Origin: Haliotis rufescens
Taxonomy: Eukaryota
Assembly (NCBI RefSeq): GCF_023055435.1
Contig: NW_025963779.1
Location: forward strand, 16,368,001 to 16,432,000
Length of the DNA stretch: 64,000 bases
Direction of reading: 5' to 3'
The notes beneath the pieces were generated by a model. The model saw nothing but the letters and a program-made list of their open reading frames with translations. It did no database searches and was not told where the DNA came from. Below, one piece after another: positions 1-64,000 of the stretch. Each line of letters starts with the position of its first letter. The stretch's first letter is position 1. Made by a program: the position numbers and the translations under genes.

Positions 1-408
1 CATCTGTATTTACATACGTATTGACGTTGGGATTGTGTATCTTATATCAAATTTTAAATTTTGGCATTCTGTCATCTTATGCATGATAAAAATTAACTTC
101 ATCAGGGTTGAGTCTGGCAAACAATTCTCATTTATTGCCGCCTGTTGTTAACATATCCATACATGTAAAGACTAGATGTATTACTCTCAAGTAGATTGAA
201 AAGTTTTCAGGTTCATGTGGAGTCAATGATTATGTGTGTCTGTGACACAAAAATATGTTAACTAACCTACATTATTGACATTAAGATTACAATGTCCCCA
301 TATCTGTTGACATAAGTTCAAGCTTCAATTATCTAATTTACATATGAATTAATGTCATCATTTGTTCTTTAATATTGGTTGATTGTGAACTGTCCCTCTT
401 TCCTGTCG

Positions 409-515
409 ACAAATACCCCAACCTGGCCGCCAACCGTGAACGTGTGAAGGACACATTGTGGCCCGACTGGGACCAGTGCATCACACACGGTTGAACAATG
501 GAGGCAACCAAGTAG
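409..515 (+). pseudogene. Dead terminal exon (exon 6) of an upstream FAXC-like paralog
   Basis: Reads KYPNLAANRERVKDTLWPDWDQCITHG*TMEATK*, a 107-nt match to exon 6 of the intact copies. The acceptor AG is mutated to CG (407-408), there is a premature TGA at 492-494, and the conserved YC is changed to NR. Confidence 0.85.
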
Positions 516-923
516 TAACTATTCCAGAGAGCTTTAATAGTTGTATTGGCATAATATGTATAATGTCATGAAATAAAGTTCTACATAAAGTATTGGGATC
601 AGACATGATTTACAATAATGGTTGTCAACTCGTTGTATGGACATGTATGTGCAGTAGCTATGATCTACTACGGTTGTGAAGTGAATTCAATATTTTCTAA
701 TTGGTACCAAAAAGCGGATTGTGTCTTATTGTGTCGGGGTTGAGGGAGGAGTGCCAGAGGGTAGCAACTTAGACTGGGAGAATACTTATTTTCGCTTTAC
801 TTTATGACATCCAAGTTCAGTCTCTGAAACGTAGAATTTTATTCTATCTTACAACACATGTTGTCATGCCACCAAGCATGTCCTGCGAAGTTAAACATGA
901 CATGTTAAGGAGGAGATGCGTAT

Positions 924-2897
924 TGGTAGTAACACGAAGTCCGGGGCCATACTGAACAATTTCATCCTGTAAATCATGTGAGGTAGGCGGGTAGTAACAC
1001 GAAGTCCAAGGCCATACTGAACAATTTCATCCTGTAAATCATGTCAGGTAGGTGGGTAGTAACACGAAGTCCAAGTCCATACTGAACAATAACATCCTGT
1101 AAATCATGTGAGGTAGTAATGCGAAGTATGTCCAAGGCCATACTGAACAATAACATCCTGTTAATCATGTGAGGTAGGTGGGTAGTAACGCGAAGTATGT
1201 CCAAGGTCATACTGAACAATAACATCCTGTAAATCATGTGAGGTAGTAATGCGAAGTATGTCCAAGGTCATACTGAACAATAACATCCTGTTAATCATGT
1301 GAGGTAGGTGGGTAGTATCGCGAAGTATGTCCAAGGTCATACTGAACAATAACATCCTGTAAATCATGTGAGGTAGTAATGCGAAGTATGTCCAAGATCA
1401 TACTGAACAATAACATCCTGTAAATCATGCGAGGAAGGCGGGTAGTAACACGAAGTCCAAGTCCATACTGAACAATAACATCCTGTAAATCATGTGAGGA
1501 AGGCGGGTAGTAACACGAAGTCCAAGGCCATACTGAACAATAACATCCTGTAAATCATGTGAGGTAGGCGGGTAGTAACGCGAAGTATGCCCAAGGCCAT
1601 ACTGAACAATAACATCCTGTAAATCATGTGAGGTAGGCGGGTAGTAACACGAAGTCCAAGTCCATACTGAACAATAACATCCTGTAAATCATGTGAGGTA
1701 GTAATGCGAAGTATGTCCAAGGCCATACTGAACAATAACATCCTGTTAATCATGTGAGGTAGGTGGGTAGTAACGCGAAGTATGTCCAAGGTCATACTGA
1801 ACAATAACATCCTGTAAATCATGTGAGGTAGTAATGCGAAGTATGTCCAAGGCCATACTGAACAATAACATCCTGTTAATCATGTGAGGTAGGTGGGTAG
1901 TAACGCGAAGTATGTCCAAGGCCATACTGAACAATAACATCCTGTAAATCATGTGAGGTAGTAATGCGAAGTATGTCCAAGGTCATACTGAACAATAACA
2001 TCCTGTAAATCATGCGAGGAAGGCGGGTAGTAACACGAAGTCCAAGACCATACTGAACAATTTCATCCTGTAAATCATGTGAGGTAGGTGGGTAGTAACA
2101 CGAAGTCCAAGGCCATACTGAACAATTTCATCCTGTAAATCATGTCAGGTAGGCGGGTAGTAACACGAAGTCCAAGTCCATACTGAACAATAACATCCTG
2201 TAAATCATGTGAGGTAGGTGGGTAGTAACGCGAAGTATGTCCAAGGCCATACTGAACAATAACATCCTGTAAATCATGTGAGGTAGGCGGGTAGTAACGC
2301 GAAGTATGTCCAAGGCCATACTGAACAATAACATCCTGTAAATCATGTGAAGTAGGCGGGTAGTAACACGAAGTCCAAGTCCATACTGAACAATAACATC
2401 CTGTAAATCATGTGAGGTAGTAATGCGAAGTATATCCAAGGCCATACTGAACAATAACATCCTGTTAATCATGTGAGGTAGGTGGGTAGTAACGCGAAGT
2501 ATGTCCAAGGTCATACTGAACAATAACATCCTGTAAATCATGTGAGGTAGTAATGCGAAGTATGTCCAAGGTCATACTGAACAATAACATCCTGTAAATC
2601 ATGCGAGGAAGGCGGGTAGTAACACGAAGTCCAAGTCCATACTGAACAATAACATCCTGTAAATCATGTGAGGTAGGCGAGTAGTAACGCGAAGTATGTC
2701 CAAGGCCATACTGAACAATAACATCCTGTAAATCATGTGAGGTAGGCGGGTAGTAACGCGAAGTATGTCCAAGGCCATACTGAACAATAACATCCTGTTA
2801 ATCATGTGAGGTAGGTGGGTAGTAACGCGAAGTATGTCCAAGGTCATACTGAACAATAACATCCTGTCAATCATGCGAGGTAGGTGGGTAGTAACGC
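924..2897. repeat. Minisatellite, about 30 units of 61/65/69 bp
   Basis: The core CATACTGAACAATAACATCCTGTAAATCATGTGAGGTAG recurs at 61, 65 or 69 bp spacing with no unique spacers. Confidence 0.97.
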
Positions 2898-3345
2898 TGC
2901 GACTCGTCACGCCGCTGACCAAGGTTCGATTCTACACATTGATACCATGTGTGGAGCCCATTCTTGTGTCCCCTGCTGTCAATATTGAATACTGCTTAAA
3001 GCGGCTTTAAACATACTCATTCATTAGCTGGATGTTCATGTCAATAATGTACATTGTTTGTGGCTCAGAAAAGGGACAAAGAAAGGCCATTACTCGTAAT
3101 AGCCACTGGTGGCGCTTCGATCGTGCCTGGAAAGTCCAGCCTAGTTCGGCCAGGGTTGAAACTGGACTTTTCTGGATAGGGCTTGACGTTACGTTTTGCT
3201 CTTCAGTACTGCTTTTGTGACTGAACATCATACTATTTCCTTATATTTAAAACAAATGCGAATAAAATATGTTACCAATAACACTATATCAAATTGTAAA
3301 GATTTACTATTTCTCTATCTTGTGCGATAAACACTGAGAATATAA

Positions 3346-3619
3346 CGGGTGGCCCAGTCGTCTAAGGCGCCGCGATTCGCTGTGGAGAGTTGCGTCACTT
3401 GGACACGCCAGAAACCTATGATTATGGGTTCGAATCCCGGTTCGCCCCGATTATGTGTCTAGGTTTGTCAGCACCATACCCGTACTCGTGGGTTTCACCG
3501 AAGTAGTAAACGTCTGAAACCTGCATCACTTCGGGCTTTCCTCCCACATTAAGCTGACACGCCGCGATATAACTGGAATACTGTTAAAAGCGGCGTTAAA
3601 CCCAACTCACTCACTCACT
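3346..3619 (+). mobile_element. tRNA-derived SINE, family 2 (V-domain-like centre)
   Basis: A-box-like GGTGGCCCAGTCGTCTAAGGCG, B-box GGTTCGAATCC, centre GTGGGTTT...GGCTTTCCTCCCAC, tail AAAAGCGGCGTTAAACCC(ACTC)n. Near-identical copies lie at about 26800 and 61124. Confidence 0.85.
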
Positions 3620-4338
3620 GTATAAGTCAGTTATGGCACCAGATGTTCACGTAAAGGGTAGAAATCGCTGCTCTCGCAGTTGGCACCAAACCATTTTCAC
3701 CTCCTCATAGACCTACCTTTAAGCATAGAACATGCCGTGAGGCGGGTGTCATAGTGAAAAATTGCATCCAGCGATGCCTTCTAATAATAATAAAGTACGG
3801 CAAATATCGCCCAGACTTCAAGTCCCCGATACAGTGTATGCTGTTTGAGGACATAATGTCCGCCAAGGACGCACAATTATCTTGAATTTCCAGGGTAGAA
3901 CATTGCAATCCAGGAACCGCTGTCTTACTTTACTTCGAACAATTATCGTATGCATATCCTGGTTTTAACACTGCATTAAATCGCAAATTGTGCCTAACGA
4001 CCAGCTGGATTTCGGAGTACAGCAAGCTAAAGACATCAACCATAGTTCTGCAACTAATCTTGAAAGTATTTGTGGTCTCATTTAGCATAAATAACATAAA
4101 TCTTACAAACTATCACCTAGTCACAGCTGCCAGCTTTCTCACTGCATACACTGTACATCAACTGATCCTGATTTGGTGTAGTGTGACCAACACGCCCAGT
4201 ATTACATCGCTCAACACTCAGATCCCTGTTCAACAAGACCTAGACCTGTCGGTAACCTTGATGGTTGTTATCTGGGTCTATGCTTATTGACAGCGCACTG
4301 CACAGTGACTTGCACATTAGGCTAACAGATCACCAGCA

Positions 4339-7300
4339 ATGGAGACTCTCATGGATGCCTTTAACGACCTGGACACATCACAGAAAGTATATGCTGTCGG
4401 AGGCGTTGTGGTAGCTGTCGTGTCGGTCGTCGCTCTCAGGAAACTGTTTTTCAAGTAAGTTGTCACGTATGAAAAGTTGGTCAACAGAACTTACTTGATA
4501 ATGTCACCAGTGACACGGCGATGCTGGTATTCTTAGCCAATATGCAGTAGGATAGACCTGCGTTTGTGTTTAATGTTAAGGAGCTCGATATTTAATTGTG
4601 CATGCTCAATTATCAATGCTTGTTTAGTTTGAAAACTTCGTTGAGCGGGGGAAAACAACAAAAAGATAATTATGCTTGAGAGGGCATACGCGTGAGACGG
4701 GAAAGAAGGGGGATGGATGATTAATTTAACAAATTGCTCTGTCATCTGTAAGAGACTTCATTTGTATGAATAACAATATCAGATTACTTTCCACGTGTCA
4801 ACAATGAGCGTCACGTTCATACACTGTAGTGCTGCCATCAAGTGTTCAATGTTAATGTTTTTGAACGATCGGAAACATCGTAATTAGAATCAACATTGTG
4901 GCTGCTTTTCGAATCAGTTTAATGGAATGCATGATCATTTTAGGTGTCGAATTATGCTAAGAACAGTTAGCACAACGGCCTTAAAATGTTCAACAATGAA
5001 CATAAATTTATAAACTGTATGTCGTATACTGACCACATCGATATACTTAAAGCTTGTTTTAAAGTTTATGTCTACGACATCTGACAGCTACCACCTGTAC
5101 ATTGATCTATTATTACATTGCTTAGTGAGACAAAAGCAAAGAAGGAGTATCCCCGAGATACAGTGATCCTTCATCAGATCGGTAGAGGTCCCTATGCCCC
5201 GAGCATGACGCCTTTTGCTGTGAAGCTGGAGACCTACCTCCGGATGGCCAGGATACCCTACCAGGTTGGTGAGTGAGTGAGTGAGTGAGTGAGTGTTGTT
5301 TCATACCGCAGTGAGCAATATTCAAGTATTGACACCGCGGACTGTACATGATCTAATATGTTCCAGGAAAGCAAGTGGTTGACTTCATGAGCAGCGATTC
5401 GTGTCCTCGCTGCATAATGACCGATTTGGTTTCATTACCCACGTGGTGAAGATAGAGGTAGTAAGATACTAAATCTGTACGTCACACGTGTGTCGTACAA
5501 GGCTGATCTAGTTTTATTTGTTTTGATTGGATAACCAACCTCGACCTCTGTCACAGGGAACTACTGTTTTCATTTGTTTTAAATCACGATACGTCATTCA
5601 CTTTCACAAAACTTTACGAGACAGAACTGAAGGAATTTCATGAAAACGAAACATTTACACTTTATTAAGCCAAATAAGATAGTCTATCTAAATTCTATAG
5701 TCATTCTATATTAGTTATGCATAGAGGTACTTCAGACATTGTATAATCGAGCTCTATCCATTTGCAATGTACTGCTACCGATCGATAGATTTAGGGTTCC
5801 TGTGAGAGTGACACACAACCACTTTCGCGACTTTCAATTTGATTTACCGTGACTAGCGCGGTGACATGAAGTCAATTTAAACTATCTGGACAGCTATCTA
5901 CTGGATGCTCCGGTTGTGCCATCAGTATCCCCTACGAAGCGTATTTTGTGGTGCTGTTCGGGAGGGTTGTTCATGAATGAACGTACAGACTGCTCGATCA
6001 GATCACTAAAAGTGAACATTTCAGATACACATCATTCGAAAACTCCGTGGATGTGTGCTTGGCTTGGCCCCAAACATCCCAAATGGGATTAATAACAAAC
6101 CCTCTCTCTATAGCCTAAAACCCCTGTGAGTAGATCACGGTCGTCTTTTCGTATTCCGATGGTGACCTTGCCCTTCGTTCGAAGCTGTCACTGACATGCA
6201 AGCTGACTTGAGCTTGTTGATTTTAGCGTCATCAGCATAGTGTCCCACAGTCAACATGAATGTCTTTAGAGTACACTCTGATTTCCCTCTTCCAACATTG
6301 ACCTGAAAGAACATACATTCACCTGATAGATCAAGGAAACCGAACCATTTTGATTGAAAAGCCGGGACCCCAGCGGTGCGATTGACCGATTGTTGGTCCG
6401 ATATTCAAAGCGCTGCGCTAATTTGACTTTTTAAATTTTCTCATATATGTCCTGAGCACAATAAACAATGCGCTTGAATTACCATAAGTTGACGACGTTC
6501 TTAAAGAAGGATCTTGAGCGTCGGTGTTGTTAATGCTTATACAAAGAATTGGCAACGATTGCCATACTAATATTTGGGCATATATCAATTATTTTATGCG
6601 CAACCAGTTTCAATTTGGTCTGATAACGAACGATAGTTATTTTGTATTTTCACTTAAATAGTAATAAATACATATCTAACGTGGGTAATAAATACAATAC
6701 CACAACCATTCCCGTCAGATACCATTTTTACGAAACTCGTGAACTTTCTATGGTCAGATACCATAGAAAGTCAACTCGTTTCGTAAAACTGATGTCTAAC
6801 GAGAATGAGTGTAGTATTCCCTATAGATCACACATTCTAGCCATACCCATATATCGGCTTTTACGATAATCATGAGGCACTGTGAGCCTTACTCATCAAA
6901 ACATGCACGGTTTCTATCTTGGCATTCCTATGGTATTTCACATTTGATCTGTAATCTTCCACACAGAACGTCCATGGGTTTACTGTGGCATCTAAAGGCA
7001 ATGTGCCCTGGATGGAGTGGACAGGAGGTGGCAGACTCGTTGTCAGATCAAAATGCATAAAATTCAAATGTTGAGTTATCTCAGTAGAGATTAAACATGA
7101 CAGTCCGTACACAGATCAGTTACCGGTAAGTTAAGCTTCTATTACGTTTATATTATATATTTTCAAGGAGTGAAAACGAGCCCGACGGAAAGGTTGTTTA
7201 TTTGCAATCCGAGATCCTTTAATTCATATTTAAACATCTCAATCCTACATTGAGTCATCCTTCACAGAACGTCCATGGCAGGCAGCGTTCATCCAAGGGC

Positions 7301-9930
7301 AAATTCCCCTGGATGGAGTACAATGGGCAGGGGGTAGCAGACTCGGACCTGTGCGTCAAATTCCTCAACCAGAAGCTGGGGATGGACCTCAACAGGGATC
7401 TGAATCCTGCTGACAGAGGTGTAGCTCAGGCAATGCAGGTCATGGCGGAGGAACACCTGTACTGGTGAGAAACAGGCAGTCATTTAGTCCTATTCAGCTC
7501 TGATCTGTCTGTCCATCGTAAACGAAATCACAAACCCTTGAAGCAAACACACAGCAAGCCTTTGAATAACCCCATCTACAGTGTCTCCAAGAGACTCATC
7601 ACTGTTCATCACTGCAGCCTTTAGTTATGTTCATGCAATTTGATATTGGGAATAACATTTCATGTTTTCCCGTATTTTCTACTTTTGCTGAGTCCAGCAA
7701 TGGTAACGCTAAAAACAATGGTGCAAAACCAAGGATCCTAATCAGGTCGAATCTGGGATTCGAACCCACAAAAAGCGGATCTCCTGAACATCGAATTATG
7801 GCGCCTTACTCAACAGTATACCGCTATTCACATGTACCACCCGGAGAGCGGAATGTCGATGGTTCGATCCCCTGACCGCGTCATACAGAAATACGTTAAT
7901 AGATATTAAGACTGGAGTTGGCATGTCGGTCGTCAAACAGTAAACAACCGCTACCAGCCCTGACTAGTACAAGGAGCTACACACGCGGACAGACACACGA
8001 ATATATACGTCCATATATAACGTAAATAGTCTTGAATGCGACGTTAAACACGAGGTCACCTCACATCACCATCTCTGAGATTAGCTACGTGCAATTTCAA
8101 AATTACTTTACCAGCATCTACGATATACCTGTATCTATATGAATGAAAAACACTATCGTTTCAGGATCCTTCGCCTCTTCCGATGGCAATATGACAACGA
8201 TAAATCTCTGTTAGTGAATGCATTTAAATTTGGGAAATTTATCATTTGGATGGTTCGACGAAAGGCTAAAAAGGACATATGGAGTCAAGGCTTGGGTCGA
8301 CACTCAGAAGGGGAGGTAACTGAGATGTTTAAGAAGGATCTACAATCTCTGTCCGACTTCATAGGTATGCAGAAGCTCCTACAATGTATACAGTATATAG
8401 ATTTCAGTTCCACATTTTTCAGGTGCCTTTGTATTATAAGGTGGGTGTATTAAAATGATATTCATTTATAATCCAAGGTTTGAAATTTGACAAAACTAAT
8501 AGGTTAATTGGCGAGCAGAGCTGCATGGAGGCAGAGAATAGGTCGCCACAGTCCATCTTCCCGCGGCAAAGGTGTTGACTGACTTTCTTATAAAGTCACA
8601 GACACAGAAGATGCCACAGTCAGGAACAAGATATCCTCGCTATATGGGAGTATGTAAACTGATGCAGGGTAGAAACAAAACGGGACAATTCCTGATAGGC
8701 GCCTGACTAAGTGTGCCTTACATAATGATATGACTTCCTTCTTCGATACAATGTGTAAAAGTCCATGGTATTCCGCGCTGATGTATGGCTTGACAGGGCT
8801 TGATTAACCCAACATAGCTAAATATATGTTATGCCTTCTGGGAGCTAGGCTTATTGGGGTTTTTTGTATACTCAATCAATTGCGAGAGTTTAAGATAGTA
8901 TTTAGATTTCGTGTTGACAGTGAGGTCCCAACGGGGATATGTCTTGCAATTATTCTTTTTGGTACCTGTCCTGTGGTTTGCTTTGTTTCAATACATTCAT
9001 CAGTCCACACATGCGGTTGTTCCAGGGACGAAGAAGTTCCTGATGGGGGACGAGCCCTGTGAAACTGACTGTGCGGTGTTCGGTCAGCTGTCACAGTTCT
9101 ACTGGCAGTTCATAGGAACTGGGCACGATACCATCATTAAGGGCAAGTACCTTTAGATACATCACCAATACTTCACGTGAAGATCCGGGATAGAATAGGT
9201 CTTCAGCAACCCATACTTGCCGTAAAAGGCGACTATGCTTGTCGTAAGAGGCGACTAACGGGATCGGGTGGTCAGGCTCGCTGATTTGGTTGGTTCACGT
9301 CATCATGTCCCAATTACGTGGATCGATGCTCATAATATCAATCACTGGATTGTCTGGTCCAGACTCGATAATTGCAGCCTGTTGTAAACATATCCATACA
9401 TGTATAACAGACGGGATGTGTTTCTCTTCAGTGCATTGAAGTTTAATTTAATTAATTTCATGTTGATTCAATGATAATAAAAACTGTGACAACAAAATAA
9501 ATCCAACAACCTGCATATTATAGCATTTAGATTTTGAACGTCCTGGTGTCCCGTTATTCCAAATTTAACATGCGATATTATGTATTCTATTTCAGGTCTA
9601 AACTTCATCTCCTGAATGCTCTTATCTATTGGAATAGATTCGATTGGTTGATTGGTTGATTATGAACTTTCCTCTTTCCCCCGTAGACATATAAGATGTG
9701 ATATTTGGTATTCAACTTACCTGAATGCTTTTGAATGAAAATTATCTAATTTACATATGAATTATTGTTATCATTTGTTGTTGAATATTGATATATTTTT
9801 AAACGTTCCTTTTTTTCTCCTAGACAAATACCCCAACCTGGCCGCCTACTGTGAACGTATGAAAGACTCATTCTGGTCCGACTGGGACCAGTGCATCACA
9901 CACGGTGGGACAAGGGAGGCTACCAAGTAG
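4339..9930 (+). CDS. FAXC: Failed axon connections homolog (metaxin/GST-fold), copy 1, 6 exons, 291 aa
   Basis: Exons 4339-4454, 5126-5264, 7268-7464, 8165-8364, 9026-9142 and 9824-9930 join into an open 876-nt frame. It encodes an N-terminal hydrophobic anchor (VYAVGGVVVAVVSVVAL) followed by [71 protein letters not shown] and YPNLAAYCERMK..W.DWD. Intron 5 has a GC donor. Confidence 0.9.
6967..7040 (+). pseudogene. Degenerate tandem duplicate of FAXC exon 3 (pseudo-exon)
   Basis: cag|AAC GTC CAT GGG TTT ACT GTG GCA TCT AAA GGC AAT GTG CCC TGG ATG GAG reads NVHGFTVASKGNVPWME, then a frameshifting deletion precedes GQEVADS. It lies 301 bp upstream of the real exon 3. Confidence 0.8.
9176..9372 (+). 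mobile_element. Dispersed SINE-like repeat, family 4
   Basis: GTGAAGATCCGGGATAGAATAGGTCTTCAGCAACCC...GCTTGTCGTAAGAGGCGACTAACGGGATCGGGTGGTCAGGCTCGCTGA. Related copies lie near 19780, 30780, 31750, 37280, 45940, 47790, 52140, 54750 and 59020. Confidence 0.75.
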
Positions 9931-10974
9931 TAACCGGAGATCCCCTCTCTTATGGGGGAGTGATGGAGGGTGGCAGCTTTGACTGAGAGAATACTTTTTC
10001 GCTTTTTGGGACACTGCTTTATGACGTATAAAACACCTAATACATATTTTTGTATTGCAAAACATTTTGTAAGCCAGCAAGCATGTCCAGCGAAGTTCAA
10101 CATAGGATGTGAAGGATGAGATGCGTATTGGTTTTAACACTAAGTATGTACAGGGACTTCCATTACGATGAGATCACATGAGGTAGACGGGTTGTAAGGC
10201 TGTGACTCCAGTGGTCGCTGACCAAGGTCCGATTACATACATTGATACAAATTATTGTGTTCCCCGCTGTCAATATTGAATATTGTTCAAAGCGGCCTTA
10301 AACATATACACTCATTCATCCGCTCGATTTTCGTGGCATGTCAATAATGTACATTGTGTGTGTCTCTGATATAAGTATTGCTTCGTTTAAAATATAATGT
10401 GTTCTTTGTCATCGGATTCCTGTTTGTTGAAACCCACAGTGAGTTAGAGTGTTGTAGGGTCATTTGCGTTGCTGTTGTTGAATGCATGTGATTGCTTCCG
10501 TCAATCTAACTTGAGAATCCAACTTACGGCTGTCGATACGACCGCGAGGCAATACTCTTGTCGGGTCGCGCGCTCGACATTGTTTGAATAACAGATCTGA
10601 CTTATTTACTTGTACTTGAGGCAGGAACAAGTATCTATAGCCCACGCTTGTTAGAACACCAACAACTATATTGAGAGACAGAGAGACAGAGAGAGAGAGA
10701 CAGAGGTCTATATGTACCCTTCTCTGAGAACCGCATCCGTTGTGTATTGGATAGAGCATATACCCGGAGAGCGGAAGGTCCAAAATAACGTTAAGAAATG
10801 GTACTTAGTGTTACCCTGATTAGCACTCGGCATTAAGAGGATAAAAGAAAGACTGGTCTGCTCGGAATGACTCTGACTGTATCACAAGTATCAAATCAGG
10901 ACTGATACCAGCAGCCACAAATACACATGCATGCACGCGGGCTTGTGATCGAAATATGTCGAACGCGTCATTAA

Positions 10975-11341
10975 GGTGAGGTGAAATGGGGTTAACGTCA
11001 CATCCAAGATTATTTCTCTTATATAGCGATGTGCATGCACGTGTGTGTGTGTGTGTGTGTGGGTGGGGGGGGGGGGGGGGGGGGGGGGGGGGTGTTTGTA
11101 CTAGTCCGGACTGATTTATAGTGCTAACCCACTGAGATGCCATACCGCAGTTTAACATGAATACCCAACTCAGACACAGTATACTGACTCCGAGTTGACC
11201 AGTCCTTGTTTAAGCCCCTTAATGCCGAGCGCCAGACAAGGTAACATCAAGTACCATCTTTTAACGTCTTCAGGTATGACGCGGCCGGGGATCGAACCCC
11301 GGACCTTCCACTCTCCGGGCGGACGCTAGACCACGGAGGCG
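10975..11341 (-). mobile_element. tRNA-derived SINE, family 3, nested in an older opposite-strand copy of the same family
   Basis: Reverse complement of the 20484-20834 element, flanked by the direct repeat GTCGAACGCG(T/A)CATTAA at 10958-10974 and 11342-11358. Contains a (GT)n/(G)n tract at 11041-11092. Confidence 0.85.
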
Positions 11342-12298
11342 GTCGAACGCGACATTAATCCCCATTTCACCTTACACCACCATCTGCAAGATTAGCTGCG
11401 TATATCTACACTACAATTTCTTTCATCTTTTACTGGGAACTTCATGTATTCGTAAATAAATAACACTGTCATTTCAGGATTGTCGTCATCAACCGATGGC
11501 AATTTGACAACGACAAATCTTTTATAATTAATTCACTTAAAATAGGAAGATTTACCACTTCGATGTTTAAACGAAAGTATAAAAACCAACCATGGAATCA
11601 GGGTTTGGGCCGACACACAGAAGGGGAGATAACTATGATGTTTAAGAAGGATCTACAATCCCTCTCCGACTTTATAGGTATGCAGATGTTTTAAGTATAC
11701 GTGCAATTAATACGTTTTATAGATTCATTTAAGTTTATTTCAGTTACACTGGTATGCTCCAATAGGCGTATATGATAATGATAAATCATTGCCAGTCAAA
11801 GGTTTGAAAATTAAAAAATTGTTTAGATTTGAAACTTTATGTTTCTTTTATATTTAGCCTTGACAGGTTATTGATAGAAGATTCTGGTTCAAAGGGAGAT
11901 ACTGTCACTGCAGTGTAATGAGATAGTAAGGTAGGATTTGTAATTGTATCATGACAGTTCTGGGTGTAAATATCTGTTAATCGTAGACTATATATAACTA
12001 TATAACTTAATGTATATCATGGTTTATCATCACTGACTTCCAATGCAATACAGACAAGTGGAAATCCGTAAGAGAAATGAAAATAGCGTATTTCTGATGT
12101 TCAGTTTGTTATCCACTTTCATCCAATTTCCGAAGCATTAATATAACAGTGATGGGGATGTCTAGATCTGTACTCATTCATTGTTAATAATCAAATCCAA
12201 TATTAACCAACTCTCATCTGAGTAGATGCAGACAATGACCTCCTGCGTCACCAAGGATAGATTTGTCAGCGGCAAATTCGCAGAAATCGCATGATGTA

Positions 12299-13846
12299 AA
12301 CTGACGTCCAAAAGAAACTTTACCAGTGTTTGAAATCACTCTTGCTCAAAAACAACAAAACATACATGCATGAAGTAAAGTGTATTGAGAAGATCAATAT
12401 ATCAACATAATCAACACTGAAAATGACAATCATACCGCGACCGAGAATGACGTTCAGAGCCCCCCAAAGTTGGGTGTGGTACAAAACTCGAGCTTTCAGA
12501 ATCATGGACAATAGGTAGAGTACATATTAAACAATCGCTCACTATCAATAACAAGTCATTAGTAGCGTGTGTGATCACCAAATGCCTCAATACACGCAAA
12601 AACTCTTCGATGATCAGAAAAAGTCAGTCGTCTGATGAGGTCATGTGGGATTTGACGCCATTCTTCTTGGAGGGTCAAGATCAGTTCTTGCCGGTTTGCT
12701 GGAAAGTGTGGTCGTTGTCGAACACGACGATCCATCAAGTCCCAGAGGTGTTCTATGGGGGACATGTCGGGTGAGCGTGCAGGCCACGGCAGGGCGTTGA
12801 CGTTGTTGGCTGCGAGGAAGTTTGTGACAATTCTGGCTGTATGGGCTCTAGCATTGTCATGCTGATAAATGACACCACGTGGCTGCTGTTGGAGTAATGG
12901 TAGGACAACTGGACGAAGAATGTTATCCATGTAACGCTGAGCTGTCGAGTTTCCGTCAACGATGGCCAGCGGTGTCCTTTCCTGCCCACAGATCCCTCCC
13001 CACACCATGACACTCCCTCCAACATATGGTACGACCTCCTGCACGCAACACGCCGCCGTTCGTTCACCCCTTCGGCGTTAAACACGTTGTCTTCCATCAG
13101 CCCGAAACATACAGAATCGACTTTCGTCAGTGAAGACAACCCCCTGCCAGTCACGTCGTTGCCTATGTCGTACAGTCCGGGCCCATCTCAATCGCAGACG
13201 ACTATGTTGCGCTGTCAATAGCTGTCCTCTGTATGGTCTAAAAGCCCTGATTCCATGAGCCCTGAGTCTCCTGGCCACTGTCTGTCGACTAACCCTGTGA
13301 CCTAAGGCATTTGTCGCCGATGACGTCACTGTCAGGAAGCGATTTCGGAGGTGCAAGGTACGCAAGTACCGGTCATCATGGGGCGTGGTCACCCTGGGTC
13401 TGCCTGTTCTTGACCTGTCGGCGGTCCGCCCTGTCTGTCTGTAACGTTGCATCAAGTTGGTAACGGCAACACGGGAGCAACCGAAGGTTCGTGCAATATG
13501 GGCGTGGGTGGCTCCTATCTCTACCATACCCAAGGCTCGTTCACGTTGTTCGACTGTGAGTCGTGGCATTTCTTTTGTGTTTTTTTTTATCACTGTGGAT
13601 GTCTGCCTTGCCGTTGCAATCGTTTTATACCCTTACCCGCACGTGCATTTGCAGTTGTCCGTGGTGCACATGTTTTTCACTTTTTCGCGTGTTATCTCGC
13701 CAACATGTAACAGACGATTAACATTTTCTTCATACACTATTGTTGTATTTAGGTTATGTGTTTTAGATAGACTGTATCGAAAAAAGATTTATACTTTGTC
13801 TGAAATTTATATTTTCAGTTGGTAAAGTTTCTTTTGGACGTCAGTT
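12299..13846 (-). mobile_element. Full-length Tc1-family DNA transposon (1548 bp)
   Basis: Perfect 27-bp TIRs AACTGACGTCCAAAAGAAACTTTACCA (12299-12325 and 13820-13846), with TA on both sides (12297-12298, 13847-13848). Confidence 0.95.
12559..13569 (-). pseudogene. Tc1 transposase, DD34E, with one in-frame stop
   Basis: MPRLTVEQRERALGM HTH region, GRPRVTT, FTDESRF, YQHDNARAH and SPDMSPIEHLW, with 34 residues between D and E. The two ORF-track pieces are in the same frame, split only by TAA at 13078-13080. Confidence 0.92.
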
Positions 13847-14342
13847 TACATGTCGGCTGTATGGACTTTTTCAATACTTTCTTGACATGTCATTCCCAAT
13901 ATTTTAGATGTATGTTATAATATAGGTGAAATTTAAGAGACAAATAGTTGGCACGCACAAAAAACGGGTATGTGGAGTAGGTTGTAGTTTTCACCGATTT
14001 ACCAAGAATATAGTTCATGTTTCATGAAAATAAATAAATATTTCGAGCGATGATACCACCATTCCGAAAAACAATACATTGGCTTGTTACTTCAAGGAAC
14101 TTCAGACAAGGATATACAAGTAACACAATCAAGTTGTCGCTGTAGGAAAATCACAATTTTTGAAAATGTCATAACATCATCTGCCAATAAAAGGATCATC
14201 AAATCTTGAATACTTTGCGTCCTTTGCTTTATGAATTGATCAAATCCATCATTTGTTGCCGTTAAATCAAACTTAAGATCACACGTTGCTTACATGTTAA
14301 CAATACTAGTATATGCAATTAACATGTACAAATATTATTGAG

Positions 14343-14508
14343 TGAGTGAGTGAGTTTGGTTTTACGCCGCTTTTAGCAATATTCCAGCAATATCACGGCG
14401 GGGGACACCAGAAATGGGCTTCACACATTGTACCCATGTCGGGATTCGAACCCGGGTCTTCGGCGTGACGAGCGAACGCTTTAACCACTAGGCTACCCGA
14501 CCGCCCCT
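14343..14508 (-). mobile_element. tRNA-derived SINE, family 1 (young copy)
   Basis: Reverse complement of GGGCGGTCGGGTAGCCTAGTGGTTAAAGCGTTCGCTCGTCACGCCGAAGACCCGGGTTCGA...AAAAGCGGCGTAAAACC(ACTC)n. TSD AAATATTATTGAG at 14330-14342 and 14509-14521. Confidence 0.9.
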
Positions 14509-15785
14509 AAATATTATTGAGGTTCTTATAGGTAATGTTAAAGATAAGCTTGTGGCAGGTGACAGTGGCAATTGAAATACGTCATCTTTGTTTCGTTGAT
14601 TTTCGGAACATAATCAAAATGAAAAGAATATGATAAGTTTATGCTTTTATAGTGAAGTGAAAACTTTAATCAATTTAACCATTCCTCCACTGCACACGGT
14701 ACCACTTCATTTGTCGAAATACATAATTAGTTTTCAGACTGTACGTATATTGCAATGTCCACCACAACAAGCAAAACATAATACTTTTTCTTTATCTTGA
14801 GTTCCTGTGTTTCCATTTGTTTCAATATACATGTACTCATCAGTATACACATGCGGTTGTTTCATGGACGAAACGTTTCCTGATGGGGGACGAGCCCTGT
14901 GAGGCTGACTGCGCAGTGTTCGGTCTTCTGTCATATTTCTACTGGCATTTCATGGGCACCAGGCATGAGAACAGTTTTAAGGGCAAGTACCTTTAGATGC
15001 ATCGTCAGTACTTCAAGAAATTGAAAATATTACGTTCCTCTGTCACCCGTGAAAACACACTGCCGATTTACGATGAAGCAGTGACGTATAGTTTTAGTTC
15101 ACTACCAATGTCAGATGAGCTCTACTCCGCTCATGAACCTCAGTGAACCCTACCAATTTCGAAGCAATGTTTAGAGCAGGTGAGCGGTAAAAGCATGGTA
15201 CATGTTGCGTGAGACATATTGCTGTTTTTGCAATGTCATCTTAGCGCTCGTTGGTCTGTGCACTCAACTTTCTTCTCGCTTGAACCAGGCTGTGTCATGA
15301 TTCGTATGTTTAAATTAGCGACTACCACGTCAATCGACAGTCTGTTTTAACGGGTGACGGGGAAACCTATAGTGTATACAATGCCTGTGCAGTATTGACG
15401 ATGCTTTAGCTATGAGTTCTTATGTAACTTTCTTTTTAAAGGTAGCAATATATCACATTTTGTGCACACAGGTGCGTCTTGTATCAACATCGATTAAGGA
15501 CCGACCACTTGATATTTCCTGACCGGGTGTGTGGCGAGAGGTTTGAGGGGTTGCCGATATTTTGAAAAAAGATTTTAAATGGTGTGTCCCTCAGTTTACA
15601 GTACACAGTAAGATGGTTTCTTCCTTCGTTTATGTCATACCAATCTTATTATAGACAGCACCCTGTCAATGCATGTGTAGTCATGCAATGTGCAGCACCA
15701 ATCTCATGGCATTTCAGGATACTAGCAACATAATATTCACAATGTACTGCTACCCTCTTGTCACCACATCTGCATTAACATAAGC

Positions 15786-16140
15786 GTTGTGCATGCACGT
15801 GTGTGTGTGTATGTGTGACTGCTTGTACTAGTCCGGATGTCCGTTGTGCATGCACGTGTGTGTGTGTATGTGTGACTGCTTGTACTAGTCCGGACTGATG
15901 CCTATTTATAGTGCTAGCTCACTGAGATATCATGCCGCAGTTTAACATGAATACCCCACTCAGACACAGTATACTGACTCCGAGCCGACCATTCCTTGTT
16001 TTAGCCCCCTAATGCCGAGCGCCAGACAGGGTCACAACAAGTACCATCTTTTAACGTCTTTTGGTATGACGCGTTCGGGGATCGAACCCCGGACCTTCCG
16101 CTCTCCGGGCGGACGCTCTACCACTAGGTCCGGAGGCGGT
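15786..16140 (-). mobile_element. tRNA-derived SINE, family 3
   Basis: Reverse complement of the 20484-20834 element, with an internal tandem duplication of about 56 bp near 15786-15895. Confidence 0.85.
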
Positions 16141-17027
16141 TTAAATATTTTAGATTGTGATATAACTGTCATCGTATGCACGCAGCTGTGTGATCGTCAT
16201 TAGTGACTTCTCATTAATTGTAGCTTGTTTTCAACACATCATAAACGTTGATAACAGTATTAATTCACCTTCCAATCTCAAGATATTTCAACTATTAGAT
16301 GTGATATTTGGTATTCTATTTCAGTTCTCAATTTAATGTTCTGAATGTTCTACACATAGTTTGCGTATGTTATAGTTTGTTGTTAATTATTGGTTGATTA
16401 TAACCTTTTCCCCCGTAGACAAATACCCCAACCTGGCCGCCTACTGTGAACATATGAAGGAAACATTCTGGCCCGACTGGGACCAGTGCATCACACACGG
16501 GGGAACAAGGGAGGCAACCAAGTAGTGACTACAGATTCCGTCCTTTTCCAAGCGGGTTTAGCTTCATATGATGTGTTGCTATGATACCTATTCAAACAAA
16601 GCCAAATAGAACGTATATGGATCATACGTGACTGATAATGATTATCAACTTGTTTAATGACCCCTTCGAGTCGAACTCAACTTCACAGGCATTATTGCAC
16701 AAAGCCCTGTTGCACAAAACGATCGCTACACTGAGACTATTGTAACTACTGTACTTTATCATAGACACAATGATTGTAGCGCTAAGCACACTGAGTGCAA
16801 TGAGGTCCCGAGTAAAACTGAAAGTATAAATTATATAACATATTTTCCTCCAAACAATCGCGCGTACAGATAAGATTTCATGAGTTTAGTTTAATTAAAC
16901 TGAACTATCTGTCGGGGTTGGATGTAGTATGTACCCAACAAATATGTTTACCAGCAGGAGCTTTAAACACGTGTATTCTATGCATTTGCCACATGCATTT
17001 CAACTTTCCATGCCTCTCCTCACAAGT

Positions 17028-17188
17028 GGGTCGGTCGGGTAGCCTAGTGGTTAAAGCGTTCGCTCGTCACGCCGAAGACCCGGGTTCGATTTCCGACATG
17101 GGTACAATGTGTGAAGCCCATTTCTGGTGTCCCCCGCCGTGATATTGCTGGAATATTGCTAAAAGCAGCGTAAAACCATACTCACTCA
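17028..17188 (+). mobile_element. tRNA-derived SINE, family 1
   Basis: TSD CTCTCCTCACAAGT at 17014-17027 and 17189-17202. The paralogous site near 27225 is empty. Confidence 0.9.
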
Positions 17189-18917
17189 CTCTCCTCACAA
17201 GTTGTTTCGCTTTTGGATTTCACAATCCTAGTAAGTAATATTCGTTAACTCGCATAGCGATGATGTATTATGATAATACACTGTTCCTTGTGCATATGTG
17301 TGAATGAATGAGTATTGTGTAACAGTATTTCAGTTATATCACTTTACGTCAGCTTAATGTGGGAGGAAAGTCCGAAGTGGTTCAGGTCTAGAAAATTAAA
17401 CCTTGTATGAAATTATGAATGGGGTCATGGTGCTGGTAAAATATATAACCTGGAACCATATCAGGGCGAACATGGGATTCGAACCAACGATCACATTGAT
17501 GCTTTATTTGTGTTCCCCTTCTGATATAGGATTGCGGTAAAAGCTTTGATGATAATCCATACTCGCCTATCCAGAAATATGGTCGATTTATGTCTGTAAC
17601 ATGCATCGTGTGTGTTCATGACATATATAAATTTATTTAAAATATAATGATTTGGTTTTCAACATACGTCAAAGGGGGCATTGAGACAATAGAGTGTGAT
17701 CTTTTAAGTAACTATCGCTGAGTTTAGTATAAACATATTTGTTTGAAATATTTCTTAGATGTCCAAAATTCCACCCCCACCCTCACCTTACGTACGTTTA
17801 CATGTACATAAGCAATTCCTAATTATTAGAATACTATGTATTTGATGTTTTCCATAGGTTTCCAAGTAAAGGTTGTATAATTAAATATTTTTTAGAATAC
17901 TATGTATTTAAGCGTTTCCTTGTGTTTCCAAGTAAAATTACCGCGAAAGATGTCCCAGTATATATATGCTTTGCTATGCTCTTGTAGCATCCTGGAATAT
18001 ACTGAGATTTCATGAATATGTCAAGCTTCAAACAGTTTAGAGTAAACAAAACTAAACATACTGACGAAGTTCACCTTTTCACTCTATGCACTACTGCCTT
18101 ATCATCAGAATTAGAGGCGATGGGAAGCCATGTGGTTAAAGCATTCGCTCGTCACGCCGACGACACGGGTTCGATTCCCCACATGGGTCTAATGTGTGAA
18201 GCTCTTTTCTGGTGTCCAGCGGTGTTATATTGCTGGAATATTGCTAAAAGCGGCATAAAACCATGCTCACTCACTTGAAAGCTTATATGGGAGTAGGGCA
18301 AAAGGGGACTCTACTTGCATATGCAATGTAGAGTGAGCTGCTGACATTTATTGAAAAGGGTTTAGATTGCATTTATTACTTGTATTCATGTCATGTTTTC
18401 ATACTTGTGTTTATATCGTCTCCAGAAATAGAGACTTGAAACAGAGCTGCAACTTGTTTCCTGGCAAATGTGTAAATTTAGCCCAGTTGAAAAAGGGCAT
18501 GTAAAAGATTTCTTCAAGTTGCACCTATAAAGGCAGTCGTCACAGGTATATGTGACACCAGTGTTGCAGATATTATGTTGAAAGAAATTGTATCAATTGT
18601 TCGAATTTGTTGACGTGACAAACATTTTAAAAACAATCATCCGTTTTAATGCATTTTTCTGGAGTTATTAATCTTGTATACACAAGTAAATAGGTTGATT
18701 ACAAACATGCCAATTAGGAAAGCGTGCGTCATGTGTTCGATACGAATAAAAGCACACACGTAAAACTGCAGTAATGATTTGTCAAACCACGCCTTGTTAT
18801 CATTAAACTGTGACTCAAATGACCTAAGTTCAATCTTCAAGTATTTATTCCATTTTGCAAATGGCGACAGAGCCTCCTGTTCGACTAAATCATGCGGAGA
18901 TTGCATGGGATGATGGA

Positions 18918-19400
18918 AAATATCGCTTTCTCGCTTTCTTACATTCTCGCTTTTTCACTTTCATGTTTTCTCGCTCTATCGCTTTCCCGACCTATCGCTA
19001 TCTTGCTCTATCGCTTTTCTGCTATATCGCTTTATCTGTATCGCAGTCTTATATTATCGCTTTCTCGCTCTATCACATTCTCGCTTTCTCGTATTGCTTT
19101 CTCGCTCTATTGCTTTCTCGCTCTGTCGCTTTCTTGCTATATCACTTTCTCACTCTATCGCTTTGTCGTCTCATTTCATCGCTTTCTCGCTCTATCACAT
19201 TCTCGCTTTTGTCGTATTGCTGTATCGCTTTCTCGCTTTCTTACTTCCTCGCTCTATCGCTTTCTCGCTCTATCACTTTCATGCTTTCTTGCTCTATCGT
19301 TTTCTCGCTCTATTGCTCTTTGTCTCGTGTTATCATTTTCCTGTCTCGTTATCGCTTTATCGTTTTCTCACGGCCGTAATTAACAGCGAGAAAGCGATGT
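18918..19400. repeat. Degenerate (TCGCTTTC/TCGCTCTA)n array closed by an inverted copy; probable MITE with internal satellite
   Basis: Pyrimidine-rich 8/16-mer degenerate repeats. ATCGCTTTCTCGCT at the left end is mirrored by AGCGAGAAAGCGAT at 19385-19398. Confidence 0.65.
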
Positions 19401-20137
19401 CCCCTCTCGGCCACCACAGGAAATATGGTATATATAGTCATGTAATAAAAGAATGGACTCTGTGCCCCCCTTAGTTACAGGTAGAGCAGAAAACGTTATC
19501 GGTTTGTTGTGCAAGACAGGTCTACTTCCATAGACCGGGTGACAAATATCACGTATAGCCTCACTTCACACGCAGTCCCGGGTCACGGTGCCCTAACAGG
19601 AGAGGACTCTTTCAACGCCGTCCTGCGAGGTAAATGTGCTTGTCTGACCGGTGTTCGCCGAAATTATACCCTATGCTATACAGCCCATATGCTGCAGGTA
19701 ATGATTCTATAATATTGGAGCTAAATTGGGATTCCAAGTTAGTGTAGATTACCAGTAATCTAAGCTTGTCATGAGAGGAGACTAAGTTGATCGGACGGTC
19801 AAGCTCAGTGACTGGGTTGATATAATTTTCAAGCGTGGATCGATGTTTATGATAATAATCACTGGATTGTCTTGTCCAGACTCGATTATTTGCAGACCGC
19901 CGTCATATAGCTGTACCATTGCTGAGTGCGGCGTTAAACAGCCAACAAACAAAACACATGTCTTTCTGCACACTCTCTACAACTGATTTTGATTTGGTGT
20001 TCTAGAAACTACAAACCAAGTATTACTTCTGCTTAACAGTTATTACCCTTTTCAACATGGTCTGGGTGTTACTCAGGTCAACCCGATAACAGCGCACTGC
20101 ACAGTGACTTGCACATTAGGCTAGCAGATCACCAGCA

Positions 20138-23100
20138 ATGGAGACTCTCGTGGATGCCTTCAACGACCTGGACACATCACAGAAAGTATATGCTGTCGGA
20201 GGCGTTGTGGTAGCTGTAGGGTCGGTCGTCGCTCTCAGGAAACTGTTTTTCAAGTAAGTTGTGTCGTATGAAATGTCTTCATTTGCACGATCAAAGATAT
20301 TCGTGTGCCAACTAACAGCTTCACGTTCCTAAGCTTGAGTGATGATTTTTATGTGTTCCAGGAAGGACAGACGAAGAGGTGTGAATGTAAATAATTTAGC
20401 ATCTGCAAACAGAAGTTTTGGCTGTTAATTGCATTATGCACAGAGAAATATACACTATACAGCGCAATCACCATAAACATAGTGACCGCCTCCGTGGTCT
20501 AGTGGTAGAGCGTCCGCCCGGAGAGCGGAAGGTCCGGGGTTCGATCCCCGAACGCGTCATACCAAAAGACGTTAAAAGATGGTACTTGTTGTTACCCTGT
20601 CTGGCGCTCGGCATTAAGGGGCTAAAACAAGGACTGGTCGGCTGGGAGTCAGTATACTGTGTCTGAGTGGGGTATTCATGTTAAACTGCGGCATGATATC
20701 TCAGTGAGCTCGCACTATAAATCGGCATCAGTCCGGACTAGTACAAGCAGCCACACAAACACACATACGTACATGCCGTCGCTATATAAGTGCAATAATC
20801 TTGGACGCGACGTTAAACCCCATTTCACCTCACCTCACCATAAACATAGTAACTGATTGTCTAATTGACCTTACCAACATGCTGTTTTAAGGTTTATGTC
20901 AACGACATCTGACAATTTCGAAAATACAATCACCAGCTATATATTGATCCGTTATGATATTGTACAGAGAGGCAAAAGCAAAGAAGAACTATCCCCGAGA
21001 TACAGTGATCTTTCATCAGATCGGTAGAGGTCTCTATGCCCCAAGCTTGTCGCCATTTGTTATGAAGCTTGAGACCTATCTCCGGATGGCCAAAATACCC
21101 TACCAGGTAGGAGAGTGTGTGAGTGAATGAGCGTTGTTTCAATCCGCAGTCTGCATTAATCCATGTATGTCCTGGAAGTTAAACTATTGACTACAGGTGC
21201 AAGAATTCACGTCCCCGTTGCACAATAACATAGTTTAAGCTAACTGACAAATTATAGCAATAACCACGAATTGCATTTTACAAAAATCACGAGGAACTTT
21301 GAGTCTAACCCCTCGACAAAATGCCCATTTCCCTTCCTTGATCTCTTACAATCCATGCCAGGTACCACTAAAAGATAATTAAGAGCTATACAGTAATGCA
21401 AATTATTTTGTACTGGTTCTACATTTGATCTGTGATCTTCCACACCGAACGTCAATGAGATGCATATGTCATCTAGACGCATGGTCCCCTCTCTAGTAAC
21501 ATTTGCATTGGTTCGTTCGTTGCAAATGTCTTCACAATCCTAGCCTGACGATACCAAAATTTCAATAAACTGCATCGAATCCAGTATATCATACACGTTA
21601 TGTCATACATGATGATTTTTAATTTGCTTTGTGGTCTTTCACTCAGAACGTCCATGGGTTGGTGCCATCATCAAAGGGCAAATTCCCCTGGATGGAGTAC
21701 AATGGGCAGGAGGTAGCGGACACAACACTGTGTATCAACTTCCTCAACGAGAAGCTGGGGGTGGACCTCAACAGGAATCTGAGTCCTGCTGACAGAGGTG
21801 TAGCTCAGGCAATGCAGGTCATGGCGGAAGAACATCTGTTCTGGTGAAAAGACATTTAGTGCTCTTCCGTAAACGAAACCACAAGGCCCATGAGGCAAAC
21901 ACTTTGCAAGCCTTTGAATAATCCTATCTGCAGTATCTCCAAAAGGTTTATACAATTCTGTTCGAATTCTGATAATGCTCATCCCAGCAGCTTTAGTTAA
22001 GTCGAAGATGCCAGTGTCTACATACATGGATCACTATAAAATTTAATATGAGGAAAATAAGTTCATATTTTTTGCGTATGTTAATAGTTTTGACCAGTCT
22101 AGCAACGGTGACGCTGAAATCAAATGATGGAAAAATCCAAGGATCATAATCAGGGCAAATCGGGGATTCGAAACCACAATGGGTGGATCCTACTGCTATA
22201 AGATGGCACTTATAGGTGGATCCTACTGCTATAAGATGGCACTTATGGGTGGATCCTACTGCTATAAGATGGCACTTATAGGTGGATCCTACTGCTACAA
22301 GATGGCACTTATAGGTGGATCCTACTGCTATAAGGTGGTACTTGTTACCCTGCTTGACGCTCGGCATAAAGGGTATAAAACAAAGACTGGTCTGTTAAGA
22401 GTTCATATACTGTGTGTGGGTGTTCATGTTAAAATGTGGCATGATATACCAAGTTTCATATAAGGACTCGTACTAGCACACACGTGTGCCTGCACATTCC
22501 TATGTGATCTAAATATCTTGAACGCGACGTTAAACCCCAGTTCACCGCACATGACCTTCTCTAAGATTATCTACGTGTATCTACATATACAATTTCTATT
22601 TTATTTTACTGAAAATTTAAGCATACGTGTTTGGATAACACTATCGTTTCAGGTTTATCGTTCTCTTCCGATGGCAATTTGACAACGACAAATCTTTGAT
22701 ATTAAAGACATTTAAGTTCGGGAGATTTGCGACGTGGATGGTTGGACGAAATCTCAAAAACCAACTATGGAATCAGGGTTTGGGCCGACACACAGAAGCG
22801 GAGATAACTTGGATGTTTAAGAAGGATCTACAATCCCTCTCCGACTTCATAGGTATGCAGATGCTTGACGTATATGTGCAATTAATACGTTTTATAGGTT
22901 CATTTAAGTCTATTTCAGTTAAATTGGTATGCTCCAATAGGCGTATATGGTAATGATAAATCATTGCCAGTCAGAGGTTTGAAAATTAAAAAATTGTTTA
23001 GATTTAGTACTTTATATTTCTTCTTGTATTTAATCTTGACAGTGGGGAGCGCAAGGCGATGTGCCTTGCAACTGTCGTTTGACTTACCTGGTATATTTAG

Positions 23101-26100
23101 ATCTCTAAACTACCACACCATTTGTAACAAACAGTAGGTACCAGTAGTTTGTTTAAAAAATAACTTCATATATTAACAGTCTGAATCGCATGCATATACA
23201 CGCCGTTTAAAATAATTTAAATAAAATAAATGATTCAAATTGCGATGTATACTAGCAGTGTATTTAGTAGTATGGCCACTACCTCCCGATTCTCCACTGT
23301 GTAATAACCAAACTTTTGGATTCGAAACCACAATGGGTGGATCCTACTGCTACAAGATGGCACTTATAGGTGGATCCTACTGCTATAAGGTGGTACTTGT
23401 TACCCTGCTTGACGCTTGGCATAAAGGGTATAAAACAAAGACTGGTCTGTTAAGAGTTCATATACTGTGTGTGGGTGTTCATGTTAAAATGTGGCATGAT
23501 ATACCAAGTTTCATATAAGGACTCGTACTAGCACACACGTGTGCCTGCACATTCCTATGTGATCTAAATATCTTGAACGCGACGTGTAATAACCAAACTT
23601 TTGGAAAGTATGAATCTTCAGATATTACCATTCCAGAATGATTTTATCCTCAAAGATAATTTTAGAACAGAAATGACTCCTCTTTCCTGAAAGATATTTT
23701 TTTGTCAAGAAAGAGTCAATAAGGATGCAAAAGTTAATTCTAATCGCAGATCGTTTTCAATTTATGTTCGAATTTTGTGTACTATGTACATTTAGCAAAT
23801 GGGGAGCGTGAACTATAGGTCTGTCAGGGTGATTAATAAGGTAGAAAGAGTGACTGTGTAGTGGAGACTGTACGTGACATAACATATATGATGTTGATTC
23901 TGCGGAATCAGTGAAGAAGCCAGTAGATGCTCACAAACATAAACAATCCAAACGGTTTGACAAGGATAGTGTTCTAACTTCATAGATTTTCGAAAGGCAT
24001 TCGGACAGTGAGACGAGGGGCTTTTTCATGGGAAATAGTCAATTCTATTTGAATAAGAGGTAAACTTTATAGAAATGTCGGAATTATCAGGTCTTGATGT
24101 GAACAGAATAAACCTGGAGTGGATGTATTAAGGAGGTATGTAGACTAACCAACAAGGAAAAATGGTCCCATAAATCTCAATTGCTCGATATCGTACAACA
24201 TATTCAAATTATTATCAAATAGAAAATGGACATATATCAGCATTTAAGCCTTATTTACAAGTCATTTATTTACTCGGACCTAATTATGCAATTTTGAGTG
24301 AATATTGGCGATAGCCACTGCATATTAGTACCCCAAAGAAGGTTATACATATTGGCTTAAACTTGCTTTGTTGTCAGGCCAAAGATATGTAAAGCTAAGC
24401 AATAATATGTTGCACTACTATGATGAGTGCGGTAAGCTTAATTGGGTTTCACATGTAAAACAACTTTTTTGTACACATGGTTTTATGATAGTGTGGCCCA
24501 GTCAAGATGAGGAAAACAGAAGCCAATTTATTTATAAATAAATTTACTTAAAGATTGAGCGTTAAATTTATAGCAGAATGGTATGCTAGAATCAACAACA
24601 GCCCCAAAACGTCGAAGTCACAGACAATTCAAAACTATTATTTAAACTGAATTATACTTAACTACTTTAGACTTGCAGAAATATAAGTCTATATGTCATA
24701 TACATTAGATGTGGTTTATTACCCCTAGAAATTGAAAAGGGCAGAACTGAAATTATACCGGTTGAAGAAAGAGTCTGTAAACTAATTCATTCAAACCAAG
24801 TGGAATGAGAAAAAAGTTAGAATGTGTAATTGCGAAGAATTTGTCAATACTTTCTTAATATTTCATTCCCCATATTTCAAATGCAAATTATTATGTAGGT
24901 GAAATTTTAAGAGTCAAACATTTTGGGCGTAGAAAACGGGTAAATGTTTATACTGTTGAAATTGATTACAAATTTGAATAGGGGCCTTTTCCAGCTTGAG
25001 TGGAACGATATGTCCACGTCTTTGTCCACTTCAACGTCTATGAAAAAGTAACATTTGTAGTAGGTTGTAGTTTTTACCGGTTCACCAAGAATAGTCCATG
25101 CTTCATGTCGAGCGATGATACATACCACCTTTCCGAAAAATAATTACATTTATTTTCCAAATTTACTTCAAGTCTACACTTCTTACAAAGGATGTAACAC
25201 AATCTCGTTGTCGCTGTTGGCCTATCACAGAATATTAAAATGTCACAATATCGTCTGTCAATTAAAGGAGCATCAAATCTTAATACTTTGTGTCCTTTGC
25301 TATTACGAATTGATCAAATCCATCCTTTTCCGTCGTTTTATTAGAAACATGATCACATGTTACATACATGTAACCAATATAAGTATATGCAATTAAAACA
25401 TGTTGTGGGAGGTGGCAGTGGCAATTTAATTAAGTCATCTTTGTGTTGTTGTTTTCGGGAATATAATCAATATCAAAAGAAAACAAGAGAGAATTGTGTA
25501 CTTTTGCTTTATTTTGTACTTTTCCTGTGTTTCCATTTGTTTCAATATATCAAGTCCACATGTTGGATTGTTCCAGGGACGAAGAAGTTCCTGATGGGGG
25601 ACGAGCCCTGTGAGACGGACTGCACAGTGTTCGGTCAGCTGTCATATATCTACTGGCAGTTCATGGGCACCAGGCATGAGAACATCATTAAGGGCAAGTA
25701 CCTTCAGATGCATCCTCAGTACTAACGGGGTTTGAAAACATAACGGTCTTCCTTCACTTGATATTTACAATGGAGGGGTGTTTGGGGCATTGCTTAGAGT
25801 TTGAACAAGATATTAAATGGTATGTCCTTTAGTGTACAGTGCACATTAAAAAGTTTTCGTCCTTTGTTTATGTCACAACAATCTCATTATAGATAGCATT
25901 ATGTCAATGCAGGCGTTACTGTGTACTGCTGCAAATGTGCTGTACAAATCTCATGACATTGCAAGATACTGATAACATGCACAATGTACAGCTACGTTTT
26001 TGTTGGGCATACAGTTCTCATTAATTGTAACCTGCTGTTAACACATATACGTATATAACAGACGAGATGTTAACCCTTATATCAGGCCCAAGTTTTCAAA

Positions 26101-26411
26101 TTCATGTTGATTTCAATGATGATAAAGAAAACGTCTTAGTCTCACGACATTTTAACCACAAGATAAAATATTTTGTATTCAATTTCAGTTTTCAAGTCAT
26201 TTACCTGAATGTTCTTTACCCGTTTTAAGTTACTTAATTCGCAAATAAATTCATGTTATAATTTGTTGTTAAATATTGGTTGATTATAACCTTTTCCAAT
26301 GCAGACAAATACCCCAACCTTGCCGCCTACTGTGAACGTATGAAGGACGCATTCTGGCCCGACTGGGACCAGTGCATCACACACGGTGGAACAAGGGAGG
26401 CAACAAAGTAA
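20138..26411 (+). CDS. FAXC: Failed axon connections homolog, copy 3, 6 exons, 291 aa
   Basis: Exons 20138-20253, 20968-21106, 21647-21843, 22653-22852, 25577-25693 and 26305-26411. Lengths and phases match copy 1, the frame is open, and intron 5 has a GC donor. Confidence 0.9.
20484..20834 (+). mobile_element. tRNA-derived SINE, family 3 (centre resembles the Meta domain)
   Basis: A box GTGGTCTAGTGGT, B box GGTTCGATCCC, centre GTCATACCAAAAGACGTTAAAAGATGGTAC...GGCGCTCGGCATTAAGGG, tail (CACCT)n. 16-bp TSD TCACCATAAACATAGT at 20468-20483 and 20835-20850. Confidence 0.88.
22182..22345. repeat. 33-bp tandem repeat, about 5 copies
   Basis: GGTGGATCCTACTGCTATAAGATGGCACTTATA repeated head to tail. 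A 2-copy version lies at 23336-23400. Confidence 0.92.
23700..24830 (+). mobile_element. Highly degenerate LINE ORF2 C-terminal relic
   Basis: PLEIEKGRTEIIPVEERVCKL at about 24722-24784 resembles the LEIExGR...EERxC motif at the end of non-LTR ORF2. The segment is absent from the paralogous intron. Boundaries are approximate. Confidence 0.45.
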
Positions 26412-26792
26412 TAACTGCAAATACCGTTTTCTTCCAAGGAGCTTTAGCTTTTAATTATTATTATGTTCGGGTTTAGCTTCATATGTTTTTTGCTATGATA
26501 TCTATTCAAACATAGCTCAATACAAAGTACATGAATCAGACGTGACTGTAATGGTTATCAACTCGATTAATTCATCCTTTCGACTAGAACTGAACTTCGC
26601 TGGCATATTTTGTGCCTCGACCCTGGTGCACAGAACGACCTTAACACTTAGACTACTCTAACTTCACTTACTTAATCCCAGACTCATGATGATTGTAGCG
26701 ATAAGTACACTTAGTGCAATGAGGTCCTGACTAAAAATGAACTGTATAAATAATATAAAACATTTCCCCAAACATTATCGTTCGTACAGATA

Positions 26793-27078
26793 GGGAGGGG
26801 GGCACGGGTGGCCCAGTCGTCTAAGGCGCCGCGATTCGCTGTGCAGAGTTGCGTCCCTTTGGCACGCCAGAAACCTATGATTGTGGGTTCGAATCCTGGT
26901 TCGCCCCAATTATGTTTCTAGGTTTGTCAGAACCATACCCGTGCTCGTGGGTTTCACCGAAGTGGTAAACGTCTGAGACCTGCATCACTTCGGGCTTTCC
27001 TCCCACATTAAGCTGACACGCCGTGATATAACTGGAATAATGTTAAAAGCGGCGTTAAACCCAACTCACTCATTCACT
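26793..27078 (+). mobile_element. tRNA-derived SINE, family 2
   Basis: Near-identical to 3346-3619, flanked by GTACAGATA repeats. The paralogous site near 16864 is empty. Confidence 0.88.
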
Positions 27079-28061
27079 TGTACAGATATAGTTTCATGTG
27101 AAGTTAAAGTTATGTTTAATTAAACTGAACCATGCGTCAGGGTAGGAGGTATTATGTACCAAGCATATATATCTACCAGAAGGGGCATGAATTCCGTCAC
27201 TTCATGCATTCCATCTTTTCGTACTTCTCCTTACAAGTTGTTTCACTTTTAGATTTCATATTCCTAGTAAGTTATATCCATTAACTGAAGCGATGATTTA
27301 TTATGATAATAGACTGCTCCGTTTGGATATGTGTGCGTGAATGAGTATGGTGTAAAGATGCTTAGAACAATATTTTAACTACATCACTGTGCGTCAGTTA
27401 ATGTGGGAGAAAAGACCGAAGAGATGCAGCCGAGGGAACTCTACAACTATAATGAAATTAATCTTAATAATCTGAGATTCGAACCCACGATCACAGCGAT
27501 GCGTTATTTGGGTTCCCCGCTGCTATATGGGATAGTGTTAAAAAGTTTGATCTATACTCACTCACCTTCTCATGTGGCCGAATAATGTCACATTGTGTCC
27601 ATGAAGTATATATGTTGTTTGTTTAAAATATACTGCTTTGATTTTCAACTTATGTGTTCTTTGTTACGTTACTCCTGTTTGTGAGCTATAGGGGACTTTC
27701 AGACAATAGAGTGCGATCTTTCAATAACTGGCGAAATCAGTATGAACAAATGTCTTGGGTATCCAAAAATCTACCAAACAGATGTCACCACAGTACGTTT
27801 TGCAGTACGGTTACTATAGCTATCAACTCTGCCGTGATATGTATATGTACGTTGAAGCAATACACAATTATTAGAATACTATGCATTTGGTGTTTCCATA
27901 TGTTTTCAAGTAAAGTTTGTATTACCGCAAAAGATGTCCTTACAGTGTTATATTGTCATCCGATTCACTGGCATAACTGCTTGCATACGACGCTACTTCC
28001 AGATAATAACACAAGCAAGACAAAAGAAAATGACACGCGTCACAAATGGAATTAATTCCAG

Positions 28062-28168
28062 GGCCCACTTGCACAAAGCGATCTTAGCGCTAAGATGATC
28101 GTAACTCCCATACGTTAACATAGGCTTACAATAGTCGTAGCGCTAAGATCGCTTTGTGCAAGTGGGCC
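28062..28168. mobile_element. 107-bp MITE with 31-bp perfect TIRs and CAG TSD (PIF/Harbinger-like)
   Basis: GGCCCACTTGCACAAAGCGATCTTAGCGCTA ... TAGCGCTAAGATCGCTTTGTGCAAGTGGGCC, with CAG at 28059-28061 and 28169-28171. Decayed relatives lie near 16703-16810 and 26620-26730. Confidence 0.85.
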
Positions 28169-28699
28169 CAGGTCACTAACAGAAGTGAGAAAAACAACTC
28201 AAACTTTTAAAAATTAATCAATACAAAAAGGCCACAAGACACACATGAACAGAAGGTACGGATACAGCTGCAGATACAAAACGGATACACAACATAGTGA
28301 TATATAGATAAAGAACCAAACGTTATAAACATATAACTAATACATATTAACTAGATATATCCAACGTTCGAATTCCGGACCGATTCCTGGTGTCTCAGTA
28401 CCATACCAGTGTTCGTGTGTTTTACTACAGTGCGTCAAAACGAGCCTTTTTCTCACATTTATCTTATATGCAATGTTATAAATAAATCAATGTTTAAATT
28501 GGGTTCACCCTACTTCACTTACGCCTTGACACAAGACCTAAATACCAAGAACCAAAGTGGTGTCAACGGAATTCCAGGATGTTTATAACCGCAAGAAAGA
28601 CACTTCCGATTTGGAATTAAGTCTTGGTCAGGCAGAGAATGATGACTATTGTCCTCCGTTTTCAGTGTGTAATGGAACAAACAACTAAATTGTAACAGA

Positions 28700-29990
28700 T
28701 ATCTTGAAACAACTTTCAAGTGACCATCTTCCTTAAAGTTGGTCAGCATTTCAGTTATATAACAGCGTGTCAGCTTGTAGAACTCCAAGTCAAGCAGGGC
28801 TTGGAGGTTTACTGCTTTTGAGAAGACGGACGAGTAGGGGTATAGTGCTGCCAGTACCTGTGCCCTAAATTAGACTTCATGTCTGGTGGCTATAAACATG
28901 GGTGGGGTCCTGCAGAACGTTGGTTGTGATCATTGGATTCCATTGGCACAACACAATTTGTTGGTTAGTTTACGTGTGAATGAAATTGTACAAAATATAG
29001 CATGAAGCAAAATACGGACGCAGCTTTATCACCAGCACTATTACACAGTACACTGATGTGCAGTTTGTGGAGCTAGGTACACATCGTGACACAATAGAAA
29101 AACTACAATACCATGACCAGATGGGCCGGAAAAATACACATCATGGCCACATGGGCCGGAAGATCCCATGTTGTAACATACACCGCCATCCTCTGTGGTT
29201 TGGTACACTACATGAGGCGCAGTTAGTACGTCGAGGTTCAATTTACATCCAGTTTATGAATGTTTATAAGAAACTTGTCATGCCTTCACCACTTCATGCC
29301 ACTTCGCTCTCCCATGTCAAGCTGAGTTTATACTTCTGTAGACCAAGATTCAACTCCACTGACCTTGCAACTGCTCTCCAGTGAGCCCAGTAGATCAGAC
29401 CGGAGTCGAATAGCCATATCTTTGTCAAAATGAGCTGTTACAATACATTATTCGAAGATACTTTGCATGTGCAACAAAATTCCATCTGACCCATGTACAA
29501 AGTAGCGCATGTGGTATTCCCTGTTTTACGACATACATACATGTACTGGCTCCCATCTTGAATGAGTGTGTTGCAGCTTTTATGTGGATGTTTAGGAAAT
29601 GTAAGGTTTTCCTGAGTACTGCAGAGAACTGATATTTGGTGACAGGTTTACCATTTAAATGGATGAATAACTGGCCTGGTTGGGCGGAGCCTAAAGACAG
29701 ATTGTGGACAGCTGGGATTGTCAGTGTTGTGCCGTTGCTATGTTGATCATTCCTCGAAAAACGAATTTTGACGAACATTGGTTGTGCAATGATACCAACA
29801 TCTGACAATTCCAAAGTCCTGTTCTTATTCATCTTTGACACTGGCGCTATCTCACCAATCTGTAAGAATAAAAAATATGCCAAGTTAAACATGGCGACAA
29901 GTGAACAGCTTTGTAACCGATGCACACAGTCTGGAGGGCACTAGGCAGTCTCTTAAACATGTCAGTTGGGTTTCTATTGTCGGTTTTCTA
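28700..29990 (-). mobile_element. Relic of a tyrosine-recombinase (DIRS/Ngaro-type) element: YR plus SGNH-hydrolase-like ORF
   Basis: ORF 29425-29925 has decayed YR motifs (AYFLFLQIGEI, LFIHLNGKPVTKYQF, THSFKMGAST, VRW..AHAKYLR). It is followed by KIWLFDSGLIYWAH...NLGL (about 29420-29340) and FKEDGHL (about 28720-28740), resembling SGNH blocks I and V. Confidence 0.7.
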
Positions 29991-30069
29991 TTGTATTTCT
30001 GTATCCATGTATGAATTTGTCAGTAGGACCAGACCAGCTAATAATTTTGTGATGATAATTGACGCAGAA

Positions 30070-30770
30070 GCGAGAAAGACTTACTGTGCGTTCATAGACC
30101 TAATGGCTGGCTTTGTTTCTGTGTATCGGAATGGCTTTTATTCAAGCTGTGGACTGGAGGTGTTAATGGTAGAACCTATAAGTTAATCAGATATATGTTT
30201 GAATCTGTGAAATCATGTCTGTCTTTGGAAAATGGGTATACTGAGTTGTTCTTATCGGGTGTTCGACAGGGTTATCAAATGTCGCCATTTTTGTTTTCAT
30301 ATTGTTCCAGAGTGGTTTTCCGCCGAAGATCCATGGTATCACGTTAAATGCTCTTGAGATTTTCATATTTGCTGACGACATTATTATGTCACAGTTGTAG
30401 GTGCACAAAGGTGTCTTGCTAAGTTTTATTCTTATTGCAATAAATGGAAGTTAAAAATCAATATTAATAAAAGTAAGGTTATTATGTTCAGAAATAGTGG
30501 CCACTTGAGGAAATATCGAAAGGTTACGATTGGAGATTCTGTTCGCAAGGTCGTAACTAGTTATTAATATCTGGGAGTACAACTGTCTTGCTCTGGCTCT
30601 ATTAATTTAACTCAGCAAACGTTAGCTCAGCAGTCATCTGAGTTATTCGAATACTTCAGTCTTCTTTGAAACTCTCCACTCTAGCCCCAGATGTCTGTTT
30701 TCATACATTTCAAAGGTTTTGCTGTACTGTCCCAGGCAGCTGAAGTATGGGGGTTTCATCCCTCTCCTCA
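30070..30770 (+). mobile_element. Degenerate LINE reverse transcriptase relic
   Basis: Collinear motif fragments KTYCAFIDL, IFADDI, KININKSKVIMF, YLGV and AEVWG, interrupted by stops and frameshifts. Confidence 0.75.
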
Positions 30771-33700
30771 TATATATCAATTGGGGTCGACGACATGCAT
30801 CAACCACGTCAGCGAGTCTGACCACACGATCCCGTCAGTCGCCTCTTACGACAAGCATAGTCGCCTTTTACGGCAAGCATTGGTTGCTGAAGACCTATTC
30901 TACCCCGGATCTTAGCGGGTCAGGTCGAAAAGTAGCACGTCTCGCCTATCGACCCTACGTCTTACTTTCTGACCCACCTTCCCTCTTGTCACTGCTATCA
31001 CCGAAACACGATCGATTTCATGGCTACACAAAGCTGTTATCATTTGAAATGGTACAGTTAAATATAGATACCGCTTTACATACACATATCCTCAGCAAAG
31101 CAGTCATTACAATTCGATAACGGTATATTATTTTTCACTAGACTAGACTATTTTGACTAGATAGTTTTCTAAGGGTATCAAATTCCTCCTTTACCGGTTA
31201 TACGTGTTGTTGCCTTGATAGCCTGGGCTTACCACATACTTGAATAGGAGTTTCTCGGTGCACAATGCCGGTTGTCGTGTGTAAACACACCGACCTGAAT
31301 ATCGCCAAACATGCACACTCAGATAACATATGTGTCATCCAACAACAAAAGAAGCATGTGAATCTATTTGTGACGATATTCGTGTACATGCAGATCATGA
31401 TATACATGTTCGAGCAGATCAGCCTGCATGAGCCCTCGCCAACAGACGCTTTCAGTGACAGTGACGGTTCTCATTTTAAACTGATTTACTCAAATGTTTG
31501 TGTTTTGAAATAAAGATTACTTATTCCTGAATTTTCTACTACATATTCTACTATATGAAACCCAATATGCATAAAATGAATTAAATTTTACTTTTCAATA
31601 ATTCACGATTAGGAACATTGAGAAAACTGTCCAAATTCTGTAAAATCATCGTTCAGTTCAGATAAGGCTATGTCGACGTGTCGCTCTTACACTGTGAGCA
31701 CAATGCAAGTTTTAACATGTGTCGGGTTTATTTAAGTGACTGTCTGTGTTCGTTATTTAACGCCGCACATTGCACTATTCCAGCTCTGTGACGGCGGGCT
31801 ATTCATAATAAGAGTCTGGACAAGCGAAGCCAGTGATAAGGTATTATCATCAACGACCCACGCCGTTGGGGTGCGTTGACACGCTACCAACCAATTACCC
31901 GAGCCTGACCAACCGATCCATTGAGGAGTCATCTCTTGTGACCTATTGAAGTTCCTGGAGACCAAATCTTTGGTCCCGTTGGTCGATGCTTAATACAAGC
32001 ATAGTCGCCATTTACGGCAAGCATGGGCTGATGAAAACCTATTCTACCCCGGATCTTCACGGGTCCCTTATAGAACCTCGAAACAGAACCGTGTCGACTG
32101 AATACCAGGACGTTTAGCCCTAACAAGACTGTTTTCCATCTGGAATTAAGACTGGGTCAGACAGAGAATGTTACTATTGCCCCATGTTGTTGGTGTTTAA
32201 TGATGACAAAAATATCCTTTTTAAAACTTTCCAGTGCCAATCCTCCCAAACGTAAGCGCGTTGGTTTTACGCCGTTTGGGTGAGTATTGGAGTTATATCA
32301 CGGCAGGGCAGAATAATGGGGGTGAAGCCCGAAACCACATACGTCCTAACGTTCACCACTCCTGTGAAAACCTACGAGCTGTAGTACAGTGCCGATAGTG
32401 TCTTACAGTGTCTGGGTTATTTTCAAACAAGTTTAGCATTTGCAGGTAATTTTACAGCCTCAGAAATGAAGTTCAATTTCTACATCTTTGCGCAATTGTA
32501 CAGACGAATGTTTACCCCGTACCGGACACAATTCTCGCACCATGGTCATTTTTGAGAACCCATTAGGGAACCCTGATAGAGGATAGAACTGTGATGTTCT
32601 TTGGAATTACAGATTTTCTATAAATAACTCGGCATTTTATTGGTCGCCGGTACAACTTTTAATCTGTTCGTCCTTTCGTTCTTTCAGTCAAGCATGCACG
32701 TGCAGTTATAGAATGAAAACGAGAGTAGAGGTGATTTGCATATTGAAAAATGGCAACGAAAAACATTAATTGTAGACAATTTTTAGATTAAATAATGTCG
32801 TTCTGTGTAGATATGTGTGAGTGAGTGTGTAACGCCGTTTCGGTCAGCATTTCAGTTATCTCTGTGTATCAGTCTCGTGTGGGAGGAAACCCCGAAGTGA
32901 TGCAGGTCCTATAAATTTTACCACTTTGGTGAAACAAAACAGCACGTGTAAGGTGCTTACAAACCCAAGAAACATAATCAGGGTCAGCTTAATGTGTGAG
33001 GAAAGCCCGAAGTGATGCAGGTCTTAGACGTTTACCACTTCGGTGAAACCCACGAGCACGCGTATGGTGCTGACAAACCTAGAAACATAATCGGGGCGAA
33101 CCGGGATTCGAAACAACAATCATAGGTTTCTGGCGTGCCCAAGGGACGCAACTCTGCTGGAATTGGGACCCACGATCACACAGATGCTTTAATAAACTAT
33201 ACGCGCTCACTCACCCACATGTTCCAATTGCATGTATGATATGCCCTGTTTAAAATATAATGACGCCGTGATATAACTGGAATACTGTTAAAAGCGGCGT
33301 TAAACCCAACTCACCCACTTAAAATATAATGCTTTGGATTTCAATATATTTGTTTATTTTTATGTGATTCCTGTATATGAGCTTTAGGGGACATTAAGAA
33401 TATGACCTGTTGCGTACCTCTCGCGGAATTTACTGTGATCATAAGTTTGATGTGTTTCTAAGACGTCAGACAATCCACCACCATCAATCCATGTCCACGT
33501 GGACTGTTACACAAAGCATGAACCCTCCACGTGTGTGGAGAAAAAGTACAAAGTAACTTGGTTTACAATAAATACATTTATTTCAGCTCTTGGAAAACAA
33601 AATTCAAGTAATTCAAATAACAAACAACATAACAGTATCAGCAAAAGCATATATATATGACACAATACTTAATGAAATCATGAATGTTGTATTTACAAAA

Positions 33701-33956
33701 AGTATATTCCACTACTGTTATCATAGCGACAACATCTTAGTCATGTGTACATGTACGTTCAAGCATCACATAATTATTAGGACACTATGTCATGCGCCAC
33801 TGCTCAATCAATAAGAATCAATATTTAAATATAGGCAATGTCCGACAAAAAATATATTGAACTATGGACATTTTATAGTCCGTGAATTATATTACGCATT
33901 CAAATTGCAATCAAATAGTATGCTGCACATGTCCGTCTCTTTCAAATATCAGCTGT

Positions 33957-36900
33957 CTACATCTTGGGCGCCTCGTCCTCATCATCAAGCGTGATGACGT
34001 CGTCAGTGGCCTTGACGTTGCGCATTTCTTCTACGCAGGCTTCCATTGGCTCATCAGCCTCATTGTGACGGCGGCAGCGTCTGCGAGGGCACTGTGCCTG
34101 ACCATGACCTTCACCTCGAGGGTGACCCCTGAATCGACCTCTGCCGCCCTCTCTAGGGTCACCTCGTCCATCTTCCCATCCGGCAAAACCCATGTCGTTC
34201 CATGGTTCCATTTCACTGAAGTGTTCCCCTCGCCTCTTGCAACCTCCACGACCACAACGACCACCACGTCTCCCCCATCCTCTTCGTTTCCAACAACCTT
34301 CACCCCAGGCATAAGGATGCGTTCCCATCATGCCCCAGAACTGCATTGGGCCACCTGCAAACATACCAGGGTGGCCGAGAAATGGCGGGGGCATGTCCTC
34401 ATCCGAGGATCCGAAGATTCCATCCTCTTCGGTCTGGGAGTCTTCAACATGGTGTCGATCGTGATTATGACATTTTCGGCTTCCCTTCTTTCCTCTGCCA
34501 CACTTTCTCGCTCCTCTTTGGCCATCTGTCTTCATTTCTGTATCTGTCAAATACAAAAACAAGAATAGGGTCAAACCATACAGACCAAGGTAGAAGACAC
34601 AACCATCATGTATATGGGTTTACGCAATATCGCGGAGGGTGACACCAGAAATGGGCTTTGGACATTTGACCCATGTTGGGAACTGAATCAGGGACTTTGG
34701 TTTGACGAGCGAATGCTGTACCTGAACCGACAAGCCTACTCCGCCGCTACCCATTGGGAGTAACACAAAACCTTTAGTCAGTACTAGTTACGATTATTCT
34801 GAAGACATGGCTCACTGGACCACTGCCACGTAGCACTGATGAACTAATTTGTCTGACCGTCAAGATTGCATTGTTCTTACATTGCACGGACGTCGAACAA
34901 TGGTACTTTGGCCCATGCAGGGTACACATACACGATCATCTCGCCAACCTCGGTTATATCAAAACAGGGAAGAGGCGGTGGGATAGCCTACTGGTTAAAG
35001 CGACGGCTCGCCGTGTCAAAGAACTGGGTACCAAATGGGCAAAATGATTAACGCCCATGTTGGTGTCTCTTGCTATGGTGTAGCGACATAACTGTCTTTA
35101 CCAAAGTGGCAACCCATACTCAATCACTTCACACTCGGTCTACCTTGTCCCTCCAACTGTAGGAGACGGAAACTCAATCCACAGATAACATGGATCAACT
35201 TGTTTGTGTAAAGTGGACATTAGTGATTGTATGTTGTTGTAAGTGAGAGTGAGATAGGATACCTACCATTACCATCAGCAGTGCCCTCTCTGACCTCAGG
35301 TGCATCTTCCGTAGTTTTCGCTTGGGCGTCATTATCTGCTGTGTTGTCGGACTCTTCACCGGGAGTGGCCTCCCCTTCAGTCCTTGACTCATGGCACTGA
35401 TTCTTCTTCTTCCAGCGTTTCATGCGCTTCATCCATCGGTGAAAGTGAGGAGGGGCCATTCCTTCCATTGGCTGCAAAATTGTGTGTAAATTGATCACAT
35501 CCCGTGAGAAGGGTGCATGTTGAATAAATACAGGTACACGAGAAGATGGCACGGTGACTTCGGTCAAAATGATACTTCGCGGGTGTTTATTCGAGAGGTA
35601 TTCAATTTATGTTTAGGATTAGTCATGATTAATAACTAAAGGATTAGTCATGATTAATAGCAACTCACCATTCTGCCTGCACCTCGCATGCCACCCATTC
35701 TGCCCCACCCTCGGCCCCACCCTCGGCCCCACCCCTGCATCCTCGGGTCAAAGTCCCATTCATCCTCCTCGGATACGGCAGGAGAGACATCTGGCAAAAA
35801 AAGATCATTCATCAAAAGATTAGTTTGATATGGCAGTACTTTGACTCATTCTTCAAAGTATTACTATTGCCTATCATCATTATTATCATCATCAACAACA
35901 ACAAAAACAATACCAAAATCACCACAGTCATCAACAGTATCAAAGTAAAAAGAAATATCTGATCAACGTTTAAGCTGGGGCACGTACTGAATACAGAGAC
36001 ACTGAAGCCCCCATACAATCTCTACATACACATACGTTATTTAGTTGTACGCGAGTCTGTTGATTGTATTGATCATAAATATCAATACACAAGATCAGTT
36101 GCAGATGTCCCAGGCCGCCATTACCATCAGCAGTAAATCACGACTGTGTATTATATTTATATTGAACAGAAAAATGTTCGTTTGTACCTCGGATGTAGAT
36201 TCTGAGGACGGAATCCTTGACGGAAGAGAGGGCCTCATCCATCTCCTGTTCCGTGGAGCACGTCACAAAGTCGCCTTCACCATCTGAAACAATAGCTCGC
36301 TTTCGTTAGCTTACGTGTTAATAATGAACGTGAACTTTGAGTACGAATAAGGAACAGAAACTGCACACACATGCTGCGACAACTGTCGCGAACTCGAAAG
36401 ACAAGTGAGATGGTTAAAAATAGAATAAAAATAAAACGGTCGACTGACTACCCAGAAATGATATTAACTGAGACATTGTCTGACGCTTTATACAGTGAAA
36501 CCCCGTTAGTCTGGAAAACAAGCATTCCGGAGGATTTGGGATTAGAATGTGTACACATATTCAAAGGAGATAACTCATGGACTTGTTAATCCTACAATGG
36601 CGAAAACACGAGGAATGGAACCATTCGGATGAACGGGGCTTTGTCGACGTATACATCACACATGCATATCTATGTTATTGAAAACATAATCATGGGGAGA
36701 ATAATTTACGCATATATTTTCAAACCCATTTTCGTTACGCTAATTATTTCTGAAATATCAATTTAATGGTTTGTAAAGCATGTTTGTGATAGTAAGAGGA
36801 CTAACTAACTCCTTCGTCGGGCAGTTAATGGAAGACCTCGGGCTTCTGCAAATGATAATGCCCTGAAAAATAGCGTTACCCTTATAGTATCAATACAGGA

Positions 36901-37768
36901 ATTAAAATGTCTTTAAAAAAGTACAGAGAGTGAGTGAGTAATGTTTAACGAAACGGTATAAACAATATTCCCGATACATGAAACGGTCGGTAAATAATCG
37001 GGTCTGGACCAGACTAACAAGTTGTTGATATTATGAACACCCAACTCAGTAGGGGTAGATGACTTGAAAGAACCAAGTTGACCATTTAAAGGTATCATTA
37101 GGATACCGGAATAACAATCGCTTTGAACATTATACTGAATATGTGAGTGAATGTTGTTTCCCAACGCAATGAGTCGTCCCAAAGCATTATGGTTCAGTGT
37201 AGACTCAATGAAATACAGTAAAACCAACCCTGATATACTTCATAAATACATTCATGTCCAGTGACTGTTTTTTGTTTGTTAGTTGTTTAACGCCGCACTC
37301 AGCAATACTCCATCTATGGCGGCGGCCTGTACATAATCGAGTTTGGACCAGACAACCAGTGATCAATATTGTGAACAAAGCGCCACGCAATCGGGGTATG
37401 ATAACAATCAATCAGTAAAGTTATCGATCCTGACCACCCGATTCATTCAGTTGCCTCTTACGACCAGCATACGCTGCCTAGGGTTATATTCTAACCCTGA
37501 ATCCATCAGCAACTCTATACTGTTCATTATAATCATAGATGTTGTTATTATGAACACGATTAACACAAATACTTTCAAATAAACAGAAAAACTCACCTTT
37601 CCAGTACATGTTGAATGTCCCCGCCTCTAGTTGTTTGAACACCTGGGTCACCTTGTCGTGGACGAAGGTGTGTGTAGGGGCGGCGTCCTTAGGACCAGGG
37701 AAACGCCGGACCTCGGGTCTTCCTCTCCCCTCATGCTCATAAAACACTTTGACAACCACAGACTGCAT
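33957..37768 (-). CDS. PB1-domain protein A (SQSTM1/p62-derived, no ZZ/UBA), 5 exons, 393 aa
   Basis: Exons 37768-37597, 36283-36188, 35790-35669, 35471-35267 and 34543-33957 are all GT-AG and form an open 1182-nt frame. The N-terminus MQSVVVKVFY..PEVRRF..YWKDGEGDFVTCSTEQEMDEALSSVKDSVLRIYIR is a p62-type PB1. It is followed by GWGR repeats and an RG-rich tail. AATAAA lies at 33582-33577. Confidence 0.85.
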
Positions 37769-37899
37769 CGTGTTGTTCGGGCTGATTCTCAGTGACGATA
37801 AGTTTCAACAGGTGTTTGAATGTGAAATATCTTTTCAGCAGACGATAGAACTTCGATAGGCTTCTTTTTGTCTTGATTTCACGTCAGCAGGTAGCGGTA

Positions 37900-38120
37900 G
37901 AGTCGCTTGATTCTGTCAGCAAACCCAAACCCGGGCTTTTATACCCCATGTATGTTGTAATTTCTGGAAATAGAATCGAACGTTCGAAAACGTTCCGAGA
38001 ATGAGCTGGCACGTTTCAGACCGGTTGCATCAGGATCACGAGCGTCGATGAGTCATGGTAACGTGGATAGGACTTTCCGCGACACCTACGCATCGAAAAC
38101 GACAGTGACGTCACAATTTT
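37900..38120 (-). promoter_or_regulatory. Promoter of PB1 gene A: TATA, HSE, AP-1, kB-like, CRE
   Basis: TATAAAA at 37943-37937; HSE pentamers cGAAc gTTCg aAAAc gTTCc at 37977-37996 plus tTTCt gGAAa at 37961-37970; TGAGTCA at 38049-38055; AGGACTTTCC at 38069-38078; TGACGTCA at 38106-38113. Confidence 0.7.
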
Positions 38121-38379
38121 GGCTGAGTGCCAAGTAAATCAACTGGTCGTGGTATCCAACTGCCTTGTTATAAAAAGCAATTAAAACATTATCCGAGACA
38201 GATAAATGTGTGTTAATCAATCTGTTGACGCACCAGCATTATTTCAAACGTTTGCATTTAATGAACGTACATGTGTGTTGCTTTAAATGTGCATATATCT
38301 TCATGTAGATTTAAGTTGAGTGTTGGCTCAGAGCCAAGGAATGTGAACTGGTCCGGCCCAAGAACCATTCGGAACGGAG

Positions 38380-38570
38380 CTCGCACGTCACGTGACTTTG
38401 TCAATCGACCCGGGTCCCGTGATTCTCACGCAACCGGTCCGAAATAGTTTGAGACGGCCCGAAACCGGTCCGGAGAACGTTTCAGAACGGTTTGATTCTA
38501 TTAATAGTAATTGACATCACACATTTTCTGGTATATAAACCCCTAGTTTTACTGACAGAATCACTCCTCC
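38380..38570 (+). promoter_or_regulatory. Promoter of PB1 gene B: CLEAR/E-box, degenerate HSE, TATA, Inr
   Basis: Perfect GTCACGTGAC at 38387-38396; aGAAc gTTTc aGAAc at 38474-38488; TATATAAA at 38532-38539; Inr-like TCACTC at 38561-38566, about 30 bp after the TATA. Confidence 0.7.
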
Positions 38571-38744
38571 GGCACGCTCTATACAGCTATACTGAAGTTA
38601 CTACGCCAGCTGCTGAACAAAGACTCAATTGTCGTCTGCTAAAGAAATAAGACCGGTCTGAATAGCGAATACAGATTGCTACACTTGAGAATCCTTCAGT
38701 TCTCCCACTGCTGTACGACATTTCCTGTCCAGAGAAATCCCAAG

Positions 38745-41700
38745 ATGCAATCCTTGGTGATAAAGATGATTTATGAGCGGCAGGGCAACGCGACTCCTGA
38801 GATCCGACGTTTCCCTGTCCCCGATAACGCCGCCCTCAGTTACACCTTCATCAACGAGAAGGTGATGCAAGTGTTTCCACACCTTGATGCGGACACATTC
38901 ACACTGGGCTGGACAGGTATACCTTTTCCTCTTTATTACATAAATATACAACGTGGTCGTTGGACTAAGTTCGAAAAATAACGACTACTTTAAGGATTAA
39001 TTCGTAAAATATATACCTTTTTAACGTATGTCCAATTGGTCATTGGTTGGATGTATTTCGTCGTGTCATTACTGACATATGTTAATATATATTGGAGTAT
39101 TTTCTACTTAATGTTTAAATAAAACGCTTTGTAATCATCGCCATGAAAAACATGCAAATATTGTTTTCTTATATGTCCAATTTAGTTTTGTTATTGTGTG
39201 ATGATTTTAAGAGACAGTAGAACATTCTTAAAAACATACTGGTCGTATTTTCTTAACAGATGAAGATGGAGATTCAATAACTTTCTCCTCAGAGGAAGAG
39301 CTCAAAGAAGCTCTTAGCAGTGCCAATGATTCCGTTATGAAAATCGTCGTCAGAGGTGAGATGATTTCCTATTAACATAAAGAGCACAAAATCGATTTAT
39401 ATATTGCCTAGTGTGTTCAATTAATAGCTTCTAAGGAATCTTCGTTTTACTGTTTAATGTAAACTGTTCTTTAAAAAAAACTTGATATGTTCAAGTAACA
39501 ATGAAATGATGTCGGTGTGCGACTTCGTCTCTGAGCCTTCACGTTGAATAAGATAAATGCATAGATTATGTGAGCGGCAAAACGAACTAGCCCGTCTGCG
39601 CAGGGCCACATACCGAGAGTGTACACAGTGTGACCTGAATAGTGTCCCTGTATTGAGACTTGTTTCTGTGCCTGACAGAGCACGACGTGACAAATAGAGC
39701 TGAAGGAGTTACCTCCCTTGACGCTAATACTTGGCGCAGATCTCGTGTGTTTGGGAAAGGAGCAGATGCTGGAGGATACAGAATGATGGAGACGGTAAGT
39801 TCAGATATTTCTTTTGTAGTTAATAACCATATACTATTTTAGAAAAATGTTTTCTTGGCTTAATAAGCTCAACTATAAATCCTTTGCCATAAACAGGTCT
39901 GAACATAAATTTTATAGATCTTTCTCGTTCTGTTCATATACTTCGTATAATGTCAGTACTAAATTAACCCTAAATGTCATATAGAGTTTTTATTCAAAAT
40001 TAATCCATGACGTCGTTCTTCTTGTAGAAGGACGTTCAACCCCGTCACTCCAGACGTCTGATGAGAATGGCCAGGAAGATTCCACAACAGGGACGGGAAG
40101 ATGCTGGCCAAGTCGATGCCAATCCAACCCTTGTTGATGGACAAGTCACGAGAAACTACAGCAGTAAGTCATCTCCCAAGTTATGAATATTATTATAAAA
40201 TTAGTTGTTTGATAGGCAATTATTGTAAAATGAATTGTTTCATAGGCAATTATTGTAAAATAATATTGTTTGATAGGCAATTATTGTAAAATGAACTGTT
40301 TGATAGGCTATTATTGTAAAATGAATTGTTTGACAGGCAATTATTGTAAAATAATATTGTATGATAGGCAATTATTGTAAAATGAATTGTTTGACAGGCA
40401 ATTATTGTAAAATGAATTGTTTGATAGGCAATTATTGTAAAATGAATTGTTTGATAGCCAATTATTGTAAAATGAATTGTTTGATAGGCAATTATTGTAA
40501 AATAATATTGTATAATAGGCAATTATTGTAAAATTAATTGTTTGACAGGCAATTATTGTAAAATGAATTGTTTGATAGGCAATTATTGTCAAATGAATTG
40601 TTTGATAGGCAATTATTGTAAAATGAATTGTTTGATAGGCAATTATTGAAAAATAAATTCTTTGATAGACAATTTTTGTAAAATGAATTGTTAGATAGGC
40701 AATTATTATAAAAATGAATTGTTTGATAGGCAATTATTGTAAAATGAATTATGAGATAGGCAATTATTGTAAAATGACGAAAGAAGTTGTAAACGCGTTC
40801 TGTTGTCGGTGTCATTGATATCAATTTAGGATTGGTCATGTGGCGTTTCATATTTACGTGTATTTTCAAAATAGAAATGTATGATGGCTGAACTACGTCA
40901 TTTTCGATGGCATTTAATATTACTGATGATAAAACAGTGGTCAACTTACCAGGCAGAAAAACATGATGTCTGACGTCTGAAATTAGATAATACATGTTTT
41001 CCAGATTGTCCTGTTAAAGTAAGCTGCCATCTTGTTCCCCTGACTTCAGATGTACAGTCAGTCACATGTTATTTATTTCAGATGCAGGCGGATCCAGACG
41101 AGAGTTCTGTAGAAATGGTCGCCGATGGCAGTTGCAAGCATCCTGTGGGCACAATGGTGCTGGAGCTGGCCCTGTGACTGGCTGGCGTCATCGTCGACGT
41201 CAGCACATGTCAAACCCTACAGCCGATGAAGATACAGCTACGGAGCAGGGGACCCCAACGAGAGTCTGTGGGAGGCGACGCCAGAGAGAACTGGGCGGGC
41301 TCTGTCAGCGTGATGGGGCTGAAAGCGATGGTACATCTCCAAGGCCACGTTGGTGGAGGCGGGTGATGCAAGAAGAACGTCCCTGCCCGCAGAAGGAGAA
41401 TGTCATTGATGGTACGTCTCCTTCGAATTCCTGTGGGCAACGTTGGAGAAGGCGGGTGATACAAAAAGATGGTCGCCTCCAGCGTGACGAGACTACCGGG
41501 AAATGTGGAAGACCTTGGAGAAGGCGGATGATGACAGGACTCGAGTATCAGCGTGGTGATTCAACAGGAGACGATCTCTGTTTGAACCCACATTGGAGAT
41601 CAATGCAAGCAGGCCGGGCTTCAAGATACGCCATGGGTACTGAAGGTGTCACTATGCCTCTCTGGTATTATGGATGTCATGGAGCCAGGAAATCCTTCCC

Positions 41701-43009
41701 TGTTGGCTGCAGAGGATTTCAAGAATCCTGTAGTGATCGCGCTGGTCAAGACGGACCAGGTAGACGCACCATGGGCCACCATGAGGTCAGTGGGAAAAGG
41801 TGGCGTCGTACAAATGAGCCTCGTTTTGGAAGATGGTCCAGGCGAGATAGTAAGACTGAAGATGAACATTACATCAATAGCCACTGCACTGATAGCAGCT
41901 TTGCCAGCTGTCAGCGTCGTCGTGTTCGTTGCACGGGTGTCTCGGGAAACACGCCTGGATGTAAGTGTTCGAATGAGGAAAGCTGTCTGAACAAACGAGA
42001 CGTAAAGAATCTCCATAGATTTGAGAGTTGTCCTAAACGTCGCGTGAGATTAAGCGATGATGTGTCAGAGTCACACGATAAGAACACCAATGGCAGAGTG
42101 GAAACAACCCGTGGAAACAAATGGCAGAGAGCATTCGGACCTCACATCAGACGATGCATCCGTCGCCAGGGGAGGACGATGGAGGGAAGAGCCAACAGGG
42201 AAATCTCAGAAGATGTGATGCGTGGTCAAATGAATGACGTGATGCCAACATGCAATGAAGCGGGCTGTGACATGCAGAGAGGCAAAATGTGCAGGAGCCA
42301 CAGAAGAGGACCAACGTTCAGAACTCGTCGTCTTCGTATTGTAAGACGCATGCGTCGCTTGCGATACCTTCAAGGCCTTAAGGGATTTTATAAACACCCA
42401 TATCCAAGAATGCACGGACACAGAAGAAGACCGGTCTTGAAGACCTGCCGTCGTGGTCTTTGTCTTCATCTGAGTGGAACTGGAGCTAAAGTTGGAAGAG
42501 TATATGGATTTGGAGGTAAACGAGGTGGCTGCCACATTGGAATAGGCCAGCATCTGGCAGAGACAATCAACCGTCAAGTTACTTCATGTTATGCGTCAAA
42601 CTCTCACAAATTTAAAATGGGTGACAATGGAACAAACTGCAGAAATCATGAGAGGAAGAGTATTCATCACGTCATGGGCAGATCCTGGGGTCGTCAAAAG
42701 GCTTATCCTGGAGGGTCTGGAAAGGATGAAGGGGGATTGGCCTGTCAGATGAAGCACGCCTGTGACGGCCCTGAAGATGTTGGGACACAAACCCCTTTTA
42801 AGCTCACTTTCCATGAAATGAAGAGACTGTGCCTGATGAGAAGAATCCTTCAAAAGGAAAGAAAAAGGCAGTTCCGTATAAGACAGCTATTTGCCAGCCG
42901 CTGTGGACAAGGACAGTTGTCAAAGAGACCTGTGATGAAGGCGTGGGGAGGCAAGGCAAGCACCTGTACCCACGGTGGCGATAGGGTGTTGAGAATGGCC
43001 TATTTGTAA
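38745..43009 (+). CDS. PB1-domain protein B (SQSTM1/p62-derived) with long Arg/Gly/Cys-rich tail, 5 exons, 815 aa
   Basis: Exons 38745-38916, 39260-39355, 39679-39794, 40028-40163 and 41082-43009 are all GT-AG and form an open 2448-nt frame. PB1 reads MQSLVIKMIY..PEIRRF..WTDEDGDSITFSSEEELKEALSSANDSVMKIVVR. Exon 1/2 sizes (172, 96) and intron phases (1,1,0,1) equal those of gene A. The last exon is the 647-aa ORF of the track. Confidence 0.85.
40190..40776. repeat. 30/31-bp AT-rich minisatellite, about 19 units, in intron 4 of PB1 gene B
   Basis: GGCAATTATTGTAAAATGAATTGTTTGATA repeated head to tail. Confidence 0.96.
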
Positions 43010-45278
43010 GACACTAAAAAGCTTGCTACTATCCGTTGCAGAATGTAGTTACATACTGATGAAATCCTTGTCGATGACAGATGATTTTAGATGCTGAGGA
43101 ATCTATGGGAAGTATATGTTGTCCATTATATACGGTTTTGGTTACATTAAATACATAATTTATGTTGTCCATTATTTACGGGTTCGGTTACTATTTTATA
43201 TGTTGTCCATTACATACGGTTTTGGTTACATTAAATATATAATTTATGTTGTCCATTATATACGGGGTTGGCTAAGTTGTTTTCTTTCTGTACAGTGTGT
43301 GTGAAAAATGTGAACTTGGTGCTATCATGTAATATACAAATGATCATTTTGAATAAGAGTTATTTCGTCCCATTTGTTTCCGCTAGTTTTACATATTAAT
43401 GAAATTATCTAACGTCTTGTCATTTTGTGTTTCATATAAGTTAGTGATTATGATAATACAGATGCATATGGGTCAAGATATTATGTTTTTGACAGGTTTT
43501 TTATCATCTGTGTTCAGAATTAATACATACAGGTTAGGTTGGTTGAAACATAATTTTTGTAATAGGAACGTATTTGTGTTCATGTTATTAAAATGTTGGA
43601 CGTTTCATATAGTATAATTTTACTTATTTCTGAGCTGAGCATATTTCTGGAGTCTCAGCTGCACTCAGCAATGATGGCCTATATATACTACTCAAAATAT
43701 GTTAAAGAATATCCGATGTTTTCATATGACTATAGTTAGTCTGTCATGGCTGGCGGGTACTCCAACACACAGCCTTCCATTTGTGGGTGTTCTTTAACTT
43801 AGTTTGAGTCGTTTAAATGAAGCACTAATGAAATAGGGGAGCCAAGGTTCATTTTGATATTCGGCAAAAGTGTCAACAAAGACATTTTACTTAGTTGTAC
43901 GCGTTGTTGCTTTCGTCACAGTCAAACTAGTGGTTGAAAGCATGAGCCAAGAGCCACGCCGTAAGGCCATGGTGGCACACCACCGGCCAGATGAAACATT
44001 TTGCAATCACCTGATCCTCATTTTCGACTATTGTGATTAGCATGGTGAGCTGAGGATCTATTCTGACCCATAATCCAAGTAAGGGACCTGCCGCATTGAC
44101 ACACATGAACGAGTTTTACAAATGCATGCGATCAACTATACAGTTATATCACTACAGCCTTTACATACATGAGTCTAGAGTTAGTGAGTGAGCTGGGGTA
44201 AACGCCATTGTGAACAATGTTTCAGGGTTTTTTAGAGTGTCGCCACTGTTGAACTAATGTTGGAAGAGGACCAATAAGATGCAGACCCTAGATGTACTTT
44301 GGGGAAACCCAAGTGTACGGGTGTGGAAAGTCTGGAATCAAACCCACGATCATCGGATCATAGCATGTTTTAGGAAAGCACAGCCCTGCTCGGTCACCAG
44401 AAGAACTGCTGAGCCAACCATCCTCTCTGTCGGATTGCAGTGGCACACAATCAGTGAGGTTACAAGTTGTAACAAAGACTTCCGGAACATAAGAATGATT
44501 ATGTCCTTGGCTTGTACAATGAAAGACGGTGGGTTAGTCTGGTGGTTCAAGCGTTCTCTCGTCACACCGAAGGCCCGGTTTCGATTCCTCACAAGGGTAC
44601 ATTGTGTGAAGCCCATTTCTGCTGACGTCCTCCACTGTGCTATTGCTGGAATAGTGTTGACAACGGCGTAAAACCACACTCACTTACACTCACTCACTCA
44701 CTTACTCACAAGATGTCGTACACAAGTCACGAAGGTAGAGATCAGGTTAAATGTAGCAGGTATTTGCGGTACGTTTGTGGGGATGTGTGCGTCGGGATGG
44801 GCGTTTGAGGGGAGCCAATGTTCATTGTACTCAGGAGATTATCTAAATAAACGTATTAATTTAAAATTAATACATACAGGTTAGGTTGGTTGAAACATTA
44901 TTATTGTAACAGCAGCGTATTTTTGTTCATGTTATTAAAATGTTGTGAAGTGTCATAACGTATAATTTTACTTATTTCTGAGCTGAACATTTTTTTTCTG
45001 GAGTCTCACCTGCACTCAGCAATGATACCTTATGTATACTACTCAAAATATGTTAAAGAATATCCGATGTTTACATATGACTATAGTTAATCTGTCATGG
45101 CTGGCGTGTACTCCAACACACAGCCTTCCATTTGTGGGTGTTCTTTAACTTAGTTTGAGTCGTATAAATGGAACGTGGACGTGGGTCGGGGTGGGTGTTC
45201 GAGGTGAGCAAAGGGGATGTACGCGTCGGGATGGGTGTTTGAGGGGAGCCAATGTTCATTGTACTCAGGAGATTACCT

Positions 45279-45441
45279 GACTGACTGAGTATGGTTTTAC
45301 GCCGATTTTAGCAATATTCCAGCAATATCACGGCGGGGGACACCAGAAATGGGCCTCACACATTGTACCCATGTCGGGAATCGAACCCGGGTCTTCGGCG
45401 TGACGAGCGAACGCTTTAACCACTAGGCTACCCGACCGCCC
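45279..45441 (-). mobile_element. tRNA-derived SINE, family 1
   Basis: TSD CAGGAGATTACCT at 45266-45278 and 45442-45454. The site is empty in the inverted duplicate near 59855. Confidence 0.9.
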
Positions 45442-46795
45442 CAGGAGATTACCTAAATAAACGTATTCGTGTATGTACATCGAGATTTACACCAACCAAT
45501 CAGTATCATGAAATTACTTTAATCAACATGCACATGACAAAGTATACAAGCAGGTACATATAAGCATCTAGCTACATCGCATTCTGTGGTAAAATCAGAA
45601 CTTCACATATTAAAAATACAGCATAAACACTACATTATTATGAACTTTTCTATTGATGAAGAAATAACAACGTCAAAAGCGTTATCAAAAATGATTTTGA
45701 AACCAATTATATGCCTCTAGTTAATCACACGCGTTAAAAGCGTTATCGAAAAAGATGTTTCAATGATTTTGAAAACAATTATATGCCTCAAAAAGTCCTA
45801 AGTCACTTATTAGGAACAAAAGTAGAACACTTGTTTTTTAATGTGACAACAACAATAAATCATCAAACAAAAATATCTACTACGCATGTTCAGATTCAAA
45901 ACCTATTATACCTCATTTATTTCAGATTCTAGAGCAGAATCGATGCTCATGATGTTAATCATTGGATTGTTTGTTTGTTTGTTACGACAAGCATTGTCTC
46001 TTTTTACGGCAAGCATGGGCTGTTGAAAAACTAACCCATTCTAACCCGAATCTTCAGGGTAAATATATTGCCGAGTGCTGCGTTAAACAACAAACAAACA
46101 AACAAAAGGAGAAACATTATTGCATGCGTTTTCATAATCATTTGGCAATAGCGCTACACCTTATCACAAAATGTATCGTCGATATGAGCAGTGTTTCGGT
46201 TACAATAACGACCTTGCGTGTCAGCTTGATGTGGGAGGAAAACCCGAAGTGATGCAGGTTTTGGACGTTTACCACTTTGGAGGGACCGAGGATCACGGGT
46301 GTGGTGCTGACAAACCTAGAAACAGAATCAGGGTCAACCTAAGAATCAAACCCATGATCACAGATTTCAGGCACGGCATAGATGACGAGACCACCCATGC
46401 CTCCTGTCACAAAATTTACATATAGTATTAGGTCAGTAATACTATTTGTCAGGGCAGATGATTTTTAATTCAATTCAATTATGGGTATTGAATTCAAGGC
46501 CAATGGCCAACATACAGTTTTAACACACAAAAACTGAAAAGGCAAAGGAAGTACAGCTGTAAATTGGCAATTTGTCTCTTTTTTTATAAAAATAATAATA
46601 CTTTTTACAGAATTTCATTAATTTCATACAACAGTTGTTCGCTTTTCACACATCAGATTCGAAAATGATTCGAAAGTACCGTTATCCAATATTTCTTTTG
46701 GGTTTCTTTCATAGCTCTTTATACAATGGACAAATGTTCATGAAACCTGATCTATTAGGTTCGGGCCAGAAGTACATGTTTTCCTTGCTGTACCG

Positions 46796-56151
<9,356 letters not shown>

Positions 56152-57289
56152 GATGCACTGTTTTAACTCGGAGTGTGCAAGTCACTCTCTCATTCATCGG
56201 CGCCTCAAGCTAAGGGAGAAAAGTGGTCAGGCTGGTTACCTGGGTATGCTGCGCTGGCGCAACACTGACAACCAAGCTCCTCACAGCGATTGTCCGTTCG
56301 CAGAGCTCGCTATACTATCGCGATGTTACCGAGAGTGTAACGAAGATGTCACGCGCTGGGAAGGAGTTTGCACTGATCCCATTCGTGACCAACACGCGTT
56401 ATTCCGGAACAAGCGAATAGCGAGGTTACGGAAAGAGGCGAGTTGTGACGAATGCACTGACCCATGGAATGACTGCACAATGGCCTCCTCCATTGGACAA
56501 AAAAACATGGCGGACACGACATGTATTTACTATATTTCGAAAGTGGTCGTCACATCTGTGAAATCAAAAGAATGACACACACCCCATTTTCAACAGTGAT
56601 ATGGGGATTAATATTTCTTGTCAGCTCACTGTTGTCACGAAATCGTACACAAAATATATGGAATTAAACGACCACGTCAATGAAATACCGTTAGCATCTT
56701 TATTTTAGCAAATGTGATAAAGCAAATGTCGCCGATTATGCCCCGTTTTTCTCCCATTGAAAAATGATGGATTTAGAGGAATTATTGTACGTCCAGTATA
56801 AATTACTATAAAATACAAACACTTATTTAATGATAGGGTCTGTCATTGGTTCTGATATTTGGCCTTGGATTTTATTCATATGAAAAGCTTTTTATTTCGC
56901 ATTTGTTTTCTTATTACACAATGAAATTAATCTTAAATAGATCTAATTATTTTGGAAAAAATAATTGATTACTTCCAGTCTAGTGATTTATTAACTCTGT
57001 GTGTGCTTGCAAAAATGTCGGGTCTAAATAGCAAAATGATAAAGAATATATTCATGATTTTTAATTAATTTGGTACAGTGGCATACACATTCATGTGTAT
57101 TTTATATGATGCTGCTACGGGTAAAACATTCCGATTTAAGTATATCAAAACTGTTTCAACCCAATTTTACCCTGCGATCCTTTGCTCTAACTACCTTAAG
57201 GGCTCACACAACGTTTTGTTCTCCTTTCCTGCACGATCGGCTCTGCCACATGCCCCTGGAGATGAACGAAAGTCAATCTTTCGTGAAGA

Positions 57290-57454
57290 GGGGCGGTTGG
57301 GTAGCCTAGTGGTTAAAGCGTTCGCTCGTCACGCCGAAGACCCGGGTTCGATTCCCGACATGGGTACAATGTGTGAAGCCCATTTCTGGTGTCCCCCGCC
57401 GTGATATTGCTGGAATATTGCTAAAAGCGGCGTAAAACAATACTCACTCACTCA
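57290..57454 (+). mobile_element. tRNA-derived SINE, family 1
   Basis: TSD CTTTCGTGAAGA at 57278-57289 and 57455-57466. Confidence 0.9.
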
Positions 57455-57471
57455 CTTTCGTGAAGAACGTA

Positions 57472-58560
57472 ATGGCGGAGATTCAAAATGTGACCCGCCC
57501 AGAAAACACAAGTCGTCTCCCTTAGCACGATGTGATCTAGTGATGGACACTCAAGAGTGAGTGAGTGAGTATGGTTTTACGCCGCTTTTAGCAATATTCC
57601 AGCAATATCACGGCGGGGGACACCAGAAATGGGCTTCACACATTGTACCCATGTCGGGAATCGAACCCAGGTCTTCGGCGTGACGACCAAACGCTTTAAC
57701 TACTAGGCTACCCGACCGCCCCTGGACACTCAAGAAAGAGACCTCTCACAGAACAAGTTCTCAATGATTCACATAAAAAGGTGAAAGAGATGACGAACTT
57801 CTCGATTTTATGCCTCGTATGTTTGACACTGTGAAATCCGAGATCTCGAATTTGAATCAGTCTTTCGTCCATCGGATGGACAGCTTAGAAAGGCGATTAG
57901 AAATACTGTCAGAGAAGATTGCTTCCTTAATCAGTAGCACGGTTAAGGTTGAAATGGACAATATTAGATCAGAATTTAAATCAAACTTAATACAGTTTGA
58001 AGACAGATTGGCAAAAATTGAAACAAGCTACGTTAGTGTTGTAGTGGTACCTTTTAGATCACGAAAATAGTAATTTTCGTAAAAATACAACAAAATACAG
58101 CTATGTACTAGTATATGTGAAACTTTCTTGCGTGGAAATAATGTACTTCATTTAGATAACTAGTGGGTTGGTAACATCAGAAAAAGTATTAACAAATTAG
58201 CTAAGCGCGGCTCTGGCGGGGTTGGCGTGTTTTTGCATGATCGATTGCTCAATATGTACAATGTGTCAATCATAGATGAAATGTATGACGATACGTTGTG
58301 TTTGAAACTGACATGCAAATCAGAGAGCACATTAGCCGCATGCAGCACGCTCTGTTTGTGTGTAACTTACCTGTCTCCAGAGAAATCGAAAAGGTCACAT
58401 GACCAAGAAGCTTATTTCACTCGTCTTTTATCATAGGTCTATGAATATCAAAATTCCACACAGCTGCTTTTAGACACCATAGAAAAAAACAGAGTGAAAT
58501 CTGTTTGATGAAAGGGATGCTAATGGTGCTTATCAGTCGTTTCTTGACCAAATAAAGTTA
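57472..58560 (+). mobile_element. Internally deleted LINE 5' relic (ORF1-like coiled coil plus APE endonuclease start)
   Basis: A coiled-coil-like stretch MFDTVKSEI..DRLAKIE is followed by ICETFLRGNN..RGSGGVGVF..LCVTYLSPE, typical of a non-LTR endonuclease N-terminus. Interrupted by a SINE. Confidence 0.65.
57557..57722 (-). mobile_element. tRNA-derived SINE, family 1
   Basis: TSD TGGACACTCAAGA at 57544-57556 and 57723-57735. The site is empty in the inverted copy near 63980. Confidence 0.92.
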
Positions 58561-58561
58561 A

Positions 58562-58845
58562 ATTTGAATAATATTGTTTGAAAGAAATATACTTTTCAAA
58601 GCGGAGTTATAATTATCAAGGTCTGCAAGCTCCTTATGATTATTACGAAGTCGGATGAAATAAATATGTATATAATATGTACATAAATAAATAAATATGT
58701 GTACATATATATAGTTGAAATGAATTAAATAATAATATTTAACGGATGTCAGAAACCGTTTAAAATAAATAACGCGTACTTTTCAAAGCTTTCTTATAAT
58801 TATCAAGGTCTGAAAGCTCCTTAAGATTATCACGAAGTCAGATGA

Positions 58846-58926
<81 letters not shown>

Positions 58927-59421
58927 GGTGAGATATATATCAGTTTAAACGAATGAAATATTTAGTATTTAACGGATGTCAGAAACTTTTTAAAATACAT
59001 AACGTGGAGTTCGGTGCCTGTTTGTTTAATACCATAGTCAGCAATAGTCCAGCTATATGACGGCGGTCTTTCAGTAATCGGGCCTGGGCTAGACAATCTA
59101 GTGATTGACATCATGAGCATCGCATTTGGGTTGCGATGACATGCATCAGGGAGCCTGACCGATTGGTCCATTTAGTCACCTCTTACAAGCCAGGGCTCGA
59201 GTTAAGGAATTTTATTTCACTTGGACCAGTTGCATGTTGACACGAAAAGCAAGTTGCGCCAAACAAAACATAGTTGCACCCTGGTCCCATAAGTGTAGCA
59301 AAGTTGAACCCAGGCCGGTCTGGTGTCAGTGTCACATAAATTAATGACGTATTGCTGTAAAACGTAATCTTGAAGCACCTACAGTTAGATGTCATTGAGC
59401 ATGACAAATTAACACAGGGAT
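58562..59421 (-). repeat. Inverted duplicate of 54514-55118 (FAXC copy 4 intron 1)
   Basis: Reverse-complement match, including the (TA)n tract. ORF-track peptides 54336-54752 (+) and 59183-59407 (-) are near-identical over their shared part. Confidence 0.9.
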
Positions 59422-61123
59422 CGATGGGGTTGGTTGTCGGACTGTATCATAGTTCTGCTTGTGTTTGTTTGTTTGTTGTTTAAAGCAGCACTCAGCAATG
59501 TTGTACCCCTGAAGTCCCAGGTTAGAATAGTTTTTCAACAACCCATGCTTGCCGTAAAATGAGACAATGCTTGTAACAAAAAAACAAGTGATCTAGATCT
59601 AGATCTTTCAAAATCATTTTCGATAATGCTTTTGTCGTTGTTATTTCTTTATCAATAGAAACGTTCATAATATTGTAGTGTTTATGCTAGTTTTTTAATA
59701 TGTGAAATTCTGATTTTACCGCAGAATGCGATGTAGCCAGATGCTTATATGTACCTGCTTGTATACTTTGTCATGTGCATGTTGATTAAAGTAATTTCAT
59801 GATACTGATTGGTTGGTGTAAATCTCGATGTACATACACGAATCCGTCTATTTAGGTAATCTGCTGAGTACAATGAACATTGGCTCCCCTCAAACACCCA
59901 TCCCGACGCACACATCCCCACAAACGTACCGCAAATACCTACTGCATTTAACCTGATCTCTACCTCCGTGACTTGTGTACGACATCTTGTGAGTAAGTGA
60001 GTGAGTGAGTGTGAGTGAGTGTGGTTTTACGCCGTTGTTAACACTATTCCAGCAATAGCACGGTGGAGGACGTCAGCAGAAATGGGCTTCACACAATGTA
60101 CCCTTGTGAGGAATCGAAACCGGGCCTTCGGTGTGACGAGAGAACGCTTGAATCACCAGACTAACCCACCGTCCTTCATTGTACAAGCCAAGGACATAAT
60201 TATTCTTATGTTACCACCTCTGGGATTCCGGAAGTCTTTGTTACAACTTGTAACCTCACTGATTGTGTGTGCCACTGTAATCCGACAGAGAGGATGGTTG
60301 GCTCAGCAGTTCTTCTGGTGGCCGGGCAGGGCTGTGCTTTCCTAAAACATGCTATGATCCGATGATCGTGGGTTTGAATTCCAGACTTTCCACACCCGTA
60401 CACTTGGGTTTCCCCAAAGTACATCTAGGGTCTGAATCTCATTGGTCCTCTTCCAACATTAGGTCAACAGTGGCGACACTCTAAAAAACCCTGAAACATT
60501 GTTCACAGTGGCGTTAACCCCAGCTCACTCACTAACTCCAGACTCATGTATGTTAAGGCTGTAGTGATATAACTGTATAGTTGATCGCATGCATTTGTAA
60601 AACTCGTTCATGTGTGTCAATGCGGCAGGTCCCTTACTGGGATTATGGGTCAGAATAGATCATCAGCTCCCCATGCTAATCACAATAGTCGAAAATGAGG
60701 ATCAGGTGATTACACATCCCCTTTGCTCACCTCAAACAAACACCCTACGGCGTGGCTCTTGGCTCATGCTATCAACCACTAGTTTGACTGTGACGTAAGC
60801 AACAACGCGTACAACTAAGTAAAATTCCTTTGTTGACACTAATTTGACACTAAAAATAAAACTTGGCGCCCCCATTTCATTAAGGCTCCATTTATACGAC
60901 TCAAACTAAGTTAAAGAACACCAACATATGAAAGGCTGTGTGTTGAAGTACCCGCCAGCCATGACAGATTAACTATAGTCATATGAAAACATCGGATATT
61001 CTTTAACATATTTTGAGTAGTATACATAAGCTATCATTGCTGAGTGCAGCTGAGACTCCAGAAAAATGTTCAGCTCAGAAATAAGTAAAATTATACGTTA
61101 TGACGCTTCACTACATTTTAATA

Positions 61124-61411
61124 GTGAGTGAGTGAGTTGGGTTTAACGCCGCTTTTAACACTCAGTATTCCAGTTATATCGCGGCGTGTCAGCTTAATGT
61201 GGGAGGAAAGCCCGATGTGATGCAGGTCTCAGACGTTTATCACTTCGGTGAAACCCACGAGCACGGGTATGGTGCTGACAAACCTAGAAACAAAATCGGG
61301 GCGAACCGGGATTCGAACCCACAATCATAGGTTTCTGGCGTGTCCAAGGGACGCAACTCTGCACAGCGAATCGCGGCGCCTTAGACGACTGGGCCACCCG
61401 TGCCCCCTACA
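61124..61411 (-). mobile_element. tRNA-derived SINE, family 2
   Basis: TSD ACATTTTAATA at 61113-61123 and 61412-61422. Absent from the homologous sites near 43590 and 44935. Confidence 0.88.
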
Positions 61412-61706
61412 ACATTTTAATAACATGAACAAAAATACGCTGCTATTACAATAATAATGTTTCAACCAACCTAACCTGTATGTATTAATTTTAAACACAG
61501 ATGATTAAAAACCTGTCAAAAACATAATATCTTGACACATATGCATCTGTATTATGACAATCTCTAACTTATATGAAACACATGTAAAAAGACGTTAGAT
61601 AATTTCGTTATGTCAAACAAGCGGAAACAAATTCGACGATCCTTGAAAATAACATGATAGCACCTAGTTCACATTTTTCACACATACTGTACAGAAAGAC
61701 AATAAC

Positions 61707-63446
61707 TTAATCAACCCAGATATAAAGGAAAGTGAGCCTCAAAGGCGTTTGTGCCCCAATATCTTCAGGGCCGTCACAGGCGTGCTTCATCTGACAGGTC
61801 AATCTCCCTTCATCCTTTCCAGAGAAGGTGTTCACCCTTCTGCCAAACCCTCTAGGACAAGCCATTTGACGACCCAAGGATCTGCTAATGACACGACGAA
61901 TACCCTCCCTATTATAGTTTGTGCTATTGTCTCCCATGATGAATTTGTCAGGGTTTGAAGCATAACATGATGTGACTTGATTGTTGATTGCCTCTACCAC
62001 AGGCTTGCTCATTCCAAAGTGGTTGTCACCTCGGTGACCTCCAAATCCATATATTCTTCCGACTTTGGTTCCAGTTTCACGCAGATGAAGACGAAGACCA
62101 CGGCGACAGGTCTTCAAGACAGGTCTTCTCCTGTGTCCGTGCATTCTTGGACATGGGTGTTTGTGAAATCTGTTAAGGCCTTGGAGGTATCGCAAGCGAC
62201 GCACGCGTCTTATAGTACGTCGACGATGAATTCTAAACGTAGGTCCTCTTCTGTGGCTTCTGCACATTTTGCCTCTCTGCATGTCACAGCCCGCTTCATT
62301 GCATTTTGGCATCACTTCATTAATTTGACCACGCACTCAATACTTTTGGTTATTTCCGAGGTACATAGAAAGGGACTTCCTGGGAAACCTGTCGAATTCA
62401 AAATTTGAAGCTTCATCTTCCGAGGTTTCCCTGTTGTCTCTTCCCTCCATCGTCCTCGACTGGCGACGTCGAATGTGGGGTCCGAATACTCTCTGCCATT
62501 TGTTTCCATGCGTGGCTCTGTCATTGCTGTTCTTATCGTGTGACTCTGACACATCATCGCTTAATCTCACGCGACGGTTAGGACAACTCTAATATCTATG
62601 GAGATTCTTTACATCACGTTTGTTAAGACATCATCCCTCATTCGAACGCTAACATCCAGGCATGTTTCCCGAGACATTCGTGCAACGTACACGACGACGC
62701 TGACAGCTGGCAAAGCTGTTATCAGCGCAGTGGCTCTTGGTGTAATGTTCATCTTCAGTCTTATTATCTCGCCTGGACCATCCTCCAAAACAAGGCTCAT
62801 TTGTACGACGCCACCTTTTCCCACTGACCGCATGGTGGCCCATGGTGCGTCTACCTGGTCCCTCTTGACCAGCTCGATCACTACAGGATGCTTGAAATCC
62901 TCTGCAGCCAGCAAGGAAGGATTTCCTGGCTCCATGACATCCATAATACCAGAGAGGCATAGTGACACCTTCAGTACCCCTGGCGTATCTTGAAGCCCGG
63001 CCTGCTTGAATTGATCACAAATGTGGGTTCAAACAGAGATCGTCTTGTGAGGAATTACTACACTGATGCTCGAGACCTGTCATCATCCGCCTTCTCCAAG
63101 GTCTTCCACATTTCCTGGTAGTCTCATCACGCTTGAAGCGACCATCTTTTTGTATCACCCGTCTTCTCCAACGTTGCCCACAGGAATTCGAAGGAGACGT
63201 ACCATCACTGACATTCTCCTTCTGCAGGCAGTGACGTTCAACTTGCATCACTCGCCTTCCCCTACGTCCCCTACAATCGCTACCTGGAGACGTACAATCG
63301 CTTTCAGCCCCATCACGCTGACAGAGCCCGCCCAGTTCTCTCAGGCGTCGCGTCCCACAGACTCTCGTTGGGGTCACATGCTCCGTAGCTGTATCTTCAT
63401 CAGCTGTAGGGTTTGACCTGTGCCGACGACGACGATGACGCCAGCC
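61707..63446 (-). pseudogene. Pseudogenised copy of PB1 gene B exon 5
   Basis: Homologous peptide in a single frame with stops at 63015, 62649, about 62589 and 62337. The 5' end is replaced by a LINE fragment, and about 440 bp (42813-43255 equivalent) including the stop codon is deleted. Confidence 0.88.
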
Positions 63447-63453
63447 GGGCATG

Positions 63454-64000
63454 ATGATTGACACATTGTACAAAAACACGCCAACCCCGCCAGAGCCGCG
63501 CTTAGCTAATTTGTTAATACTTTTTCTGATGTTACCAAACCACTTGTAGTTATCTAAATGAAGTACATTATTCCCACGCAAGAAAGTTTCACATATACTA
63601 GTATATAGCTGTATTTTGTTATATTTTTACGAAAATTACTATTTTCGTGATCTAAAAGGTACCACTACAACACTAACGTAGCTTGTTTCAATTTTTGCCA
63701 ATCTGTCTTCAAACTGTATTAAGTTTGATTTAAATTCTGATCTAATATTGTCCATTTCAACCTCAACCGTGCTACTGATTAAGGAAGCAGTCTTCTCTGA
63801 CAATGATATTTCTAATCGCCTCTCTAAGCTGTCCATCCGATGGACGAAAGACTGATTCAAACTCGCGATCTCGGATTTCACAGTGTCAAACATGCGACGC
63901 ATTAAATCGAGAAGTTCGTCATCTCTTCTCACCTTTTATGTGAATCATTGAAACCTTGTTCTGTGAGAGGTCTCTTTCTTGAGTGTCCATCACAGGATCA
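63454..64000 (-). mobile_element. Inverted copy of the LINE 5' relic at 57530-58273
   Basis: Near-identical reverse complement that lacks the SINE insertion. Runs off the window edge. Confidence 0.8.

What the first reader, a model, noticed from the sequence alone, without database searches (positions are those of the whole stretch)
33957..43009. Head-to-head pair of p62/SQSTM1-derived PB1 proteins that replace the ubiquitin/autophagy modules with RG/W-rich disordered tails
Seen: two divergently transcribed, intact 5-exon genes with ATGs 976 bp apart, identical exon 1/2 sizes (172, 96 nt) and identical intron phases (1,1,0,1). Both keep Lys7, the E(I/V)RRF basic cluster and the acidic OPCA motif (DGEGDFVTCSTEQEM; DEDGDSITFSSEEEL). 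Established: human p62 has MASLTVK...EIRRF...DEDGDLVAFSSDEEL...VKDDIFRIYIK, a type I/II PB1 that polymerises front-to-back into filaments. Seen: neither protein shows a ZZ finger, a KIR (DPSTGE), a canonical LIR or a UBA. A remnant shared motif sits in exon 4 (PPHFHRWMKRMKR vs PRHSRRLMRMAR). Inference: a lineage-specific, co-regulated two-protein system that can self- or co-polymerise, perhaps with true p62. It would display RNA-binding or condensate-forming tails instead of binding ubiquitin, acting as a stress-induced condensate scaffold or p62 modulator.
Basis: partly seen in the sequence, partly recalled or inferred. Interest (0 to 1): 0.85.

Follow-up and report, generated by a model that had tools for sequence, protein, structure and literature searches.

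The report
Abalone p62-derived PB1-only gene pair
Red abalone carries a divergently transcribed pair of expressed genes that descend from the autophagy receptor p62 and keep its polymerising head, but have lost its zinc finger, LC3 motif and ubiquitin-binding domain in favour of fast-evolving charged, disordered tails, and their function is untested.

Summary
The window is Haliotis rufescens chromosome DNA. Two head-to-head 5-exon genes lie at 33957-37768 (-) and 38745-43009 (+). Exons 1 and 2 are 172 and 96 nt in both, the intron phases are 1,1,0,1, and 976 bp separate the two ATGs.

- **Expression:** spliced transcript contigs from three studies confirm all four introns of gene A and introns 1-3 of gene B. 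The NCBI model of B (815 aa, "uncharacterized protein") equals my model.
- **Origin:** both PB1 domains keep K7, R21/R22 and the acidic OPCA residues. They form one clade inside mollusc p62 and share intron positions with three canonical PB1-ZZ-UBA p62 genes on another chromosome.
- **Losses:** ZZ, LIR and UBA are absent.
- **Tails:** both are predicted disordered. A is a blocky RG/GW-rich polyampholyte. B is a polycation of about +80 with WRRR repeats.
- **Distribution:** the pair occurs in four Haliotis species and nowhere else in 1.8 billion representative proteins. In H. rufescens it is duplicated as a 24-kb-arm palindrome. The scan noted that second pair separately (s1-814392).

Polymerisation, co-assembly with p62, RNA or condensate roles and stress induction remain inference. 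The one complex prediction gave no verdict. Verdict: a real, unnamed, lineage-specific variant of the p62 family, of moderate interest.

The parts
37597..37768 (-). Gene A exon 1 (172 nt): start codon and N-terminal half of the PB1 domain with K7 and R21/R22
   Evidence: (junction 36283|37597 in 3 runs)
36188..36283 (-). Gene A exon 2 (96 nt): C-terminal half of PB1 with the OPCA acidic motif
   Evidence: (Pfam PB1 profile positions 50-81)
35669..35790 (-). Gene A exon 3 (122 nt): counterpart of the p62 ZZ exon with the finger missing. It holds a 12-bp tandem repeat that encodes W-G-R-G units.
   Evidence: last 9 nt plus donor identical to the canonical p62a ZZ exon end
35267..35471 (-). Gene A exon 4 (205 nt): conserved post-ZZ basic motif of p62 (predicted amphipathic helix), followed by an acidic stretch
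   Evidence: E=1e-8 to H. asinina sequestosome-1-like; helix 134-151, pLDDT 69-78
33957..34543 (-). Gene A exon 5 (587 nt, terminal): RG/GW-rich blocks alternating with acidic blocks, then the stop codon. No UBA.
37769..38744 (.). Shared 976-bp divergent promoter. It has nested mirror-image blocks centred near 38236, a TATA-like box before each transcript start, and heat-shock-element-like arrays at 37957-37995 and 38475-38498.
   Evidence: (contig 5' ends near 37913-37924 and 38636)
38745..38916 (+). Gene B exon 1 (172 nt): N-terminal half of PB1
39260..39355 (+). Gene B exon 2 (96 nt): OPCA half of PB1
   Evidence: (PB1 23.7 bits)
39679..39794 (+). Gene B exon 3 (116 nt): remnant of the ZZ exon without the finger
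40028..40163 (+). Gene B exon 4 (136 nt): degenerate copy of the post-ZZ basic motif
41082..43009 (+). Gene B exon 5 (1928 nt, terminal): 642-codon Arg-rich, Cys-studded polycationic tail with repeated W-R-R-R units
   Evidence: (100% to P0001)
34676..58235 (.). Left arm of a large inverted duplication. Its right arm, at about 63471 to 87000 in window coordinates, carries the second pair B'/A'.

Best explanation
SHOWN. Genes A and B are expressed, spliced, lineage-specific paralogues of sequestosome-1/p62 in abalone. An ancestral p62 copy lost the ZZ finger from inside its third exon and lost the LIR and the UBA exon. It was then duplicated head-to-head together with its promoter, giving A and B. 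Much later the whole pair was duplicated again as a palindrome. Both genes keep a p62-type PB1 domain with both interaction faces intact: the basic K7, R21 and R22, and the acidic OPCA residues D58, D/E60, D62 and E71 (human D69, D71, D73, E82). This domain is under purifying selection, while the tails evolve fast but keep their bulk charge.

INFERRED. The PB1 heads polymerise front-to-back like p62, with themselves, with each other or with canonical p62. The polymer displays many copies of the tails. Without UBA and LIR the tails cannot read ubiquitin or ATG8. Instead they offer multivalent electrostatic contacts: RG/GW-rich and acidic blocks in A, and a charge of about +80 in B. These would bind polyanions such as RNA, or the acidic blocks of A. 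That would give ubiquitin-independent p62-like assemblies, probably switched on by proteotoxic stress through the shared TATA/HSE-like promoter.
For: - Splicing and expression.
- Identity of B with the NCBI model, and Haliotis-only orthologues.
- Exhaustive profile search: only two strong clusters, both Haliotis, then canonical sequestosome-1.
- PB1 tree: A and B form one clade (97/89) nested in mollusc p62.
- hhalign to the p62 family: E 7e-31 for A and 6e-26 for B, over PB1 only.
- PDB sequence hits are all sequestosome-1, and the top 12 Foldseek hits are p62 PB1.
- Intron positions and phases 1,1,0,1 are shared with three canonical genes, including the 96-nt exon 2 and an identical end of exon 3.
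- The post-ZZ motif is retained in A.
- Interface residues are conserved.
- dN/dS between the two pairs: PB1 0.09 (A) and 0.45 (B); tails 0.73 (B) and above 1 (A).
- Tail charge is +78 to +84 in three species although identity is only 45-50%.
- AlphaFold2: PB1 is folded and the tails score below 50 pLDDT.
- Promoter: mirrored blocks, and 4 of the window's 19 HSE-like matches fall in its 976 bp.
- Background: PB1 domains with both faces polymerise, and tandem arginines are needed for filaments (PMC9582228).
Against: - No direct test of polymerisation was possible, and the review itself warns that a PB1 domain alone does not predict self-interaction.
- No data on RNA binding, localisation or induction. 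Contigs cannot give expression levels.
- The HSE-like sites carry one mismatch each, and the pattern is not enriched in the window as a whole.
- Low pLDDT with shallow alignments is weak evidence of disorder.
- B's 32 cysteines, many invariant across species, could mean metal- or redox-dependent structure rather than a simple polycation.
- Tail dN/dS near or above 1 is also what relaxed constraint would give.
Confidence: 0.45

Rival explanations
1. A and B are modulators of canonical p62 rather than scaffolds in their own right. They insert into p62 filaments through their intact two-faced PB1 domains and dilute the ubiquitin- and LC3-binding valency. This would tune or restrain p62-body formation and turnover during stress.
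For: The PB1 is closest to p62 and keeps both faces. UBA and LIR are absent. Three canonical p62 genes are available as partners.
Against: It does not explain why a 640-residue tail of +80 charge is kept open and charge-conserved in four species, or why A keeps many invariant tail motifs. A simple diluter could be a bare PB1 domain. No interaction data exist.
Confidence: 0.2
2. A and B act on nucleic acids or in the nucleus or nucleolus, or as a fast-evolving defence factor. The basic helix and basic patches kept from p62's linker would serve as nuclear localisation signals. The Arg-rich B tail would bind RNA, DNA or viral or microbial polyanions. The GW/WG runs of A could act as Argonaute-type tryptophan hooks. 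PB1 would only provide multimerisation.
For: The conserved basic helix and basic patches align with the p62 linker; that human p62 has its two NLSs in this linker is from my memory and was not checked here. B has a polycationic tail with W-R-R-R repeats whose number varies between species. Exon 4 shows dN/dS of about 3 in both genes, and copy number has changed recently. A has GW/WG runs.
Against: All of this rests on composition and short motifs. There are no localisation, binding or infection-response data. The dN/dS values come from few substitutions. The heat-shock-type promoter elements do not point to an immune trigger.
Confidence: 0.2
3. The tails are functionally empty. A and B are decaying p62 duplicates in which only the PB1 domain, or nothing, is still under selection.
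For: Tail dN/dS is 0.73 in B and above 1 in A between the two copies. The B tail is only 45-50% identical across the genus. There is no Pfam, Atlas or fold match for the tails.
Against: Long open reading frames are intact in every copy examined: two copies of each gene in H. rufescens and H. cracherodii, and one of each in H. rubra and H. asinina. Net charge, many Cys, Trp and Arg columns and whole motifs are invariant. The genes are spliced and expressed in several data sets. PB1 dN/dS is 0.09 in A.
Confidence: 0.08

Closest known systems
Sequestosome-1 / p62 (Ref(2)P), canonical PB1-ZZ-LIR-UBA autophagy receptor
   Same: PB1 domain of the p62 type with both the basic and the OPCA face. The first four intron positions and phases, including the 96-nt exon 2, are the same. 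The post-ZZ basic motif is retained in A. RG/GW-rich linker composition is already present in abalone p62a. Nearest sequence and fold matches are p62.
   Different: The ZZ finger is deleted from exon 3. There is no LIR and no UBA exon. The terminal exon runs on into new tails: a blocky polyampholyte in A and a 640-residue polycation in B. The genes are arranged head-to-head with a mirrored promoter. The family is restricted to Haliotis.
NBR1 (paralogue of p62; PB1-ZZ-CC-FW-LIR-UBA)
   Same: It is a precedent for a p62-family duplicate that was remodelled by domain loss or gain and that joins p62 assemblies through PB1 (PMC9582228).
   Different: Metazoan NBR1 lost the basic PB1 face and is monomeric, whereas A and B keep both faces. 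NBR1 keeps ZZ, LIR and UBA. NBR1 PB1 structures rank well below p62 in the fold search, at 17-20% identity, and are absent from the PDB sequence hits.
RGG/RG-motif and Arg-rich disordered proteins that drive condensates
   Same: Composition. A' has 23 RG/GR dipeptides, 16% Gly and 11% Arg arranged in alternating charge blocks. The B tail has 16% Arg and a net charge near +80. Both tails are predicted disordered.
   Different: This is a resemblance of composition only. No RNA-binding domain is present, no binding or phase-separation data exist, and the multimerising module here is a PB1 domain.

Membership tests
SQSTM1/p62 family | N-terminal PB1 domain that groups with p62 rather than with other PB1 families | tested here: met
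   Tree: A and B form a clade nested in mollusc p62. hhalign E 7e-31 and 6e-26. All 9 PDB sequence hits are sequestosome-1. The top 12 Foldseek hits are p62 PB1.
SQSTM1/p62 family | ZZ-type zinc finger after PB1 | tested here: not met
   No PF00569 hit on any exon at E<=1, on full-length B at E<=0.1 or on the A-type protein P0006 at E<=0.01. Canonical relatives score 31-53 bits. Exon 3 is 122 or 116 nt against about 230 nt in the canonical genes.
SQSTM1/p62 family | LC3-interacting region (acidic residues followed by W-x-x-L) | tested here: not met
   The regex screen finds none in A' or in the B tail and recovers the canonical abalone LIR as a positive control. This is a motif-level test only.
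SQSTM1/p62 family | C-terminal UBA domain (Pfam UBA_5) | tested here: not met
   No hit on the exons or on full-length proteins. A whole-genome six-frame search gives only three UBA_5 hits, all on contig C583 behind the canonical genes. A exon 5 against p62 gives no significant BLASTP alignment.
SQSTM1/p62 family | Common descent shown by shared gene structure | tested here: met
   Phases 1,1,0,1 are shared. Exon 2 is 96 nt in A, B and canonical p62b. The end of exon 3 is identical over 9 nt plus the donor between A and p62a. Exon 4 starts with the same basic motif.
Type I/II (A+B) polymerising PB1 domains | Basic face: conserved Lys in strand 1 and tandem Arg (human K7, R21, R22) | tested here: met
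   Invariant in A, A', B, B' and all orthologues.
Type I/II (A+B) polymerising PB1 domains | Acidic OPCA face (human D69, D71, D73, E82) | tested here: met
   Residues 58, 60, 62 and 71 are D, E, D, E in A and D, D, D, E in B, by alignment to human p62 structures.
Type I/II (A+B) polymerising PB1 domains | Actual front-to-back homo- or hetero-oligomerisation | not testable with these tools
   This needs biochemistry or EM. Sequence alone does not predict it (PMC9582228).
RGG/RG-motif RNA-binding proteins | Clustered RG/RGG repeats in a disordered region | tested here: met
   A' has 23 RG/GR dipeptides, clustered at about residues 105-125 and 275-340, with pLDDT below 50. B is Arg-rich, but its Arg residues occur mainly in runs rather than RG repeats.
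RGG/RG-motif RNA-binding proteins | Demonstrated RNA binding | not testable with these tools
   No assay is available.

The most novel reading that the evidence does not exclude
Abalone evolved a ubiquitin-independent branch of the p62 system. In this reading a heat-inducible, co-expressed pair of PB1 polymer subunits carries complementary tails, an acidic/RG polyampholyte and a polycation of about +80. Together they form a self-contained coacervate scaffold that captures RNA or other polyanionic cargo and couples it, through PB1 co-polymerisation, to canonical p62 bodies.
Probability: 0.12. Interest if true: 0.8.

Novelty: new variant of a known kind. Interest (0 to 1): 0.5.

Why it matters
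p62 is usually described as a fixed module set: PB1 for polymerisation, UBA for ubiquitin and LIR for ATG8. Here evolution kept only the polymerising head, plus one linker helix, and attached very different charged tails. It then maintained both genes side by side under one mirrored promoter for the whole history of a genus. If the heads polymerise, these proteins are natural experiments in what a p62 filament does when its cargo-reading parts are exchanged. They could also explain stress or disease phenotypes in a farmed and endangered group of molluscs. At present they are only "uncharacterized protein" entries. I found no paper that names these loci, and none came up in three searches on abalone or mollusc sequestosome and PB1 paralogues.

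Tried and rejected
- **Complex prediction.** I submitted A' residues 1-95 with B residues 1-95. The result was no verdict: score 0.27 against a mark of 0.34, the controls were not run, and my alignments were not used. It counts neither for nor against binding.
- **Vestigial UBA and LIR in A.** A multiple alignment placed a short M-G-F...G-W stretch of A under the UBA signature and a W-G-M-M stretch under the LIR. Pairwise BLASTP of A exon 5 against p62 finds nothing significant, hhalign aligns only PB1, and Pfam finds nothing. I rejected this as unsupported.
- **Shared exon-4 motif between A and B of this window.** BLASTP gives no alignment. I keep it only as positional homology.
The hydrophobic core is not conserved in H. 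asinina, so the case is weak.
- **ESM Atlas on the B tail.** No usable feature hit, and structure rows all have TM below 0.25.
- **HSE pattern.** It is not enriched over the window as a whole (19 matches against 19.8 expected). Only the local clustering in the promoter is notable.
- **The look-up of encoding contigs.** Head-to-head synteny in H. rubra and H. asinina therefore rests only on the same contig and, for H. rubra, on consecutive LOC numbers.
- I replaced it with tblastn of database proteins on the loci.
- **Joined spliced models.** Exons were searched by reference. For full-length work I used the database proteins P0001 (identical in length, and 100% identical to B over the exon-5 query) and P0093 (the paralogue A'; against window gene A, exon 1 is 98%, exon 4 is 85% and exon 5 is 94% identical by tblastn, and exon 2 is 31/31 and exon 3 is 33/36 with a 4-residue gap). 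The window's own gene A protein was not found in the protein collection.


Full report
**What is there**

The window is chromosome DNA of the red abalone, Haliotis rufescens: a protein encoded in the window is identical to an NCBI entry of that species, and the window is G000:C1:16368001-16432000. I rebuilt both gene models from the sequence.

- Gene A lies on the minus strand. Its exons are 37768-37597, 36283-36188, 35790-35669, 35471-35267 and 34543-33957, giving 393 codons.
- Gene B lies on the plus strand. Its exons are 38745-38916, 39260-39355, 39679-39794, 40028-40163 and 41082-43009, giving 815 codons.

Every intron is GT-AG. Exons 1 and 2 are 172 and 96 nt in both genes, the phases are 1,1,0,1 in both, and 976 bp separate the start codons.

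**Are they real genes?**

Contigs of four public runs (three studies, two species labels) were laid on 34400-40200. They contain exactly the predicted junctions for all four introns of A and for introns 1-3 of B. The terminal exon of A is entered at 34543, and one 889-letter contig has some 540 further letters beyond the laid stretch on that side, enough to reach past the stop codon. The contig 5' ends lie near 37913-37924 for A and 38636 for B.

Intron 4 of B contains a 30-bp minisatellite and lay outside the stretch I laid. It is covered by the NCBI model P0001 ("uncharacterized protein LOC124149577", 815 aa), which has the same length as my model and matches its last exon 100%.

For full-length analyses I used database proteins: P0001 for B, and P0093 for A. 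P0093 is the product of the second copy, A'.

**What family?**

- **Pfam, exon by exon.** It finds only the C-terminal half of PB1, in exon 2 of each gene, and nothing else. On full-length proteins it finds PB1 alone.
- **Exhaustive profile search.** A profile of exon 1 of A, B and their second copies was searched against 1.84 billion representative proteins. Only two strong clusters came back, an A type and a B type, both from Haliotis. After a gap of sixteen orders of magnitude in E-value come canonical "sequestosome-1-like" proteins of abalone and other molluscs, a brachiopod and an echinoderm. Most full-length hits of that group have PB1 + ZZ + UBA_5.
- **Tree.** A PB1 tree puts A and B together (support 97/89) inside the lophotrochozoan p62 radiation.
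- **Profile and structure comparisons.** Profile-profile comparison with the p62 family aligns the PB1 region at E 7e-31 (A) and 6e-26 (B), and nothing beyond it. A profile of the A family hits only sequestosome-1 chains in the PDB. The AlphaFold2 model of A' has a confident PB1 fold (pLDDT 84-92), and its twelve best structural matches are p62 PB1 structures, including the filament forms.

**Where is the real p62, and how did A and B arise?**

The genome has three canonical p62 genes on another contig, C583. Two are 15 kb apart and the third lies 25 Mb away. Each has PB1 exons, a ZZ exon, an exon starting with the basic motif, a middle exon with the LIR, and a UBA exon. The only three UBA_5 matches in the 1.33-Gb genome are these. 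None lies on the contig of A and B.

The canonical genes have six coding exons with phases 1,1,0,1,1. Exon 2 is 96 nt, as in A and B. The ZZ exon ends with the same nine nucleotides and donor as exon 3 of A, and the next exon opens with the same basic motif as exon 4 of A (BLASTP E=1e-8).

So A and B come from a genomic duplicate of p62, not a retrocopy. The finger-coding part of exon 3 was deleted, leaving 122 and 116 nt against about 230 nt. The fifth exon now runs to a stop instead of splicing to a UBA exon. Both genes share these changes, so the changes most likely predate the A/B split.

The 976-bp spacer holds five collinear, nested mirror-image blocks centred near 38236. That fits an origin of the pair by inverted duplication, promoter included.

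**Distribution**

- B orthologues: H. cracherodii (two), H. rubra and H. asinina. Over the exon-5 query they are 85, 75, 50 and 45% identical to B.
- A orthologues: H. cracherodii (two), H. rubra and H. asinina. They are 93, 92, 76 and 66% identical.
- In H. rubra the A and B entries have consecutive gene numbers and sit on the same contig (LOC124291392 and LOC124291393).
- All entries are named "uncharacterized protein". No paper in the library names these loci, and three further searches on abalone or mollusc sequestosome and PB1 paralogues brought up none that describes them.

In H. rufescens the pair is present twice. Window 34676-58235 is an inverted repeat, 83-96% identical (mostly 87-95%), of the DNA at about 63471-87000 in window coordinates. 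The second pair, B'/A', sits there with intact reading frames. The scan had noted that pair separately (s1-814392).

**Anatomy relevant to mechanism**

The PB1 domains keep every residue known to matter for p62 front-to-back assembly. These are K7, R21 and R22 on the basic face, and the equivalents of human D69, D71, D73 and E82 on the acidic face (background in PMC9582228).

Between the two copies, PB1 evolves under constraint (dN/dS 0.09 in A, 0.45 in B). The tails do not (0.73 over 757 codons in B, above 1 in A, and about 3 in exon 4 of both genes), although these figures rest on few changes.

Even so, the tails stay open in every copy examined, and they keep their physical character:

- **A tail.** It is close to neutral overall but built of alternating blocks of +9 and -6 per 30 residues. 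It has 16% Gly, 11% Arg, 23 RG/GR dipeptides, GW/WG runs and many motifs invariant across the genus.
- **B tail.** It carries a net +81, +78 and +84 in three species at only 45-50% identity. It has W-R-R-R units whose number varies between species and 32 cysteines, many of them invariant.

AlphaFold2 gives both tails pLDDT below 50. The exceptions are the conserved basic helix of A (residues 134-151, pLDDT 69-78) and two low-confidence basic helices in B.

Abalone p62a has its own RG/GW-rich stretch. The tails therefore partly elaborate an ancestral linker.

**Promoter**

Each transcript start is preceded by a TATA-like box. Four of the window's nineteen one-mismatch matches to a three-unit heat-shock element fall in the 976-bp spacer, where about 0.3 would be expected, and they are placed symmetrically. 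This suggests joint stress induction but does not test it.

**Most likely mechanism**

The descent from p62, the losses, the expression and the conservation are shown. The rest is inferred: that the heads polymerise, that they co-assemble with each other or with p62, that the tails bind polyanions such as RNA or each other, and that the pair is stress-induced. I put 0.45 on that whole package.

The rivals are:

- dilution or tuning of p62 bodies (0.2);
- a nuclear, nucleic-acid or defence role with PB1 only as a multimeriser (0.2);
- functionally empty tails (0.08).

**Verdict**

This is a real, correctly described feature. It is a lineage-specific, structurally new variant of the p62 family, not a new kind of system. 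The genes are annotated only as uncharacterized proteins. Interest is moderate: it would be an attractive natural experiment for p62 biology, but no functional evidence exists yet.

**Limits**

- Expression levels cannot be read from contigs.
- The N runs at 53148-53532 were left untouched.

Noticed in passing
window 34676-58235 versus about 63471-87000 (window coordinates; loci L013, L017): A large palindrome with arms of about 24 kb, 83-96% identical (mostly 87-95%), and a centre near 60850. It carries the two PB1 gene pairs in mirror orientation. H. cracherodii also has two A and two B proteins on one contig, so the duplication probably predates the split of the two species.
   Followed up: partly
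window 53148-53352 and 53393-53532: Two N runs inside the left palindrome arm. They are a reason to check the palindrome against long reads.
   Followed up: no
G000:C583:6919877-6939881 and C583:32484555-32489359 (L014, L015, L016): Three canonical PB1-ZZ-UBA sequestosome-1 genes. Two lie in tandem 15 kb apart, and one of these has a divergent PB1 and a long His/Pro-rich repeat before its UBA. Abalone therefore has an expanded p62 family even without A and B.
   Followed up: partly
window 40189-40777: A 30-bp minisatellite of 19.5 copies (89% matches) in intron 4 of gene B. It is also present in the second copy.
   Followed up: partly
window 35702-35734: A 12-bp tandem repeat (2.8 copies) inside exon 3 of gene A that encodes the W-G-R-G units. 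The paralogue A' is four residues shorter here, so the repeat number varies between the copies.
   Followed up: partly
window 34594-34787 and 36728-37503: Stretches inside introns of gene A with summed contig depths in the thousands to about 110,000 in all four runs, and many loose ends at their borders. They look like very abundant interspersed repeats (SINE-like), not part of the gene.
   Followed up: no
window 37597-38778: One contig of run X2 joins spliced exons 3-2-1 of gene A to an unspliced stretch that runs through the whole promoter into exon 1 of gene B, with 45 differences. It could be an allele, an upstream or antisense transcript, or an assembly chimera.
   Followed up: no
L017 (pair 2), protein P0095: NCBI predicts a second isoform of A' (318 aa) that starts inside exon 2 and so lacks most of the PB1 domain. 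It would be a tail-only product.
   Followed up: no
protein P0019 (Mya arenaria, 359 aa): A bivalve hypothetical protein with a p62-like exon-1 peptide followed by unrelated Cys/Pro-rich sequence, and no Pfam domain. It is either a mis-model or an independent remodelling of p62.
   Followed up: no
protein P0009 (66 aa, unnamed Logan contig): An exon-1 fragment of unknown origin with some B-like residues (E 5e-10). It could mark a B-like gene outside the named Haliotis genomes.
   Followed up: no
window 43113-43271: 46/84-bp tandem repeats just downstream of the stop codon of gene B, probably in its 3' UTR.
   Followed up: no

What the first reader, a model, noticed from the sequence alone, without database searches (positions are those of the whole stretch)
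37820..38650. Bidirectional promoter built from an ancient inverted duplication and loaded with proteotoxic-stress elements
Seen: the reverse complement of 37900-38040 aligns block by block with 38418-38565. The blocks are CGTGATcCTgAtGCAACCGGTCtGAAA vs CGTGATtCTcAcGCAACCGGTCcGAAA; GAACGTTTtcGAACGtTcGATTCTATT vs GAACGTTTcaGAACGgTttGATTCTATT; both TATA boxes; CTGACAGAATCA in both; and TCGTCTGCT in both 5' leaders. The introns and protein tails do not align by eye, so these blocks are phylogenetic footprints. The region holds HSE arrays, a perfect CLEAR palindrome GTCACGTGAC, a CRE, an AP-1 site and a kB-like site. Established: vertebrate SQSTM1 is induced via HSF1, TFEB, AP-1 and NF-kB. Inference: the pair kept p62-like stress wiring, gene A has the stronger HSE, and the conserved GCAACCGGTC block is an unassigned element.
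Basis: partly seen in the sequence, partly recalled or inferred. Interest (0 to 1): 0.7.

Follow-up and report, generated by a model that had tools for sequence, protein, structure and literature searches.

The report
Twin p62-derived stress promoters in abalone
Two back-to-back abalone genes, stripped-down copies of the autophagy receptor p62, each carry a mirror-image copy of the same p62-type promoter, conserved under selection, which likely switches them on in heat or protein-folding stress like paired small heat-shock genes.

Summary
The two upstream regions align as inverted copies (score 97; shuffles 26±4, max 41), and the similarity runs on into both first exons. The genes are spliced abalone p62/SQSTM1 derivatives (815 and 393 aa) that keep PB1 but lack ZZ, LIR and UBA. 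The same motif order (E-box, CGTGAT block, AACCGGTC, HSE, TATA) lies upstream of an intact p62 gene elsewhere in the genome, so the wiring was inherited from a p62-type ancestor. The whole pair was duplicated again 41 kb away; between the two pairs the promoter cores changed at 2.8% of sites, against 7.9% in the spacer and 10–11% in introns. Heat induction and start sites are untested. The architecture resembles the worm hsp-16 pairs.

The parts
33957..37768 (-). Gene B: 5 coding exons (37768-37597, 36283-36188, 35790-35669, 35471-35267, 34543-33957), 393 aa; PB1 plus G/R/E/D-rich tail; no ZZ, LIR or UBA
   Evidence: Open spliced frame; all 4 introns seen as GT-AG joints in run contigs; orthologues P0006 and P0008 hit PB1 only; no LIR-like motif in 4 B-type records
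37837..37845 (-). TCGTCTGCT block in gene B 5' leader
   Evidence: Aligned with gene A leader; also in the leader of an intact p62 paralog
37908..37919 (-). CTGACAGAATCA block, 25-35 nt downstream of TATA; predicted start-site region of gene B
   Evidence: Position seen in sequence; contig 5' ends at 37924, 37900 and 37881 are only a weak hint
37937..37943 (-). TATA box of gene B
37957..37995 (.). Gene B heat-shock elements: 4 units with 1 mismatch (37978-37995) plus 3 units with 1 mismatch (37957-37969)
   Evidence: the only 4-unit hits in 94 kb are this one and its copy in the second pair; same grade as in 3 of 4 intronless hsp70 promoters
38014..38040 (-). Conserved CGTGAT block with Grainyhead-type AACCGGTC (38019-38026) and an overlapping TGATGCAAC (ATF4/CEBP-like, motif recalled, on this side only)
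38049..38065 (-). AP-1 site (38049-38055) and E-box position (38060-38065; one base off CACGTG in this assembly, intact in the second pair and in contigs of 3 runs)
   Evidence: same AP-1/E-box pair upstream of intact p62
38066..38379 (.). Spacer between the two core promoters; holds the non-canonical kB-like 9-mer (38070-38078) and a CRE (38106-38113); evolves faster than the cores
   Evidence: 25 of 318 sites differ from the second pair in 38061-38379; no inverted self-similarity
38387..38396 (.). CLEAR/E-box palindrome GTCACGTGAC upstream of gene A
   Evidence: positional homologue in intact p62 promoter
38418..38470 (+). Conserved CGTGAT block and two AACCGGTC copies (38432-38439, 38463-38470)
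   Evidence: the first copy carries a substitution at 38437 in another organism, with no listed change in the second core
38475..38487 (.). Gene A heat-shock element, 3 units with 1 mismatch
38532..38563 (+). Gene A TATA box (38532-38538) and CTGACAGAATCA block (38552-38563; predicted start-site region)
38632..38640 (+). TCGTCTGCT block in gene A 5' leader
38745..43009 (+). Gene A: 5 coding exons (38745-38916, 39260-39355, 39679-39794, 40028-40163, 41082-43009), 815 aa; PB1 plus Arg/Gly/Cys-rich tail, net charge +73; no ZZ, LIR or UBA
   Evidence: exon 5 is 100% identical to the 815-aa record P0001, uncharacterized LOC124149577 [Haliotis rufescens]; PB1 only; introns 1 and 3 seen spliced

Best explanation
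The interval holds two separate, outward-facing TATA promoters that are mirror copies of one p62/SQSTM1-type promoter, made when a p62-derived gene was duplicated head to head, and each likely drives heat- or proteotoxic-stress transcription of its own gene. Shown: inverted paralogy running into the PB1 exons; the same motif order upstream of an intact p62 paralog; lower substitution rates in both cores than in the spacer and introns; spliced transcripts of both genes. Inferred: HSF binds the HSE 35-60 nt upstream of each TATA; a Grainyhead/CP2-family factor binds AACCGGTC and likely opens the promoter in epithelia; a TFEB/MITF-type factor likely binds the E-box; transcription likely starts in the CTGACAGAATCA blocks, about 650 bp apart. 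Co-regulation would come mainly from copied elements, not from one shared element. The products keep the p62 polymerisation domain but have lost the ubiquitin- and LC3-binding parts, so they are predicted to be stress-induced PB1 scaffolds or modulators of p62 bodies rather than autophagy receptors.
For: Inverted similarity 97 vs 26±3.7. A and B form one clade in 4 abalone species, support 95/91, dS(A,B) 0.91-1.09 over the four cross pairs. Core identity is 115 of 153 aligned bases (75%) against about 45% expected at that distance. The upstream region of intact p62 (G000:C583:32489359; P0009 has PB1+ZZ+UBA) aligns with A at 52 and B at 59, with 0 of 200 shuffles reaching either; none of 6 comparisons of A or B with hsp70 promoters does. 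B keeps the exon phases and the exon-3 ending of that p62 gene and the PPHF.RWMKR motif. Second pair at G000:C1:16447864/16449018: cores 10 of 351 sites changed, spacer 25 of 318 (p=0.005), first introns 160 of 1548 (p=1e-6). AACCGGTY has 8 hits in 94 kb, all inside the two intergenic regions; two CP2-family loci exist in the genome; the Ddc Grainyhead site contains AACCGGTC (PMC7471608 passage). HSE grade matches 3 of 4 intronless hsp70 promoters. Splice joints in run contigs. Literature: p62 expression is regulated by HSF1 (PMC10531041 passage); worm sqst-1 is heat inducible (PMC5316864 passages); snail and mussel sequestosome-1 rises with HSPs under toxic stress (PMC6936870 passages).
Against: No heat, starvation or infection data were seen, and no start site was mapped. 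Contigs of 4 of 6 RNA-type runs cover sequence upstream of the TATA boxes (X1 spans the whole interval; X6, X12 and X14 in part), which could be DNA, upstream transcripts or other start sites. Both HSEs have a mismatch, and gene A's has only 3 units. AACCGGTY next to an HSE-like word is not enriched genome-wide (22 hits, 5 at p62-family promoters; reversed control 84) and is absent from 4 of 4 hsp70 promoters. One AACCGGTC copy is substituted in another organism. The PB1 tree does not place A/B beside the p62 whose promoter they share (long branches, 93 columns). One review passage reports lower p62 levels in heat-stressed mussels, read there as autophagic turnover (PMC12838483). The 5' leaders are as conserved as the cores (3 of 131, 3 of 174), so local gene conversion between the two pairs is not excluded.
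Confidence: 0.65

Rival explanations
1. A true shared bidirectional promoter: the elements of both halves and the central CRE act on both genes as one unit.
For: Predicted starts lie about 650 bp apart; HSE, CLEAR, CRE and AP-1 sites are palindromic; in worm hsp-16.2/41 a common 394-bp region with two HSEs drives both genes (PMC3587839 passages); the CRE is kept in the second pair; run contigs cross the interval.
Against: Each half has its own full set of elements in the order seen in the one-directional p62 promoter; the spacer changes about three times faster than the cores.
Confidence: 0.15
2. The promoters are conserved but mainly constitutive or epithelial (Grainyhead, E-box, AP-1 driven); the HSE-like words contribute little to heat induction.
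For: Spliced transcripts occur in runs of several studies with unknown treatment; oyster SQSTM1 is constitutively expressed in all tissues tested (PMC7595595 passages); AACCGGTC is the most over-represented word tested.
Against: The HSE keeps its spacing in A, B, both copies and intact p62; at most 1 unlisted change could fall in it in each of two other organisms; it matches hsp70 HSE grade.
Confidence: 0.15
3. Neutral leftovers of a duplication, or homogenisation by gene conversion, with no current function.
For: Inverted paralogs can convert each other; the low divergence between the two pairs also covers the leaders.
Against: A/B introns no longer align while the cores do; blocks are shared with a p62 gene on another contig at dS 2.4-3.2; both frames are open and PB1 dN is below dS.
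Confidence: 0.04
4. Terminal inverted repeats of a transposon inserted between the genes.
For: The window is rich in dispersed repeats with inverted copies.
Against: Similarity continues into both coding exons; a DNA search of the genome found 2 matches, this locus and the second pair (a lower bound).
Confidence: 0.01

Closest known systems
C. elegans hsp-16.2/hsp-16.41 divergent pair (PMC3587839, passages read)
   Same: Two related stress genes head to head; short common region (394 bp) with two HSEs plus an extra element of unknown ligand; a further cluster of four related genes exists.
   Different: There the products are small heat-shock proteins and HSF-1 dependence is shown. Here they are PB1-only p62 derivatives, the extra element is Grainyhead-like, and induction is untested.
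p62/SQSTM1 (sequestosome-1, Ref(2)P) genes; three intact paralogs on G000:C583
   Same: PB1 most similar to p62 structures (9 of 9 PDB sequences hit); same phases of introns 1-4; PPHF.RWMKR motif in B; G/R-rich exon 5; promoter blocks shared with one paralog and leader block with another.
   Different: No ZZ, no LIR-like motif, no UBA exon; expanded low-complexity tail, strongly basic in A; head-to-head arrangement.
Drosophila hsp70 87A7 inverted pair (recalled, not checked in a call)
   Same: Inverted duplicate stress genes, each with its own HSE and TATA.
   Different: Those copies are near-identical; A and B have diverged to about 52% PB1 exon-1 identity and tails that no longer align at DNA level.
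Vertebrate bidirectional promoters (definition recalled: starts under 1 kb apart, GC-rich, TATA-poor, unrelated genes)
   Same: Divergent genes with predicted starts about 650 bp apart; CpG observed/expected 1.17 vs 0.85 for the window.
   Different: 44% GC, a TATA box on each side, and the two genes are paralogs.
Grainyhead/CP2 binding sites (PMC7471608, passage read)
   Same: AACCGGTC is the core of the Ddc site and fits the last 8 positions of (T/C)NAAC(C/T)GGT(T/C).
   Different: The first position of the 10-mer is not met in the three window copies; binding is untested.

Membership tests
Head-to-head paralogous heat-shock gene pair (hsp-16 type) | Two paralogs transcribed divergently from a short interval | tested here: met
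   976 bp ATG to ATG; one clade; spliced transcripts
Head-to-head paralogous heat-shock gene pair (hsp-16 type) | HSE of 3 or more units near each TATA | tested here: met
   4 units/1 mismatch (B) and 3 units/1 mismatch (A); comparable to hsp70 promoters
Head-to-head paralogous heat-shock gene pair (hsp-16 type) | HSF-dependent induction by heat | not testable with these tools
   Runs were contigs without treatment labels
Classical bidirectional promoter | Start sites under 1 kb apart | tested here: inconclusive
   Predicted about 650 bp from TATA positions; contigs cannot show starts, and some cross the interval
Classical bidirectional promoter | GC-rich, TATA-poor, unrelated genes (criteria recalled) | tested here: not met
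   44% GC, two TATA boxes, paralogs
Classical bidirectional promoter | Shared elements needed for both directions | not testable with these tools
   Needs dual reporters
p62/SQSTM1 autophagy receptor | N-terminal PB1 of p62 type | tested here: met
   PF00564 above cut-off in P0001, P0006, P0008; PDB hits all sequestosome-1, acidic motif aligned
p62/SQSTM1 autophagy receptor | ZZ zinc finger | tested here: not met
   No PF00569; no remnant in 94 kb, best E 0.9
p62/SQSTM1 autophagy receptor | LIR motif | tested here: not met
   Acidic-flanked W/F/Y-x-x-L/I/V in 0 of 8 A/B records; found in 2 of 3 intact p62 records by the same rule
p62/SQSTM1 autophagy receptor | C-terminal UBA | tested here: not met
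   No PF16577; no remnant in 94 kb, best E 0.85
Grainyhead/CP2 target site | AAC(C/T)GGT(T/C) core | tested here: met
   3 copies in the interval, 1 upstream of intact p62; consensus from PMC7471608
Grainyhead/CP2 target site | Binding by the factor | not testable with these tools
   CP2-family genes exist in the genome; binding needs EMSA or ChIP
NF-kB site | GGGRNNYYCC (recalled) and conservation | tested here: not met
   0 canonical hits in the interval; 38071 differs in the second pair

The most novel reading that the evidence does not exclude
Abalones turned p62 into a new class of heat-shock gene: HSF- and Grainyhead-driven, PB1-only proteins that co-polymerise with p62 filaments but replace ubiquitin and LC3 binding with a cationic Arg/Gly/Cys tail, acting as stress-induced decoys or as receptors for RNA or microbial polyanions in epithelia.
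Probability: 0.25. Interest if true: 0.72.

Novelty: new variant of a known kind. Interest (0 to 1): 0.45.

Why it matters
It is a natural experiment in promoter evolution: five homologous p62-type promoters in one genome (A, B, their two copies and an intact p62) at three depths of divergence single out the same few elements, including a Grainyhead-type site that none of the four hsp70 promoters has. If induction holds, abalones have an undescribed lineage-specific heat-stress gene family built from a truncated autophagy receptor, directly testable in existing heat-stress RNA-seq and relevant to thermal tolerance in a farmed genus. The promoter architecture itself has known precedents.

Tried and rejected
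Transposon inverted repeats: rejected. Pfam on single exons found nothing (4 of 4 pieces) because PB1 is split over two exons; full proteins hit it. AACCGGTY plus HSE as a general abalone heat-shock module: not supported; of the 17 other hits, 5 were fetched and showed no recognisable gene by ORF listing, and one more lies upstream of an intron-containing hsp70-family gene without an HSE. A site-by-site footprint test gave 4 of 328 vs 36 of 646 (p=0.0009), but I do not rely on it: sites changed in this copy drop out of the footprint class by construction. No RNA holder is on record as RNA. One miRNA run laid 0 reads, which is no test. Contig depths were not used to rank genes. In the tree exon 1 of two C583 paralogs ran 3 nt into the intron, adding one residue each; no rows were dropped. 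No structure or complex prediction was run, since a PB1-PB1 pass would follow from likeness to solved p62 filaments. Literature: searches for Haliotis/abalone with sequestosome, SQSTM1, p62 or PB1 and for four locus ids showed no paper on these genes in the listings; main text only, so supplementary gene lists of abalone heat-stress studies were not seen and may hold them. TFEB, AP-1 and NF-kB control of vertebrate SQSTM1 was not verified in a paper (recalled).

Full report
Observation. The inverted similarity is real. Aligning 38231-38744 with the reverse complement of 37770-38230 scores 97, against 26.1±3.7 (max 41) for 500 dinucleotide shuffles and max 45 for 492 other window stretches; with coding sequence included the alignment runs through both first exons. 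Introns 1-3 and exons 3-5 of the two genes do not align above shuffles at DNA level. All named motifs are present, but with unequal weight: CLEAR 10-mer 2 of 1000 shuffles, AACCGGTY (3 hits) 0 of 1000, 3-unit HSE hits 2 of 300, CRE 44 of 1000, AP-1 188 of 1000, and no canonical kB site. These tests are post hoc and the halves are not independent.

The genes. Gene A (plus, ATG 38745) gives 815 aa and gene B (minus, ATG 37768) 393 aa over five exons each. Exon 5 of A is 100% identical to an 815-aa record named uncharacterized LOC124149577 [Haliotis rufescens]. Contigs of runs guessed to be RNA show B introns 1 and 2 spliced in 3 of 4 runs, intron 3 in 2 of 4 and intron 4 in 4 of 4, and A intron 1 in 3 of 4; two further organisms show exon 1 joined to exon 2 for both genes. 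P0001, P0006 and P0008 hit only PB1, whereas P0009 has PB1, ZZ and UBA. All 9 PDB sequences hit by A, and by B's second copy, are p62 PB1, with the acidic motif aligned. No ZZ or UBA remnant lies in 94 kb, and an LIR-like motif is absent from 8 of 8 A/B records. No tail relative outside abalones appeared.

Family context. A search of the genome with A's first exon gave 7 matches: A, B, a second inverted copy of the whole pair 41 kb away (about 91% identical), and three genes on C583, where ZZ and UBA exons lie downstream (3 ZZ and 2 UBA motifs within the fetched stretches). B shares intron phases, the end of exon 3, the PPHF.RWMKR motif and a G/R-rich exon 5 with the intact gene at C583:32489359. 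A PB1 tree of 34 rows makes the 11 A and B rows one clade (95/91), each type spanning four species; dS(A,B) is about 1.0 and dS to the intact gene 2.4-3.2. The tree does not place A/B next to that gene; branches are long and only 93 columns were used. Inference: one p62 copy lost ZZ and UBA, was duplicated head to head before these species split, and the pair was copied again recently (dS 0.05-0.08).

Where the blocks come from. The upstream region of the intact gene carries the same series: E-box, AP-1, CGTGAT block, AACCGGTC, 4-unit HSE and a TATA with the same flanks, though about 130 bp further from the HSE. It aligns with A at 52 and with B at 59 (0 of 200 shuffles each). Of the other two p62 promoters, only one aligns weakly with A through the leader block (37; 2 of 200), and hsp70 promoters do not align.

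Selection. A/B core identity is 115 of 153 aligned bases, against about 45% expected at dS 1. Between the two pairs, using region limits set before the differences were seen, cores differ at 10 of 351 sites, the spacer at 25 of 318 (p=0.005) and first introns at 10-11% (cores vs introns p=1e-6). Leaders are equally conserved, so gene conversion is not fully excluded. In other organisms, B's core 37948-38036 has at most 1 change (X12), while A's CGTGAT block has 3 listed changes, one inside the first AACCGGTC, and the HSE and TATA have none listed (X14; 11 of 12 differences listed). The one-base defect in B's E-box at 38060 is absent from the second pair and from contigs of three runs.

What the elements are. 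HSE: B has 4 units with 1 mismatch plus a second 3-unit site, A has 3 units; 3 of 4 intronless hsp70 loci (two are near-identical) have a 4-unit site of the same grade, and 3 of 4 have a CRE nearby. AACCGGTC: all 8 AACCGGTY hits in 94 kb fall in the two intergenic regions; a review passage gives the Grainyhead motif AACCGGTT, a Ddc site containing AACCGGTC and the motif (T/C)NAAC(C/T)GGT(T/C) (PMC7471608); CP2-family genes are present. It is absent from 4 of 4 hsp70 promoters and the pairing with an HSE is not enriched genome-wide, so it looks specific to this p62 lineage. The kB-like site is the weakest: non-canonical and changed in the second pair.

How it likely works. Each half is a complete promoter pointing at its own gene, with predicted starts in the CTGACAGAATCA blocks about 650 bp apart. 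HSF would give stress induction, a Grainyhead-type factor epithelial competence, and an E-box factor lysosomal or starvation input; all three steps are inferred. Contig 5' ends for B at 37924, 37900 and 37881 fit this weakly, but contigs of 4 of 6 RNA-type runs extend upstream of a TATA box, so other starts, upstream transcripts or DNA are possible. I put this reading at 0.65, a shared bidirectional unit at 0.15, a mainly constitutive promoter at 0.15, and neutral or transposon origins at 0.05 together.

Comparison and novelty. The closest system is the worm hsp-16.2/41 pair: divergent paralogs, a 394-bp common region, two HSEs and an extra element (PMC3587839, passages). Heat or HSF control of p62 has precedent (passages of PMC10531041, PMC5316864 and PMC6936870); oyster SQSTM1 is also constitutive (PMC7595595, passages). 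The region fails the recalled GC-rich, TATA-poor criteria of classical bidirectional promoters, and the proteins fail p62 receptor membership. Searches found no paper on these genes (listings only, supplements not seen), and the scan's own notes held nothing relevant. Verdict: a new variant of a known kind; interest 0.45, rising to about 0.7 if the products prove to be heat-induced modulators of p62 bodies.

Noticed in passing
G000:C1:16439600-16453400 (L008-L010), beyond the window: Second, inverted copy of the whole A/B locus, about 87-94% identical by segment; its PB1 exons and last exons are open, and a spliced contig of run X1 matches this copy's differences.
   Followed up: yes
window 59600-63630, minus strand: Third, partial copy of gene A: exon 5 and downstream DNA only, in two separate open frames of about 200 aa; no PB1 exons found beside it.
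   Followed up: partly
G000:C583:6919900-6939900 and 32484500-32489400: Three p62 genes with PB1 and ZZ (UBA seen for two within the fetched stretches); one promoter carries E-boxes, a CRE and an AP-1 site but no AACCGGTC, suggesting divided regulation among paralogs.
   Followed up: partly
window 40189-40777: Tandem array of about 30-bp units inside intron 4 of gene A, shorter in the second copy.
   Followed up: no
window 33957-34010, minus strand: Gene B ends in a hydrophobic stretch flanked by acidic residues that resembles a SUMO-interacting motif (motif recalled); it is less regular in H. asinina.
   Followed up: no
window 40028-40030: Tandem NAG acceptor at exon 4 of gene A; orthologue P0003 lacks one residue at this junction.
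   Followed up: no
protein P0010: An H. asinina record joins a p62-type PB1 to PF04218 and PF03221 domains (CENP-B/Tc5 transposase type, names recalled); may be a fusion or an annotation artefact.
   Followed up: no
window 32800-33330, 37270-37470, 44527-44700, 45278-45445: Several dispersed SINE-like repeats of 150-200 bp with many copies in the window and very high depth in run contigs.
   Followed up: no
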